From: Scenedesmus sp. PABB004 | Taxonomy: Eukaryota | Direction: 5' to 3' | DNA: 64,000 nt | Assembly: GCA_014905635.1 (NCBI GenBank) | Contig: JABVCE010000008.1 | Span: 1,240,001-1,304,000, forward strand | Part shown: positions 1 to 64,000 of the stretch, one piece after another | How the letters are laid out: every line of letters begins with the position of its first letter | Numbering within the stretch: the stretch's first letter is position 1 | Translations under genes and position numbers: made by a program | Notes under the pieces: generated by a model | Database searches by the model: none | What the model was told of the DNA's origin: nothing | What the model saw: the letters and a program-made list of their open reading frames with translations, nothing else

Positions 1-553
1 CGCGGCGCCCGCGAGGTTTGGAGTGCTTGCGGCGGGGCGGGCCGACCCCGCGCCGCCGCCGCGCCGCCGCCGCCGCGTGCCGTGTGCCGTGTGCCGCGCG
101 CCGCGCCGCAGGTCGCGCAACCGCGAGCTGCAGGAGCTCTTCCAGAGCGGGCTGGGGCTGCACCACGCGGGCATGCTGCGCAGCGACCGCACGCTCACCG
201 AGCGCCTCTTCGCCGACGGCTGGATCAAGGCGCGCCCGCCGCCTGGGCGCCTGCCCGCCCGCCCGCCGGCCCCCGCGGGCGGACGCATGATGGCTGACGC
301 GCGCCCCGGCCGCGCCGGTGCGCGCGCAGGTGCTGTGCTGCACGGCCACGCTCGCGTGGGGCGTCAACCTGCCGGCGCACACCGTGGTCATCAAGGGCAC
401 GCAGGCGCGCGCGCCCGCGCGGCGCGCGTGGGAGGGAGCGCGCGCGAGTCACACGTTCGCAGCCACCTTCGCCGCCTCGCCCGCGCCCACTGCCGCCGTG
501 GCCGGCACGCTGACCGTGCGCCGCGCCCGCGCCTGCTCCCGCGCCCGCTCCCG

Positions 554-584
<31 letters not shown>

Positions 585-2343
585 GCCGCCGCCGCGCAGG
601 TGTACGACGCCAAGCGCGGCGCGTTCACGGAGCTGGGCATGCTGGACGTGCAGCAGATCTTTGGCCGCGCGGGGCGGCCCCAGTTTGACACGAGCGGCGA
701 GGCCAACATCATCACCGCGCACTCCAAGCTCGCACACTACCTCGGTGCGCCTCCGCCCCGCACGCACGCACGCTCGCAGGCCGGGCGGGGCCTTGCTGGC
801 CGCGGCTCGGCTCGGCGCCGGGCCCCGGCGCGGCGCGGCGTGGCGCAGCGCGCGGGCCGCCGCTCGCTGCCGCGTGACGCCCCATCCCCCCCCCCCCCCC
901 CCCCGCTCACACACACGCACACGCGCGCGCGCAGGCATGCTCACGCACGCGGTGCCGATCGAGAGCCAGTTCAAGAGCCTGCTGCCGGACAACCTCAACG
1001 CGGAGCTCGTCCTCGGCAGCGTGTCCAACGTGCGCGAGGCGGTCGCCTGGCTCGCCTACACCTACCTCGCCGTGCGCATGACCAAAAACCCGCTCGCCTA
1101 CGGCATCACCTACGAGCAGCTCCTGGTACGGGGGTTTAGGGGTTAGGGGTTAGGGTACGAGTTTAGGCCTAAACCCTAAACCCTACGACCAGCTGGCAAT
1201 CAGCGCGCAGCGCACAGCGCAGCACAGCGCGCCGCGCCCGCCCCGCCTAGCCCCGCCCGCGCCGACCGCTCGAGCGTGCGGCCGGCGAGCGAGCGCGCCC
1301 CGCCGCCGCGCCGCCGCCGCCGCCCGCGGTGCGCAGGCCGACCCCACGCTGTCGGAGCACAGCCGCGACCTCATCGTCGGCGCGGCGCGGCAGCTGCGCG
1401 ACGCCAAGATGGCCGTCTTTGACGACCGCACGGGCAACCTCTTTGTGACAGAGCTCGGCCGCGTCGCGAGCCACTACTACATACGGTGCGCCCCGCGGGG
1501 CCGCGCCCCGCGCGCCGCGCGCCAGTGGGGCGGCCGGCGGTGGCGCGCACCCGTGGGCGTGCCCCTCCGCCTCGCACGCCCTTTGCCTCACGCCCCGCTC
1601 GCCCGCGCCTGGCTCGCTCCCCCGGTTGACTCCCCCCCCCCCCCCCCACACACACACACACACACACTCACTGCCCCCCCCCCCCCGCCCGCCCACCCAC
1701 CCACACCGCCCACCCCCCCCCCTGCACCCCCCCTGCAGGTACCAGAGCATCCTCATCTTCAACGACCGCCTCAAGGAGCACATGACCTGGGCCGACGTGC
1801 TCGGCATGATCAGCCTCAGCTCAGAGTTTGAAAACATCATGGTCCGGTGAGGCGGAGGGGGGCCCACGGCGCCGGCAGCGCCGCCCTTGCCGGCGCGCTG
1901 CGCGGCGCGCGAGCACGCGCGCACGGCCGGCGGCGGCGCGGCGCCGCGCGCGCGCGTGCGCGCCCCGCCCGTCGCCCGGCTTCTCACGCGTGCCCTGTGC
2001 CCCCCCCCCCTCCCTGCCCGTGCCCCTGCCCGCCAGCGAGGAGGAGCTGCCTGAGCTGGAGGCGCTCATCCGCGCGGGCGCGGTGCCGCACAAGCCCAAG
2101 GGCGGCGTGGAGAACAAGCACGGCAAGGCCAGCATCCTCATACAGGCACGCACCACGCACGCACGCCGCCCGGCCGCCGGCCGCGCGGGGCCGGCCGTGG
2201 GTGCCCGGCGCGCGCCGGCCGCGCGCCGCCGCGCGCGCGCGCCGCCCGCCCGCCCGCGGGCCCGCCCACGCGCCGTCGCCCCGCCGCCCCGTCCTGCCCC
2301 CGCGTGAAACACACTCACACACACGCTACGCCCCCCCCCCCAA

Positions 2344-2401
<58 letters not shown>

Positions 2402-5400
2402 GCCCCCCACCCCCACACCACACACACACACACACGCCCCCCCCCAAACACACACACACCCCCCCCCCCCCACCACCACCACACCCCCCCCCCACACACA
2501 CACACGCCCCCACACGCCCCCAGGCGTTCATCTCTCGCGCGCGCATGGAGAGCTTCAGCCTGACCGCCGACATGATGTACGTCGCGGCCAACGCGCCGCG
2601 CCTCGCGCGCGGGCTGTTTGAGATCGTGTCGCGCCGCAAGTGGGGCGCCGCGTCAGACCTGCTGCTCAACGTCTGCAAGGCAAGCCTGGTTGTGTGCCTG
2701 TGTGGTTGTATGTGTGTGTGTGTGTGGTTGGGTGTGGGGAGGGGGGGGGGTGGGAGGCGTGTGCGCACGCGTGGCCGACCAGGGGACCCGGCCAGGCCCG
2801 CGCGAGCGCGAGCACGCACAGCACGCGCCGGCCGGCCGGCGGCCGAGCCGCCGCCGCCGCCGTGCCCGCCGCCGCCTCTGCGCAGTCGCTGGAGCTGCGC
2901 ATGTGGCCGGAGCAGCACCCGCTGCGCCAGCTCGAGTCGCAGCTGGGGCCGGAGCTGCTGTGGAAGATGGAGGAGCGGGGGCTTGGCCTGGAGCGCCTGT
3001 GGGACATGACGGCGGCCGACATCGGCGCCTGGCTGCGCCACCCCGCCGCGGGTGCGGGCGCGACGACGACGGCGGGCCTCGCGCGGCCGCCGCCCGTCGC
3101 CCGCGCCCGCGCGCACCCGCTCGCCCCGCCGCCGACCGGCCCCTGCCGTGCGGCGCCGCTGCCTCGTCCCCGTGCTCCTCCCCCGCCCGCCCGCCAGGCG
3201 ACAAGATCCGGGCCTGCATCGACGCCTTTCCGAGCCTCGGCCTCGAAGCGGGCCTGCAGCCCATCACCGCCGGCGTCGCGCGCGTCAGCCTCACCATCAC
3301 GCCCCAGTTCGCCTGGCGGGTGCGACCGCGGCGCCCCTGGCCCACGCCCACGCCCGCGCCGCCGCCGCCGCCGCCGGCGGGGGGCCGGCCCTCGGGCGGC
3401 GCGCTCGCCGGATTGCCGCGCCCACGCGCGCGCGCATGGCGCGTCGGCTGCCGCGGCGGCCCCGCAGGAGAAGGTGCACGGCGGGTCGCTGCGCTGGTGG
3501 GTGTGGGTGGAGGACCCGGCCGTCGACCGCCTGCACCACTCAGAGGTGACGCGCCCGCCGCGCGCCCGCCGCCCGCTTGCCACCGCCCCCGCGCTGCGCC
3601 GGGCCGGCCCCGCCGCGCCGCGGCGCGCCCCTCACGCCGCCGCGGCGGCGGGCGCCGCCGCGCGCGCAGGTGTGGGTGCTGACGCGCAAGATGGCTGGCG
3701 AGGGCCCGCAGCGCCTCGCCTTCACCATCCCCCTCACCCAGCCGCTGCCGGCCTGCCTCTACATCCGCCTCGTTTCTGACGCCTGGCTCCACGTGCGCGC
3801 ACCGCACCGCGCTTTCGCTTCTCTGCGCGCGCTCGCTCTGCGCTCGCTCTGCGCCGCGCCGCGCGGCCCTGCGCCGCGCGCCGTGTTGGCCGCGGCGCGG
3901 GCGACGGCGCGCCGCCACCCCTGCCTCTCTCCATCTCCCTCACGCCCCCCCCCCCCCCCCGCCTGCAAATGCAGGCGGAGGAGATGCTGGAGCTGAGCCT
4001 GGCGGGGCTGACGCTGCCGTCGCGCGGGCCGCCCCACACGGAGCTGCTCGACCTTGACCCCCTGCCCCTGGCCGCGCTGAGGCGCCAGCAGTACGTCGCC
4101 CTCTACCAGGGGCGCTTCACGCACTTCAACCCCATCCAGACGCAGGCGCGCGGCGCAGCACGCACAGCACGCGCAGCGCGCGTGCACAGCACGCGCAGCG
4201 CAGCACGCGCCGCACGCACACGCACGCACGCGCGCGCCACGCGCACAGCGCGCGCGCCGGCGCGGCGCCCGCCTCGGCCGCGCCCGGCGCCGCGCCCGCC
4301 GCGCCGCCCCCTCACAGCGGCCCCCGCGCGCCGCGCCGCGCCGCGCCACGCCATTTCGCGCCGCGCTGTGCTGCGCCGCCAGGCGTTCCACACGCTGTTC
4401 CACACCGACGAGAGCGTGCTGCTCGGCGCGCCGACGGGCAGCGGCAAGACCATCAGCAGCGAGCTGGCCATGATGCGCCTCTGGGACGCGCACCCGGGCG
4501 ACAAGGCGCGCACGCGCGCCCGCTGCCGCGCCGCCGCCGCGCGCGCGGGCGCCCGCGCCGCGGCTCGCCCCCTGTCCCGATTGCCCCCTGTGCCGAACAC
4601 GCGCCCCTGCTGAGCCCCCGCCGTCCCATCCCCCCCCCCCCTCACACACACACACGCACACCCGCAGGTTATCTACATCGCGCCGCTCAAGGCGCTCGTG
4701 CGGGAGCGCATCAACGACTGGGGCGCCGGCCTCTGCGCGGCGCTGGGCAAGAAGATCGTGGAGCTCACCGGCGAGCGCCGCGCGGGACGGGGCGGGGCGG
4801 GGCGGTCCGCGTCGGCGCCGCCGCGCCGCGGCCCGCCCGCGCCGCGGCGGGGCCCCGCCCGCGCCCCGCAGCGCTGCCGGCCGCCGCCCGCTCTCCCTCG
4901 CACGCGCGCCCGAATCACCCCCCCCCCCCCCCGTGCCCTTCCCAGGCGACTTCACGCCCGACCTCGCGGCGCTGCTCGCGGCGGACGTGATCATCGCGAC
5001 GCCGGAGAAGTGGGACGGCATCTCACGCAACTGGCAGACGCGCGGCTACGTCAAAAAGGCACGCCTGCCACCCGCGGCGCGGCGCGGCGCGGCGCGGCGC
5101 GGCACCTCCCTCCAGGCCCCGGTCCCTGCGCTCTCCAGTCCCCCCCCCCCCCCCACACACACACACACACCGCACACACACCCACACCCACACCCACACC
5201 CACACCGACGCCCGCATGCCCCTCCCCCCACGCACCCACCCCCACCCCCCCCCAAGGTGGGCCTGCTGATCATCGATGAGGTCCACCTCCTCGGCGCCGA
5301 CAGGGGGCCCATACTCGAGGTCATCGTCTCACGCATGCGGTGCGCCCGCCGAACCCCGCGCGGGCGCCTGGCCCAACAACACGCACGCCGCGCTCAGCCA

Positions 5401-5780
5401 TGCGCGGCGCCGCACGCCAGCACGCCCGCACGCCCCGCGGCGCCGCGCACCGGCCGCCCGCGCGGCGCCGCGTTCGCTCGCTCGCGCCGCCGCTCACTCC
5501 CCCCCCCCCCCCCGCGCGCCGCCCACTCGCGCCGCCCGCACTCACTCCTCCTCCTCCCCTGCCCGCGGGGCCGCCTGTCGCCGCAGCTACATCGGCGCGT
5601 CGATGGGCCGGGCCATCCGCTTCGTCGGCCTCTCCACCGCGCTCGCCAACGCGGCCGACCTCGCCGACTGGCTGGGCGCGGGGCCGGCGGGGCTGTTCAA
5701 CTTCAAGCCCAGCGTGCGCCCCGTGCCGCTCGAGGCGCACATGCAGGGATACCCGGGTGCGCGGGGTGTGGTGCGGTGTG

Positions 5781-5811
<31 letters not shown>

Positions 5812-8800
5812 TGCGTGTGTGGGGGCAGGGGGTGTTGATCAGCGCCTGCGCCCGCCGCTGGCTGCGCTGCGCGGTGCCGGCGGTCCCAGCGGCGCCGCAC
5901 CCCGCCTCGCCGCCGCCGCACCCGCCGCACCCGCTGACCGCCCCGCCCCGCCTGCCGCCGCCCTGCCGCCGCCCTGCCACCCTGCCGCCGCCGCCCTGCC
6001 GCCGCCGCGTGCGCGTGCCAGGCAAGTTTTACTGCCCCCGCATGGCCGCCATGAACAAGCCCGCCTACACCGCCATACAGGCGCGCCGGGCGGGTTTTGG
6101 GGTTTTGTGGGTTTAGGGGCTTGGGGGCGTGCGGGGGCGTGCGGGGGCACGCGGGGGCACGCGCACGTGCGGCGGCAGGATGGGGAGGGGCTTCCTTCCT
6201 GTGCTGCTGCAAGCCAGCACACACATTGTGCCCCCGCCCCGCCCCCTCTCCCGCCCCCGGCGGCGGCGGCCGCGCAGGTCCACTCGCCGACCAAGCCGGT
6301 GCTCGTGTTTGTGAGCAGCCGCCGCCAGACGCGCCTGACCGCGCTCGACCTCATCTCCCTCGCCGCCGCGGACGAGCGCCCCGAGCAGTTTGTGCACATG
6401 ACCCCGGACGAGCTCGGGGTGAGGGGGCACGGGGTGACAGGGGGGGGGGGGGGGGGCAGGGGGGAGTCGAGGGGGCGCGCGCGCGGCCGAGGGACGCGGC
6501 GGCGCGGCGGCGCCTGCGGGCGCGGCCCGTCCGCCCCGCTGAGCCGCGCCCCGCGCGGCCGCGCCCCGCCGGCGGCGCCGCCGCAGGACGCGCTCGCGCG
6601 CGTGCGCGACGCGTCGCTGCGGCACTGCCTGCAGTTTGGCGTCGGGCTGCACCACGCGGGCCTCGCCGAGCCGGACCGGCAGCTCGTGGAGCGGCTCTTT
6701 GTGGCCCAGAAGATCCAGGTGGGGGGCTGCTGGCACGCGCCACACGCGCCGCTGCCCGCACGCAACGCACCGCACCGACGTGTGCACGTGCTGTGCACGC
6801 TGCGCGCCGCGTTGCACTCGCGCCGCACGCACCGCACGCGCCGCACGCTCCGCGCCGCGCGCGCCGCGTCACGCGCCGCGCGCCGTCGCAGGTGCTGGTG
6901 GCGACGAGCACGCTGGCGTGGGGCGTCAACACGCCGGCACACCTCGTCATCATCAAGGCACGGGGGGGGGGGGCACTCGCACACTCCTCGGCCGCCCGCC
7001 CGCCCGCCCTTGCTCGCCTGCGCACGCCTGCCTGCACACTCTCCCCCCTCCCCCCAAACACACACGCCCACATGCCCACGCGCCTCCCACGCCCCGCCTC
7101 CCCGCCTCCTCCCCCCCTCCCTTCCCCCCTCCCCCCCCCCACACACACCCACGCCCCCCCCCCCCGCAGGGCACCGAGTACTACGACGCCCCGGGGCGGC
7201 GCTACGTGGACTTCCCTATCACCGACGTCCTGCAGGCGCGCGCGCGCAAACGGGGGGAGGGGGGCACGGGGCGTGTGCGCTGCGCGCGCTGGTTGGGGGT
7301 CATCATCGGCCTCGGCGCCCGCCCGCGCGCCCGCCCACGCCGCCGCCGCCGCCGCCGCCGCGCGCATACCACCCCCCCCCCCCCACACACACACACACAC
7401 ACATCGCCGCCACGCCGCCACGCCGCCGCGTCCCCCGCGCGCACCCGCCGCTACAGATGATGGGCCGCGCTGGGCGCCCGCAGTACGACACCAAGGGCGT
7501 CGCGGTCATCATGGTCGCTGAGCCCAAGAAGGCCTTTTACAAGCGCTTCCTCTACGAGCCCTTCCCAGTGGAGAGCAGCCTGCAGGACCAGGCACGGCGA
7601 CACACGCGCGGCGTGTGTTGACGAGTGGGGCAGGGCGCGTGTGGACGGGCGTGCGTGCGGGCGGGCGGGTGGGGTGTGGCCGCGCAGCGTGGCGCGCGCG
7701 CCCACGTCCTCTCACCCGCCGCCGCCCCTGCCGCCGCCGCCGCCGCAGCTCGCGGACCACCTGAACGCAGAGGTCGTGGCGGGGACGATCGGCACGCGGC
7801 AGGACGCGCTGGACTACCTCACATGGACCTACCTCTACCGGTGGGTGTGGGAGGGTGGGGGGGGGGGGGGGCCAGGGGCAGAGGGCGCCGGGGGGTGCTG
7901 GGGAGCCTCGCCGCCCCGCGCCCGCGCCCACACGCGCTCACACGCCCACGCCCCGCGCCGCGCCGCGCCTGGCGGCGGGGTTTAGGCGGCTGCTGCAGAA
8001 CCCCGCGTACTACGAGCTGGAGGAGGCCAGCCCTGAGGGCCTCGCCGCGCACATGAGCTGGCTGGTCGAGGACGCGCTGGCGGCGCTGCAGGACAGCGGT
8101 TGCGTCACGGTGCGCCGCCCGCGCGCGCGCGAGGCGAGGCGGCGTGCACCCGCAGGGCCCGCCCGCGAGCCCCGCCGCGAGCCCCGCCGCGAGCCCCGCC
8201 GCGAGCCTCGCCGCGAGCCCCGCCGCGAGCCGCGCCGCGCCGCGCCGCCACGCAGCTGGACGAGGCCGACGACGAGGACGCGGCGGGCAACGGCGGCGGC
8301 GTGGTGTCGCCGACGCCGCTGGGGCGCGTCGCGAGCCTCTACTACCTGCGCCACGCGACGGCGGGGCTCATGGCGGCAGAGTTTGCGGGCCGCAACCTCG
8401 ACCACGCCCAGGTGGGCGGGTGGGCGGGTGTGTGTGTCTGGGTGGGCGGGCGGGCGGGTGGGTGGGTGGGTGGGTGGGTGGGTGGGCGGGCGGGTGGGTG
8501 GGTGGGTGGGTGGGTGTGTGAGGGGGGCTGACGCGCACCCGCGGCCGTCCAGCCGGCGTGGCTCGGCCGACGCCCAACCCCGCCCGCCCGCCCACGCCCT
8601 CGCGCCTGGCCAGGTGCTGGACGTGCTGTGTGCTGCGTCGGAGTACGACGAGCTGCCGGTGCGGCACAACGAAGACGTCATCAACGCCACCCTCGCGCGC
8701 CAGGTGGGGCGGCGCGCCGGCGCGGCGCGGGGCGGGGCGGGGCGGGGCGGGAGGCAGGGCGGGGAGGGCTTGGGGCGCGTGCAGGGAGGGAGGGCGGCGC

Positions 8801-10239
8801 GTGGCGCGGCGGCGACGTGCTCGCCGGGCGCCGCCGAGCGCGCGCGCGCGCGCGCACGGCGGCGGGGCGCGCAGGTGCGGCTGCCCGTGGACGTGCGCCG
8901 CGCGGACGACCCTCACATCAAGGCCAACCTGCTCATCCAGGCGCGCCCCGCGGCGCCCGCATGCACGCCCGCCTGCCGCCACGCCGCGGCGCCGCGCCGC
9001 GCTGCAGCCCCGGCCGCGCCGAGCCCGGCGCAGCGCCCGGGGCGGCCCTGCGCTGCCCCGCCCCGCCCTGCGGAGGCGTGGCCGCGCGCCCCGACCGCCG
9101 CGCCCGCCGCGCCGCGCCCGCCGCGCCCCGCGCCCGGCGCGCGCCCGCCGCGCAGTCTCACCTGTCGCGGCTGGCGCCGCCGATCAGCGACTATTTGACC
9201 GACACGCGCGGCGTGCTGGACAACAGCGTGCGCCTGTGCCAGGCGCTCGTGGACGTCGCGGCGCAGGGCGGCTGCCTGGGCAGCGCGCTGGCGGTCATGG
9301 AGCTGGTGCAGGCGCTGGTGCAGGTGCGCCTGCGCGGCGGCCCGCCCCGCCGGCGCGCGCGCGCGCGCTGCGTCCGCGCGTCTGCCCCCCCTGCCCAGCC
9401 CCCCCCCCCCCACACACACACACCGAGAAAAAGCACACAGCACTCACGCGGTGCCCGCCCCGTCCCGCCCCGCCGCGCAGGCGCGGTGGATGGACGACAA
9501 CAGCCTCACCACGCTGCCCCACCTCGACGCCCCCGCACCGCTGACCGCGCTGGAGCGCCTCGGCGTCGTCGCGCTGCCGCAGCTGCTGCACGCGCTGCGG
9601 CCGCCCCCGGCCGGCGGCGGCGCGCCGCCGGGCGGCCCCGGCGGCTCGCAGGTGTGCGCCGCGCTGTCGGCCGCGCTCGGCCAGGAGGCGGCGGCGGAGG
9701 CGCTCGCCGTCGCGGAGCGCCTGCCGCTCGTCGACGTGGCCTGGCGCGCCGCGCGCGCGGCGCCGCCGCCTGGCGCCGGCGGCGGCGGCGCCGCCGCGCC
9801 TGGTGACGGCAGCGGCGGCGGCGGCGGCTGGTCGCTCGAGGTGGAGCTCGTGCGCCGCGGCGGCAGCGGCCGCGGCGGCGGGCGCGGGCGCGGCGGCGGC
9901 GCGCCGCGCGTGCACGCGCCGCACTTCCCCAAGCTCAAGGAGGAGGGCTGGTGGCTGCTCGCGGGGGCCGGCCTCGAGCTGCTCGCGCTGCGCCGCGTGT
10001 CGTTCGGCGGCCGCGGCAGCGCGCGCCTGTCGCTGCCGCCGCGCACCGCCGGCGGCGGCGCGGTGCACAGCGTGACGCTCTACCTGGTCAGTGACTGCTA
10101 CATCGGCCTGGACCAGCAGGTCGAGGTGGTGCTCGACGACGCGGCCGCGGCGGCGGCAGCAGGCGCGGCCGCGGGCGCGGGCGCGGGAGGCGCGCCCCGC
10201 GGCGGCGGCTGGGCGGCCGGCGGCGGCGGCGGCGACCAG

Positions 10240-10281
<42 letters not shown>

Positions 10282-10413
10282 GGCGGCGGGGCGCGGCGCG
10301 CGCGACGGCAGCAGCAGCAGGCCACACGGCAGGCGCACGCGGCCGCGGACGCGCCGCCGCCGGCGGACAGCGACGCGGCGATGTGGGAGGACGAGCCCGG
10401 CGGCTGCGCGTGA
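1..10413 (+). CDS. ASCC3: ASCC3/Slh1-type Ski2-like tandem DExH helicase with Sec63 domains; 5'-partial, about 31 introns in the window
   Basis: Spliced exons give [35 protein letters not shown] and [12 protein letters not shown]. The second cassette gives [49 protein letters not shown] and GRAGRPQYD. Sec63 motifs ELPVRHNED and [13 protein letters not shown] follow. Stop TGA 10411-10413. These motifs fit ASCC3 better than BRR2. Confidence 0.93.
1131..1185. repeat. Interstitial telomere-like repeats, head-to-head (GGGGTTTAGGGGTTAGGGGTTAGGG ... CCTAAACCCTAAACCCTA), at the 5' end of an ASCC3 intron
   Basis: Read directly; includes the perfect 14-bp palindrome GTTTAGGCCTAAAC at 1161-1174. Confidence 0.85.
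2345..2510. repeat. (CA)n microsatellite and C-runs in an ASCC3 intron
   Basis: Long ACAC tract interspersed with poly-C. Confidence 0.9.
8163..8231. repeat. 12-bp tandem repeat (CCGCGAGCCCCG) x about 6, intronic
   Basis: Read directly. Confidence 0.85.
8412..8515. repeat. (GGGT/GGGC)n tetranucleotide repeat, intronic, G-quadruplex-prone
   Basis: Read directly. Confidence 0.85.
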
Positions 10414-10425
10414 GGGAGGGCGACG

Positions 10426-10430
10426 TGTAA
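10426..10430 (+). terminator. TGTAA chlorophyte polyadenylation signal of ASCC3
   Basis: TGTAA starts 13 nt after the stop codon; UGUAA is the known chlorophycean poly(A) signal. Confidence 0.65.
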
Positions 10431-10714
10431 ACGCGTCGCGATCGTGGGTCACGCCACCGCACGTGCCTGTGTGACCAGCAGACTGCGGGCCCGCATGCGG
10501 GGTCGCTTGCCGGCAAACTTCAGCAGGGCGTGATGCGAGCTGCGCGCGCCACCATATTCTTCTATACGTTTTGAGTTGTGTTTGTTTCACGGCGGGGCCC
10601 GGCCCTGGTGGAACTTTTTCGAAACATTCGGAGGTCCATCGGGGCGTCGGAACGGGGTCGGGGCGACCGGAAAAACTCGGATTGGGGCAGTTTAGATTAT
10701 TTTGCGTGATCTGC

Positions 10715-10729
10715 TACATATACTATTTT
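10715..10729 (+). promoter_or_regulatory. TA-rich upstream element of the tRNA gene
   Basis: TACATATACTATTTT at about -20 to -35 from the tRNA, inside an AT-rich island. Confidence 0.45.
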
Positions 10730-10748
10730 GTTCGCGCCGGAGTGCCAT

Positions 10749-10819
10749 GCTGCGCTCGTATAGTGGTAGTATAACTGCCTTCCAAGCAGTCGGCCTGGGT
10801 TCGATTCCCAGGCGCAGCA
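10749..10819 (+). tRNA. tRNA-Gly(TCC)
   Basis: Acceptor stem GCTGCGC/GCGCAGC plus discriminator A; A-box in D-loop (TAGTGGTA); anticodon arm ACTGC-CT-TCC-AA-GCAGT; T-arm CTGGG-TTCGATT-CCCAG; 71 nt, no intron. Confidence 0.95.
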
Positions 10820-10856
10820 ACCTTATGCTCCCGCCAACAACGCTGGCGACGCCGGG

Positions 10857-10962
10857 ACACCGTGGCGTGGCGCGTGCGCATCGCAAGCTCATCACCACCA
10901 ATGTGCGGCAAACCACATTGGTGATGATGAGCTTGCGATGCGCACGCGCCACGCCACGGTGT
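10857..10962. repeat. Near-perfect inverted repeat (49-bp arms, 1 mismatch, 8-nt loop) at the 5' end of the LINE
   Basis: 10857-10905 is the reverse complement of 10914-10962; loop CGGCAAAC. Confidence 0.95.
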
Positions 10963-11609
10963 GCCAAGCCCTGGCGCGCTGGTGGCAGCTCAAGGTGCCC
11001 AACACGTACAAGGAGGCGGCCTGGCGGCTCACGCTGCAGGCCTTTCCGACTGCCAGCCGCATGCAGCCGGGGCCGGGCATGGTGGACTATTGTGTCTACT
11101 GCTGCCCAGGGCCGCCGGAGGCGCTGGAGCCAGCGGAGGCATCCGGCCTGGGCGGCGCGCTGCACCCGAGCGAGGCGCACCATTTCTGGCGGTGCCCGGT
11201 GGCAGGCGAGGTGTGGGGTGAGATCGAGAAGCAGCTGGCTGCTTTTGACTGGTGGCCGGACGGCGCGCGCTTGCACTGCAGGCACATCTGGCTGGGGCGC
11301 CGGCCGCGGGAGCAGCTGTCCCAGATGGTCTGGGACATGGTCTGCATCGCTGCAATTCACGCGTGCGAACGCGGCCGGCGCGTGGCCTGGATTTTCCTGC
11401 AAGTGCGGGAGCGTGCCTTGCCCTTTGACGTGGCTCGAGACATTGTGAGGCGGGCGGCAGTGAGTGCGTTTTGGGAGGCGCTGGCCGACTTTGCGGCGAC
11501 CGCTTACGTGCCCCGCGCTGCCCGTACGCCCGACCTGACGGGCCAGCCCTTTCTGGCTTGGTGCACTCCCCGCGTCGCGGGGAGTGGCTTGGTTGTTATT
11601 CGGCGATGA
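10908..11609 (+). pseudogene. C-terminal fragment of LINE ORF2 (zf-RVT-like CCHC domain); RT and endonuclease domains missing
   Basis: WWQLKVPNTYKEAAWRLTLQAFPTASRM...CVYC...HHFWRCPVAGEVW...HIWLG matches the L1-clade C-terminal pattern. Confidence 0.8.
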
Positions 11610-11912
11610 GGATGGTGGCATTCTCCCAGCACTCCCGCGCGCGCGGGTTGCGCGCTCGCGGGCACGCGCGACCCGCGGTCACCGGCTGCCGCCGACACTG
11701 AAATACTGCTACTGCCCAGCAGCGAGCGATCGGTCAAGGTGTGTGCGCGGAGACAGCACTGAGTGTGTGCAGGCGACGCTTTTGGGCGTGAGCGTGGCCA
11801 CGGGCGGCAGCTGCGCGTGAGTGACTGACTATACCAAAGTGATGGGATCCGTGTTTGCGCCGTAGGCGCTTGTTCACCCCTGGTAACGCCCTTCTTCTGG
11901 CGACGCCGGGAG

Positions 11913-12452
11913 TCACCCTGACATCGCCTTCGCGGGCGGGCGGCCCGGCGCAGCCTCTCCCGACACCCTGAGCTCCGTCGCCTCCTGCGCCAGCAGAGCG
12001 CGCGAGGGCCTCCTCCAGGCCCTCGCCAGAAGCAGTGGGCGGGCGGCGGCAGCAAGCGAGGCAGCGAACGAGCGTCGGCGAGGGGCGAGCGCGCGCGTGC
12101 AGGGCGCCCCGCAGCCTGCGGGCGGCGGTGGCGGCACTCACGCCTGGACCACGCGCTGCTCGATCACGCGCTGCTCGCCCACGCGCTGCAGCTGCTCCAG
12201 CCCAGCCGCGCCTGCGCCGCCGCGCCCTGCGGCGGGAGTGCTCGCCGACGAGGCTTCCCAGAACCGCTGCCGCCACGCCGCAAGGGCTGGCTCGCGACGC
12301 GCGTCACGGCGCTCCCGACTAGTCTGGCGTGCGTCCACGGAGGTCTGCCGCCGCGTGTGCGAGCGCGCGGAGCTGGAGGAGGTGGCAAAGCGTGTGTGAG
12401 CGCGCCGGCTGTGGCGCTTGCGCTGCAGCATGGCGGGCTGGCCATTGACCAC
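11913..12452 (-). CDS. Possible small two-exon hypothetical protein
   Basis: ORF 12138-12452 ends at a GTGAGT donor (about 12141) and a downstream frame stops at 11913; no recognisable homology. Confidence 0.2.
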
Positions 12453-13112
12453 TCATCACCAGTTGCTTAGAGCAACCCATGCACCCTCATCATTCTCATG
12501 TCCCTTTGCGATGCACCAGAGGCGGCGAACGAGCGTTCCTAGTCGCGCCCGGCGCTTGGCGTGAGGGCTCGAGCGCATGGCAACGTTGCGGTTAACCGCC
12601 TCGGCTTGTTGCTTGCTCAGTCGACCGCCTCGGATGGCGTACCTGCACGCCACACGTGCCGGCAGGGCGGCGCCGGCGGCCCGGCACAGCTCGGGCCGCG
12701 GGACGGGCGTGCGGGCCCGCACGCGCCGTGCTGCGCGCTGCGCGCTGCGCGCTGCACCCGGCCGCTGCCGGCACGCCCGCGAAGAAGCGACAGCACGAGC
12801 TCCCCGTCAGCCACGCCCGCGGACGCCCGCGGCCGCCGGAGCCACGCCCGCCGGCCAGGGCGAGCCCGCGGTTGTGTGACGCGTCGAGCAGCTCCACAGC
12901 GTGTGGCGTGCCTGCAGACGACACACGGCCGCCCGCGAACGCCGGGCCCAGCCAGCCGGCTGCGCTGAGGCCGGCCGGAGCGGCGGGCGTCAGTAGGTGC
13001 CCCGGCGGCGGCGGCTGGCAACGCCGCGAGCGAGGGGCTCCGCCCGTCCGAGGTTGCACCCGGATCGCAAGCACCGGCCCGGCCTCGCGCCCGGGCCGCT
13101 CCGCCGGCGCCC

Positions 13113-15777
13113 TCATGCCGCGCCTGCGCCGCCGCCGCACGCCGCGTCGTCGTCGTCCTGCAGCAGCTCCAGCACGCCCAGCGCGTCGTGCGCCGCGGCG
13201 AGGCGGCCCAGTCCCGCGGCCTCGAGCCGGCCGGCGCGGCGCCAGAGCGAGCGAAAGGCGCGGACGTTGTGCGCTGCCTCCCGCACGGGGTCCTCGTTCA
13301 GCGGAAAGGTATCAAAGTAGAGCAGGGGCGGCTGCTGCTGCGGCGGCGGCTGCGAGCCCTCGGGTGAGCCGCTGCCGCCGGCACGGGCGAGGCGGCGCAG
13401 CTGCACGACGAGCTCGAGCGCGGCGCGCGGGGAGGCGGAGCCGAAGGGCAGCCCGTCCTCCGCGCCCAGGCGCACGTGCGCGTCGTTCAGGTGCAGGCCG
13501 TGGAGCCGGCCGGCGCGGGCGGCGAGCGCGACGCTCGCCGCGGCGACCTCGCCCGCGAGCAGCATGTGCCCCACGTCCAACACGACGCCCAGGTTGGCGG
13601 CGCCCGCCTCCTGCACCAGCAGCAGCGCCGCCGCGGTGCTCGGCACGAACGCAAAGCGCGACGCCGGGTCGGTCGGCTTGGGCTCCAGGCCCACGCGCAG
13701 GCGCGGGCAGGCGGCGGCGAGCGCGCGCAGCGCTTCCACGCTGCGCGCCCACGCCGCGTCGTGGTCGGCCGCCAGGAAGTGGTCGTGGCCGTCATACGGG
13801 CTCCACACCACCACCGCGCCCGCGCCGAGCGCCTCCGCCCAGCGGCACCCCGCCGCCGCGAGCTCCAGCGCGGCGCGTCGCAGCGCGGCGTCGGGGTTTG
13901 TGAACGCACCCGCGCGCAGCTCCGGGGGGAAGCGCAGGTTGACCGCGCGCGCGCGCAGCCCCGCGCTCCGCAGAGCGTCCAGCACCTGGCGTTTTTGGAG
14001 GGAGGGGGGGGGGGGTTGGCCGCCGCGCGCGCGATGCGGCACAAACACCAGGGCCACCGCGCCGCCCTCGCGCGTGCGCGCCCACCTCCTGCGTTGTCAC
14101 GCCCTGCGCGTGCTCTGGGTAGTTGAGGTGGGCCTCCGTCAGGCCCTCAACGCCCGCCTGGCGCGCAATCCAGCCCAGCGCGCTGTCGGCCGCAGCCGGG
14201 TGCGGGTGCGGCGGCGCGAGGTCGCGGCGGGCGCGCATCGAGTTGAGCCGCGACGCAAAGCCGTACGGGCACTCGTCGCCGGCGGCGGCGCCCGCCGCGC
14301 CGGCGTCGCAGCTGCCGCCGGGCCCGCAGCTGCCGGTGCCGCCGGTGCCGCCCACCGGTGCCGCCGCGGCGGCAGCCGCGGCCGGCCCGGGCTCGGGCCA
14401 GGCCAGCCCCGCGTCGGCCAGCAGCTGGGCCACCTCGGCGCGGCGCGGCAGGCTGGGCATCGCGCCCAGGCGGGACACAGCGATCGCGCCCGCCGCCGCG
14501 GCAAACCGCAACGCTTCCGGCAGCGTCCGGCCCTCCACGAGCGCCACGGCAAAGCCCGCACGGAACGCGTCGCCTGGCGGCGGCGGCGGAGGTGGCGGCG
14601 ACGGTAGGCGTTGGCGGCCGGCGGGCAGCACGCGCCGTCGGCCCGCACCCGCAGCGCCCGCCAGCCGCACCTGCTGCCGTGCCGTCCACGACGGCGCCGC
14701 CCGGCGGCGGCAGCGCCGCCTGGCGCAGCACTTCCCCACGCGCCGGCACAAGCAGCGCGCCGCGCTCGGCGAGCGTGACGAGCACGGCCCGCGCGCCCCG
14801 CGCGGTCAGGCTGCGCGCCGCCGCCACCACCTCCTCCTCGCTGCCGGTCGGCATGCCCAGAGTGAGCCGCTGCAGCTCGCTCTCGTTTGGCACCAGAACA
14901 TCCAGGGACTCCAGCAGCTCGTCGGGCAGCGGCCGGTCCTCGCCGCCCGCGTCCTGCGGCCGCGCGCGCGGGCGGCGGTCGGCGGCGGGCGTGGCGTGCT
15001 GCGCGCTGCCGACTGCGCGCGGGACACGCGGCCGCGCGGCGCCACGCCTGGATGACCGCCACGCCCGCCGCCGCCGCCGCGGCCGCGACGGCGACGTTGA
15101 CGTGCTCCGGCACCTCGCGCTGCAGCAGCAGCGCGCCCGCCCCGCGCAGGCGGTCCCCGAGGTGGTCGTCGCCGCCCTCCTCCCACGCCGCGTTGGCGCC
15201 GGGGAGCACCACGCTGGATGCGGCGCCGTCAGGCTCGAGCAGCACGACACCTTGGCCGCTCGGGAGGCCGACGTCGGCGCAGCCCGACACGTCCACGCCC
15301 GCGGCCGCGAGCTCGCGGCGCAGCATCGCCGCGTGGCCGTCGTCGCCGAAGCGGCACACGAAGCGCGCGGCGCCCGGCGCCGCCGCGAGGCGGGCGGCCG
15401 CCACGGCCTGGTTGGCGCCCTTGCCGCCGACCGCGAGGCTCGCGGCGGCCGCGCGCGCGGTCGTCGTCTCGCCCTTGCCCGGCAGGCGGTGCACGGGGAC
15501 CGTGATGTCCACGTTAACCGAGCCCACCACCACAATCGACGCCCCGTTGGCAGCCGCAGCGCTGCCGGCGGCGGCGGCGGCGGGCGCGCGCTCGGCCGCA
15601 GCGGCGTGCCCGGCGGCCGCGCGTCGTTGGCGCGGGCAGCAGGCGGGCCCACGATGCCCCCGACCCTTACCCTGTCGCCAGGAGCAGCAGCAGCAGCAGC
15701 AAGCGGGCGGCCAGCGCGAGCGGCGGGCGCCGGCGGCGCCGGCCGCTGCTCTGCTGCCGGCACCGCGCGGCGCCCAT
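13113..15777 (-). CDS. Fusion protein: N-terminal signal/TM segment, PfkB ribokinase domain and xylose-isomerase-like TIM barrel (5 exons)
   Basis: ATG 15777, MGAAR...RLLLLLLLLATG, GTAAGG intron. Kinase motifs VVVGSVNVD, GGKGANQAVAAARL, VPNESEL, DGTAAGDAF. Isomerase motifs GAFTNPD, LEPKP, LDVGH, HLND, YFDTFP. Stop 13113. Confidence 0.85.
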
Positions 15778-16353
15778 TTAGCCCGAGCGCGCAGGGGCCG
15801 GGAGGGCGGCGCGGTTGCGCGTTGGCCGCGCGGTGTTCGCGGCGGGAGGCTGTGCGGGACCGACCGCCGGAGGCTGCGGGCCAGCAGGGAGCAGCAGGCC
15901 CCGCGGGCCGCGCCCGCGCCAACCGCCGCGAGCGCGCCGCGCGCAGGCGCTCGCGCACTGCCACGGCGGCTGGGACGCCGCTGGCGGCAGCGCCGTCTGC
16001 CGCGTGCCGGGGCTGCTGGTGACGCCTGTCGCGACGTTCACCGCGCCGTCATTGCGTCGCCTTATGTGTGTGCTAATGTGCAGGCTTATGTGCAGCAGCA
16101 GCATGCAGAGGCGCTCCATCCTGCGGTCAGTCATGGGTGGTGCAGTGCTCGCGCACGGTCGAGTGAGTACACGGCGCGCAGTCAGTCATGGTCAGGTGAG
16201 GTCATGGTCATCCAGGCCGCCGTTCAACGCGTGTCACCCCCCACTGGTCAAAAGCGTGCGCGGGGCAACGCGGTTCTTCGGCAGCACACAGCAGAGAGCC
16301 CCATCCCCCCTCTCTCCAGCCCCGGGGCCCTCCAGCAGGCCCAGCAGCAGTGC

Positions 16354-19300
16354 TCACTGCTGCTCGCCGCCGCCGCCGTGGCGGTCGCGCTCCCAGAGCC
16401 ACACCGACGCCGTCCCCTCCGCCGCCGCCTCGGGCAGCGCCGGCGCGCCGGCCGCGCCGTCGCCCGCCGCCGCCGCGGCGGCCGCCGCGGCCGCGGCGTC
16501 GGCGAGCGCCGCGCGCGCGGCGCCGAGCTCGCCCGCGAGGCGGTGCTCCGCGACGCCGAGGCGAGCGTGCACCGCGCGCACCTCCTCGCGCGTGGTCGCG
16601 AGGTCGGCCTGATAGACGCTGATCTGGCGGTTCAGCTCCGCCAGCTGCGCGACCGCGTCGGCCGCCCAGCCGCGCGCGGCGCCGAGGTCGGCGGCCGCGC
16701 CGCCCGCCGCGGCGGCGCTCTCCGCCTGCGCGTGGCGCAGCACCGCGACCTCCTCCGCTGCCGCCGACAGCCGCGCGGCGAGCTGCTGCGCCTGGCGCTC
16801 CGCCGCCTCCTTGACGGCCGTCGACGTGGCGAGCTGCGCCGCGAGCGCCGAGGCCTCGGCCTGCAGCGTCGCGGACACCTCCTGCTGCGACAGCAGCTCG
16901 CTGCGCGCGGCCGAGGCGTGGCGCTGCAGCACCTCCACCTCGGCGCGCGCCTTCTCGAGCTGCGTCTGCTGCTCTGCGAGCTGCTCGCGCAGCGCTGCCT
17001 GCTCCTGCTCCGCCGCCGCCGCCGCCGCCTGCGCCTGCGCGGCCTCCGCCTCGAGCCGCGCCTGCAGCTCGCCAAGCTGCTTCGCCAGCTCCGACGCGGT
17101 GCTCTCAGAGTCGGCCAGCTCCGAGCCTGCGGGCGGCGGCCGGGCGCGCGTCGGCGCGGCACCGGCGCGGCGCCGGCGCGGGGTGCGGGGCGCGGCTGGC
17201 TCACGTGCGGCCATGTACTGGCGCCCGAGCTCCCACAGCTCCGCCGCCGCCAGCCCGAGCTCGCTGCTGCTGACGGAGAGCTGCGCCTGCAGGCCGGGGA
17301 TGTCCATGCTGGAGAGGTCCAGGCCCTCCTCTGCCTCCGCGGCCATGATCGCGGCGAGACGCGCCTCCAGGTCGGCCTGCTGCTGCTGCGCGCGCTCCAG
17401 CTCCGCCTGGCAGCGCTCAAACTCGACGCCTGCGGGGCGCCGCGGCAGAAGGCGCGCGCGCGGGTTGGCGGGCGGGGCGCGAGTTGGCGGGCGGGCGGGC
17501 GGGCGGCGGCTGCGGCGGCGCGCGGGCGGCCCAGCCCCTGCGCGCCCCGCCCCGCCCCGCCGGCGGCGCGGGCCTCACGTGCGCTGCGGTACTTGAGCTC
17601 TGCGCTCTGCCGCTTCTCCGCCGCCTCGCTCGCCGCCGCCTGCGCCTCCTTGGTCTCCGCCAGCAGCGCGTTGAGCTGCGCGCCGTGCTGCTGCTGCTGC
17701 GCCGCGCGCAGCTCCTGCAGCGACGTGATGCGCTGGCGCAGCTGCTCCGCGCGCATCTCGTGCCGCTGCGCCTTGGCGCGCTCGGCCTCCAGGCCCTCGC
17801 CTGCAGTGGCGAGCGAGCGGCGGCGGCGAGCGAGCGGCGGCAGTGAGCGAGGGACGGCCGCGCGCGGGGCGCCGCGCAGCATGCGGGCAGCGGCGCGGCA
17901 CTCACGGGCCTCGACCACGCGCTGCTGCATCTGCTCCAGCTGGGCCTGCGCCGCCATGGCGACCGCGGCCTGCGCCGCGGCCTCCTGCTCCTGCTCGCGC
18001 AGCTGCTGCTGCAGCGCGTTGGCCTCGGCCCGCGCCGCAATCTCGGCGGCCTTGGCGCTGGCGGCCGCTGCCTGCGCAGCCGCCAGCTGCTCCTGCACCT
18101 GCGCCAGCGCCTGCTCGTGCTGCGCCAGCGAGGCCTGCGCGGAGCGCACCGCCGTGGCCGCGCGCGCCTCCGCGTCCTGCAGCTGCCCCCGCAGCGCCCG
18201 CAGCTGCTTGCGGTGTTCCTCCTCTGCCGCCGCGAGCCGCTCGCGCGTCGCGGCGAGCGCGGCCGCGGTGGCGGCCTGCTGCTCCGCGGCGGCGGTGGCG
18301 GCCTCCTCGGCCGCCGCGGCGAGCTGCGCGTGCGCCTCCATCGCCGCAGAGGCCGCCGCCGCCTCGGCCGCCGCCGCCTGCGCCGCGCCGGTCTCCCGGA
18401 TGTGCGCGAGGCGCTGCTGCAGCTCTTCCGCCGCCGACTGCAGCTGGCCCATGGCCGTCCGCTCTGCCGCCAGCTGCTTCTTGAGCGCGGCGCGGCTGTC
18501 CTCCAGCTCCTTGGCCTGCGAGCGCACCGCGGCAGGAGGCGAGGCGAGCGGCGTGAGCAGTGTGGGTCGCGCTTGCAGCGGCCCGTGCCGCCCCACGCGG
18601 GGGCGGCGCTGCTGCTGGCGGCGGCGCGGCGTGGTCGCAGCGCCGCGCCACGCGCGCACCTTGGCCTGCGCGTCCTGCTGCTGGTGCGTCGACTCCGCCA
18701 GCTGCGCGCGCAGCGCCCGCAGCTCGCTCGCCAGCTGGTAACCGCCGGCCTCGCTGAGGCTGGCCATGCTGGCGATGCGCTGCTGAAGGCTGGCCGCGCG
18801 CGCCTCCAGCGTCGCGACGCGCTCCTGCTCGCTGCGCAGCGCCGACTCTGCGCGGGCCGGCGGCGGCGGCGGCGGGCGGGGGGTTGGCGCTCGCTGCCAC
18901 GCGCCCACGCAGCCGCAGCGCCGGGAGAGGGGGGGCACTCACTCGCGCCGGAGAGCTCCCCCTCGAGCCCCGCCACGCGGCCCGACGCCTGCGCCAGCAG
19001 CGCCTCGGTCTCGGCGGCGTGCTGCTGCTGCAGCGCCTCGCTGACCTCCGCCAGCTGCGCCTCGGCGCGCTCCTTCTCGGCCCGGAGCTCCTCCAGCGCC
19101 TGCTGCGCGGCGCGCGCCTCGGCCGCCGTCGCTTCGGCGTCGGCGCGCGCCGCTGCGGCCGCCGCGGCCGCGGCCTCGAGCGCCTCGGCCGCCGCGACCG
19201 CCTGGCCGTTGGCGCCGTCCAGCGCCGCGGTCAGCCGCGTCTGCTCGGTGGAGAGGTTGGCAGCCCTGGCGCGCTCAGCGAGCAGGCTCGAGCCTGTGCG

Positions 19301-22300
19301 CGCGCGTGGCGGCGGGGCGGGGCGGCCGTCGGCGCGCGCCGCGCGGCCACGGGCGGCCCCCGCGCAGCCCGAGCGCAGCGCGCGCCCGAGGGGCGCGCCG
19401 CACTCACTCGCGTCGCGCAGCTCCTGCTGCATGCGCGTGAGCTGAACCTTCAGCTCCCCCCGCTGCTGGCGCTCGCGTCGGATCTCCTCCTGCGCCGCCT
19501 CCAGCTGCGCGTGCAGCTCCTGAAGCTCCGCCGCCTGCTGCGCCGCCTCCTGCTCGCGGCGCTGCAGCGCCCGGTGGTGCCGCTCCTGCCGCAGCGCCTC
19601 GAGCCGCTGCGCCTCGGCGAGCTGCTCAGCGAGCTCCTGCGCCGCTGCCTGCTGCGCGGCCGCCACGTCCGCCAGCGCCGCGGCGTGCTCGCCCGCCTGC
19701 TGCTGTAGCTGCTCGCGCAGCGCGCCCGCCTCGGCCGATGCGGCCTGCAGCGACGCCTGCGCGGCGTCCAGGCGTTGGGCGAGGCCCGCGGCCTGCGCGC
19801 GGCGTGGCGCGTGGCCGGGGGGTTTGAAAGCCGCGGCTCAAGCGCGGCGCTGTGGGCTGTCCCCGCAGCCCGCCGCGCTGCCCAGACGCACAGCAGCGCG
19901 CGCGCGCGCGGCCGCGGCGCCGCAAGGGCCCCACCTGCTGCTGCTCGTTGACCAGCGCCGACGTCGCGCCCTTGAGCTCGAGCTCAGCCGTCGCGTTGAG
20001 CTCCGCCGCGGCTGCGAGGCGGTGCTGCGTGTCGGCCAGCTGCTGCTGCGCCAGCGCGAGCAGCACGTCGCGGTCGCCGCCCTGCTGGAGCACGAGCTGG
20101 CCCTGCAGCTGCAGCATGTCGCGCTGCAGCGTGGCCGCGCGCGCCTCGGCCGCCGCGCGCGCCGCGCGCTCGGTCTCGAGCTGCCGCTGCGCCGCCGCCG
20201 CCGCGGCCTGCTCCGCCTGCAGCTGCCGCCGCGCCGCTGCCGCCGCCTGCTCCGCTTCGAGCTGCTGCTGGGCAGCCGCCGCCCTGCCCGCCTGCTCGGC
20301 TCGCAGCTGCTCCTGGGCGGCCGCGGCCTCGGCCTCGGCGGCGGCGCGCTGTGCATCGTGGAGCTGCTGCTGCGCCGCACCCGCCGCCGCAGCTGCAGCC
20401 TCGTCAGCCTCCATGCTGCTGATGGCGCTGGGGCTGGCGCCGGCGGGCTCGGCGCGGCGCGGGCCCCAGCCGCGCTGCTGCAGCACCAGCCTGCCCTGCA
20501 GCTGCGCGACCTCGCGCTGCAGCTCCGCCGCGCGCGCCTCTGCCGCAGCCGCGGCGGCGCGCCCAGCCTCCAGCTGCTGCTGCTGCGCTGCACTCGCGGC
20601 CATGGCAGCCTCTGTCTCGGCAGTCTGCTGGCTGCTGCTGCCGAGAGGCTCGTCGCGGCGCGGGCCCCAGCCGCGCTGCTGCAGCACCAGCCTGCCCTGC
20701 AGCTGCGCAACGTCGCGCTGCAGTCCCGCCGCGCGCTCCTCGGCTGCGGCCTTGGCGGCGCGCTCCGCCTCAAGCTGCTGATGAGACGCAGCAGCATCCG
20801 CGGCGGCGCGCTCGGCGTCCGCAGCGGCGCGCTCGGCGTCCGCAGCGGCGCGCTCGGCGTCCGCGGCGGCACGCTCGGCGTCCGCCAGCTGCTGCACTGC
20901 GCTCGCGGACATGGCAGCCTCCGTCTCGGCAGTCCGCTGGCTGCTGCCCAGAGGCTCGTCGCGGCGCAGGCCCCAGCCGCGCTGCTGCAGCACCAGCCTG
21001 CCCTGCAGCTGCGCAACCTCGCGCTGCAGCGCCGCTGCGCGCTCCTCGGCTGCGGCCTTGGCGGCGCGCTCCGCCTCCAGCTGCTGCTGGGACGCAGCAG
21101 CCTCTGCGGCGGCGCGCTCGGCGTCCGCCAGCCGCCGCTGCAGCGACTCGCTCTCGGCCACTGCGGCCGTCTGCGCGGGAGCATCAGGGCTGCTGCTGCC
21201 GGCAGGCTCGTCGCGGCGTGGGCCCCAGCCGCGTTGCTGCAGCACCAGCCTGCCCTGCAGCTGCGCGACCTCGCGCTGCAGCTCCGCCGCGCGCGCCTCT
21301 GCCGCGGCCGCGGCGGCGCGCCCCGCCTCCAGCTGCTGCTGAGACGCAGCAGCCTCCGCACCGGCGCGCTTAGCGTCCGCCAGCTGCTGCTGCTGCACTG
21401 CGCTCGCGGACATGGCAGCCTCTGTCTCAGCAGTCTGCTGGCTGCTGCTGCCGGCAGGCTCGTCGCGGCGCGGGCCCCAGCCGCGCTGCTGCAGCACCAG
21501 CCTGCCCTGCAGCTGCGCAACGTCGCGCTGCAGCGCTGCTGCGCGCTCCTCAGCTGCGGCCTTGGCGGCGCGCTCCGCCTCCAGCTGCTGCTCGGCTGCC
21601 ATCGCAGCCTTGGCGGACACCTGCTCCGGGTCGGCCACCTGCGGTTGCTCCTCACGCTGAGGGGCCCAGCCCTTGCGCTGCAGCAGCAGCTGCGCTTTCA
21701 GCTGCTCCACTTCTTGCTGCAGCGCGGCCGCCTGCACCTCGGAGGCGGCCGACGACGCGCGAGCGGCCTGCAGCAGCTGCTGCGCCTCGCCGGCACCCTC
21801 CTCGCTGGCAACCTGGCGCTGCACCTCGCTGTCGCTGCTGCTGGACGCCTCGCTGGTCTGCGGGCCCCAGCCCTGGCCCTGCAGCGCCAGGCGGCCCTGC
21901 AGCTGCGTGGCCTCGCGCTGCAACGCGGCCGCCTGCGACTGCGCGGCTGAAGCGGCACCCCGGACCGCCTGCAGCAGCCAGCGCGCCTGCTCCGCATCGG
22001 CGCCAGCGGCGGGCCCGCCTGCCTCGGCCGGCAGCGCAGCCGCGCCGCCGCCTTCGCTGCTGCTCGCGCCGGCAGCCGCGCTGCTCTGGCTATGCCGCTG
22101 CACCAGCTTGCTCTGCAGCTCTGCAGCCTTGCGCTGCAGCGCCGCCGCCTGCTCCTCTGCGGCCGCCGCGGCCGCCCTGGCCGTTCTCAGCAGCTGGTCT
22201 GCCTCGGCGGCAGCAGCGCCAGCGGGCGCCGTCTGGCCGTCCAGCAGGCGCGGCAGCGGCGCCTGCGGCTGCTGCGGCTGCTGCGGCTGCTGCGGTGGCG

Positions 22301-23524
22301 CCCGCAGCTGCCTCTCCGCCGCCGCCGCGGCCTGCGCCGCCGCGGCCGCGGCCTCCCTGGCTGCAGCTGCGGCCTCCTCGGCCGCCACGGCCTCCTCGGC
22401 CGCTGCGGCGACCGCGGCAGCGCCGCCGCCTAGCGCCGCGCCGCCACCCCAGCTGCGCCGCTGCAGCGTCAGGCGGCCCTGCAGCTGCGCCACATCGTTC
22501 TGCAGCCCTGCCAGCCGCGCCTCGGCCGACGCCCGCGCCGCGCGCTCCGCCGCGAGCAGCTTCTGCGCCGCGGCCACCTCAGCGCGCATGGCGTCGGCGG
22601 CGCCGCGACGCGCCTCCTCGGGCGCCCGCTGCGTCCAGTCTGCCGGCGGCTGCTGCGTCGGCTGCATGAGCGAGTAACGCCCCCCCTCGCTGCCGGCGAC
22701 CGGGCCCGCGGCGGCCACCACCGCGCCGCGGCCGTGCGAGCGCTCCGGCTCGGCGGGCACCGGCGCGGCCTCGTCCGCCAGCGGCGGCTGCTGCTCCGGC
22801 TGCTGCTGCCTGCTCGCCCCCGGCCCGCCGGCCTGCAGTGCGCCGCTGGCCCAGGTGCGTGGCCGGCCGTCACCTTGCTCGCCTGCCGCCACCGCTGTCT
22901 GCGGGGGCGCAGGGGGCGCCGGCGGAGCCGCCGCGTCTGCCTGCACCTCCCCCTCGGGCGCCGCCGCCGCTGCTGCAGGGCTGTCTGCGCCCTGCTGCGC
23001 GGCGCGCGGCGCGCCGACCGCGGCAGCCGCTGCGCCATCAGCAGGCTGCTCCTGCTGCCGCCAGCTCTGCACGCTGTCGCCGTCCGCCTCGCCCTGGCGG
23101 CGCTGCATCAGCAGCCGCGCGGCGCTGCTCAGCAGGCTGCCGGCGCCCAGCTTGAGGTCCGCGGACAGCTGGGGGCTGACCGCCTCGCCCTCGCGCCGGC
23201 TCGGCGTCTGCCGCGGGGTCGCCGGCGGCGCCTGCGCGCCGTCCTGCCGGGCCGCCAGCTCCGGGGCGCCGGCGCTGTGCGGCGCACCCGCCAGCTCCGC
23301 GTCAGGCTTGCAGACCCCTGCTGCGCTGCTCCGACCGCCGTCGACCACGCCGGCGGCGCTGGAGCGCGGGCCGTCGCCGCCGCCGCCGTCGCGCGAGGCG
23401 AGCAGGGCAAGGGCGGTGCCCACCACGCCGCCGACCACGGCCCAGCCGCCGCCGGGCAGGCCTGGCGCCGCGGGCGCGCCGCGCCCCTCAGCCTCCAGTC
23501 CCTGCTCAGGCGCTGCGGCGTGCG

Positions 23525-23559
<35 letters not shown>

Positions 23560-24809
23560 AGCGTCTGCTGCTGCTGCAGCGTCTGCTGCTGCGCAGCCAC
23601 CTGTGGCTGAATCTGCCGCGCCTGCTCCGGCTGCTGCTCGCCGTGCTGCAGGACGGCCAGGCGCGCCTGGCTGCTGCGCAGCAGCGCCTGCAGGTGCGCC
23701 TCCTTCGCGCGCAGCGCGCCGGCCTTGCCCTGGGTCGCCGCGCCCAGCTGCCGCGCCAGCATGAGCAGCGACTGCTCCTGCGCGCTCAGCACCGCCAGCG
23801 CAGCCGTGTCCGGCGCCTGCTCGGCCTGCAGGTGGTCGTGCAGCTGCTGCTTCAGCACCAGCGCCAGCCGCGCCGCGCTGTCGCGCGCCACGCCCGCCAG
23901 CCGGCCCTGTCTGGCCTCCAGCGCCCCGGCCTCGGCGCCCGCGGCCTCGCTCAGCTGCCGCGCCAGCTGCTGCAGCGCGCCCTCCTGCGCCTGCAGCGCC
24001 GCCAGCGTGCCAGCCTCGGCCTCCTCCGCCCGCGAGAGCTGCGCGTGCAGCGCGGCCAGCCTGCGGCGGCGGCGCGGCGGGGCGGCCGCGTTGGCGGCCG
24101 GCGGGCGCGCGCGCGCGAGCGCGCGCGGCGGCCGCGGCGCAGCAGCCGCGGCGCTGCGGCCCGGCTCACTCTGTGGCGGCGTCCTCGAGCGTGAGCCCGG
24201 CCGCGGGCCGCTGCTGGCGCTGCCGCCCGCGCTGCTTGGCGGCGCGGCCCGCCGCCGCCGGCGCCGCGCTGGGGGCGCCGGGCGCCTCAAACGCCGCCGC
24301 CGCGCGCCGCCGGCGCAGCTGCTGCAGCTCGCGGCCCCAGCTCTCCTCGGCGCCGCTTGCGGGCGTCGCCGTCGTCGTCACCGCCTGGCCGGCGGGCGCG
24401 GCGGGCGCCCGCGTGCGCGCCTGCGCGCCGCCAGGGAGCGCCGCCTGCGGGCGCGCGCGCGCGGCGCGGGCGGGCGCGGTGTCGGCGCCGCCGCTGTTGC
24501 GCCCGCCGCCGGCCGCGCGGCGCCCCGCCGCCGCCGCCGCGGCGGGCCCGGCGGGACACGGCCCCGCTGCGCGCCCCGGTGGCCGCCCGGTGGCCGCGGC
24601 AGCTCCGGCGCGGCCCTGCGCGCTCTCACCAGCGCGGCCGCGCCCAGCAGCGCCGCGGCAGCTCCGGCGCGGGCCCATCCTGGCCCCTCGGACGGTCCCT
24701 CGCTGCCGGAGGTCGCCCGACAGCGCAGCGGCGACGCGCTGCGCTGGCGGGGCGCCGGCCTGCGCGGGGGCGTCGCGCAGCGCGTCGCGCCGGCCGTCAC
24801 GCTGCTCAT
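16354..24809 (-). CDS. Very large Ala/Gln/Glu-rich coiled-coil protein with putative plastid transit peptide and TM segments; multi-exon, with one exon of about 4.1 kb
   Basis: ATG 24809, MSSVTAGATRCATPPRR...LRCRA, then hydrophobic AAAALLGAAAL and a GTGAG donor. Long heptad-rich exons follow. Stop 16354. Confidence 0.7.
20070..22560 (-). repeat. Coding tandem repeats of roughly 65-100 aa units with core LQRxVAQLQGRLVLQQRGWGPRRDEP
   Basis: Five near-identical copies (about 20440-21600) plus about 4-5 diverged copies; nested 21-nt (ADAERAA)x4 at about 20800-20890. Confidence 0.9.
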
Positions 24810-26326
24810 GGCGGCGCTGCCATGGCGCGGACAGGCCGCCAAGCAGACGGCGGCCTCGGGGCGGGCGGGGCGGGGCACCCGGCTCTGCCTGCGCGGCGCC
24901 AGCAGGCACGCGAGTGCCTTCGACGTCACGGGCCTTTCGCGAAACAAACCTTGGCGGGCCGGGCGAGACTGTGCGGGCGTTGTGGGGGGCGCGAGGGTCG
25001 GCATGCCGCCCGGTCTCGCGCGGGCTTTGCACGGCGCGGCGTGGTTCGCTGCGCGCAGCTGCCGGCGCCCTGGTGAGATCGAGAGCAGGCGCGTGGCCGA
25101 GCGGCGGCAGCTCGCGGGCAGCGCGCGCGCGTGGCGACGCTCACCGCCGCGCGCCGCGCGCTCGCCGCTGCGGGCCCGCTTCGCCGCTCCACCCGCTCGC
25201 TCCGCAGTCCTCCCTTACTCGCGTTGCAGATGTTGTACACCGCCGGGCCTGTCTCCCTCGTACAGGCAAAACTGCGTGGCACACGCACGCGTCGGCCCCA
25301 GACAAGCTCGACGCGGCGACAGCACCGCCACGCGCAACGCTGCACCACCACCGGTGGGCACCACCACCACCACCAGAACAGCCGCAACCCGCCTCATCGC
25401 CACCACGCCTCGCCTGCCGCGCGCCCCGCAGCAGGGGGCGCGCCTCGCGGCGGCGGCGCGGCGCGCACGCCGCGCCGCCGCACCCAGTGCAGCCGGTGCG
25501 CCACTGCACGTGCCCACCGCTCCGCCGCCAAACGGCAGCAGCAGTCTGCCGTTCCGCCGCCAGGCACGGCCGCCTGCTCTCAGGAGGCGGCCGCGCCGCG
25601 GCGCTCTCTGCGCCGCACTGCGCTGGCCTCGCTTCGCCAAAGGCAGCTGCCTTTGGCAGCTTCTTCCCGTGCCCGCAGCGGGCTCTCCGCCGCCCGCAGC
25701 GGGCCCGCGCATGCCTTGTCGCTGCTGCGACGGCCTCCGCGCGGGGGCCGCCGCAGGCAAGGTCAATACACGCACGCGGCAAAAGTGAGCCTCAGGCGCC
25801 CGCTCGCTGGCCGACCTCAGGACAGCGCGACAGGCGGCCGGCCGCCGCCTGTCGCGGCGCGCGCGCGCACGCCGCGGGCGGCGCGCGGCGTCCCACACGA
25901 CACACGACACACACTCACCGAAAGTGAGCCCAGAGGAGCCTAGTAGCAGCAAGCGATGTCGGCGAGAGCGTCGACAGGAAAGTTCTGGATTTCGCGTCAG
26001 TCAGCCGGTCGGTCATAACACACGCCCGCAGCAAAAGCCCGCACAAGCCCGGGCGTGGCGCCCGCGGGCGCGCAGTTCATTGAGCCCACAGCGTGGATTG
26101 GGTTGGTCATCCGCGCGCGCTGCGCGCGCCGGGCGTGGCGCCCGGCTGGTGCAAACGTGCATAGCCCTGCACAGCTCGCGGCTGTCCCTACTCAGCTTGC
26201 GCCCCCCCCCCCTGGGCCCCTGCCAGGGCGCGATCACAAGGCGGCCGCCGCCGCCGGCGTGCTGGCTCACGCCCGCGGCGGCGGCGCGGCGCCTCGGCCT
26301 GGAGCTTTGTTTGAGCGGACCTTTGT

Positions 26327-28092
26327 TCAGGCGCACATCATGCTCGCGGGCTGGCTCGTCATCCAGTCGGCGATGCTGGTGCTGCCGGCGTTGACGCCAA
26401 ACGCAAACGCGACGCCCGGCGGCCGTGCGCCGGCCGAGCCAAACGGGCGCAGGCCGCCCGCGGCGTCGAGCGCCGGCACCGGCGCCGCCTCGCTGGCGCT
26501 GGGGAAGCGCGGCGCGGGGCAGGGCGCGGGCCGCGCCGCCGCGGGCGGCGCCGGCGCGGCCGGGCCCGGCGCGAAGAGGCCCGAGGCCATGCACATCGCG
26601 AGGCGCTGCCGCCCCGCGTCCGGCCAGCTGCCGCCATCATCGGCGAGCATGTCGGTCGCGTTGTCGGCGGCCTCCGAGCTCGCGTCGTCATCGGTGCCGC
26701 CGCAGCACGGCGCGGCGCCGGGCGACGACGTGCCCGAGCAGCTGCTCGGCGCGGCGGCGGGCCAGCTCGGCGCGCCGCCGCCCGTGCTCGCGTCGCCCGC
26801 GCCGCCCTGTAGCCAGCCCTGCAGCGCCACGCTGATGGTCGTCGGCTGCTGCTGCCCCGAGGGCTGCTGCCCCGAGAGCTGCGGCTGCGCCAGCATCACC
26901 GCCACCAGCGGCGGCGACGCCGACCGCGCGGGCGCCGCTGCCGGCCCCGCCGCGGCCTGCATGCTGACCTGCAGCAGCTGCAGCAGCTGCGCCTTGCTCA
27001 GGTGCTCGTGCGCGTACGCGAGGACCGCGGCCTGTGCTGCGGGCTGGCCCGCCAGGCCCTGCACGCCGGCGCGCACGACCTCGAGCGCGCGCGCCGCGAC
27101 CGCGGGCAGCTGCAGGCGCTCCGCGAGCGCGAGCCAGCGCAGCGCAAAGCTCGGGCGCGCTGGGTCCATGCCAAACGCGCGCCCCGGCTCCAGCAGCGCG
27201 CCAGCAGCGCGCTCCAGCAGGCAGGTCATGGCGTACTTGTCTGCCAGCAGCAGCACGCGCTCGAGCAGGTCCTGCGGCACGCGCCGGCGGCCGCGGTGAG
27301 GCCGGGCCCGGCGCGACGCGCTGTGCGCGCGCGCAAGCGCGGCGTGCGGCGCGGCGCGGCGCGGCGCTCACCCAGTCGAGCGGCGCGGCGCTGGCCGCCG
27401 GCACGGGGTAGACCCGGTCCAGCGCGGCCGCCCAGGTGGCGGCGTCCTCGTCGACGTGCAGCAGGTACGCCAGGCCGTGCGTGCTCTCGAGCAGGTGCGG
27501 CGTGGGGTAGAGGTTGATCATGTCGCGCAGCACGGGGCTCCAGCACGACACCTGCGCAGGGACAGGGACGGCGCGAGCGCGGCGGCGGCGGCGCGTCGGC
27601 GGCGGCGGGCCGCCGCGCGCGCGCTGCTGCCGCGCGCGCACTGCCGCCGCTGCCGGCCGCGGGAGGATGCCAGGGCGGGCGGCCTGCGCACCAGCTGGCT
27701 GTGGACGTGGTGCACCGCGCCGTCCCCGCACTTGAGGCGCGTGTCCGCGCGCTCCGCGGCGCCCCAGTGCTCATCGTAGCGGCGCGTGCTGCGGGAGCGG
27801 GCGCGCGGGGCGGTCGGCGGCCGCGGGGGGGGGGCGCCAGATTTTGCTGGGCCATGCCGATACTGGCGCCGGCCAGCGCGCCCGGCGCCCAGCTCGCCCC
27901 CGCCCCGCGCCGGCGGTGCGGCGCTGGGCCGCCGCGCGCTCGGCCGCGCAGCAGGGGCCGTGCGGCGCCCGCGGCGCGCCGGGCGGCCGCTGCCCGCTCG
28001 CACCTGCGGCCCAGCTCCGCGCTGCGCCGGCGCTCCGCGGCGTCAAAGGGGCTGTGCCGCAGGTCCAGGGAGCGCGTGCCGCGGCCCCACAT
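26327..28092 (-). CDS. BTB/POZ-domain protein
   Basis: Exon 1 28092-28004 (MWGRGTRSL...) joins 27788 in phase 2. [31 protein letters not shown]...|[21 protein letters not shown]...[10 protein letters not shown] is a typical BTB pattern. Confidence 0.8.
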
Positions 28093-28525
28093 CGCGCGCT
28101 GCGTCCTGGCGCGCGCGCCTCGGTCCGCGTGGGAGGGCGTGCCCTCTCCGGCGTGCGTGGCGTGCGCGGCGTGTGCGTCGCGGCCCGCGTGCGCGCTGCG
28201 TGTTGCGGCCGAGGCGGGCGCGGCAAGGCACGCCGGGCCGGATTCGCTTCCATAACAGAAATAAAGCCTGGGCGCCCGCCGCCCACCGCCGCAAGCTGGC
28301 TGGGCGCCGTCGCAGGCGGCGCCCGCCGCCCGGGCCGGCGCCTGGCGCGCGCCCCACGCCGGCGCGGCGGCGGCGCCTCGAGCAGCACAGCGCCCGGCCG
28401 CCGCCTGGTGACGTGCCACCTGGCGGTCGCGGCAGGGCAACCCTGCCAGCAGCCCCGCGGGCGCGGCGGCCGGGGGGGGGGGGGGCGTGCTCCGGGCGTC
28501 TCGGCTAGCCGCCGGCGCCCTCCGC
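27708..28525. repeat. Inverted duplication 1, arm A (RabGGTase-beta end and 3' region, BTB promoter, exon 1, intron 1, part of exon 2)
   Basis: Reverse complement of 37706-38538, near-identical. Confidence 0.92.
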
Positions 28526-29533
28526 CGCCGCGGCGTGCGCTGCGCGCAGCCGCGCGACCGTCTCTTCGGGCAGCGCCCACGCGGGGTCGACACGCGCGAG
28601 CCCGGGGTGGCCCATGAGCGCCAGCGCGGCGACGCCAAAGAAGGTGTGGTACACGTCGGCCATGTCGTCGGGGCGGTCGCTGATGCCGCCGTCGTCCTCG
28701 TCCTGCGTCGCGGTGCGCGCGCCGCGGCGGGTCGGGCGCGCGCTCGTGCGCACGCCGCCGGGCGGCGTGCGGCGCGGCGTGGCGCGGCGCGGCGCGCCTG
28801 GCAGTGCAGTATGAAGCGGCTCAGCGCCTGCTGGTCGATCCAGTGCAGCCGGCCCAGGATGGCGAGGCAGGACAGGCACCACCAGCTGTAGCACACGTCC
28901 TGCAGCTTTTCTGGCCGCCCGTTGAGCCCGCCGCTGCGCGTCTGCCGCTCGCACAGCCTGCGGCGCGCGCGGCGTGGGCGGGAGGGCGCGCGAGCGGCCC
29001 CGCTCCAGCACGCGCCGCCCGGGCGCGCACCACCACGCCACGAGGTCTTGGTCCGCCGCGTCCAGCCGCCCCGCCAGGCTGAGCGCGCCGATGCAGGTAA
29101 ACACCTGGCCCGCGTGCGACTCGTTGCCTGCACGCCGCGGCGGCGCAGCGGACGCGTCGGCGCCGCCGCGCCGCTGCGCGGCCACCGCGTCGCCGCTGCG
29201 CCGCGGCCGCTCGGCAGTGCGCCGCCGTGCTGTCGCACCTGGCGTGCAGCCAAAGCCGCCGTCAAAGTTTTTGCACGCCTCCACGAACCGCACCGCGGCC
29301 GGCACGTCGAGCGCGGGCAGGCGGCCCAGGATGGTGCAGCTCAGCAGTGCGCAGTAGGTGAACCTGCGGCGCCCGGCGCGGCGCGGGCGGCGTGGGTGTG
29401 GGCGGGGCGCGGCCGACGCGCGGCGCGGCGCGTCAACCCGCAGCGGGCTTGGGCGCACCGCGTGTCAATCTCGCCCCACGAGTCGCCCGCGAACGAGCCG
29501 TCCGGCTGCTGCAGCCCCGCCACGTCTGCAGCA

Positions 29534-29601
<68 letters not shown>

Positions 29602-30174
29602 AGCTCGTGGGCGGCAGATGCGAGCGCGGCGCGCGGCGGGGCGCCGCGCGCGGCGAGGCGCCGCGCGCGGGCGCCGCGGCCGCGCTCACACGCTGCGACC
29701 GCGTCGGCGTCGACGCGCTGCAGCTCGTCGAGCAGCGCGAGGATCTGCAGCGCGCTCAGCGTGGCGAGCAGGTGCGCGTCGTTGCGCGGGCTCGCGCCAA
29801 AGCCGCCCACGTCTGGCCGGTAGCAGCTCATCACCTGCGCCGCGGGGCACAGGCCAGCGCGGCGGCGCCGCGCTCGCTGTCGCAACCCGCCCCCGCCTGC
29901 GGCGCGTGCCTGCGCGCGCGGCGGCGCGCGCGGCGGCGCGCACCCAGTCGAGCGCGGTACGCGTGTCCATGTCGCCCAGGCGGCCCATGACGGCCATGGC
30001 GGTGAGGCCCCAGTACATGCCGCTCATCCAAAAGTGCTCCGTCGCGACGTGCTCGAGCTTGTCGGTGCCCTCCCAGATGCTGGAGAAGCTGCGGATGTAC
30101 GCCGCGTGCTTGTCGACGAGCAGCGCCGCGCGCGGGCCCAGGTCGGCCGGCGTGGCGGCCGCGGCGGCGCTCAT
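28505..30174 (-). CDS. RABGGTB: Rab geranylgeranyltransferase (type II) beta subunit
   Basis: [92 protein letters not shown]. Confidence 0.96.
29534..29601. repeat. (GGC/CCG)n trinucleotide tract in a RabGGTase intron
   Basis: Read directly, about 22 units. Confidence 0.9.
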
Positions 30175-30712
30175 GGCGCGATCGCCGCCGCGTGGCGCGG
30201 AGCAGCAGCGGCGCGGCGCGGCGCGGGCTGGCGATCGCGCGGGCGTGCGTGCGGCGCGACGCAGGTATCACCACGACCTTTGGGAGGGCGCGAGGCGCGA
30301 GACTGGGCCGCGCGGAACAGTGCAGGCGCGCAGGGGGCGGCGAAAAGGTGGCGAAAAGGGCGGCGGCGCGCGGTTCTGTCGCTCTCGCCGCGCCCCCCGG
30401 CCTCATCCCGGCTCGCCCGCAGGCGCGTGCCTCATCACTCGTCACGCCCGCACCAGAGCGCCAGGCGCGGGCCCCCCTGTCGCAGACGGCGCCCGCAGTG
30501 CCGCCGCTGCCGCTCGCGCCCACACCGCGCGCGCTCTCTGGGAGTCCCGGCCCCGCCTTGGGACGTGCAGGAGAAGAGAGACCTGAACGTGTTCTGATGC
30601 GGTAGCCCAGCGGCAGCGGCTGCAGCGGCGGCGGCGGGGGCAGCAGCGGCAGCAGCGGCAGCCGCTGCCGCTGCGGGCAGCGGCAGCGGCAGCGCCGGCA
30701 GTGGCAGCAGCG

Positions 30713-32062
30713 ATGCGCCGGCCGGCGGGGCGCGCGGTGCGCTGGGCGGACGCGCCCCCCGCGGCTGACGCGTGGGGCTCGGACGACGACGAGGGCGGCG
30801 ACAGCCCCGCGGCGCCGCAGCAGGGCGGCGCGCCCGCGCCGGCGCCCGCGGCGCCGCCGCGGGCGGTGGCCGCCGCATGGCCGCAGCAGCTGCCGCAGCA
30901 GGCGGCGGCGCGCGTGCCGACGCTGCAGGCCTTCTGCCTCGGCATCCTGGGGCGGCACGTCGCGGAGCTGTCGCGCGAGCTCGGTGGCCAGCTCGGCTGG
31001 GTGCCGGCGCAGGCCAAGGCCGCGCTGCTCGCGGTCGCGCGGCGGCGCGGCGAGCTCACGGGCAGCGTGCTCGCGGCGCTCGCCGACCCTGAGTTCACGT
31101 CCCTCGACCTGTCCGGCTGCCGCCGGCTGTTTGCGGCTGACGTGCTCGCCGTCGCGCCCTCGATGCCGGCCGTGCGCGTGCTCGACGTGCAAGGCGCGTG
31201 CCCGGCCAGCATCGCGCCGCGCGGCGCGGCTGGCGCGGCGCGCACGCGGCGCGCGCTGCCGACGCGGGCACACACACACTCCCTCCGCCCCCGCAGGCTT
31301 TGAGCGCCTGCTCGCCGGCGGTTGGCGGCGGCTCGCGGCGGCGTGGCCAGGCCTCGAAGTGCTGCGTTTAGGCGGCAGCGAGGTGGCGTCCCGCGAGGCG
31401 CTGAGGGCGCTGCCCCACATCCTGCCCGGCCTGCCCACGGCGCCGCGCGCGTCGGCGGCGGCCGGGGCTGCTGCGCCCGCGCCCGCGAGCTGGGAGGCCG
31501 CATTTGCCAGCGACAGCGACGACGACGACGCGACGAGCGGCGGCGGCGACTGCCGGCTGCAGCGCCTGCGCGCGCTCGTGTGGCCGGACGTGTCGGCCGA
31601 GGCCGCCGCGCTCGTGCGGTCGCGCTGCCCAAAGGTGGCCATCAACCCGCCCATGCGGCGCGACGCTGCGGGCGCGCTGCCGCCCGCCGAGCTCGACGCG
31701 CGCGTCGCGCTGGACGAGCCGGCCATGCAGCTGGTGTTTGCCCCGGCGGCGCTGCAGGTGCGGGGCTGCCCAGCGCCCGCGCGCGCGCGGCCCGCTCACG
31801 CGCGCGCACCGGCCCCTCGCCCACGCTGCCGCGCCCGGCGCCGCAGGACGTGCCGCAGGGCGCGAGCCTGGCGGGTCCCGGCGGCGCCGGCGCCGGGGCG
31901 GCGGGCGGCAGCCTCGCCGAGCGCTTCCGGGCGGCCTACGTCGAGCAGGCGGCGCGGCTGCGCGAGCGCGAGCGCCGCCTGCAGGTCGCCGCGGAGCGCA
32001 AGCAGCTGCGCGCGAGCCACGCGCTGCGGGAGCTGCAGGCCTGGCTCGACGAGCCGGCGTGA
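30713..32062 (+). CDS. RNI-like/LRR protein
   Basis: VPTLQAFCLGILGRH...KAALLAVARRRGELTGSVLAALADPEFTSLDLSGC, LEVLRLGGS, LRALVWP...CPKVAINP; resembles a conserved plant RNI-like family. Confidence 0.7.
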
Positions 32063-32432
32063 GCCCGCGAGAGCCTGCAGGGCGGCGGGTCTGCGTGGCG
32101 GCCGCCCATGCTGTGGAAGCATGGCGGCGGCGCGCGGGCGAGGCCAGGGGCGGTGACTGACTGCGTTGGGCTCGTGGGTCGCTGCTGGTGCAGAAGAGCT
32201 GAACTAACAAACACACAGGCAAACACGCTCAAACTTTGCGCGACAGATTTGACAACCCCGCCTCAGGCGTGCTGCCCCGCGGCCCCGCGCCCCGCCACAC
32301 GCGCACAGCATCACCCCGGCGCTGCAAGGGCTGCGCCGGCGAGTGGCTACAGCGGCTGCGGCGAGGCCGAGTGCTCGAGCAGCAGCACGCATCACAACAG
32401 CCCGCCCCGACTCGCTCGCCGCCGGGCGCGCG

Positions 32433-35400
32433 ATGGCTTCGGACGTCGGACCAGTCGCCAAGCATGACCAGTCGCCGCCCGAGGGCGGCCTGGCGGCGCT
32501 GTTCATGTCGGCAGACGCGGCCATTCAGCGCAGGCGGTGCGGACGGCCTGCCCGCGCGCGCGCGGCGCGCCGTGGGCCGCGGCGCCGTCCCCGGGCGCAG
32601 GGCCGACCCGCGCTGCCGCCGGGGGCGCAGGACCGACAACATCTTCAAGCAGCTCGACGAGCGGAGCCTGACCGACGACGAGCAGCGCATCATCCACCAG
32701 CGGGTGCGCCGCGCCGCGCCGCCGCCGCGCCGCCGCCCGCCGCCCCGTCCGACACCGCGCCGCGCCCTGCGCGCGCAGGTGGAGCTGCAGCGCAGGCTGC
32801 TGGAGGAGTACGAGAAGCGGGAGCAGCGGCGCAAGGCGCGGACCAGCGCCGCCGCGCTTTGAGCCAGCCAGCCGCGAGCCGGCGCCTCAGTCGCGCCGCG
32901 CCGCCGCCGCCGCCGCGCCCATGCCCGCAGGTGGGGGAGCTGCGCGACATGTTCCCCGAGCTCGCCGAGGCGGCGGCGCAGCGCGCGCTCGACCTCTGCG
33001 GCGGCAAGTGAGTCCCATTGCCGGGTCGCCGGGGCCCGGCGGGGACGCCGCGCGCGCCGCCGCCGGCCGGCGACGCCGCCGCGCCGCCGCCGCCGCCCGC
33101 AGGGAGGACGACGCGGTGCTGCGGCTGACCGAGGACGCGGGGTTCCGGCGGCGCGTGATGTTTGAGAGCGGCACCGCGCTGCCGGTCACCGTGCTGCCGC
33201 GCCCCGCGGGCGCGGGCGGCGGGCGGCTGCGGCCCGACCGGCACGGGCCCGCGCCGTCGCGCCTGATCAGCCCCAGCAAGCTCGAGGGCAGCGTGTTTGT
33301 GGGGCGCTTCCGGTCCAAGCTCGGACCCTACCAGCTGCAGGAGCGCGCGCCGCTCGACGCGCCGGCGGCGGCGGCGGCGGCGGCCCACGGCAAGGGGCGC
33401 GGCAAGAAGCGCAAGGCGGCGCCCGGCGCGGCGGCCGAGCCCGCGGGCCTCGGCAGGGCGGCGACCGCCGGCGCGGCCCGGGCGGCCGCAAAGCGCCGCA
33501 GCAGCACCGACCTGGCGGGCGCGGGCGCCGCGGCGGCGGCGATGGCGGCGGCGCTGGACGAGGCGCTGGCCGACGCCACGTGCGCCAGCGACACGGCACG
33601 CGAGCGCAGCAGCAGCCCCGGCAGTGACGAGCAGGAGCTCGGCAGCGAGGGGGGCGAGGACGCGCCGGCGGCCGAGCCCGACGGCCGGGGCGGCGCCAGC
33701 GACGCAGCCGCGGGCGGCGCGACGACCGACTGCGGCACCGACACGGAGGGCCCCGCGCTGGCGGCGGCGGGCGCGGCAGCGGCGGGCGCGGCGGCGCCGG
33801 CCGACAGCAAGGCGGCTGAGCGCGTGACCCACATGATGGCGCGGCAGGTCGCGCGCCTGGTGAGCGGGGCCCTGCCCGCGGCGCAACGGCGCGTGCAGCA
33901 AGCGAGGCGGTCAGTGCTGCGCGCGCCGTCTGCGTGCCGCCCACGCGCTGCGCCGCGCCGCACGCAGGAGCCGCTGCTTGCCGCGGAGCGGCTGCTGGAG
34001 TTTGAGGTGCGGCGCCCCGGGGCGAGCAGCGCGGTGCTGGAGCTGCTGGCGGCGGAGCACGGGCGCCAGGTGCACAGGGGGGCCGGCTGCTGGCTGTGCT
34101 GAGCTCCTGAGGCCCGGCGCGCGCAGGCCCGGCCGGGCGCGCGCGCCCAGCCCAGCCGCCGCCGCCGCCGTGCAGGTGTCTGAGCCCATCGCCACAGCGT
34201 GGGAGGTGCTGCTGGCGGAGCAGCAGTGGAAGGAGAGCGAGGAGCTGGCGGCCTTTGAGGCGGCCGGCCGGGGCGGCGGGGGCAGCAGGGCGAGCAGCAG
34301 CAGGGGCGGCGCCGGCAGGGCCGGCGCCGGCAGAGCGGCGCCGGCGGCAGTGGCGGCGGCGGCGGCAAACCCGGACGCCGACGTGGCGTCGGCGCTGGCG
34401 GCGGCCGCCGCGCTGGCAGGGGGCGGCAGCGACGCCTCGGTGCCGCCGGCCGGCGCGCTGGACCCGGCGGCGGCTGCGGCGGCGCCCGTCGCGCAGCTGC
34501 CGCCGCGCTGCAGCAGCGGCCTCGCGGGCCGGCAGCAGGAGCGGCAGCAGGCGCAGCAGCAGGAGGGCCAGCCGCAGCAGCTGACGGCCGAGGCGCTGGC
34601 GGCAGCGGCTGCTGCCGCCAAGCAGCCCGCTGGCGGTGACGAGGAGGACGCCGGCGCGGCGTCCGACGCGTCCACGGTCACCGAGCCCACGGGCACGCCC
34701 GCCAAGGCGCGCCTGGCCGCGGCGACCAGCAGCGCCGGCGACAGCACCGCCGAGCCCGCCGCGGGCCAGGCGTCGGCGGGCCGGCGCCCCAGCCGGCGCG
34801 CGGCGGCGGGCGCGGCCGCCGCGGTGTCGGCGCACCTGGGCGCGGGCGCGGGCGAGGCGCGCGGCGGGCGCGGCGGGCCGGGCAGCCGCGGCGGCAGCGC
34901 GATCTCGCGCGCCAGCCGCGCGATCTCGGAGACGGGGCACACGTGCCGCGGCCGCGTGCGGCAAAAGTCGCACAAGACCACCGAGCTCGTCGAGGTGGGT
35001 GGCCAGCCTGCGGCGGCGCCCAGCCTGCGGCGGCGCCGCGCCGCGCCGCGCTGTGCCGCGCGCTGCCAAGCCCGCCCTGCGCGCGCGCGCCGCGCGCCCG
35101 CGCAGGTGGGCCAGCTCGTGCCGCACGGCGACTGGCACAACGCGGGCTACATCTTCCCCGCGGGCTTCCGCTCCCGCCTGCTCTTCCGCAGCAGCGTCGA
35201 CCTCGACGCGCTCTGCCTGCACGAGTGCGAGATCCTGGGCGCGGGCGGGCGCTTCTGGCCGGCGCCCACGTTTGTCGTGACCGCGCGCGACCGCGAGGAC
35301 GAGCCGATCGTCGCCAAGTCGTGCACCGGCTGCTGGAGCGGGGTGCGGCGACCGCGCGGCGGGCGGGCCGCCGCGCGCCGCGCTGCGCCGCCCCCGCGCG

Positions 35401-35951
35401 GCGGGCCCGCCGACGCCGTTGCGCGCCCGCCGCGCCCGCACGCGCCCGCCGCGCCCGCGCCCGCCCAGATCCTGAAGCGCATCAACGCCGTCATCACCGC
35501 GCGCATCGCGGCGGGCGAGGCGCTGCCGCCGCCGCCGCGCACCGCGATCGCGGGGCCCGAGTACTTTGGGCTGAACGACGCGGCGACGCAGGCGAGCCTT
35601 TGGGCTGCAGGGTTGAGGGCCCAACGGGGTGCAGGCTTAGGGGGGGGGGGCACGTGGCGCAGCGCGGCGCTGCGCGCCGGCCGCGCGTGTGCCCTGAGCG
35701 CGCGCTGCGCGCTGCGACGCAGGCGGCGATCGAGGCGCTCGACCCGCAGCACCTGTGCACCACGTACTGGCTGGGCAAGGAGCACCGGTGAGGCCCGCGC
35801 CCGCGCCTGTGTGTCTGCTCGGGCGCGCGCCTGCGTGCGTTCGGGCGCGGGCCTGCCCACGCGCCCGCGCGCCCCGCGCCCGCAGCGAGGCCGCGGCGGC
35901 GGGCATGCCCGTGGCGGTGCAGCCGCTGCCGCGCGCGCCTCCGGCGGGCCG

Positions 35952-35984
<33 letters not shown>

Positions 35985-36585
35985 GGGGCGCAAGCGCGGG
36001 CGCGGGCGCGCCGACGCGGCGGACGCCGACGACGAGGGCGACGACACCACCGGCTACCGGGGCAACCAGTGCGTGCGCGCGCTGGCGCGCCCACGCGCAC
36101 GCGGGGCTGCAGCAGGGGGCCGGCGCCGCGGCCGCGCCGCGCGGCGCGCGCGCCGGCTTGCACACACACACACGCGCCGCGCCCGCCCGCAGCTGGTCGT
36201 CGATCAGCCGGCGCGAGCGCTACATCAAGCGCTGCACCGAGGCGGGCGACGAGGCGATGGTCCCGGACGACGCGCAGCTGCTGCCGGGTGCGGCGCGCCG
36301 CCGCGAGCTGCCGCGCGCCGCCGCGCGCCGCGGCAAGGCCCGACCCCGCCCCCCGCGCCGCGCCGCCCCCGCGCCGCAGGCGTGCTGGACCCGGTGACGC
36401 TTGAGCCGGTGGTCAACCCCGCGATCAGCCCCGCGGGGCACGTGATGGGCCTCGCGACGTGGAAGGCGGTGCTGGCGGAGAGCGGGCGGTGCCCGTTCAC
36501 GCAGGCGCCGCTGCGCGCCGACCAGCTGACCGTGCTCAGCGCCAACAACATCGACAAGTACCGAGACCGCATCGTCGCGCTGTGA
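32433..36585 (+). CDS. Protein with CUE/UBA-like N-terminal domain, FYRN/FYRC domains and C-terminal U-box/RING-like domain
   Basis: ELRDMFPEL (CUE-like). WHNAGYIFPAGFRSR...CEIL...PTFVVT...SCTGCWSG...IAGPEYFGL...AIEALDPQHLCTTYW (FYR). LDPVTLEPVVNPAISPAGHVMG...CPFTQAPL (U-box-like). Confidence 0.8.
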
Positions 36586-36959
36586 CCGGGGCGGCGTCGC
36601 CTGACAGCGCGGGCGCGGGAGAGCGGCGCGTGTGACGGGCGTGCGCGGTTTTGGGAGAGGAGCCGCAGCGCGCGGCCGCAGCGACGCAGAGCCGTGCCGC
36701 TCGCTGTCGCAACACCCCTCGCTGCTCGTCTCAGGCGCGGCAGCGCAGCCATACGCGGCAGGCTCGCCTCGGAGACAGCGGCGGCAACGACCCGTGCTGC
36801 TGCTGGCCCAGCGCGCGCCGTCTGCTGCTGGCCCAGCGCGCGTCCGCGTCCGGAGAGCGCCGCGGCCCTCGCTGGCACTGGCCGCGGACCGGGCCGGGGC
36901 AGCGGCTGCGCGGGGGCCGCCGGCAGCGGCGGCACGCGGGCAGCGGCGCCGCCGCCGCC

Positions 36960-37694
36960 ATGGAGGTCGACGAGCCGCCCCAGCAGCTGCAGCAGCAGCA
37001 ACCGGGGCATCAGCAGCAGCCGGAGCAGCAGCCGGAGCGGCAGCAGCGCGCGCCGGCGCCGACAGCGGCCGCGGGCGCCACCGCCGGCGGCGTCGACAGG
37101 TGGTGGCTGTCGGACGGCAGCGACGACGACGGCGGCGGGGGCAGCGGCGACGGCAGCGGCAGCAGCGACGGCGGCGGCCCGCCGCGGCGTGCGCCGGGGC
37201 GCGGAGCCGCGCCGCCGCCGCAGGGGCGCCGCGGCGGCGCCGCCGCGGGCGCACGCGGCGACGACGAGCTGTACGACCCCGACGCGGACGACGCGGACGA
37301 CGCGTGGGCGGCGGCGCAGCGGCAGGGCCGGCCCACGGACGCGATCCTGTCCTGCCCGGGCTGCTTCGCGACGCTCAGCATCGACTGCCAGCAGCACGCG
37401 CACCACAAGAACCAGTACCGGGCCATGTTTGTGACCAACTGCGACGTCCGGCGCGACGCGGCGCTGACCGCGGAGCTGGAGCCGCCGCCGCACACGCGCG
37501 GGCCGCGGCGCGGCAAGCGCCGCGCGCCGGGCGACGGCGACGACGAGGGCCCGGCGGGCGGCGGCGGCGCGGCGCCGCCGCCGGCGCGCGAGGTGCTGCA
37601 CCCCGTGTGCTGCGCGGTGTGCGGGACGCAGGTGGGCGCAGAGGACGCGGACGAGGTGGTGCACTTTTTCCACGTGCTCGCGAGCGAGTGCTAG
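36960..37694 (+). CDS. EAPP: E2F-associated phosphoprotein (Eapp_C domain), intronless
   Basis: ELYDPDADDADDAW, TDAILSCPGCFATLSIDCQQH...QYRAMFVTNC, HPVCCAVCGTQVG...VHFFHVLAS. Confidence 0.9.
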   Translation: MEVDEPPQQLQQQQPGHQQQPEQQPERQQRAPAPTAAAGATAGGVDRWWLSDGSDDDGGGGSGDGSGSSDGGGPPRRAPGRGAAPPPQGRRGGAAAGARGDDELYDPDADDADDAWAAAQRQGRPTDAILSCPGCFATLSIDCQQHAHHKNQYRAMFVTNCDVRRDAALTAELEPPPHTRGPRRGKRRAPGDGDDEGPAGGGGAAPPPAREVLHPVCCAVCGTQVGAEDADEVVHFFHVLASEC

Positions 37695-37705
37695 CACCCA
37701 GCGCT

Positions 37706-38538
37706 GGCGGAGCGGGGCGCCGGCGGCTAGCCGAGATGCCCGGAGCACGCCCCCCCCCCCCCCCCCCCCGGCCGCCGCGCCCGCGGGCTGCTGGCAGGGT
37801 GACCCTGCCGCGACCGCCAGGTGGCACGTCACCAGGCGGCGGCCGGGCGCTGTGCTGCTCGAGGCGCCGCCGCCGCGCCGGCGTGGGGCGCGCGCCAGGC
37901 GCCGGCCCGGGCGGCGGGCGCCGCCTGCGACGGCGCCCAGCCAGCTTGCGGCGGTGGGCGGCGGGCGCCCAGGCTTTATTTCTGTTATGGAAGCGAATCC
38001 GGCCCGGCGTGCCTTGCCGCGCCCGCCTCGGCCGCAACACGCAGCGCGCACGCGGGCCGCGCGACGCACACGCCGCGCACGCCACGCACGCCGGAGAGGG
38101 CACGCCCTCCCACGCGGACCGAGGCGCGCGCGCCAGGACGCAGCGCGCGATGTGGGGCCGCGGCACGCGCTCCCTGGACCTGCGGCACAGCCCCTTTGAC
38201 GCCGCGGAGCGCCGGCGCAGCGCGGAGCTGGGCCGCAGGTGCGAGCGGGCAGCGGCCGCCCGGCGCGCCGCGGGCGCCGCACGGCCCCTGCTGCGCGGCC
38301 CAGCGCGCGGCGGCCCAGCGCCGCACCGCCGGTGCGGGGCGACGGCGAGCTGGGCGCCGGGCGCGCTGGCCGGCGCCAGTATCGGCATGGCCCAGCAAAA
38401 TCTGGCGCCCCCCCCCCCCCCGCGGCCGCCGACCGCCCGGCGCGCCCGCTCCCGCAGCACGCGCCGCTACGATGAGCACTGGGGCGCCGCGGAGCGCGCG
38501 GACACGCGCCTTAAGTGCGGGGACGGCGCGGTGCACCA
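37706..38538. repeat. Inverted duplication 1, arm B
   Basis: Reverse complement of 27708-28525; starts about 12 nt after the EAPP stop. Confidence 0.92.
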
Positions 38539-38686
38539 GCTAGCTGTGGGGCGTGGGCGCCGCGCCGCGGCTCGCGGCGGCGGGCCGCGGCGGCGCGCGC
38601 GTCGCGCTGCCCGCGGCGGCGGTGCGCGGGGCGCCGCGGCGCCGCGCGGGGCTGTTTGCGCCGCGAGATCTCGCCGTCGGTGCTGA
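38150..38686 (+). pseudogene. Truncated copy of the BTB gene 5' end upstream of CAO
   Basis: Exon 1 38150-38238, intron, then exon 2 from 38458 to ...GDGAVH, followed by unrelated sequence to stop 38686. Confidence 0.8.
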
Positions 38687-38995
38687 GTACACGGCACGTC
38701 GTCGCGCTGCGTGCATCGTGTCAGATTTTCTTGGGCGCCCGCTCTTCGCCGGCCGCTGCCGCGCTCGCTCACACCCTCCCGCGTCAGCACAACGCGCCTC
38801 CCGGCCCAGAGATCTGCTACCCAGCCCGCCACGCGCGGCGCGGTGACCCGGCGCGTGCCCGCCTGCTCCCGCAGCACGCGCACCGCTCATTGCGCGCCCC
38901 CGCGCGTCGCCAGCCGCCCAGCTCGTCGCTCGCGCGCCGCGCCGGCAGCCGGGGCATGCGCTCGTGAGCAGCGGGCTCGCCCATCCCAGGCAGCG

Positions 38996-41932
38996 ATGCA
39001 GCGCGCGCAGGGGCGCCTGGGCGCGCCCGCGCCGTGCCACGGGCTGGCGCCCGGCCGGCTGCAGCGCCCCGGCCCGGGCGCGCGCCGCGGCGCGCGCCCC
39101 CCGCGCGCGGGCGCGGGCGACGGGCCGGAGCAGCAGCAGGAGCGCAGCGCGCACGCGCCCCCCGCGCTGGGGCGCGACCCCGAGGCCTCGCTGCGCTCCT
39201 ACGGCCGGCTGTTCGGCCAGGTCTTCAAGCTGCCCGCCTGGATCGACGAGGCGCCGCGCGTGCGCGTGCGCACCATCGCGCGGCGGCAGATGGACGACCT
39301 CGTCGAGCTCGCCGTGCTCAACGAGCGCCTCTCGGGCGTGCACGAGCCCTGGGACGCCCGCAACCGGCTGGAGCTGCTGCGCACGCGGCGCAAGAACTGG
39401 GAGCACATCTACGACTACGTCACGCGCCAGGACGCGGCGGCGACGCTGGAGCTCATTGAGACCGCCGCGCAGCAGGCGCGCCGCGCCGCCGCCGCCGCCG
39501 CCGCCGCACCGGCAGGGAGGGGCGGGGCGGGCCGGGCAGCGGGCCGGGCTGGAGCTGCCGCGCGCTGTGGGGGCGCGGGGCCGCGCTGACGTCCGCGCTG
39601 ACGTCCGACCCGCCCGGTGCCACCCGGTGTGCAGGCGGAGGAGCTGCTGAGCGAGGAGAGCCGCGAGCACGCGAGCGTGACGGAGCTGAAGCTGCAGCTG
39701 ACTGACCTGCAGGCGCAGGTCGACGAGGCGAGCCGCAAGCTGCGCGCGACGCAGGACCGGGTGGAGCAAAACCTGGGCCGCGTGGCGGAGCTCAAGGCCG
39801 AGGCCGCGGCGCTGGAGCGCCTCTCGCAGGCCACCAGCAGCAGCCCCGCCGCCAGCGGCAGCGCCGGCGCCCTGCAGCGGCAGGACGCGGCGCCCGCGCC
39901 GGCGGCGGCGGCGGCGGCGAGCGGCGCCGCCGGCGCGGCGCCGAGCCGCAGCGGCGGCGGCGGCGGCAGCAGCAGCACGGCGGTGCTGGACGGCGCGCCG
40001 CCCGCGCGCGGCCCGGCGCGGCGCAGCGGCGGTCGGCGGCCCGGCGGCGGCGCGCGGGCGCGGGTCGACCGCGGCCTGCGCAGCAGCCTCGACGCCGAGC
40101 CGGCGCTCAAGGAGTTTTGGTACCCCGCCGAGTTCAGCGCCCAGCTGCGCGCCGACATGCTGGTGCCGTTTGAGCTCTTCAACGAGCCCTGGGTGCTCTT
40201 CAGGCGCGCGGCGCGCGCAGCGCACGCCGGCGCGGCGCGGCTCGCCACCTGCGCACCCACGGCGGCCACGGCTGCGCGCACCGCCCGCGCTGAACGCCGC
40301 CGCCGCTGCGCGCTGCAGGGACGCCGAGGGCCGGCCGAGCTGCATCCGCGACGAGTGCGCGCACCGCGCGTGCCCGCTGAGCGTGGGCACCGTCATCGAC
40401 GGCAAGGTCTCCTGCGCGTACCACGGTGCGGGGCGCGCCCGCGGCCCCCGCGGCACCCCGCGCCGCCTGTGCGCCCGCGCGCCCGCGCCGCTCACGCGTC
40501 GCGCGCGCCGCTCACGCGGCCCCCGCGCCGCCCCGGCGCAGGCTGGGAGTTTGACGGCGACGGCAGCTGCACCAAGATGCCCAGCACGCTGCTCTGCCGC
40601 AACGTCGCCGTCGCGGCGCTGCCCTGCGTCGAGAAGGACGGCTTCATCTGGGTCTGGCCGGGCGAGGGCGTGCCGCCCGAGGTGCGGCACCGCGCCGCGC
40701 CGCGGTGCACGCCGCCGCCGCCGCGGCGCCAGCTCGCGCGCTCGCTGCGCCACAGCCCAGCGCGCGCCCCTGTCCACGGCGCCCGCCGACCGCCGCGCGG
40801 CAGGTCCCCGCCACGGCCGCGCCGCCGCCGGGGTACGTGGTGCACGCTGAGATCCAGCTTGAGGTCCCGGTGGAGCACGGGCTGCTGATCGAGAACCTGC
40901 TGGACCTCGCGCACGCGCCCTTCACGCACCAGGCCACGTTTGCCAAGGACTGGCCCGTGCCCGACGCGGTCAAGTTCCACGCGCAGCGCCTGCTCAGCGG
41001 GCAGTGGGACCCCTACCCCATTGACATGGCCTTCCAGCCGCCCTGCATGGTGCGCGCGCGCGTGTGTGCGTGTGTGCGTGCTGCCGCTGCCGCTGCCGGG
41101 GCCCGCCGCAGCAGGGAAGGGGGGAGGGGCGCTGCCGCCAGCGCGCGCCGCGGCGCGCCGACCACCCCGCGGCCCGCCCGCCCGCCGGCGGCGCGCAGAC
41201 GGTGAGCAAGATCGGCCTGGCGCAGCCGGGCAAGATCATGCGCGGCGTGACGGCGGACGCGTGCGAGCGCCACCTGCACCAGCTGCACGTCTGCGCGCCC
41301 GGGCGCCGCGGCACCACGCGCCTGCTCTACCGCATGTCGATGGACTTCCTCGGCTGGGCGCGCCACGTGCCCGGCATCCAGCGCGTCTGGAAGGGCGTCG
41401 CCGGCCAGGTGGGCCCCGCGCCGCGCCGCGCCCGCTGCGCCCGGCTGGCCGTCCCGCGCGCGCGCCGCGCCGCGCGCGCCGCGCCGCGCGCGCCGGCCCT
41501 GCTGACGCGCAGCCGGCCCGCCCGCCCGCGCCCCGCCGCCTTCCCCTGCGGCGCGCCGTGCGCCAGGTGCTGGGCGAGGACCTCAAGCTGGTGCTGGGGC
41601 AGCAGGACCGCCTCGAGCGCGGCGGCGACACGTGGGCCAACCCCGTGAGCTACGACAAGCTCGCGGTGCGCTACCGCCGCTGGCGCAACGGCGTCGCGAG
41701 CGGGCGCCTGCCCGACGGCGCGGCCGGCGGCGGCGCCGCGGGCGGCGGGCGCGACGGCGGTATCAGCATGAGCGCGGGCGAGCTCTTCAGGCTGGAGGAG
41801 AGCGAGGGCTTCATGGACGAGCAGCAGCAGGCGGAGGCCAAGGAGGAGGAGGAGGCGGCGCGGGAGGAGGCGCGCGAGGCGGGCGCGCCCGCAGCGGCCG
41901 GCGCGCTCGAGCGGCAGCGCCAGCGCGCGTGA
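38996..41932 (+). CDS. CAO: Chlorophyllide a oxygenase (chlorophyll b synthase)
   Basis: N-terminal A domain, Rieske [11 protein letters not shown]...CAYHGWEF, mononuclear Fe site [52 protein letters not shown]. Confidence 0.96.
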
Positions 41933-42510
41933 CGCGCCCCCGGGGCGCGAGCGGCGCGGCGCGGCGCGAGTCGCCCGGCCGGCGGCCCCGCATTTTTGGG
42001 TGCGCACAGGCGGCTGTGTTTGTGGGCCGGCGCCAGTGGAAGAGAAGACGGCCGAGCGGGAGGAGGGAGGGGGGTCGTCCGTGGCTGTGGTCGTGTGCCC
42101 CTCACTTTGCAAGCGAACAGAAGAGCAGCGCGCGCGTCCACGGGGGCGCGCGCGCGCGGGGCGAGACGTGAGCGACCTTTGCGCCGAGGCGGGCTGCCGC
42201 CCGGGCCCTCGCATGCGCTTGAGCTCTCACTGAGGGCGAGATGCCCTGTGCACGTGCGTGCGTGTCGCTTGCCATCTCACTCGAATCAAAGCGCCGCGCG
42301 AGCGGCGCGCGCGCGGAGGCGGCGGGGCTGTGTACAATGGCGGCAGCAGAAGGGGCAGGCTATCTCGAACGCCATGTGTTGGCGTGGCGTGGCGTGGCGG
42401 CGGTGCGCGGAGCGCGGAGCGGGCGGCGGCGTGGGTGTTGTCGTCGTCGGAGCGTCGTAGACGAGCGCGGCAGGCGCGGCGGGGGCGGCAGCAGCGCATC
42501 AGTCAGGGTT

Positions 42511-42515
42511 TGTAA
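42511..42515 (+). terminator. Candidate TGTAA poly(A) signal for CAO
   Basis: TGTAA about 580 nt downstream of the CAO stop. Confidence 0.4.
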
Positions 42516-42566
42516 CTCGTCTCAGCTCGGGGCCCAGCTCAGAACCGCCACCGCACGCGCGACGCG

Positions 42567-43807
42567 TCAGACGATGATCGCGCGGATCGTCACGTGCAGG
42601 CTGGCGTCGTCGAACCAAGCGTACGCGCCCGGCAGCTCGCGCTCCACCGCCGCGCGGAAGCGCGTCACGATGCCCGGCAGCGCCGCCGACCAGCGGCTCA
42701 CGCGCCCGCCCTCGGCGCCGCCGTCGCCGCTGCCGCTGCGGCCCGAGCCGTCGCTGCCGGCGCCGCTGCCGCCGGCGGCGCCGCCGGCAGCCTCCTTGAG
42801 CAGCGCCAGGCTCGGGTGCGACGCCGGCCGGAAGGCGGCCAGCTCGTGCACGAGCGTCGCGCCGAGCGCGGGGCTCCTGCGCGGTGCAGCGCGCGGGGGC
42901 AGGGGGAGAGGCGTCGGCGTCGGCGCCGGCAGGCGGGCGCACGGCGCGCGGGGGCCCGCGCGCGGGCCCGCGCGCGCGGGCCACGCGCCGGTAGTGGTTT
43001 TCCCGGTTGCCGTCGCGCGAGGCGTGGAACCAGTAGTCCTCGTCGTCCGCCTCCGCCACCACGCCCTGCGCGGCGCGGCGCGGCGCGGCGCGTCACGCTC
43101 GCGTCGACGCTCGCGCCGCGCGGCGGCGGGGCCGCGCCGCGCGCCGCACGCGCGCCGCGCGCACCTCCACGCGCTGCACCTCCTCCGGCGCGGCGTCCGA
43201 CATGTCGACGGGGTGCGCGAGCTGCATGACGGTGCGGCTGATCACGCGCTCGAGGCAGCGCGACTCATACACGACCAGGCTCAGGCTGTCCACGAGCACC
43301 GCCTGCGCCCGCGCCGCGCCGGGGGCCTGGAAGATGCCGCTCGCCTCGCGGCAGAGCTCGTTGAGCCGCGCGAGCTGCGCCGGCGACAGGCGGCGGCCCT
43401 CGCGCAGCGCGGCGAGGCTCGTCTTGGGCCAGCGGCTGCCGGGGCTCTCGCGCGGCAGGCCGGCGTGGAAGTCGGTGAGCGACGCCTTGAGCGACACCAG
43501 CGGCGGCGGAAAGCCCCGGTACGCGAGCGTCAGCACGCCCTGCCTGCGCCGCGCCGGCGGGGGCGGGCGGCGGGCGGGCGGGCGGGGGCGGGGGCGGGCG
43601 GGCGGGGGCGCTGGGCGCGACGTGCCGCGGCGGGCAGCGCGCGCGGGCGCAGCGGCGCGCGGCGCACCACGACACGAAGAAGCAGTACGGCCGCAGCACG
43701 CACGCGGGCGTGTGCCGCGCGAGGTAGGCCAGGTGCGGCTCGTCCGCCGGAGAGGGCCCCGGCGCGGCGGCGGGCGGCGCCGACGCCTCGGCGGCCGGCG
43801 CGGCCAT
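42567..43807 (-). CDS. Conserved hypothetical protein, 2H-phosphoesterase-like
   Basis: Four exons: FFVSW|QGVLTLAYRGFPPPLVSLK...ESPGSRWPKTSLAAL...YAWFDDASLHVTIRAI; C-terminal HxT motif. Confidence 0.65.
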
Positions 43808-44185
43808 GGCGGCGCCTGGCGCGCGGCAGCGGCGGGCAGCGCTGGGCGGCGGCGGGCTGCGAGCGCCCCGCGCGCGTGGCGTGCGAAGACGCACAGGGCA
43901 GCGCTCTGGGCGGCCGCCAGCCGGCGGAGGGCCAGCGGCGCCGCGACCTGAGCGGCGGTTGGCGGCGCTGCTGCTGCCGTCGCGGCGCTGCCACGTTCCG
44001 TCGCGGCGCGTGCCCCCGCCTGCTGCGCTCCCAGGTCGGCGCACCTCGCCTCCACGCGCACGCGCGCTGTCACGCGCGCAGCGGGTCCAGCCGGCGGCAG
44101 CGGCAGCAGCAGCGGCAGAAGCAGTGGCAGAAGCAGCGGCGGCGGCGGAGGGTGGTGCGCGCAGCGGTGATTGGCGGCGCTGCGT

Positions 44186-44190
44186 TTACA
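44186..44190 (-). terminator. Candidate TGTAA poly(A) signal for the F-box/LRR gene
   Basis: TTACA on the + strand, about 900 nt past stop 45088. Confidence 0.35.
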
Positions 44191-45087
44191 TGAGTAGTTG
44201 AGAGAATCCACACGCCCGTCACGCGCCCGCGCCGCTGAACCGCGTTGAACCGCTGCGGCACGCCGGCCGCAACGCGCCGCGCGCCTCTGCCTACTCGTCG
44301 CGCGTGCACTGCCGCCCGCTCACAGACAGATCCCTGGCCCCACCCCGCGCCGCGCCGGCCGCGCGCCGTCCGCGCGCGGTCGCCGACGCCCTGGTCTCGG
44401 CAGTGTCTCTCTCGGCAGTGCGTGAGCAGCCCGCCGGCTCAAGTGCGGGTCAATCCAGTCCAGTCTCGCGCGGCCGGGCAGGGTCGGGCAGGGCCGGCGC
44501 CAGCCCCGCTGCTGCTGCTGCTGCGCGGGCCGGCGCCGTCGCCCGCAGCCGCCGCCCAGACGCCCTCACTACGTGTGCCTCTGGAGTGCTCGCCGCCGTC
44601 AGTCAGTCTGCTCACCGAAACCCACCCAAAAACCGCCCCAACTGATGCACGGGCATGCGCTGTTCGTTCTGTGTCATTGTCTGCATTGCAGTGCCGCGGC
44701 GGCCGTCAACTCTTTTCCCGTTTGCCCGGATGCCCCCCCCCCTCCCTCGTGCCCTCGCCCCGCACGCTCGGTGCGCTGCGCCGCGCACGGTGACGGGCAA
44801 ACCCGCTGACAAGGCGCGGCTGGGAGCGCGCCCAGGACAAAAAACCAACGGTCCACGAAGCGCAGGCGTGCATGCGTCGGCGGCTTGTGCAGTGCGCATA
44901 TCCAGTGCTGTGTGACGACCGACACGGTGCGTTGACCGATTCTGGGTGATCCGGGGCTCCCCCCCGAGCACCGCCACGCAGCCGCGGAGGCCGCTCGCAC
45001 CGCCTTGCGCACGGCGAGGCGCGTGCGCGGCGTGGGGCGCTGAACCCCCCCCCCCTCCCGTCCCGCCTCCTGCCCCGCCGTGTGCGC

Positions 45088-46142
45088 TCAGGCGGCGCGC
45101 CTGGCGCCCTGCTTGGTGCTCCGCCAGCGCACGTCGACGCACCGGCCCGTCGCCTGCCGCACCATCTGCTGCAGCTGCGCCGCCAGCTCGGCCGGCACGC
45201 CCACGCAGCCCACCAGCTGCAGCACGGCGAGCGGGCGGCAGATGAGCAGGAGGAGCTTCACGCCGTCGGCGGTCACCGCGGGGCAGTGCGAGAGCGTGAG
45301 GTGCGTGAGGCGCGGCAGCGCCGCCAGCCGGCACAGCGCGGCGTCGTCCAGGAGCTGTGCGCGGCGCGCGGGGGCGGCGCGCGCGTGAGCTCGGCGCCGG
45401 CGCGGGCGGCGACGCGCGGTGCGGCGGCGGCGCGTGCGCACCGGCGCGGCGTCGATGGTTAGCCGCTCGAGGTGTGTGCACATGCGGCTGAGCAGCCAGC
45501 CGGCGTCGTTGCCCATGCAGCTGGCGTGCTGCAGCGAGAGGTGCGTGACCTGGGGCATGTGCAGCAGCGGCGCCACGGCGTTGCCTACAAAGGTGGTGCC
45601 TGCGGGCGCCGCGGGCGGCGGCGCGCGGCGCGCGTCGGCGGCGGGCGCGCCGGCCAGCACGGCGCTGGGGCCCAGCCGGCCGGCCAGCGCAGCGGCGTGG
45701 CGCGGGTCAGGAAAGAAAAGCCGACGCGCGCACCCATGTTGGCGATTTTGATGTGCTGCAGATGTGGAATCGTGGACAGCGCCGCCCACGCGGCCGCGCG
45801 CGGCGGCGGCGGCGGCGGCGGCGTCGGCGCGCCAAACAGGCGCGGCAGCGCGCGGCCGCCCGCGCCCGCGGCGTGCGTGGTCGAGCCGAGCACGAGCTTG
45901 CGCAGGCAGGGGTGGCCCTGCACCGCGCTGAACACGTTGCCGTCCACCCCCGCGACGAGCAGCTCCTCCAGCGCGGGGCAGATGGCGGCGAGCCAGCCCG
46001 CGGGCGGCGCCGCGCCGGCGCCGTGCGGCAGCGGCGCCGCCGCCGCGGGCGGCGCGGGCGCGGCGGCCTGGTACAGCAGCAGGGCGAGGTGGTGCTGGCC
46101 GGGCAGCAGCACGCCCTGCGCCAGCGGCGGCGGCGGGGGAGC

Positions 46143-46175
<33 letters not shown>

Positions 46176-47738
46176 CCCCGCGGACTGCACGCGCGGCACC
46201 AGGGCGACCGGGGGCGACGCCGGCGGCGGCGCCGGGGCCGCCGCCGGCGCCGGCGCCGCCGCCGCGGCGGGGGGCGCCGCCGCCACGGCCTGGGGCTGCG
46301 CCTCGGGCGCCGCGCCGCCGAGGCCCGGCTGCAGCGCCGGCAGCAGCGGCACGCTGTGCAGCGCGAGGTGCTTGACGCTGGGGAGGGCGATGCCGTAGTT
46401 GGGGTTGATGCAGCAGTGCAGGCTGGCCGCGCCGAGCAGCGCCAGGCCGGGCATGCCAGACAGCACCTGCGCGGCGGGGCGGGGCGCGGCGGTGCGTGCG
46501 TCGGCCGCCGCGCGCGTGCGCACACTGGCGGCGGCCAGAGCCTCTGCGTGTTTTCGCTGGCAGCGCGTCGCAGCGCGCCTGGACGTCGCGCAGGTGCAGG
46601 TCGAAGTCAAACACGGCCATGCTGAGCGCGGTGAGCGCGGTCAGCTCCAGGGGCAGCGCCGCGCGCGCCTTGGCCTGCAGCGAGGCGCAGCGCCGGATTT
46701 TCAGCATCTTCAGGCCCGCCAGCGGCGCGAGCTGCGCCAGCGCCAGCACGCGCATGTCGGCGCTGTCCTTCAGGTCCAGGCAGCTCAGCGCCGCCAGGCC
46801 GCCCAGCTGGCCCAGGCAGCCCGCGCCCGCGTCGGTCAGCCCGCTCAGCGAGAGCTGCGCGAGCCCCGTCAGGCGCGCCAGCGACACGCCCAGCACGGTG
46901 CCGTCGCCGGCGGCCGCCGCCGGGCCCGCGCCCGGCTCGCTGCCGCCGGCGCTGCAGGCGCCGAGCTCGAGCGCCGACGCGGCGGCGAGCGTGAGGTCGC
47001 CGCCGGCGTTGAGCGCGAGGCTGCGGAGGCCGGTGAGCTCGCCGAGCTGGCGCAGCACCTCCAGCGGCGCGGCCGGGCCCATGAGGCGCAGGGCGCGCAG
47101 CCCACGCAGGCCCGCCAAGGCCCCCACCCGCTCCTGCTCCAGCACGCGCCGCAGCGCGGCGTCGCGCAGCGCCGAGGCGCGCTCGGCGCCGCGCGAGCCG
47201 TCGCCCACCAGCAGGGGCGCGGCCGCCGGCCCGGCCACGCTCAGCAGCTCGCCCGCCGCCGCGACCTCGGCGAGCCCGCTCCACAGCCAGCCGGGCAGGT
47301 CGAGCGCCTCGAGGCGCGGGCAGCCCGCCGCTACGGCCGCCAGGACGCCCGGGCGCGTGCCGCCGCCCACCAGGCTGTGCACGCACACGCCCGACAGGTC
47401 GAGGCGGGCGAGGTGCGGCAGGCTGGCGCCGGCGGCCGACACAAACGCGGCCAGGCGCGACGCGGCCGCGCCGCCGCCGGCGCCGCCGGCGCGGCCGCGC
47501 GCGCCGCCGTGCTCGGCGCTGGCGGCCTTGCGGGGCGCGGCGCGCGCCGGCGGGGCGAGGTGCGGCCCCCAGCCCCCGCGCTGGCCGGGCGCCGGCGCCG
47601 CGCCGAGGCCCGGGACGGGGCGGCCGCTCGGCGCCCACGGCGCGCCGGGGACCGCCTGCCACCGCTGCTGCCAGGGCCACGCGGTAGGCGCGGGGGGCGG
47701 GCCCTCCGAGCTGCCGCGCCGCGGCGGCGCCGCCGGGC

Positions 47739-47769
<31 letters not shown>

Positions 47770-48363
47770 GTCGCCCGCGCCGCCGCACCCCGGGCAGGGC
47801 TCAAGGCGGAGGCTCTCCACGCCGAGGAAGCGGCGCAGCAGCGGGGCCGGCGGCGCCGCGAGCGCGCCGGCCGGCAGCGCGAGGCCCGTGGCCGTGCCGG
47901 CCACCGCCGCGGCGCCGGCGGCGCAGCTCAGCGCCAGCGCCGCGCGCTCGGGGCGCTCCAGCAGGCTGGCGATGAGGGCCAGCGCCTCGGCCGGCAGCGA
48001 CGCGAGCGTGGACGCGCCGCCGGGCGCGCCGCAGGCGCCGCCGCCGGCCGCGCAGCCCCCGCCCAAGCTCGCGCGCGCCGCCGCGCAGGCCGCGCGGCAG
48101 CAGCCGCAGCAGCAGGCGCAGCCGAGCTGCGCAGCGGCGCTGCCGCAGCAGTCCCAGTCCCCGGCCGCGAGGCAGCACGCCGGCGGCGGCCCGCCCGCGG
48201 GCATCGCGCCGCCGCTCCGCGGCGCAGTCTCGGTCGCGAGCGGCGGGTGGCAGCAGCCGGCGCCGCAGCCGGCTGCCTGCTGTCCCAGGCCCTGTCCCTT
48301 GTAGCAGACGCTGGCCCCACGCTGCGCCTGGCCGCCCGCCGGCGCGGCGGGGCCGCCGCTCAT
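45088..48363 (-). CDS. F-box-like and LRR (RNI-like) protein
   Basis: TLASLPAEALALIASLLERPERAALALSC (F-box-like). LRRs LARLDLSG, CPRLEALDLP, LRALRL, LTHLTLSHCPAVTADGV, LQLVGCVGV. Confidence 0.8.
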
Positions 48364-49272
48364 CGGCCGCGCGAGCGAGTCACCGCCGTCGCGGCGGACC
48401 GCGCGCCGCCGCTGCGCGGAGGCGAGGCGACCTGCGGCGCGTCGGCGTGCGGCGCGTCTGAGTCAGGCGCACGTCTGGGCGGCGCGCCGCGCGTCGGGGC
48501 GGTGGCGGGCGACGGGTTCGCCCGCGAGATGGGCGCGTGCGTCACGGCTGCCGCTGCCGCCCGCGGCGCTGCCGTGCGGGCGCAGCGGCGCGCTGACGCG
48601 CCGGCCATCGCGAGCGCGGCGCCGGGTCCGCGCGTGCCGCCCGCGGGGCGCCGCGGCGAGTTGGCCGGGCGCCCCTGGCGCAGCGCCGCGGCCGCACGCC
48701 GCCAGCAACCGCCCCTCGCGACGGCCGGGCCCGGCGGTGATCGTTCGTGCCGGTCCGCGCCCCTCGCGACGGCCGTGGCGGGTGGGCGCGCGCGATGGGC
48801 GCCCAACCTGCGCCTCCGCGCGCCCGGCGCACCTGCGCTGCCGGCACTCCGGTCGGGCCGCTCCGGGCGCGAACAAAGGCGTGCCGAAAAGGCCGGCGGG
48901 CGCGCGCGGACGGCCGATTTAGGTGGTGTCGGTGCTCGAGCTGCCGTGGCAAGGTCGGCGCGGTCGGTCCAGCGCGTGCCTCGTTGCCTGTCTGGCGCGC
49001 ACAGAGAGCGAGAGCGCGATTGGCGGGTCGCCCTGGCGGACCGGCGGTGAACCGCCGACAGAGTCGTCACCGGCGCGCGCCGCTGCTGCGCATCACCCCG
49101 CGGCCGACGCCGCCGGCGCATGGCGCCCGTGCAGCAGCCAGCGGGCGCCACAGCACGCCGCACGTGAGGCGCACCGCGCGCCGCGCCGCCGCCGCCGCCC
49201 GCGGCGGGGGCCGCGCCCCCGCCCGCGCGCCAGGCTGGCGCCCGCGCGCCGCTGCCGCCGCCGCGGCGGTGG

Positions 49273-50443
49273 TCACTCCATGACGCTGATGAGGTCCCTG
49301 AACGCCTCCTGGTCGAGCACGACGTCCACGAGCGCGCCCGCGTCGTCGCGCGCGGTGAGGCGCGCCATCGTGTCCTCCCACGCGCCGTCCCCAAAGAGCG
49401 CCATGACCACGTAGTCGTCCGTCAGGTCAACCTGGGCGTGGGTGTGCGTGGGTGGGTGGGTGGGTGGGTGGGAGGCAGGCGGGCAGGGACGGCGGGGGGG
49501 GGGGGGGCATGACGGCGGCGCCACGCGCGGTGCGCGCGCGGCGCGCAGCGTGTGTGCGTCGGGCAGCGTGCGGTGTGTGCGCGGCGTGTGCGCCGCGCCT
49601 GCTGTATGTTGTTGAGCGTGATGTAGTACACGTAGCCGTCCTTGTCCCGCAGCAGCACCGTGCCCGGGACCTTGGCGTCCAGCCGCACCTGCGGGGGCGG
49701 CGCGCGGGCGCCGTGCGGGCGGGCGGCGCGTCCGCGCCCGCTGCGGCGTGGCACCGCGCCTGCTGCGGTGCGTGGTGCTGCGCAAGCTGCGGTGCAGCGC
49801 CGGTGCAGCGCCGCGCGCCTCGACGGGGTCGCCCGCGCGCGAGAGCAGCTGCACGTGGCCGTCGTAGCCGCGCCGGAAGCCGCCCTCGTCGCGCAGCGCG
49901 TCGATGCTGGCCCGCTCGCGCGCGTCCAGCGCGCCGTCGCCGGCGCCGCCGCCGCGCAGCAGCGCGGCGGCGCCCGCGACCGCGGCGGCCGCGCCGCCGG
50001 CGTACAGCAGCACGCTGCGGCGGCCCTGGTGTGGGTGTGGGCGAGCGGCGCGAGCGGCGCGAGCGGCGCTGGGCATGGCCGCTGCGGCCGCTGGGCCGCG
50101 CGCGGCGAGGAGGCAGCGCCCCGCACCTGCTGCTGCTGCGGCGGCGGCGGGGGCGGCGGCGGCGGAGGCGGCGGCGGCGGCGCGACCTGCGGGGGCGGCT
50201 GGCGTGAGGGCCCGTTCGGCGGTGCCGTGCTGCACGCTTCACGCGTCGCGGTCTCCACACCTGCGGGTCGTTGTAGACGCTCGAGCGCGCGCTGCGCCCG
50301 CGCCGCCCGCCGCTGCCGCTGCTGCTCCCGACGCGCCAGGGGACGGGCTGCGGCTGAGCGGGCCGCGACAGGCTGCTCGTCGGGTGGGTCACACCAGGCG
50401 CCAGCGCGCGGGCCAGCCGCGCCTCAGCGAGCGCGGCGGCCAT
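49273..50443 (-). CDS. Unknown, probably plastid/thylakoid-targeted protein
   Basis: MAAALAEARL...VYNDPQ|VAPPP..QQQQ|GRRSVLLYAGGAAAAVAGAAALL...|VRLDAKVPGTVLLRDKDGYVYYITLNNIQQ|VDLTDDYVVMALFGDGAWE...LISVME*. Confidence 0.75.
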
Positions 50444-50509
50444 CGCGCCGCGCTGGCGGCGGCGGCTGGCGCGGCGCGTGCAGCGCGTGTGCTGCCGGCT
50501 GTCGGCGCG
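49958..50509. repeat. Inverted duplication 2, arm A (5' UTR, transit-peptide exons and two introns)
   Basis: Reverse complement of 62563-63138 with few substitutions and indels. Confidence 0.92.
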
Positions 50510-50784
50510 ACGCGACCACGGAGATCGCGGAGGCTGGTGGTGTGGCGTGATCGCGTGGCAGCACGGGAGGGAGAGCGACCGCCGCCGCTGAGACGCCGCT
50601 GAGACGCGGCCGCCCGGCTCCCGCTGCTCTGCGCGCCCCGTGACAGCGGCAGTCGATTCCAGCACGGTGGCGCGCGTTGACAGCGAGCGGCCCTGCCTCA
50701 GCAGGCGGCGGCTGCGCCAGCAGCGGCACCGGCAGCGGCGGCCGCCGCGCGGCGCAGCCCCCTTCCTCTCCCGGCCCCCGCGCC

Positions 50785-51597
50785 ATGGCAGCACTGTCGG
50801 GATGGCGCCAACCCGGCGCCGCGGGCGAGGGCGCCGCTAGCCGCGCGCCGCGGGGCCGCTCGCTCGTCGCCGCTGCTGCTGCGCGCCGCAAGCTCTTCTC
50901 GGTGAGCCGCTGTGCCGCCGCGGCCGCGCCAGCCGCCGCCCGCCCACCGCCTGACGCGCTGCCGCCGCTGCTGTCCGCCGCCGCTGCGGCCGCCGCCGCC
51001 GCTGCCAGGACGGCGCGCCGCAGCCACAGGACGACGCGCCGCGCGCGCCGCCGGCGCCGGCGCCGCGCGGCGGGGGCGCGGGCGCGGGCGAGGGCGGCAT
51101 GGCGGCGGCCAAGGCGGCGCTCGCGGCGGCGGCGGCGCGGCGGAAGAAGGCCAAGCTCGACGCGCAGCTCGCGCGCATGGAGCTCCTCGCGCGCAGCGGC
51201 GGCCTGGGGCCCGGCATCTTGCAGGAAGCGCTGCGCAGCCAGGCGCAGCGCGGCGCGCTCGCGGACGCGGCCGACATCGTGGCGGCCTCGCCGCCCGCGC
51301 TCTCGCGGGCAATCCCCGACCTCGACAGCGACTGGGCCGAGGCGGAGGGCGCCGGCGGCGCCGCCGCCGCGCGCACGACGACCGGCCGCGCCAAGGCGGC
51401 GGCCGCGGCGGCGGGCGAGGACGCGCTGCGCCTGGTGCGGCCCGCGACGCGCCCCCAGGTGCGGTGGGAGGGGGGGGCAGCAGGCGCGGCGCGGCGGCAG
51501 GCGTCCCCGACCCCGGCCCCGCGGCGGCGCTCGGATGCGGCGGCCCGCCTGCCCTGCGGCGCGCAGGGCTCGCTGTTTGGGGCGCTGGGCGGCGCGT

Positions 51598-51629
<32 letters not shown>

Positions 51630-52582
51630 TGGAGCGACATCCTGGACGGCGGCGGGGCGTGGGGCCAGGACGACGACTGGCCCGCCGGCGGCGGCGGCGG
51701 CGCAGCGGAGGAGGCCGACCCCGGCGCGGCGCTGCGCGAGCAGCTCGGCACGCCGGCGTTCCGCGCGTGGCTGCAGCAGGAGGAGGCGCGCAAGGCCGCG
51801 GCAGAGGCCAAGCGAGCAAGGCTCGCGCAGCTGTCCGCGGCGGCGGCGGCCGCGGCCGCGGCGCCCGCATTTGCGCGCACGGAGCGCCGGCAGCAGGCGG
51901 CGGAGCTCTCGGGCCTGCAGGCGCGCCTGGCCGGCGCGGCGCCACCGCGCCGCCCGCCGCCCGGGGCGGGCCCTGTGGACGACGAGGAGGGGGACGACGA
52001 CGACGTCCCACCGGAGCTGCGCCGGCGCAGCGACGTGGGGCTGACCCCCGCTGAGATGGCCGCGCTGCTGCGCGAGGCGGGCGGCGGCGCGGGCGGCGGC
52101 GGCCCGCGTGGGCGCGCCCTGGGCGCGCCGACGCTGCAGCCCTCGCGGTATGACGCCGCCGGCCGCGCGGCGGCGGGCGCGCTGGCGGCCGCGACGGCGG
52201 CGGGGCAGCTCAACTCGCCGCTGCTCGTGCGGCCGGCGGTGAAGCCGCTGGGCGGCGTGGCGGGGCTGCCGGAGACCGAGCGCCAGACCTTCTTTGATGC
52301 CGAGGACGCGGCGGCGGCGGCGGCGGCGCGCAAGGAGGCGGAGCGGCGGGCGCTCATCGCACAGCTGGCGGCCGAGGCGGCGGCGCAGCGCGGGCAGCAG
52401 CAGCAGTCGCAGCAGCAGCGGCGGCAGCCAAGCGGGCCGGCAGCGGGCGGGTTGGACGGCGCAGCTGGCGCCGCGGCCGCCAAGCGCATGGCTGCGGCGC
52501 TGTCCAACCTGGGCCTGTCGCGGCCCACCCGGCCGGGCGCGGCGCAGGCAGCGTCGCCACCGGCGCAGCAGCAGCAGCAGCC

Positions 52583-52651
<69 letters not shown>

Positions 52652-55126
52652 GGCGGCCAGTGCGGCAGGCCTGCAGAGGCCGGAGCTGCCCAGCGCCGTG
52701 GTCGACGGTGACGAGTCAGATTGGGCGGACGACGACGGCGGCGCCGCGGCCGCGGCGGCGGCCGAGGAGGCGGAGCGGCGGGCGCTCATCGCGGCGCTGG
52801 CGGCCGAGGCCGCGGTACGCAAGGGCACGCCGCAGGCGGCGCCCGGCGCCAGGGCCAGGGCAGAGGGGCCGCCAGCATTTGGCGGCGCGGCCGCGGCCGC
52901 CGCACAGCGCATCGAGGCCGCCGCGTCCAAGCTGGGGCTCTCGGCCCCGCCGCCTCGGCCGGGCGCGCCAGCTGGCGGTGTCGAGGCCACCGCGCCGCCG
53001 GGCAAGGGCGCGGCCGCGCTGGCGCCGGGTACGGCAGCGAGGGCTGCGGGCGCGTCCAAGGCTGCGCGGCAGGCCGCCGTGCCCCCACCAGAAGCATCGG
53101 CGCAGGCTGTCGCGGCTGCGGCCAAGATCGCGGCGGCCACGGCCAACCTCGGGCTGCAGCGCCCGCCGGCGCTCCAGCAGCGGCCCCAAGGCGACGAGCA
53201 GCGGGGGGCACCGAGGCAGGCGGGCAGGAAGAACGGCGGCAAGCAGCAGCTGAAGCAGCAGCTGAAGCAGCAGCCGGTCCAGCAGGCGCAGCAGCTGGCG
53301 CAGCAGCTGGTGCAGCAGCCGGCGCAGCAGGCGCAGCAGGCGCAGCGCAAGCAGAATGCCGCGGAGCAGCAGCTGGAGCAGGCGGCAGACGTGGAGGCGA
53401 GCAGGGCGGCGGCGGCAGCGGCCGCCGCCGCCAAGCTGCAGGCCCTGTCCGCCGCAGCCTCCAGCGGCGCGGCAGGCGTGGCGGCTGCGCAGCGCCCCAG
53501 CCCGGCGCCGGCGCTGCCCCGCGGGGGCGCCGCGCCGCCAAAGAAGCCGGGCCGGCTGCAGATGGCGCGGCAGCCGGCGGCCGAGGCGCAGCGCGGCCAG
53601 GTGGCCGCGGTCGTCCCTGCGGCGCCGGCCGCGAGCGGCGGCCGGGGCGCGGCGAGCGAGCCGCGCGCGAGCGAGCCGGCCCGCGGCGGCGGCGCCGGCG
53701 GGCAGCTGCCGCGCACGGTGTCGGGCGAGCGGCTCGCGCTGGCGGAGGCGCTGGAGGCCGCGCGCACGCCCACGCCCGCGGCTGTGATCGGGGTCGTTGC
53801 CGCGAGCGCGTGGCAGCGCGTCGCGCTGGTCGTGCGCCTCCCCGAGCTTGGCTGCAAGACGCTGCTGCCGCTCACGCAGCTCATGCCGAGCCAGCAAGTC
53901 GAGGTGCGTGCGGCGGGGCGCGGAGGGGAGCCGGGCCCGCGCGCGCCCGCGCGAGGCGGCGGCCCAGTCTGCGCGCGCCGACGACGCGCCCGCCCGCCCC
54001 CGCCGCTCGCGCAGCTGTTTGTCGCCGCCACAGAGCTGGCCGACGCCGCCGGCGTGGCCGACGCCGCCGGCGTGGCCGGCGCAGCCGGCGCGGCCGGCGG
54101 CGTCGCGGGCGCGCTGCTGCGGCGCGTGGGCCGCGCGGCGGCGGCAGCGCTGCTCGCGGAGGCCGGCCGCGGCTGGCGGGGGCGGGCATTACACGTGACA
54201 GTGGGGACGATGGAGCAGCCGCTGCACTTTGCGTTTGACCTCACCCGCCCCTCGGCGGCGCTGCGCCGCCGCCAGGCGCGCTGGGAGCAGCGCGAGGCCT
54301 TTGCCGCGGAGATGGCGCGGCTGGGGCTGGACCTGGGGCGGGGCGCGGCGGGGCAGGAGCAGGAGCGCTTTGTGCGCTGCGTCGCGGTGGCGGACGCCGC
54401 GCAGAGCCTGGAGAGCTGGCCCGCCACGAGCGGGGCCGCGGCGGCGCTGTGGGCGCGCCACGGCGGCGACGCCCCCGTCGGGGGCCGGGTGTTCCACGCG
54501 CAGGTGGGCCGAGCGGGGGCGACAAGGGGGGATGGGGGGTGGGAGGGATGGGGGCTTGCTGGCGGCCGCGCGAGCGGCGCTGCTCCCCGCAGGGCCCGCG
54601 CTGAGCCTGCTGAGCCCCTCTCGTGGCGCCGCCGTGGCCGCAGGTGGTTGGCGTCGACCGCGACGGCCGGCACCTGCTCGTGCAGGCGCCGCTCGTGACC
54701 GCGGCGGCGGCGGCCGGGGACGGCTGGCAGGCGGGCGCCGCGCTGGCGGTGCCGTGCGGCCTCGCGCCGGCTGCGGCGCAGCTCTACCAGCCCGCGCAGC
54801 AGCCCCGCTGGAAGGCGGAGCAGCTGCAGCAGGCGCTGGCCGACGCGGCGGCTCGCGGCGGGGACGCGGCGTGCGAGTGCCGCATGCGCGTGCTGGGTCT
54901 GCGGCATGCGCCATTCCTGAGCATCCCGCTGGAGCTGCTGGAGCCGGCGCAGCAGCCGCGCGGCGTGCCGGGCGGCGGCGACGGCGACGGCTCGCACGGC
55001 CTGCTGCGCGCGCGCCAGGCGCGCGCGCCGCCCCGCGCGGCGGCGGCGGGCCCGTCCGCTGTCTGGGCGCCTGCTGCGGCGCAGCTCGAGCTCGACGCGG
55101 TGCTGGGCGCGCTGGGCGCGCTGTAG
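50785..55126 (+). CDS. Large low-complexity protein (poly-D, poly-Q) with putative transit peptide and possible degenerate S1/OB-like C-terminal domains
   Basis: Exon 1 50785-50901 joins 51009 in frame. C-terminal beta-rich segments VIGVVAA..VALVVRLPELGCKTLLPLTQL and VFHAQ|VVGVDRDGRHLLVQ. Stop TAG 55126. The S1 call is tentative. Confidence 0.6.
52565..52650 (+). repeat. (CAG)n coding poly-Gln tract
   Basis: Read directly. Confidence 0.9.
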
Positions 55127-55139
55127 GTCGCTGGGCGCG

Positions 55140-55417
55140 GCCGGAGTGAGCCGGGCGAGCACGGCGACGGGTAGCAGCCTGCCGTGCCGGCGCCAAGGGG
55201 CCCCGCGTGTGCTCTCGGGGGGTTCGGCGATTAAAACCGGCGGAACGCGACTCTGTGGGAACGCCAAGCGTCGCGCTCCTTCAAAGGCCTCCGCCGTCTC
55301 CGCTTGCCGCCGCACCCGCCGTGACGCTGGGGACCGCGCGCGCACAGAGGGCACGCCACCGCGCAGCAACCGACGCCCGCCTCGCACTGCTGCCGCTGCT
55401 GCCGCCATGGCGGTCGC
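55140..55417 (+). repeat. Direct duplication 3, copy A (SLT promoter/5' UTR plus ATG GCG GTC GC)
   Basis: Near-identical to 57628-57921 apart from small indels. Confidence 0.93.
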
Positions 55418-55458
55418 GGCCAGCCTTGGTCTGGGCCACACGGGGTGGCGCGCGCTCG

Positions 55459-57393
55459 CTAGCCGCCCTTGTCGGCGGCGCGGCGCAGGCGGGCGGCGAG
55501 GGCTGAGCCGATGAAGATCTGTCCCAGCTGTCCGAGGATGCAGGGGATGGCGAGCAGGCCCTGCGCGGCACGGGGGGGCAGCGCGCGCGCGGAGGGGTCG
55601 GCCAGGGCCGGCGCCGGCGGGCGCAGCAGGCGCGGCGCAGCAGGTGCAGCGCAGCGCGCCGCCGCGCCCCGCGCGCGCCTGCGTTTTGAGGTCCGGGGTC
55701 AAGTAGCTGATCACCGTCACCGCCACGGGCGCGCTCTTCTGGCTTGACATGATGACCGTCGCGACGCCCTCGCGCAGCGGCAGGCGCAGCCCCCACACCG
55801 CGGCGGCGTTGAGCAGGAGCATCGCGACGTGCAGCGCCGCGCTCGCCAGCACCACGAGCAGCACCGCCGTGAAGGGCTGCTGCAGCAGCGTGCCGCGCGC
55901 CCCCGAGAGCGTCTGCCACACGATGCACGCGAGGTTGAGCGTGCTGAACAGGGACAACGGCGTGCGGAACCGCGTGACAAAGGCGCGCACGCGCGCGCTG
56001 GCCTCGCGCGCCGCCTTGCCCAGGACCGACGGCACCAGCACCGTAATCAGCAGCTTCACCACCAGGTTGGCCGGGTCCACGCTCACGCTGCTCCCCCCCG
56101 CCGCCGTGCTCAGCACCAGGCGCAGCTCGTACGGCACTGCGGGGCGGTGGCGGCGGCCGTGGCGCGCGCGCGCGCGCGCGCGCGAGCGCGCGGGCGGCCG
56201 CGGCGTCGGCGGGGGGCCGCGCGGCGCCCGCGCAGCGCCGGCGTGCCCCGCGCGGGGCTCGCGCCGCGTGGCGCCCGTGGCGCGGCGCCCGGGCGCACCC
56301 GTGACGATACCCAGCAGGTTGGTCGCGACCGTCAGCAGCAGCGCCAGCGCCTGGTTGCCCTTGGCCGCGGCGGTCAGCGCGACGCCCACGCCCAGCCTGC
56401 GCGCGTGCGCGGGTGGGGCGCAGGGCGTCGCGCGCTGCGCCGCACGCTGCGCCGCGCCGCTCGTGGCACTCGCGGCGCCGGCGCGGCGCTGGCGCGGGCG
56501 CTCGTGGCACTCGCGGCGCCGCTGGCTCACGTCGTGGGCACGACGCAGAAGATGGCCAGCCCCACCGCAAACTCGTGTGGCGTGAGCGGCAGGCGCAGCA
56601 CGGCAAAGCCAAAGCAGGGCGTGACGGCGAGGATCGCAAAAAGGCCGTACGACATGCTCACCAGGCCGCGCCCGCGCAGCAGCGCCCTGCGGCGGCGGCG
56701 CGCGGGCGGGCGGGCCCGTGTGCGGGCGGCCGCCGCCGCGCGCCCGGCGGCTGCCGCGCCTGGCGCCGCTCCGCCGCGCTGCGCGCTGCCGCCGCGGCCG
56801 CCGCCCGCCCCGGTCCCTGCTGCTGCGCCCCGCAGCGGCCGCGCCCCGCAGCGGCCGCGCGCGCGCCTGAAGTCGTCCGACTTGAGCGTGAGGCCAGAGA
56901 TGAGGAAGACCACAAAGTTGTTGACCGCCTGCACGACGCGCACGTCGCCGACCGACAGGCTCGCGACCGCGACGCCCGGCACGGGCCACGCGAGCGCGAG
57001 GCCCGCCGCGGCGGTGAAGCTGAGGAGCATGAAGTGCTCGACCACAAACGCGCGCACGCGCGCGGCGCTCGGCGCGCGCGGCGCCCAGCGCCGCCGCGCG
57101 GCGGGCTGCGGACCGGCGCCGGGCGGACCGCCGCCGGCCGCGTTGTTCGCGGCCGCCTCGTCGCCCGGCGACGACGGCGGGCCCGCCATCTCCAGCGCCA
57201 GCGCGGCCGGGGCGTCGCGCTGCTGCTGCTGCTGCTGGTGCTGCTGCTGGTGCTGGTGCCCCTCAGCGTCGTCGTTGAGCGGCAGCAGACCGCCGCCTGT
57301 GGAGCGCGCCGCGTCCGGCGGCAGCATCGGGGACGCCGACTTGTTCTCCGCCTCCGCCTCCTCCGGCTGCTGCTGCTGGTGCCGGTGCGGCAT
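55459..57393 (-). CDS. Sodium/metabolite (bile acid:Na+ symporter family) cotransporter, BASS4-like
   Basis: EHFMLLSF..GLALAWPVPG, VFLISGLTLKSDD, EFAVGLAIFCVVPTT|LGVGVALTAAAKGN, SSQKSAPVAVTVI, GLLAIPCILGQLGQIFIGS. Confidence 0.88.
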
Positions 57394-57627
57394 GGCGCGC
57401 GCTGCGGGCGACGAGCCCGCGGGGCGACGCCGCGCCGACGCCGCGCCGCGGCGCGCCGCTGCTGCCGCGGCCGCCGCGGCCGGCGCGCGGAGGCCTGTCG
57501 CCCGCGGGGCGCGCCCCACGTAGAGCGACAGCTGCGCGAGGTGCTCCAGCGGTCCCTCGACGAGGCGCCCCCCGGCAGCGTGAAGGAGCAGCGCGAGATG
57601 GCGGTCGGCCACGGCTGCGAGGGCGCT

Positions 57628-57921
57628 GCCGGAGTGAGCCGGGCGAGCACGGCGACGGGTAGCAGCCCGCCGGCTGTCGCGCCCCGACGGCGTGCCGGCG
57701 CCAAGGGGCCCCGCGTGTGCTCGGGGGGTTCGGCGATTAAAACCGGCGGAACGCGACTCTGTGGGAACGCCAAGCGTCGCGCTCCTTCAAAGGCCTCCGC
57801 CGTCTCCGCTTGCCGCCGCACCCGCCGTGACACTGGGGACCGCGCGCACAGAGGGCACGCCACCGCGCAGCAACCGACGCCCGCCTCGCACTGCTGCCGC
57901 TGCTGCCGCCATGGCGGTCGC
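57628..57921 (+). repeat. Direct duplication 3, copy B (the SLT promoter and start that lead into the intact gene)
   Basis: Matches 55140-55417 and runs into the SLT ATG at 57911. Confidence 0.93.
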
Positions 57922-60900
57922 CGCCGTCGCCCTGGGCTGGCAGGGCATCGTCGTGGCGGTGACGCTGGGCCTGAGGTGCGCGCGCCGGCCCGCCGCGCCC
58001 CCGGCGCGCGCGCGTTAGCGGGCGCGCTGCCTCGAGGTTGTTGGAGGCTCTGGCGCGCCGCCGGCGTTCCGCGGCCGTGCGCGCCCTGCATTGGGGCGCG
58101 AGGCGCGGTCCCATGCCATGCGCGCCGCGCGCCGCCGCCCTGCGCGCCCGCACGCGTGCGTCCTGGCACGCCGTTCGCCATCCGATGGCACGGCCGCCCG
58201 CCCCGCCCCGCCCCGCCCGCGCGCCCGCCCGCGCAGCCTCATCGTGATGGGCATGGACCTGGTGGGTCCGGACCTGGTCTTTGGCGGCCTCACCGCGCTC
58301 TACGTGACGAGCGGCATCATCAGCATCAAGGACGGCGCCGCCGGCTTCTCCAACACTGGCGTCCTCACCGTGCTCGTGCTCTACCTCGTCGCCGAGGGCG
58401 TGTCGCAGACCGGAGGTGCGCCGCGCGCCCCCCGCGCCGCGCCGCCCCCCGCGCCGCGCCTCGGGGCCCAGGCGCGCGCCGGCGGCGTCCCCGTTTGGCG
58501 CGCGCGCCCGACGCCCGCCACCCGCGCGCCGCCGCTGCCGCTGCTGCGCGCAGGCCTCGACCTGGCCATGAACTTCATGCTCGGCCGCGCCTCCACCGTG
58601 TTCTGGGCCCAGGTGCGCGCGCGCTGGGGCCGCAGCCCGCCGCCGCTGCGCGCCCGCGGCCCACCGCCCGCGCCGCGCGCCCGCCCCACCAGGTGCGCAT
58701 GATGATCCCCGTCATGGTCGCCTCCGCCTTCCTCAACAACACGCCTATTTGCGCTCTTATGATACCAATCTTGATCAGCTGGGGTCGTAGGCGCGTTTGG
58801 CGGCGGCGGGAGCGCGCGGGGGCGCGCGCCCCTGCCCCTGCCCCCGTGCACCGCGCCGCGCGCGCTCGCCGACCCCTGGCCCGCGTCCGCGCCCGCGCGT
58901 CCGCGCCCGCAGGTGCGGCATCAGCCCCAAGAAGCTGCTCATCCCCATGTCCTTTGCGACCGTGCTCGGCGGCACCGCGACGCTCATCGGCACGTCGACC
59001 AACCTCGTCGTCAGCGGGCTGCAGCAGGAGAAGTACGGTACGACCGACCCCTCCAAGGTCTTCCAGTTCTTCTCCATCACCCCCTACGGCGTGCCCTACG
59101 CCGTCTGGGGTGCGGCGCGCGCGCCGGCCGCCTGGCCCCGCGCCCTGCGCCGCCGCTCCCTCTGGCCCCGCCGCCGCCCCGCCGCCGCTGAACCCTGGTC
59201 CTCGCTGAACCCTGGTCCCCGCTGAACCCTGATGCTCCCCGCAGGCATGGCGTACATCATCCTGTTCAGCAAGTGGCTGCTCCCCGGCGACGAGGCGGCC
59301 GACGACCTCACCTCGGGCCTGCTCGTCACCGTCGGCTCGCCCCTCGCGGGCAAGACGGCCAAGGAGGGCGGCCTGCAGGGCAACAAGGTCGCGCTGACCG
59401 CCATCAGCCACGGCCACGCGACCGCCGTGCCCTACACCGCCGACACGCTCATCCACGAGGGCGACACCCTCTTCGTCACGGGTGCGCCCCCGCCGCGCCG
59501 CGCTGCGGGCCAGGGCCAGGGCCAGGGCCAGACCTCGGGCGCCCGCTCGCGGGCTCGGCCCGCGGCGCCGCTGACGCGCGCCCACGCCCGCGCCGCCGTG
59601 ACGCCGCGCCGCAGGCTCGGTGCACGCGGCGGAGCAGGTCGCGCGCGACTTCAAGCTCGTGCTCCTCACCAGCGACGACGACGCGGCGCGCAAGAGCAGC
59701 CCCGGCGTCAACCTGCTCTCCGCCGCCGCGACCGACGTGGAGGAGGGCTTCGACCTCGCCGCCACCGGCAACCCCAGCTCCAGCCTCGTCCAGGCGCGCG
59801 CGCCGCGCTGCGGGCCGCGCCGCAGGCCGCGCCGCAGGCCGCGCCGCAGGCCGCGCCGCAGGCCGCGCCGCAGGCCGCGCCGCAGGCCGCGCCGCAGGCC
59901 GCGCCGCAGGCCGCGCCGCAGGCCGCGCCGCAGGCCGCGCCGCAGGCCGCGCCGCAGGCCGCGCCGCGCGGCGGCCCGCCCGCGCGCGCCCCGCCTGCGC
60001 GCGGCGGCCGACGCGCGCCTCGCGCGCCCGCGGCGCAGGTGACGCTCAAGAAGGGCAGCCCCCTGATCGGCCAGTCCATCCGCGCGATCGGCTTCCGCGG
60101 CCGCTTCCAGGCCGCGGTGATCGCGGTGAAGCGGTCCAAGAACGTGCAGCCCGGCCGCATCGGCGACATCACGCTGCAGGCGCGCGACGTGCTCGTCCTC
60201 TCCACCGGCACGCGCTTCGACCGCACGTCGGAGGACGTGACGGCCAACTTTGAGAAGCTGCTCTACCTCGACGAGGCGCTCGCGCGCCAGTTCACGACCG
60301 CGGTGCGCGTCGGCAAGCGCAGCAAGGAGGCGGGGCGGTCGATCCAGGACGTCGGCCTGCGCGGCATCAACGGGCTCTTCCTGTTTGAGATCGAGCGCGC
60401 CGACGGGTCGCGCCTCAAGGCGGTCGACCACAACACGCTGCTCGAGGTCGGCGACGTGCTCTGGTTTGCGGGCGACCTCGACGGCGTGGCCTACCTGCAG
60501 AAGTACACCACGCTCGAGCACATGCAGGCGCGCTGCGCCCCGCGCGCGCACGCCCCGCACCCGCGCACCGCGCGCCCGCGCCCGCCGCCGCCGACCACCG
60601 CTGACCCCCGCTGACCCCCAAATCCGCCCCCGCCCCCGGCCGCCGCGCGCGCGCAGGCGGACCAGGTGGAGAAGCTCGAGAGCGACATCATCTACCGCCG
60701 CCTCGTGCAGGTCGTGGTGAGCCAGCACGTGCTGCCCGGCAAGCGGCTCAAGGACGTGCGCTTCCGCCACACCTACGGCGCGGCCGTGCTCGGCGTGCAC
60801 CGCGCGGGGCAGCCCGTCGCGGGCGACATCCGCGAGGTCCCGCTCAGGGCCGGCGACGTGCTCGTCGTCGAGGCGGGGCCCGAGTTCCTGCACAACTTCA

Positions 60901-62242
60901 AGAACAACCGCGCCTTCAGCCTCATCAGCGAGGTCCCCAACTCCAGCCCCATGAAGCGCTCCAAGATGTGGATCGGTGCACGCACTGCGGCGCTGCGCCG
61001 CGCGCCGCCGCTGCCGCGACGCTGCCGCGCCGCCCGCGCCGGCGCCCCCCGCCGGCGCCCGCCGCCGACGCGCCCCTTCCGCCGCCGCCCCGCGCGCGCA
61101 GCCCTGGCGCTGACCGTGGCGATGGTGACCACCCAGATCGTCGGCGGCGCCGTCGGCAAAGAGTGTGAGCCGCCCGCGCTCGCCTGCACGCCCGCGCGCG
61201 CCCGCGCGTGCCTGCGCGCCCGCGCGCGCGTGCGCGCTGCTCAGGCCCGGCCAGCTCACCTCCGCCCCCGCCGCCGCGTCCGCCGCCGGCGCGCGCAGTC
61301 ATCCACCTGTGGCCGTGCGCGATGCTGACGGCGGGGCTGATGCTCGCGTTCAAGTGCCTCTCCGCCGACCAGGCGCGCTCCGCGGTGGAGTGGGAGGTGT
61401 ACGTGTGCATCGCCTTTGCCTTTGCCGTCTCGACCGCCATGGAGAAGACCAAGCTCGCGCTCGCCATCGCCGAGCTCTTCGTCGCCCTCGGTGCGCGCGC
61501 GCGCGCCCGCGGCCCCGCGCGACCGCCACGCGCCGCGCGCCCGCCGCCCAGCGCGCCGCGCGACCGCCGCGCGCCCAGCGCCCGCTGCCGCGCGGCCGCC
61601 TCGCTCACCCCCGCGCCCCCGCGCCGTCCGCGCGCAGGCCGCGCGATCGGCGGGCAGGCCGCCGCGCTCGCGTGCGTGTACCTGGTGACCGCGCTGCTGA
61701 GCGAGCTGCTGACCAACAACGCCGCCGCGGCGATCATGTACCCCATCGCCTCGGCGGCGGCCGACCAGCTCGGCATCGGCGCCAACATCATGAGCGTCGC
61801 CGTCATGCTCGGCGGCAGCGCGGGCTGGATCCTCCCGTACTCCTACCAGTGCAACCTCATGGTCTACGCGGCCGGCAAGTACCGCACCAAGGACTTTGTC
61901 AAGATCGGGACGCCCTTCCACGTGTGGCTCTTTGTCGGCGTCATCCTCATCCTCGGCAGCGGCGACCGCTGGCTGATCCCGGTCATCGCGAGCCTCGCGT
62001 TCACCGCCGCCGTCATCGCCGGCCCCGCGCTGTACGAGTACGCGCTCAGCGACCGCCAGAAGGCCGCCATCGCGGCGCGCCTCTCGCGCGGCGGTGGCGG
62101 CCGCAGCGGCGCCGGCGCGCGGCCGAAGCTCGCCAAGACGAGCGGCAGCGACCTCGGCAGCCTCGGCGTGCCCGCCGACGAGTTCAAGTCCACGGGCGCC
62201 AAGTACGACGGCATCGCCACGCCCGCCAGCCTCGGCCGCTGA
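57911..62242 (+). CDS. SLT: SAC1-like Na+/sulfate cotransporter (SLC13 family with TrkA-C domains)
   Basis: [53 protein letters not shown], several TrkA-C repeats, [40 protein letters not shown]. Confidence 0.93.
59814..59957 (+). repeat. (GCCGCGCCGCAG)x12 perfect tandem repeat within SLT intron 59794-60038
   Basis: Read directly. Confidence 0.95.
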
Positions 62243-62562
62243 AGGCAGAACCCAGACCCCCCCTCCCCCTGGCAGCGGGGGCAGATGCACCGTCGTGAGA
62301 GGCGCCGCGTCGCCTGACGCGCGCGCGAGGAAATTCAACCCACCATTTCAGCGCCGACTTTGTGGCCTGCTGTGCCCGGCGCGCACGTGTGCTAGTAGCT
62401 TCCAACCCATGCGCCGCTCCTGCTGCGGTTGCTCCGAGCGGCGGCGCGCAAGTCGCGCGACTGAGGTCGCGCGTGACTGTCGAGGAACCCTACCGTGCAT
62501 CCCGCTTGAAACCGCTACCACTGCTGCCCACCACCCCGCACACCACAGCCCCGGAGTCAGGC

Positions 62563-63138
62563 CGCGCCGACAGGCGGCAGCACACACACGCGCTGCACGC
62601 GCCGCGCCAGCCACCGCCGCCAGCGCGGCGCGATGGCCGCCGCGCTCGCTGAGGCGCGCCTGGCCCGCGCGCTGGCGCCTGGTGTGACCCACCCGACGAG
62701 CAGCCTGTCGCGGCCCGCTCAGCCGCAGCCCGTCCCCTGGCGCGGCGGGAGCAGCAGCAGCAGCAGCGGCGGGCTGCGGCGCGGGCGCAGCGCGCGCTCG
62801 AGCGTCTACAACGACCCGCAGGTGGGGAGACCGCGAGGCGTGAAGCGTGCAGCACGCCACCGCCGAGCGGGCCCTCACAGCCCCGCGGCCGGCCGCCGCC
62901 CCCGCAGGTCGCGCCGCCGCCGCCGCCGCCTCCGCCGCCGCCGCCCCCGCCGCCGCCGCAGCAGCAGCAGGTGCGGGCGCTGCCTCCTCGCCGCGCGCGG
63001 CCCAGCGGCCGCAGCGGCCATGCCCAGCGCCGCTCGCGCCGCTCGCGCCGCTCGCCCCCACCCACACCAGGGCCGCCGCAGCGTGCTGCTGTACGCCGGC
63101 GGCGCGGCCGCCGCGGTCGCGGGCGCCGCCGCGCTGCT
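62563..63138. repeat. Inverted duplication 2, arm B
   Basis: Reverse complement of 49958-50509. Confidence 0.92.
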
Positions 63139-64000
63139 CGCGGCGCCGTCGGCACGCGCGCACGTCGCCATCGAGCGTGTGCAGCAGCAGCGACCGGCGC
63201 TCCAGAGCCTGCAGTCTGCGACCGCCGGCTTTGACCCGCAGGCGGCCGCCGCGCGGCACGCGCCGCCCGTCCGCGGCGGCGGCGGCGGCGGCCGGCCGCC
63301 GTCGCCGGTCGCGGCTGCGGCCGCGGAGGCGCTCGCGCGGCTGCGCGCCGCGGAGGCCGCGGCCGCGGCGGGGCAGTACGACGCTGCCCTCGCAGCCTAC
63401 TCGGACGTCGTCGCGGCGCACGGCGACCTCGCGCTTGCCGAGTACGCGCGCCTGGGCCGGGCGCTCATGCTGTACGAGGTGCGGCTGCACGCGCGCCTGG
63501 CTGCAGCCGGGCGGGCGGGCGGGCTGCCCCGCGGCGCGCGCGGGGGAGCGGCGCGCGGGCGCGCGCGCGCACGCGGCCCGCGCCGTGAGCGCCCCGCCTC
63601 CGCGTCGCGCGCGCCCCTCGCCTCCCGCGCGCCGTGCAGGCGGGCGACACGAGCCAGGCGCTGATCGCGCTCGAGGACCAGGTGGGGCCCCGCAGCGCGG
63701 CAGCGCCCCGCAGCGGCCAGCGGCGGCAGCGCCCGGCGGCGGCACCACGCGGCGGCCACACCCACGCCGCCGACGCCGCCGCCGCCGCCGCCGCCGGCGC
63801 CGCGCAGGAGGTGAGCATGCGGGGCGCGCCCGAGGTGCACGCGGCGCTCGCGGCGATGCTCTACGCGGAGCGCCCGGGGCAGCGGCTGCGCGCGGAGCAG
63901 CAGTGGGACATCGCGCAGGAGTTTGACGTCAGGTACAGCGACCCTGCGTGGGTTCGCTCCGAGAGGCACTGGCCGCCGCGCCTGCTGGCGGCGCTGGAAG
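62633..64000 (+). CDS. TPR-repeat protein with bipartite twin-Arg thylakoid-lumen-type targeting signal; 3'-partial
   Basis: GRRSVLL + hydrophobic core + APSARA. TPR segments GQYDAALAAYSDVVAAHGDLALAEYARLGRALMLYE and PEVHAALAAMLY. C-terminal [22 protein letters not shown]. Confidence 0.82.

Follow-up and report, generated by a model that had tools for sequence, protein, structure and literature searches.

Does a LINE fragment that lies just behind a tRNA gene in a green alga owe its position to that gene, or did an ordinary insertion come to rest there? The locus belongs to Scenedesmus sp. PABB004, a chlorophycean green alga of the order Sphaeropleales, and was described in a first-pass annotation as a 5'-truncated L1-type retrotransposon inserted downstream of a tRNA-Gly gene, with the suggestion that its family may target tRNA 3' flanks. 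The genome is listed at 39.8 Mb in 77 contigs, with 78.5% GC, 7,092 genes and 1.31% repeats (PMC12571836, Table 1). The stretch of DNA analysed here, which we call the window, comprises 64,000 nt, and its 78.8% GC fits the listed value. All coordinates given in the first-pass annotation proved correct when the sequence was re-read, and the features of the locus are as follows.

10749-10819, + strand: tRNA-Gly(UCC) gene, intact cloverleaf, oriented like the element (Rfam RF00005, ARAGORN)
10820-10842, + strand: tRNA 3' trailer or spacer, 23 nt, no run of at least 4 T (sequence, T-run scan)
10843-10857, + strand: 5' copy of the target-site duplication (TSD), 15 bp (exact-repeat search, shuffles)
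10858-10913, - strand: inverted 5' segment, 56 nt (inverted repeat, run contigs, alignment to P0002)
10914-11609, + strand: direct part, C-terminal coding part of ORF2, 5'-truncated, stop at 11607-11609 (ORF, homologues)
11091-11195, + strand: putative CCHC zinc-knuckle region with C42, C45, H71 and C76, numbered in the 213-aa translation beginning at 10968 (invariant columns, zf-RVT match)
11610-11896, + strand: 3' UTR, 287 nt (sequence, ORF stop)
11857-11869, + strand: 3'-UTR hairpin GCGCC-GTA-GGCGC (RNAalifold on 4 sequences)
11891-11896, + strand: CTTCTT tail, not poly(A), of a length that varies between copies (sequence)
11897-11911, + strand: 3' copy of the TSD, 15 bp (exact-repeat search, shuffles)

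The tRNA-Gly gene and its genomic setting

The Rfam tRNA model matches 10749-10819 on the + strand at 64.4 bits (gathering score 29), and ARAGORN places a tRNA-Gly(tcc) at 10748-10822 as its sole tRNA call in 64 kb; the two programs thus agree with the earlier description of an intact tRNA-Gly(TCC) gene that is the only one in the window. The gene has its own AT-rich upstream region, and the 23-nt spacer reported between it and the TSD can be read directly at 10820-10842. Both the tRNA gene and the insert are housed in a gap of ~1 kb between two convergent genes, a Brr2-like helicase gene (+, to ~9.8 kb) and an AP_endonuc_2 gene (-, 13116-14096), identified by Pfam on raw ORFs. Window GC is 77-83% almost throughout and falls to 0.695 in the 10-12 kb bin, to 0.51-0.66 at 10500-11000 and to 0.51-0.58 at 10500-10800, which makes this gap the lowest-GC spot of the window. 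At the window's GC content all six frames contain long open stretches; the host genes recognized by Pfam on raw ORFs are these:

to ~9.8 kb, + strand: Brr2/SNRNP200-like helicase
13116-14096, - strand: AP_endonuc_2 TIM barrel
14142-16048, - strand: PfkB kinase
27229-29464, - strand: prenyltransferase
~35 kb, + strand: FYRN/FYRC
~37.3 kb, + strand: Eapp_C
~40.3 kb, + strand: Rieske
~55.7 kb, - strand: SBF-like transporter
59-62 kb, + strand: TrkA_C / CitMHS transporter

Two side observations concern transcription and annotation of this gap. A T-run scan of 10820-13000 gave no run of at least four T behind the tRNA-Gly gene; the first TTTT lies at 11243, within the element, when the insert is present, and 2,118 nt past the tRNA end when the insert is removed in silico. 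It must be the case either that Pol III termination is different in this 79%-GC genome or that transcription reads through into the 48-bp hairpin at 10858-10961, and transcripts of the latter kind could in principle, to speculate, give rise to small RNAs against the LINE. Separately, a stop-to-stop frame at 10770-11609 is open through part of the tRNA, the spacer, the TSD and the inverted piece into the element, and a gene caller could make a chimeric protein model of it.

Identity of the insert

The + frame, already open upstream of the insert, runs to the stop at 11607-11609, and its translation carries a putative zinc knuckle whose residues C42, C45, H71 and C76 are invariant in 16 of 16 aligned sequences; aligned to the relative P0010, the window knuckle differs from those of the relatives by an extra insertion between CxxC and HxxxxC. 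The expectation that this ORF would match LINE zf-RVT profiles holds only weakly, in that Pfam zf-RVT does match it (E 0.0033) but with 18.5 bits, below the threshold of 27.5. It is therefore the homologues, and not the ORF's own zf-RVT match, that identify the insert as L1-type. The top match, P0002 (677 aa), shares 99% identity with the window ORF tail over the latter's first 90 residues and carries the NCBI label 'LINE-1 retrotransposable element ORF2 protein [Scenedesmus sp. PABB004]'. Among 6,124 candidates, a word-indexed search confined to longer proteins gave 26 at E <= 0.001; apart from P0002, these are ~46-54% identical across the whole query and include metagenomic proteins of 1,411-1,433 aa. 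An exhaustive HMMER search of cluster representatives gave 525 matches with E <= 0.001, of which 85 reached <= 1e-10 and 10 reached <= 1e-30. A search among proteins of near length found no further copies above 57% identity.

The domain content of these relatives is that of an L1-type polyprotein. Among eight relatives examined with Pfam, RVT_1 is above threshold in five, Exo_endo_phos in three, and zf-RVT appears in six at E <= 0.01, with a best score of 25.8 bits and always below 27.5. P0010, P0011 and P0022 combine Exo_endo_phos and RVT_1 above threshold in a single ORF and represent full-length relatives. Among solved structures P0010 matches human L1 ORF2p best (E 4e-41, residues 12-784, endonuclease through RT), compared with only ~1e-12 for R2 proteins, and the nearest ESM Atlas clusters show the same three domains (endonuclease, RT, CCHC/zf-RVT). 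On sequence grounds, the insert can be assigned to the 3' end of an APE-RT-CCHC, L1-type LINE. The description of the locus as a 5'-truncated L1-type retrotransposon with a TSD beside an intact tRNA-Gly gene in a green alga is upheld by these homologues, the P0002 label and the TSD. The 5' truncation has deprived the window copy of its APE and RT domains, without which it would be unable to move by itself.

The first-pass annotation had also called this the only transposable element in 64 kb, and two screens agree, with the proviso that short or non-coding elements would escape both. At E <= 1e-6, a cut that the insert's own zf-RVT match is too weak to pass, none of 228 stop-to-stop ORFs of at least 180 aa matches a family of reverse transcriptases, integrases or transposases, and tblastn of five family proteins against the window gives a match at this locus only.

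Insertion boundaries and the inverted 5' segment

The window contains the 15-mer CTGGCGACGCCGGGA exactly twice, at 10843-10857 and 11897-11911. By chance 0.06 matches are expected at up to one mismatch and none of 100 shuffles gave two or more, in keeping with the perfect 15-bp TSD originally reported. Between the two copies lies an insert of 1,039 nt (10858-11896) whose 3' terminus, CTTCTT, can be read directly at 11891-11896, again as first described. It lies 23-38 nt downstream of the tRNA and shares its orientation. The insert thus bears three marks of L1-type integration: the perfect 15-bp TSD, truncation at 10914 and an inverted 5' piece.

This last mark is a detail new relative to the first-pass annotation. 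A near-perfect hairpin opens the insert, in which 10858-10905 pairs with 10914-10961 at 47 of 48 positions with 8 nt between the arms, and the inverted segment is the reverse complement of the element's 8 nt upstream of the truncation point together with the first 48 nt of its body. Those 8 nt are found in two metagenome runs, in one contig each (X1 record 5 and X4 record 20). Both contigs match the element from 10914 to its 3' end and, upstream of 10914, go on with sequence coding for the residues that P0002 has there; the reverse complement of the last 8 bases of this upstream sequence forms the loop, 10906-10913. With a = 10914, the layout of the insert is TSD, reverse complement of a-8 to a+47, element from a onward, TSD. 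The arms differ at one position, at which the inverted arm encodes the same residue as P0002, and therefore it is the direct arm that holds a later change or RT error. At the inversion joint 2 nt (CA) are shared, and 3 of the 4 bases at the TSD end, GGGA, match the element's complement immediately past the inverted part.

In twin priming, as Ostertag and Kazazian reportedly described it in 2001, synthesis of a second cDNA starts within the RNA from the top-strand nick, and the two cDNAs are later joined. The geometry of the 5' inversion is what twin priming predicts, and this mechanism is favoured because loop 10906-10913 is inverted; snap-back self-priming of the first cDNA predicts a direct 8-nt loop and is rejected. 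A miRNA family assignment for the hairpin was likewise rejected: MIR1033 reaches 54 bits on each strand, its gathering score being 70, and any long perfect hairpin gives such matches.

Age and other copies of the element

For further copies and an empty site, contigs of 4 freshwater-metagenome runs from 4 studies were aligned to 10000-12800. All four runs have contigs ~99% identical to the element (10 differences in 984 nt, 5 in 830, 2 in 360 and 0 in 151). Two near-identical copies in the runs leave the window sequence at the 3' end, with flanks unrelated to each other and to the window, and at least one copy extends further at the 5' end than the window copy does. Run contigs break at repeat ends, none joins 10857 to 11897, and the unique flanks are barely covered (X2: 10419-10801; X1: 11904-12079). 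In run X1 the element contig has a depth of 14.4 against 2.1 for the flank, a ratio that is not a copy number and that hints at several element copies. The perfect TSDs, the open frame and the ~99% identical run copies together indicate that the window copy is young, and the ~99% identity of run copies with unrelated 3' flanks indicates that the family is mobile, multi-copy and recently active.

Two further observations bear on strain and composition. In run X2 a 382-nt contig covers the upstream flank of the tRNA (10419-10801) at ~95% identity (19 differences, 3 gaps); for the element, this run gives ~99.4%. Either the run contains a second strain or flank and element evolve at very different rates. 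Element GC is ~59-78% in 100-nt windows, below the 79% of the host, with relatives in other algae at 50-56%, which fits either a recent arrival or a composition held by constraint.

Related loci in metagenome and genome contigs

Collection scans used the C-terminal alignment (A1) as query. Metagenome contigs yielded 5 loci, 4 of them convincing; prokaryote genome contigs yielded 2 (L006, L007), both in a 3.1-Mb bin (G001) labelled uncultured Synechococcus; and no locus was found in the viral contigs scanned with the same alignment. A search of the whole Synechococcus-labelled bin with P0010 returned the same two contigs only. L006 and L007 are full-length eukaryotic LINEs with open frames of 1,611 aa and 1,338 aa, and their presence in that bin is evidently algal contamination. 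None of the related loci is a near-identical copy of the window's element.

Some of these loci are nevertheless informative about one another. L002 and L006 represent one element inserted twice (99.7% over 5,248 nt), the two diverging past an A-rich tail, and L001 and L003 have another element in common, diverging after ...CTCT. Each of the latter contigs holds two same-orientation copies 50-300 nt apart (L001 50-1114 and 1404-2315; L003 1-1155 and ~1206-1266), which suggests clustering or nesting in those algae. Just upstream of the truncated copy in L001, which starts near 1404, is a (CTT)4 run, and the 3' flank of this copy is CT-rich.

The region upstream of ORF2 in the full-length relative (L002 350-1820, L006 130-430) contains many internal direct and inverted repeats, which give spurious hairpin-RNA matches, and a putative 637-aa 'ORF1' at L002 168-2081 may not be a real gene.

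3' UTR, hairpin and tail

The 287-nt 3' UTR of the window copy is comparable to that of L002 (283 nt) and holds a hairpin for which RNAalifold, on 4 sequences, gives 5 pairs, one of them covarying (C-G in two sequences, A-U in two). The consensus GCG(C/A)C-GTA(T)-G(G/T)CGC is found in the window and its relatives (L002 ~6585-6600; L003 ~1118-1131; L001 ~1064-1078), ~30 nt before the tail, and is followed by GTAAC and the pyrimidine tail. This conserved hairpin is a candidate recognition element for the reverse transcriptase, and its conservation suggests that 3'-end recognition may be stringent.

Tail length is variable, as other copies stop matching the window after 11894 or 11897. Tails of the family and its relatives are CTTCTT, CTCT and (CT)n, A-rich only in the L002/L006 subfamily. 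The window copy thus ends without the poly(A) or A-rich tail that serves as a criterion for an L1-type element; poly(A) is not universal among L1-clade lineages.

How the copy came to lie beside the tRNA gene

We consider it probable that the insert is a young, dead-on-arrival copy of an L1-type LINE, placed by TPRT in the 3' flank of tRNA-Gly(UCC), and that its adjacency to the tRNA most likely reflects no family-wide targeting rule. To judge from the anatomy of the insert, the bottom strand would have been nicked opposite 10842/10843 and its 3' end would have primed on the pyrimidine tail of the RNA with a 2-nt CT overlap; a top-strand nick 15 nt further on would have produced the 15-bp duplication; the freed top-strand end (...GGGA) would have primed again inside the RNA, giving a 56-nt antisense cDNA by twin priming; and the two cDNAs would have been joined at the 2-nt CA microhomology, leaving an inverted 5' piece and a 983-nt direct 3' piece. 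The copy may then have been tolerated in the ~1-kb gap between convergent genes, one of few non-genic, lower-GC spots, in which the tRNA is found too. Surviving insertions would be concentrated in such gaps because nearly all else in the genome is gene. Understood in this manner, the locus is a clean textbook case of L1-style integration in a chlorophyte, with TSD, 5' truncation and twin priming, by a family active recently in a genome with very few repeats.

The principal alternative, which we regard as unlikely, is targeting in the manner of Dictyostelium TRE3: an element protein would be tethered to the Pol III complex (TFIIIC/TFIIIB), the endonuclease would nick tens of nt downstream of the tRNA, and the flank would act as a safe harbour. 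The sole copy does lie 23-38 nt behind the only tRNA in 64 kb and in the same orientation, a position with a chance of ~1e-4 per random insertion if ~100 tRNA genes are assumed in the 39.8 Mb. The layout equals that of TRE3, likewise L1-clade, as the available text of a 2018 review describes it (PMC5911963), and a safe harbour is what would be expected in a compact, TE-poor genome, this host having 1.31% repeats in the published table (PMC12571836). Furthermore, an AT preference of the endonuclease leaves the exact spot unexplained because the nick site itself is GC-rich. The target sequences of the three copies are without a common motif, which fits a choice based on position and random insertion equally well.

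Several considerations argue against such targeting or are neutral towards it. This is one locus only, singled out because of its tRNA adjacency, and the caution attached to the original suggestion, that one locus cannot prove targeting, stands for this single copy. The tRNA and the insert sit in the same ~1-kb low-GC gap between convergent genes. Neither ARAGORN nor Rfam at E <= 1 detects a tRNA in any of the 7 related loci, which is weak evidence in that nearly all of these contigs start inside the element, 5' flanks are mostly missing, and the relatives are ~50% identical and come from other algae. The only informative 5' junction belongs to the L001 copy that begins near 1404, and the 1.4 kb upstream of it is free of tRNA genes; in L001 and L003 relatives adjoin other family copies rather than tRNAs. 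The 3' flanks recovered from the runs cannot reveal a tRNA if the element inserts downstream of it.

If targeting were nonetheless real, the window's family would be the first tRNA-gene-targeting LINE of the green lineage, evolved independently in a ~40-Mb, 78%-GC, repeat-poor alga, a proposition that our analysis leaves doubtful. No report of a tRNA-associated LINE in green algae was found in the portions of the literature accessible to us, and the available text of the 2018 review gives insertion downstream of tRNA genes as known only from dictyostelids, with no mention there of 'alga' or 'plant' (PMC5911963). With such a family, Pol III-directed LINE integration would have arisen independently outside amoebae and yeasts, and an industrial alga would offer a natural safe-harbour integration system.

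It is quite improbable that the target was chosen by pairing of the pyrimidine tail (CTT/CT) with nicked DNA, or by Zepp-like self-nesting, the copy beside the tRNA being an off-target product. The tails of family and relatives (CTTCTT, CTCT, (CT)n), A-rich in one subfamily, the (CTT)4 run before the truncated L001 copy and its CT-rich 3' flank, and the paired copies within 300 nt in L001 and in L003 all agree with such a preference, and the window TSD begins with CT, which could extend the tail. The window target, however, is no microsatellite and has no second copy nearby, and the three flanks of the window's own family lack a common motif; tail-guided or self-nesting insertion agrees better with the relatives than with the window copy.

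Finally, a chimeric retrocopy, in which RT switched template from LINE RNA to tRNA (U6-L1 chimeras are a precedent for such switches) and the tRNA is part of the insert, would account for a 5'-truncated LINE with a like-oriented tRNA directly upstream but can be dismissed, since the 5' TSD lies between tRNA and element and so places the tRNA, with its own AT-rich upstream region, outside the insert.

Comparison with known systems

The probable ordinary insertion described here can be set beside four kinds of known element. TRE3 of Dictyostelium is an L1-clade element with APE-RT-ZF organization that inserts 40-150 bp downstream of tRNA genes, oriented as these genes are, in a compact host genome, according to the available text of the review (PMC5911963). 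The window copy resembles it in lying downstream of a tRNA in the same orientation and in a compact genome; TRE3 differs in having many copies at 40-150 bp and an oligo(A) end, whereas here there is one copy at 23-38 nt and a tRNA in 0 of 7 related loci. Dewa, a zebrafish LINE, is described in the accessible part of its report as residing in the spacer of tRNA-Leu arrays (PMC3706591). The association of a LINE with a tRNA spacer is common to both, but Dewa is sequence-specific for a repeated spacer, whereas the three known target sites of the window's family share no sequence.

Nearer in host lineage, the comparison takes in Zepp, Kibi and Koshi, Zepp-like algal L1 elements being ones that nest beside their own copies. 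Likened by description rather than by sequence, the window's element is green-algal and L1-type as Zepp/ZeppL are, and its relatives in L001 and L003 adjoin other copies; unlike Zepp/ZeppL, the window copy is solitary. With respect to L1-clade LINEs in general (human L1 ORF2p; plant and algal L1 with a zf-RVT C-terminus), the family departs from those with poly(A) in its CTT-type tail, and its zf-RVT scores reach at most 25.8 bits against 27.5. It resembles them in that full-length relatives encode a single polyprotein with APE, RT and a putative CCHC domain and in that the window copy combines a TSD of the variable-length type, 5' truncation and a 5' inversion of the twin-priming type.

Follow-up and report, generated by a model that had tools for sequence, protein, structure and literature searches.

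How did two genes that encode unrelated proteins come to carry almost the same 5′ end, and to which of them did it originally belong? The question is raised by two genes of Scenedesmus sp. PABB004, here called gene A and gene B, located in the window, that is, the whole stretch of 64,000 nucleotides that was analysed.

Two unrelated genes with a common 5′ end

Gene A (49273..50443, minus strand; 5 exons, 232 aa) belongs to a chlorophyte family without a name, of which three more loci are present in the genome, and its product carries a twin arginine (RR) and a conserved hydrophobic (H) stretch. The spliced frame is open over the 232 residues and the gene model, in which introns 3 and 4 require GC donors, agrees with the orthologue proteins. 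Gene A matched no Pfam or NCBIfam family, its best match among PDB sequences was no better than E=0.25, no match was obtained in the Atlas, and its AlphaFold2 model has a mean pLDDT of 38.8. A metagenome scan with the gene A orthologue P0167 returned no relative among 330 stretches, and a literature search on genes found no papers on Cre01.g055151. When the DNA run X1 (share 0.07) was compared with positions 48900-51000, only short pieces were recovered, none of them across a junction.

Gene B (62633..64000, plus strand; 5 exons, 304 aa), whose stop codon falls at the window-equivalent position 64020, just beyond the window, encodes a conserved TPR protein of cyanobacterial type with relatives in green algae, land plants and cyanobacteria. 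Its spliced frame is open over the 304 residues, its splice sites are canonical, and genome searches indicate that it is the sole locus of its TPR family. When exon 3 alone served as the query, 8000 candidates yielded no homologue; homologues were found instead with exon 5 and with an alignment. The TPR alignment gave 0 matches to PDB sequences. In a tree of 20 rows the terminal branch of gene B is not long (0.24 vs a median of 0.24) and its placement is without resolution; the proposed orthology to the TPR relatives is based on the common mature start and on single-copy status. From algae to land plants, these putative orthologues are nuclear-genome proteins bearing N-terminal extensions. With respect to local gene order, a tandem of transporter genes precedes the TPR gene, and gene A is divergent from the gene at 50785.

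The two genes share a block in inverted orientation. A blastn self-comparison of the window aligned 49944-50509 with 63151-62563 (92.9% over 591 columns, gaps included), and a gapped alignment begins at 50509/62563 and has its final common base at 49958/63138. The gapped alignment recovers the ends that the earlier note had proposed for near-identical copies extending from the 5′ UTR to exon 3. The arm of gene A (49958..50509, minus strand) comprises the 5′ UTR, the ATG (50443), exon 1 (50443-50261), intron 1, exon 2 (50186-50127), intron 2 and the first 68 nt of exon 3, and that of gene B (62563..63138, plus strand) comprises the 5′ UTR, the ATG (62633), exon 1 (62633-62821), intron 1, exon 2 (62908-62970), intron 2 and the first 68 nt of its own exon 3. 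All four splice sites in the common part are intact, with GT-AG introns in both genes. A search of the genome itself (40 Mb) found two copies only of the block, which rules out a mobile repeat; the second copy was retrieved with E=4.7e-251, excluding chance, and the remaining 52 of the 54 matches were short stretches of at most 80-94%, nearly all of them on the poly-Pro/Gln part.

A segment-wise comparison of the arms revealed 10 substitutions in 549 aligned columns (1.8%). The 5′ UTR shows two substitutions and one 4-nt indel, exon 1 three substitutions and two 3-nt indels, intron 1 four substitutions and a net length difference of 12 nt, exon 2 a single 3-nt indel, and intron 2 one substitution and a 1-nt indel, the common portion of exon 3 being identical. 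The earlier note had reported two in-frame exon indels, an extra Ser and an extra Pro; the frame is indeed maintained, but there are three indels (Ser, Leu and Pro). The Ser and Pro indels sit within trinucleotide runs, where slippage stays in frame regardless. The alignment of the arms and the dN/dS calculation that the same note had suggested were fruitful only in the first part, since three coding substitutions, two of them non-synonymous, leave dN/dS without power. Substitutions are not significantly rarer in coding than in non-coding positions (3/310 vs 7/239; Fisher p=0.11), and the gradient between the 5′ half (9/322) and the 3′ half (1/227; p=0.052) is suggestive only and was not accepted as proof of later gene conversion.

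Direction of copying and position of the join

The ownership of the block can be read from the hydrophobic stretch. The 19 residues starting at LLYAGG are identical at 16, 17 and 15 positions, respectively, in P0007, P0167 and P0005, the three gene A orthologues that reach this stretch, and P0007 also has the RR in place. In contrast, the six TPR orthologues share with it only 0-6 of the 19 residues, and their H regions are unrelated among themselves (0-9/19 identical in pairwise comparisons). Because the hydrophobic stretch follows the gene A orthologues (15-17/19), gene A is identified as the donor, and the alignments make copying from gene A to gene B almost certain; the opposite direction and a common ancestral domain were ruled out for the same reason. 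The comparison of orthologue N-termini, put forward earlier as the way to find the donor, has thus pointed to gene A. Since the TPR orthologues all carry their own, different N-termini, the presequence of gene B would have been replaced and not gained for the first time. The metagenome TPR gene L099 has one intron-free exon from the ATG to the position of gene B intron 3, so introns 1 and 2 of gene B would have arrived with the block.

The join lies 68 nt into exon 3, within a Leu codon and in frame, and not at an intron, as exon shuffling would have it. The donor-derived part of exon 3 (63074..63138, plus strand) encodes the twin arginine and the hydrophobic region, from RRSVLLYAGG to AALL, and just outside the block (63139..63175, plus strand) lie the native TPR cleavage region and mature start, APSARA↓HVAIE (the arrow marks the predicted cleavage), which align with PQSAAA↓HVAID of Tetradesmus obliquus (P0251) and PAAA↓RIATE of Raphidocelis (P0016). 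The join is therefore located between the donor RR/H region and gene B's own cleavage region, at the end of the hydrophobic core, and the junction that the earlier note had placed inside this core is borne out by the alignments of both sets of orthologues.

A twin arginine followed by a hydrophobic core and an AxA motif constitutes a thylakoid Tat signal. In gene B the twin arginine directly precedes the H region (RR-S-V-L-L at the start of exon 3), and the best mean hydropathy over 18 residues is 1.86, within the values of nine orthologue N-termini (0.99-2.12). All six TPR orthologues examined have a mature start of the type AxA↓ followed by His or Arg and then by Val or Ile; ARA↓HV of gene B is aligned with AAA↓HV, AAA↓RI, AIA↓RI or AHA↓HI in 6/6 cases. 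The predicted AxA site thus belongs to the TPR gene itself, outside the copied block, and the cleavable site claimed earlier for the TPR protein fits this alignment. A point against this signal is the distance from the RR to the predicted cleavage site, which is 27 residues in gene B vs 21-24 in three RR-bearing orthologues; T. obliquus P0251, the closest orthologue seen, has a single Arg before the H region. The first 61 residues of the gene A copy contain 10 Ala, 10 Ser, 8 Arg, 7 Pro and 2 acidic residues, a composition that would fit a stromal transit peptide, although GC-rich DNA gives such a bias anyway. The twin arginine, the H region and the AxA site are consistent with the capture of a bipartite (stromal plus twin-arginine) presequence, as first suggested from the DNA of the locus. 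An in-frame ATG within intron 2 was rejected as the true start of gene B, because it leaves only 17 residues before the RR and because a 1-nt indel occurs upstream of it in the same intron; it may act as a minor start.

In gene A the same RR/H stretch is probably an uncleaved Tat membrane anchor, so that the retention of an anchor in the non-TPR protein, raised earlier as a possibility, is graded here as probable. However, two gene A family paralogues having the H region end in AxA, which leaves room for cleavage in gene A. Judging from the RR/H stretch and from the paralogues with RR-H-AxA, the gene A product would be located in the plastid. The donor exon also showed a weak match to the Tat-signal family UCR_Fe-S_N of Pfam (E=0.11, below the cut-off).

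Origin of the chimera

The comparisons establish the block, its direction, the in-frame join within an exon and the conservation by gene B of its own AxA and mature start. The explanation that we consider probable is that a recent local templated copy put the 5′ end of gene A onto the single-copy gene B, yielding a like-for-like chimera that survived. A break near gene B would have been repaired by template switching, or by gene-conversion-like patching, from a gene 12 kb away, and the gene B 5′ UTR and nearly the whole presequence would have been replaced by the 5′ end of gene A, introns included. Gene B would then be translated from the donor ATG and imported via the donor's stromal transit peptide; the donor RR/H region would engage the thylakoid Tat translocase, and cleavage after the native Ala-Arg-Ala would free the protein into the lumen, while gene A probably keeps the same RR/H stretch as its membrane anchor. 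The chimera would have survived because the swap was like-for-like and gene B had no backup copy. The spacer 62244..62562 (plus strand), which is unique in the genome and extends from the stop of the upstream TrkA-C transporter gene to the copied block, is presumed to be the native TPR promoter.

A local patch is somewhat favoured over a 12-kb inversion (50510-62562), which we regard as possible but unlikely. In such an inversion, one staggered break would have carried a duplicate of gene A's 5′ end to the far breakpoint, and the TPR gene would have lost its own presequence by deletion at the other. Gene B would then use the old upstream region of gene A, and gene A the old promoter of the TPR gene. 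In its favour, the copies are inverted and non-repetitive, and their length of 550 nt falls within the range of the inversion-linked duplications described in the Drosophila data of Ranz et al. 2007 (PMC1885836), for which the median is 321 bp and the maximum about 1.9 kb; the window contains another such inverted pair (27708-28532 / 37702-38538). However, the inversion requires an additional deletion, no remnant of the old TPR presequence being recognisable by eye upstream of either copy, and the search with T. obliquus P0251 matched one locus only, plus a weak Gln-rich match, without a presequence remnant. An open frame starting at about 50787 on the minus strand, above gene A, was discarded as such a remnant, since its ATG mirrors the CCATGG start of the neighbouring gene and it is acidic early. 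Short local duplication is moreover a common background, 12 non-tandem pairs (150 nt or more, at 88% or above) occurring in 872 kb. One copy of the pair at contig positions 1307122-1308245 / 1311006-1312129 has both native flanks (helicase and Tim10 genes), and the pair 55133-55434 / 57621-57940 is in direct orientation; a single inversion makes neither pattern, and these two neighbouring duplications are therefore not inversion products. A weak resemblance links the last 60 nt of the spacer to the flank upstream of the donor (p=0.004-0.026 under the nulls used), which fits invasion by homeology, whereas, with random genome windows as the reference, the downstream flanks at the join show no significant similarity (p=0.13). 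L099, the sole locus given by the metagenome TPR scan, is non-syntenic: only its TPR exons match the 272 kb around the window.

Gene B is likely to be functional. That the copy disabled or silenced the TPR gene, the in-frame join being a matter of luck and gene B a young pseudogene, is improbable, even though duplicates are common, at least one of the neighbouring ones (37702-38538) has been truncated into a dead end, a divergence of 1.8% is low enough for a dead gene to look intact and the signal of selection is not significant. The gene has been conserved from algae to land plants and is present here as gene B alone, whose branch is not long and whose join preserves the frame at the matching point of the signal; the four splice sites of the common part are intact and the three exon indels are all of 3 nt, whereas those of the UTR and intron 2 are of 4 and 1 nt. 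An assembly artefact, whether a mis-join or two haplotypes of the gene A 5′ end, could be favoured by a GC content of about 79% and many low-complexity runs, but it is very improbable: 10 substitutions and 6-7 indels separate the copies, the sequence flanking each of them is unique, the window is free of N, no other TPR 5′ end was found in the genome, and the reading frame continues across the join at a biologically equivalent site.

Relation to known presequence recruitment

Orthologous transit peptides often seem unrelated, which is usually explained by fast drift. Here, the presequence was replaced in one step from a traceable neighbour, recently enough for UTR and introns to align.

Presequence recruitment is known, and gene B represents a variant of it, in which a gene already equipped for targeting underwent a very recent swap in mid-signal. 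Newly transferred organelle genes recruit presequences, for instance rpl32 of Populus/Malpighiales from Cu-Zn SOD, rice rps11, and Passiflora rps7 in trx-m3, according to the accounts cited here (PMC8018952, PMC7488351). In those cases, an existing nuclear gene whose product goes to an organelle provides its targeting exons, by duplication or sharing, to an unrelated mature domain; here the donor is likewise a nuclear gene, putatively plastid-targeted. However, gene B has long been nuclear and possessed a presequence before the event, so that it is not a newly moved recipient, and its join falls within an exon and within the lumen-targeting signal instead of at an intron. Donor and recipient are moreover 12 kb apart and 1.8% diverged, with alignable UTR and introns, whereas the transit peptides of Euphorbia, Populus and Passiflora are given as 59% identical (PMC8018952, PMC7488351). 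In plant genomes, the gain of transit peptides by alternative first exons or by insertion of whole regions has been surveyed (PMC7456531), and whole-presequence turnover between orthologues is likewise reported as frequent. What that survey scores is whether predicted targeting was gained or lost in angiosperms, and the parts of it drawn on here trace no named neighbouring donor or like-for-like replacement.

Chimeric lumen-targeting domains are reported to work, Sec passengers being transported via Tat (Henry et al. 1997, PMC2132503). In the engineered constructs described there, as in gene B, one precursor supplies the N and H domains and another the C domain and passenger, but the gene B chimera is natural and its donor N/H domains are probably an uncleaved anchor at home. 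It is conceivable, although rather doubtful, that through one copy event an uncleaved Tat anchor became a lumen signal open to cleavage and the TPR protein switched from Sec to Tat transport, the single Arg of T. obliquus P0251 being the hint of an earlier Sec route. If so, gene B would be a natural counterpart of the engineered N/H-plus-C chimeras, and the frequent local copying of 5′ ends in this genome would offer presequences a working route of turnover. The duplications of Ranz et al. 2007 (PMC1885836) resemble the present pair in being, as far as described there, short and inverted, in consisting of non-repetitive gene sequence and in occupying two sites of one chromosome, whereas here the copy forms an apparently working fusion and the inversion itself is only a rival reading. 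The biological effect may be neutral, given that the swap appears like-for-like. Genes A and B would constitute a natural experiment: the RR/H stretch is identical in both, yet one protein is probably anchored by it and the other released, with only the residues that follow the join making the difference.

Origin of the shared 5' block

The comparison of the two arms indicates a real event: a recent, intra-exonic, like-for-like swap of a bipartite presequence, in which a single-copy TPR gene (gene B, plus strand from 62633) received the 5' end of its neighbour (gene A, minus strand, 49273..50443). The near-identical inverted copies reported in the earlier note were recovered at 49958..50509 and 62563..63138. 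Each runs from the 5' UTR (66-70 nt) through the first two exons and introns to nucleotide 68 of exon 3, and the 549 aligned columns hold 10 substitutions. Their exon indels are in frame, as had been claimed, but number three of 3 nt each (Ser, Leu and Pro) instead of two (Ser and Pro); the non-coding indels are of 4 nt (5' UTR), a net 12 nt (intron 1) and 1 nt (intron 2). Only two full-length copies of the block were found in the own genome, the remaining 52 of 54 matches being short and chiefly located in a poly-Pro/Gln tract. The gene models contain five exons each and code for 232 aa (A) and 304 aa (B, ending 20 nt beyond the window). The window, eukaryotic DNA of 78-80% GC with short introns, belongs to contig C76 of a 40-Mb, 80-contig assembly. 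Tetradesmus, Hariotina, Monoraphidium and Raphidocelis supply the nearest named homologues, which points to a chlorophycean green alga, probably close to Scenedesmaceae.

The last exon of gene A retrieved nine proteins. In the three obtained proteins that reach the hydrophobic (H) stretch, identity to A is 16/19 (P0007, Monoraphidium minutum), 17/19 (P0167, a member of a Tetradesmus deserticola cluster) and 15/19 (P0005). The twin arginine (RR) is kept in P0007, whose model runs on from an upstream gene and so masks its true N-terminus. One search for TPR homologues gave 211 representatives and another 84 proteins, from green algae and land plants; cyanobacteria have look-alikes. All six full-length TPR orthologues chosen for comparison of the mature start show AxA, then His/Arg, then Val/Ile; their H regions are identical at 0-9 of 19 positions among themselves and at 0-6 of 19 with gene B. 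The Tetradesmus obliquus orthologue (P0251) is close to B from the cleavage region onward (PQSAAA-HVAID versus PSARA-HVAIE, the hyphen marking the cleavage site), and upstream of it is unlike B, with a single Arg. Since the A orthologues match the H stretch and the TPR orthologues only the cleavage region and mature start, the block is gene A's and the AxA gene B's; the comparison of orthologue N-termini, proposed earlier as a way to find the donor, thus points to A. For exons 1-2, which no orthologue reached, we infer the same origin from the contiguity of the block. A metagenome TPR gene is intron-free upstream of the position of B intron 3; therefore, B introns 1-2 were imported and the join falls inside an ancestral exon.

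Newly transferred organelle genes are documented to have recruited presequences from existing genes (PMC8018952, PMC7488351), and whole-region presequence turnover is reported in angiosperms (PMC7456531). Here, however, the recipient was already targeted, so that the capture originally proposed holds in outline and is refined to a replacement. Titles and abstract openings yielded no instance of a neighbouring gene donating such a replacement to a gene that was targeted before, which is weak evidence of absence.

Function and targeting of the two proteins

Gene B is likely functional. TPR orthologue queries identified a single locus in two own-genome searches (the second adding a weak Gln-rich match, E=1.9e-5), the reading frame and splice sites are intact, and the B branch has the median length in a tree built from 20 rows of the C-terminal core, although the tree does not place it firmly. 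Substitution counts gave no significant selection signal (3/310 coding versus 7/239 non-coding, p=0.11), so that function is likely rather than demonstrated.

According to PMC2132503, the N, H and C domains are sufficient for pathway-specific lumen targeting, exclusive Tat targeting requires RR and a suitable H domain, and Sec passengers can take either route. The B signal combines N and H regions from the donor with its own C region, and carries a basic residue by the cleavage site, as described for Tat signals in PMC6708511. The cleavable AxA attributed to the TPR protein is supported by alignment: ARA before HV corresponds to the AxA of the six orthologues. Native RR signals occur in three Selenastraceae TPR orthologues; no RR is found in the 30 residues before cleavage in those of T. 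obliquus, Chlamydomonas reinhardtii and Botryococcus. Given this mixed presence, the choice of route is labile across the family, and that of B may have changed with the swap or stayed as it was.

Protein A has a strongly conserved H stretch, and the Gly-rich linker behind it contains no conserved AxA; this suggests that the stretch is kept in the mature protein. In this predicted retention A resembles the Rieske protein, whose H stretch stays in the mature form. However, RR-H-AxA is present in two of the three paralogous loci of A, which counts against retention; the third apparently lacks an H region. The three loci are a tandem pair near the contig end (L032, C76:1452300-1455100) and a locus at C3:384600-385700 (L033). 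The Pfam Tat-signal match of A is weak (E=0.11), and no functional family was found in Pfam, NCBIfam, PDB or Atlas. This unnamed chlorophyte family is probably located in or on thylakoids. Introns 3 and 4 of A (two of four) require GC donors (49818 and 49598, minus strand), which seem to be present in adjoining genes too.

Local duplications and mechanism

In 872 kb from four regions, 12 non-tandem pairs (at least 150 nt, at least 88% identity) remained after removal of tandem-array rows and one between-region row: five came from the 272 kb that surround the window, and three, four and none from three 200-kb samples. Two rows on contig C8 are probably a single event. Nine of the 11 other pairs were inspected and are mixed by eye (internal domain repeat, retroelement end, paralogue pieces, intergenic copies); none of these nine is a second clear presequence swap.

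An inverted 97% duplicate (27708-28532 and 37702-38538) contains the spacer separating a prenyltransferase beta gene from the gene downstream, together with the first exons of that downstream gene, which by eye is BTB-like (the pieces tested had no Pfam match). The 37702-38538 copy is a dead-end 5' fragment that follows the stop of an EAPP gene by 8 nt; on its other side is a gene that by eye is Rieske-oxygenase-like. A direct duplicate, 97% identical in its core (55133-55434 and 57621-57940), repeats the ATG of a TrkA-C transporter gene (by eye SLT-like) together with the region upstream of it; the two copies flank a minus-strand SBF-like transporter gene. Just beyond the window, an inverted 99.2% duplicate of a helicase-Tim10-family gene spacer (C76 1307122-1308245 and 1311006-1312129; L011:5122-6245 and L011:9006 to L012:129) has its native flanks on either side of one copy, and includes a tRNA-Phe(GAA) gene, which is thereby doubled. 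On contig C1, a RING-type gene (by eye) has an inverted, internally deleted copy (2028072-2032364 and 2037368-2038572, L041-L042), in which 5' exons are joined to the 3' repeat region.

The two arms could possibly have been produced by an inversion with a staggered break, a mechanism described in PMC1885836. A single inversion cannot, however, yield the 55133/57621 and 1307122/1311006 pairs, and this speaks for local copy-and-patch repair, by which the 5' end of B would have been replaced using neighbouring gene A as template. The upstream flanks of the arms are weakly alike (p=0.004 versus random windows, 0.026 versus CA-rich windows); the downstream flanks show no significant likeness (p=0.13).

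Other features of the region

The gene at 50785-55127 (plus strand) is long and Gln/Ala-rich, and its start resembles a transit peptide; the one exon tested has no Pfam match. It is divergent from gene A, about 275 nt apart, and its stop lies 6 nt before the 55133-55434 copy. An array of about 14 tandem 12-mers (59797-59964) is located inside a transporter gene intron, and a tRNA-Gly(TCC) gene at 10748-10822 (plus strand). On C1, a 172-nt unit array of about 8.5 kb and 99% identity (2003777-2012272, L039-L040), possibly centromeric or satellite DNA, adjoins retroelement-like sequence.
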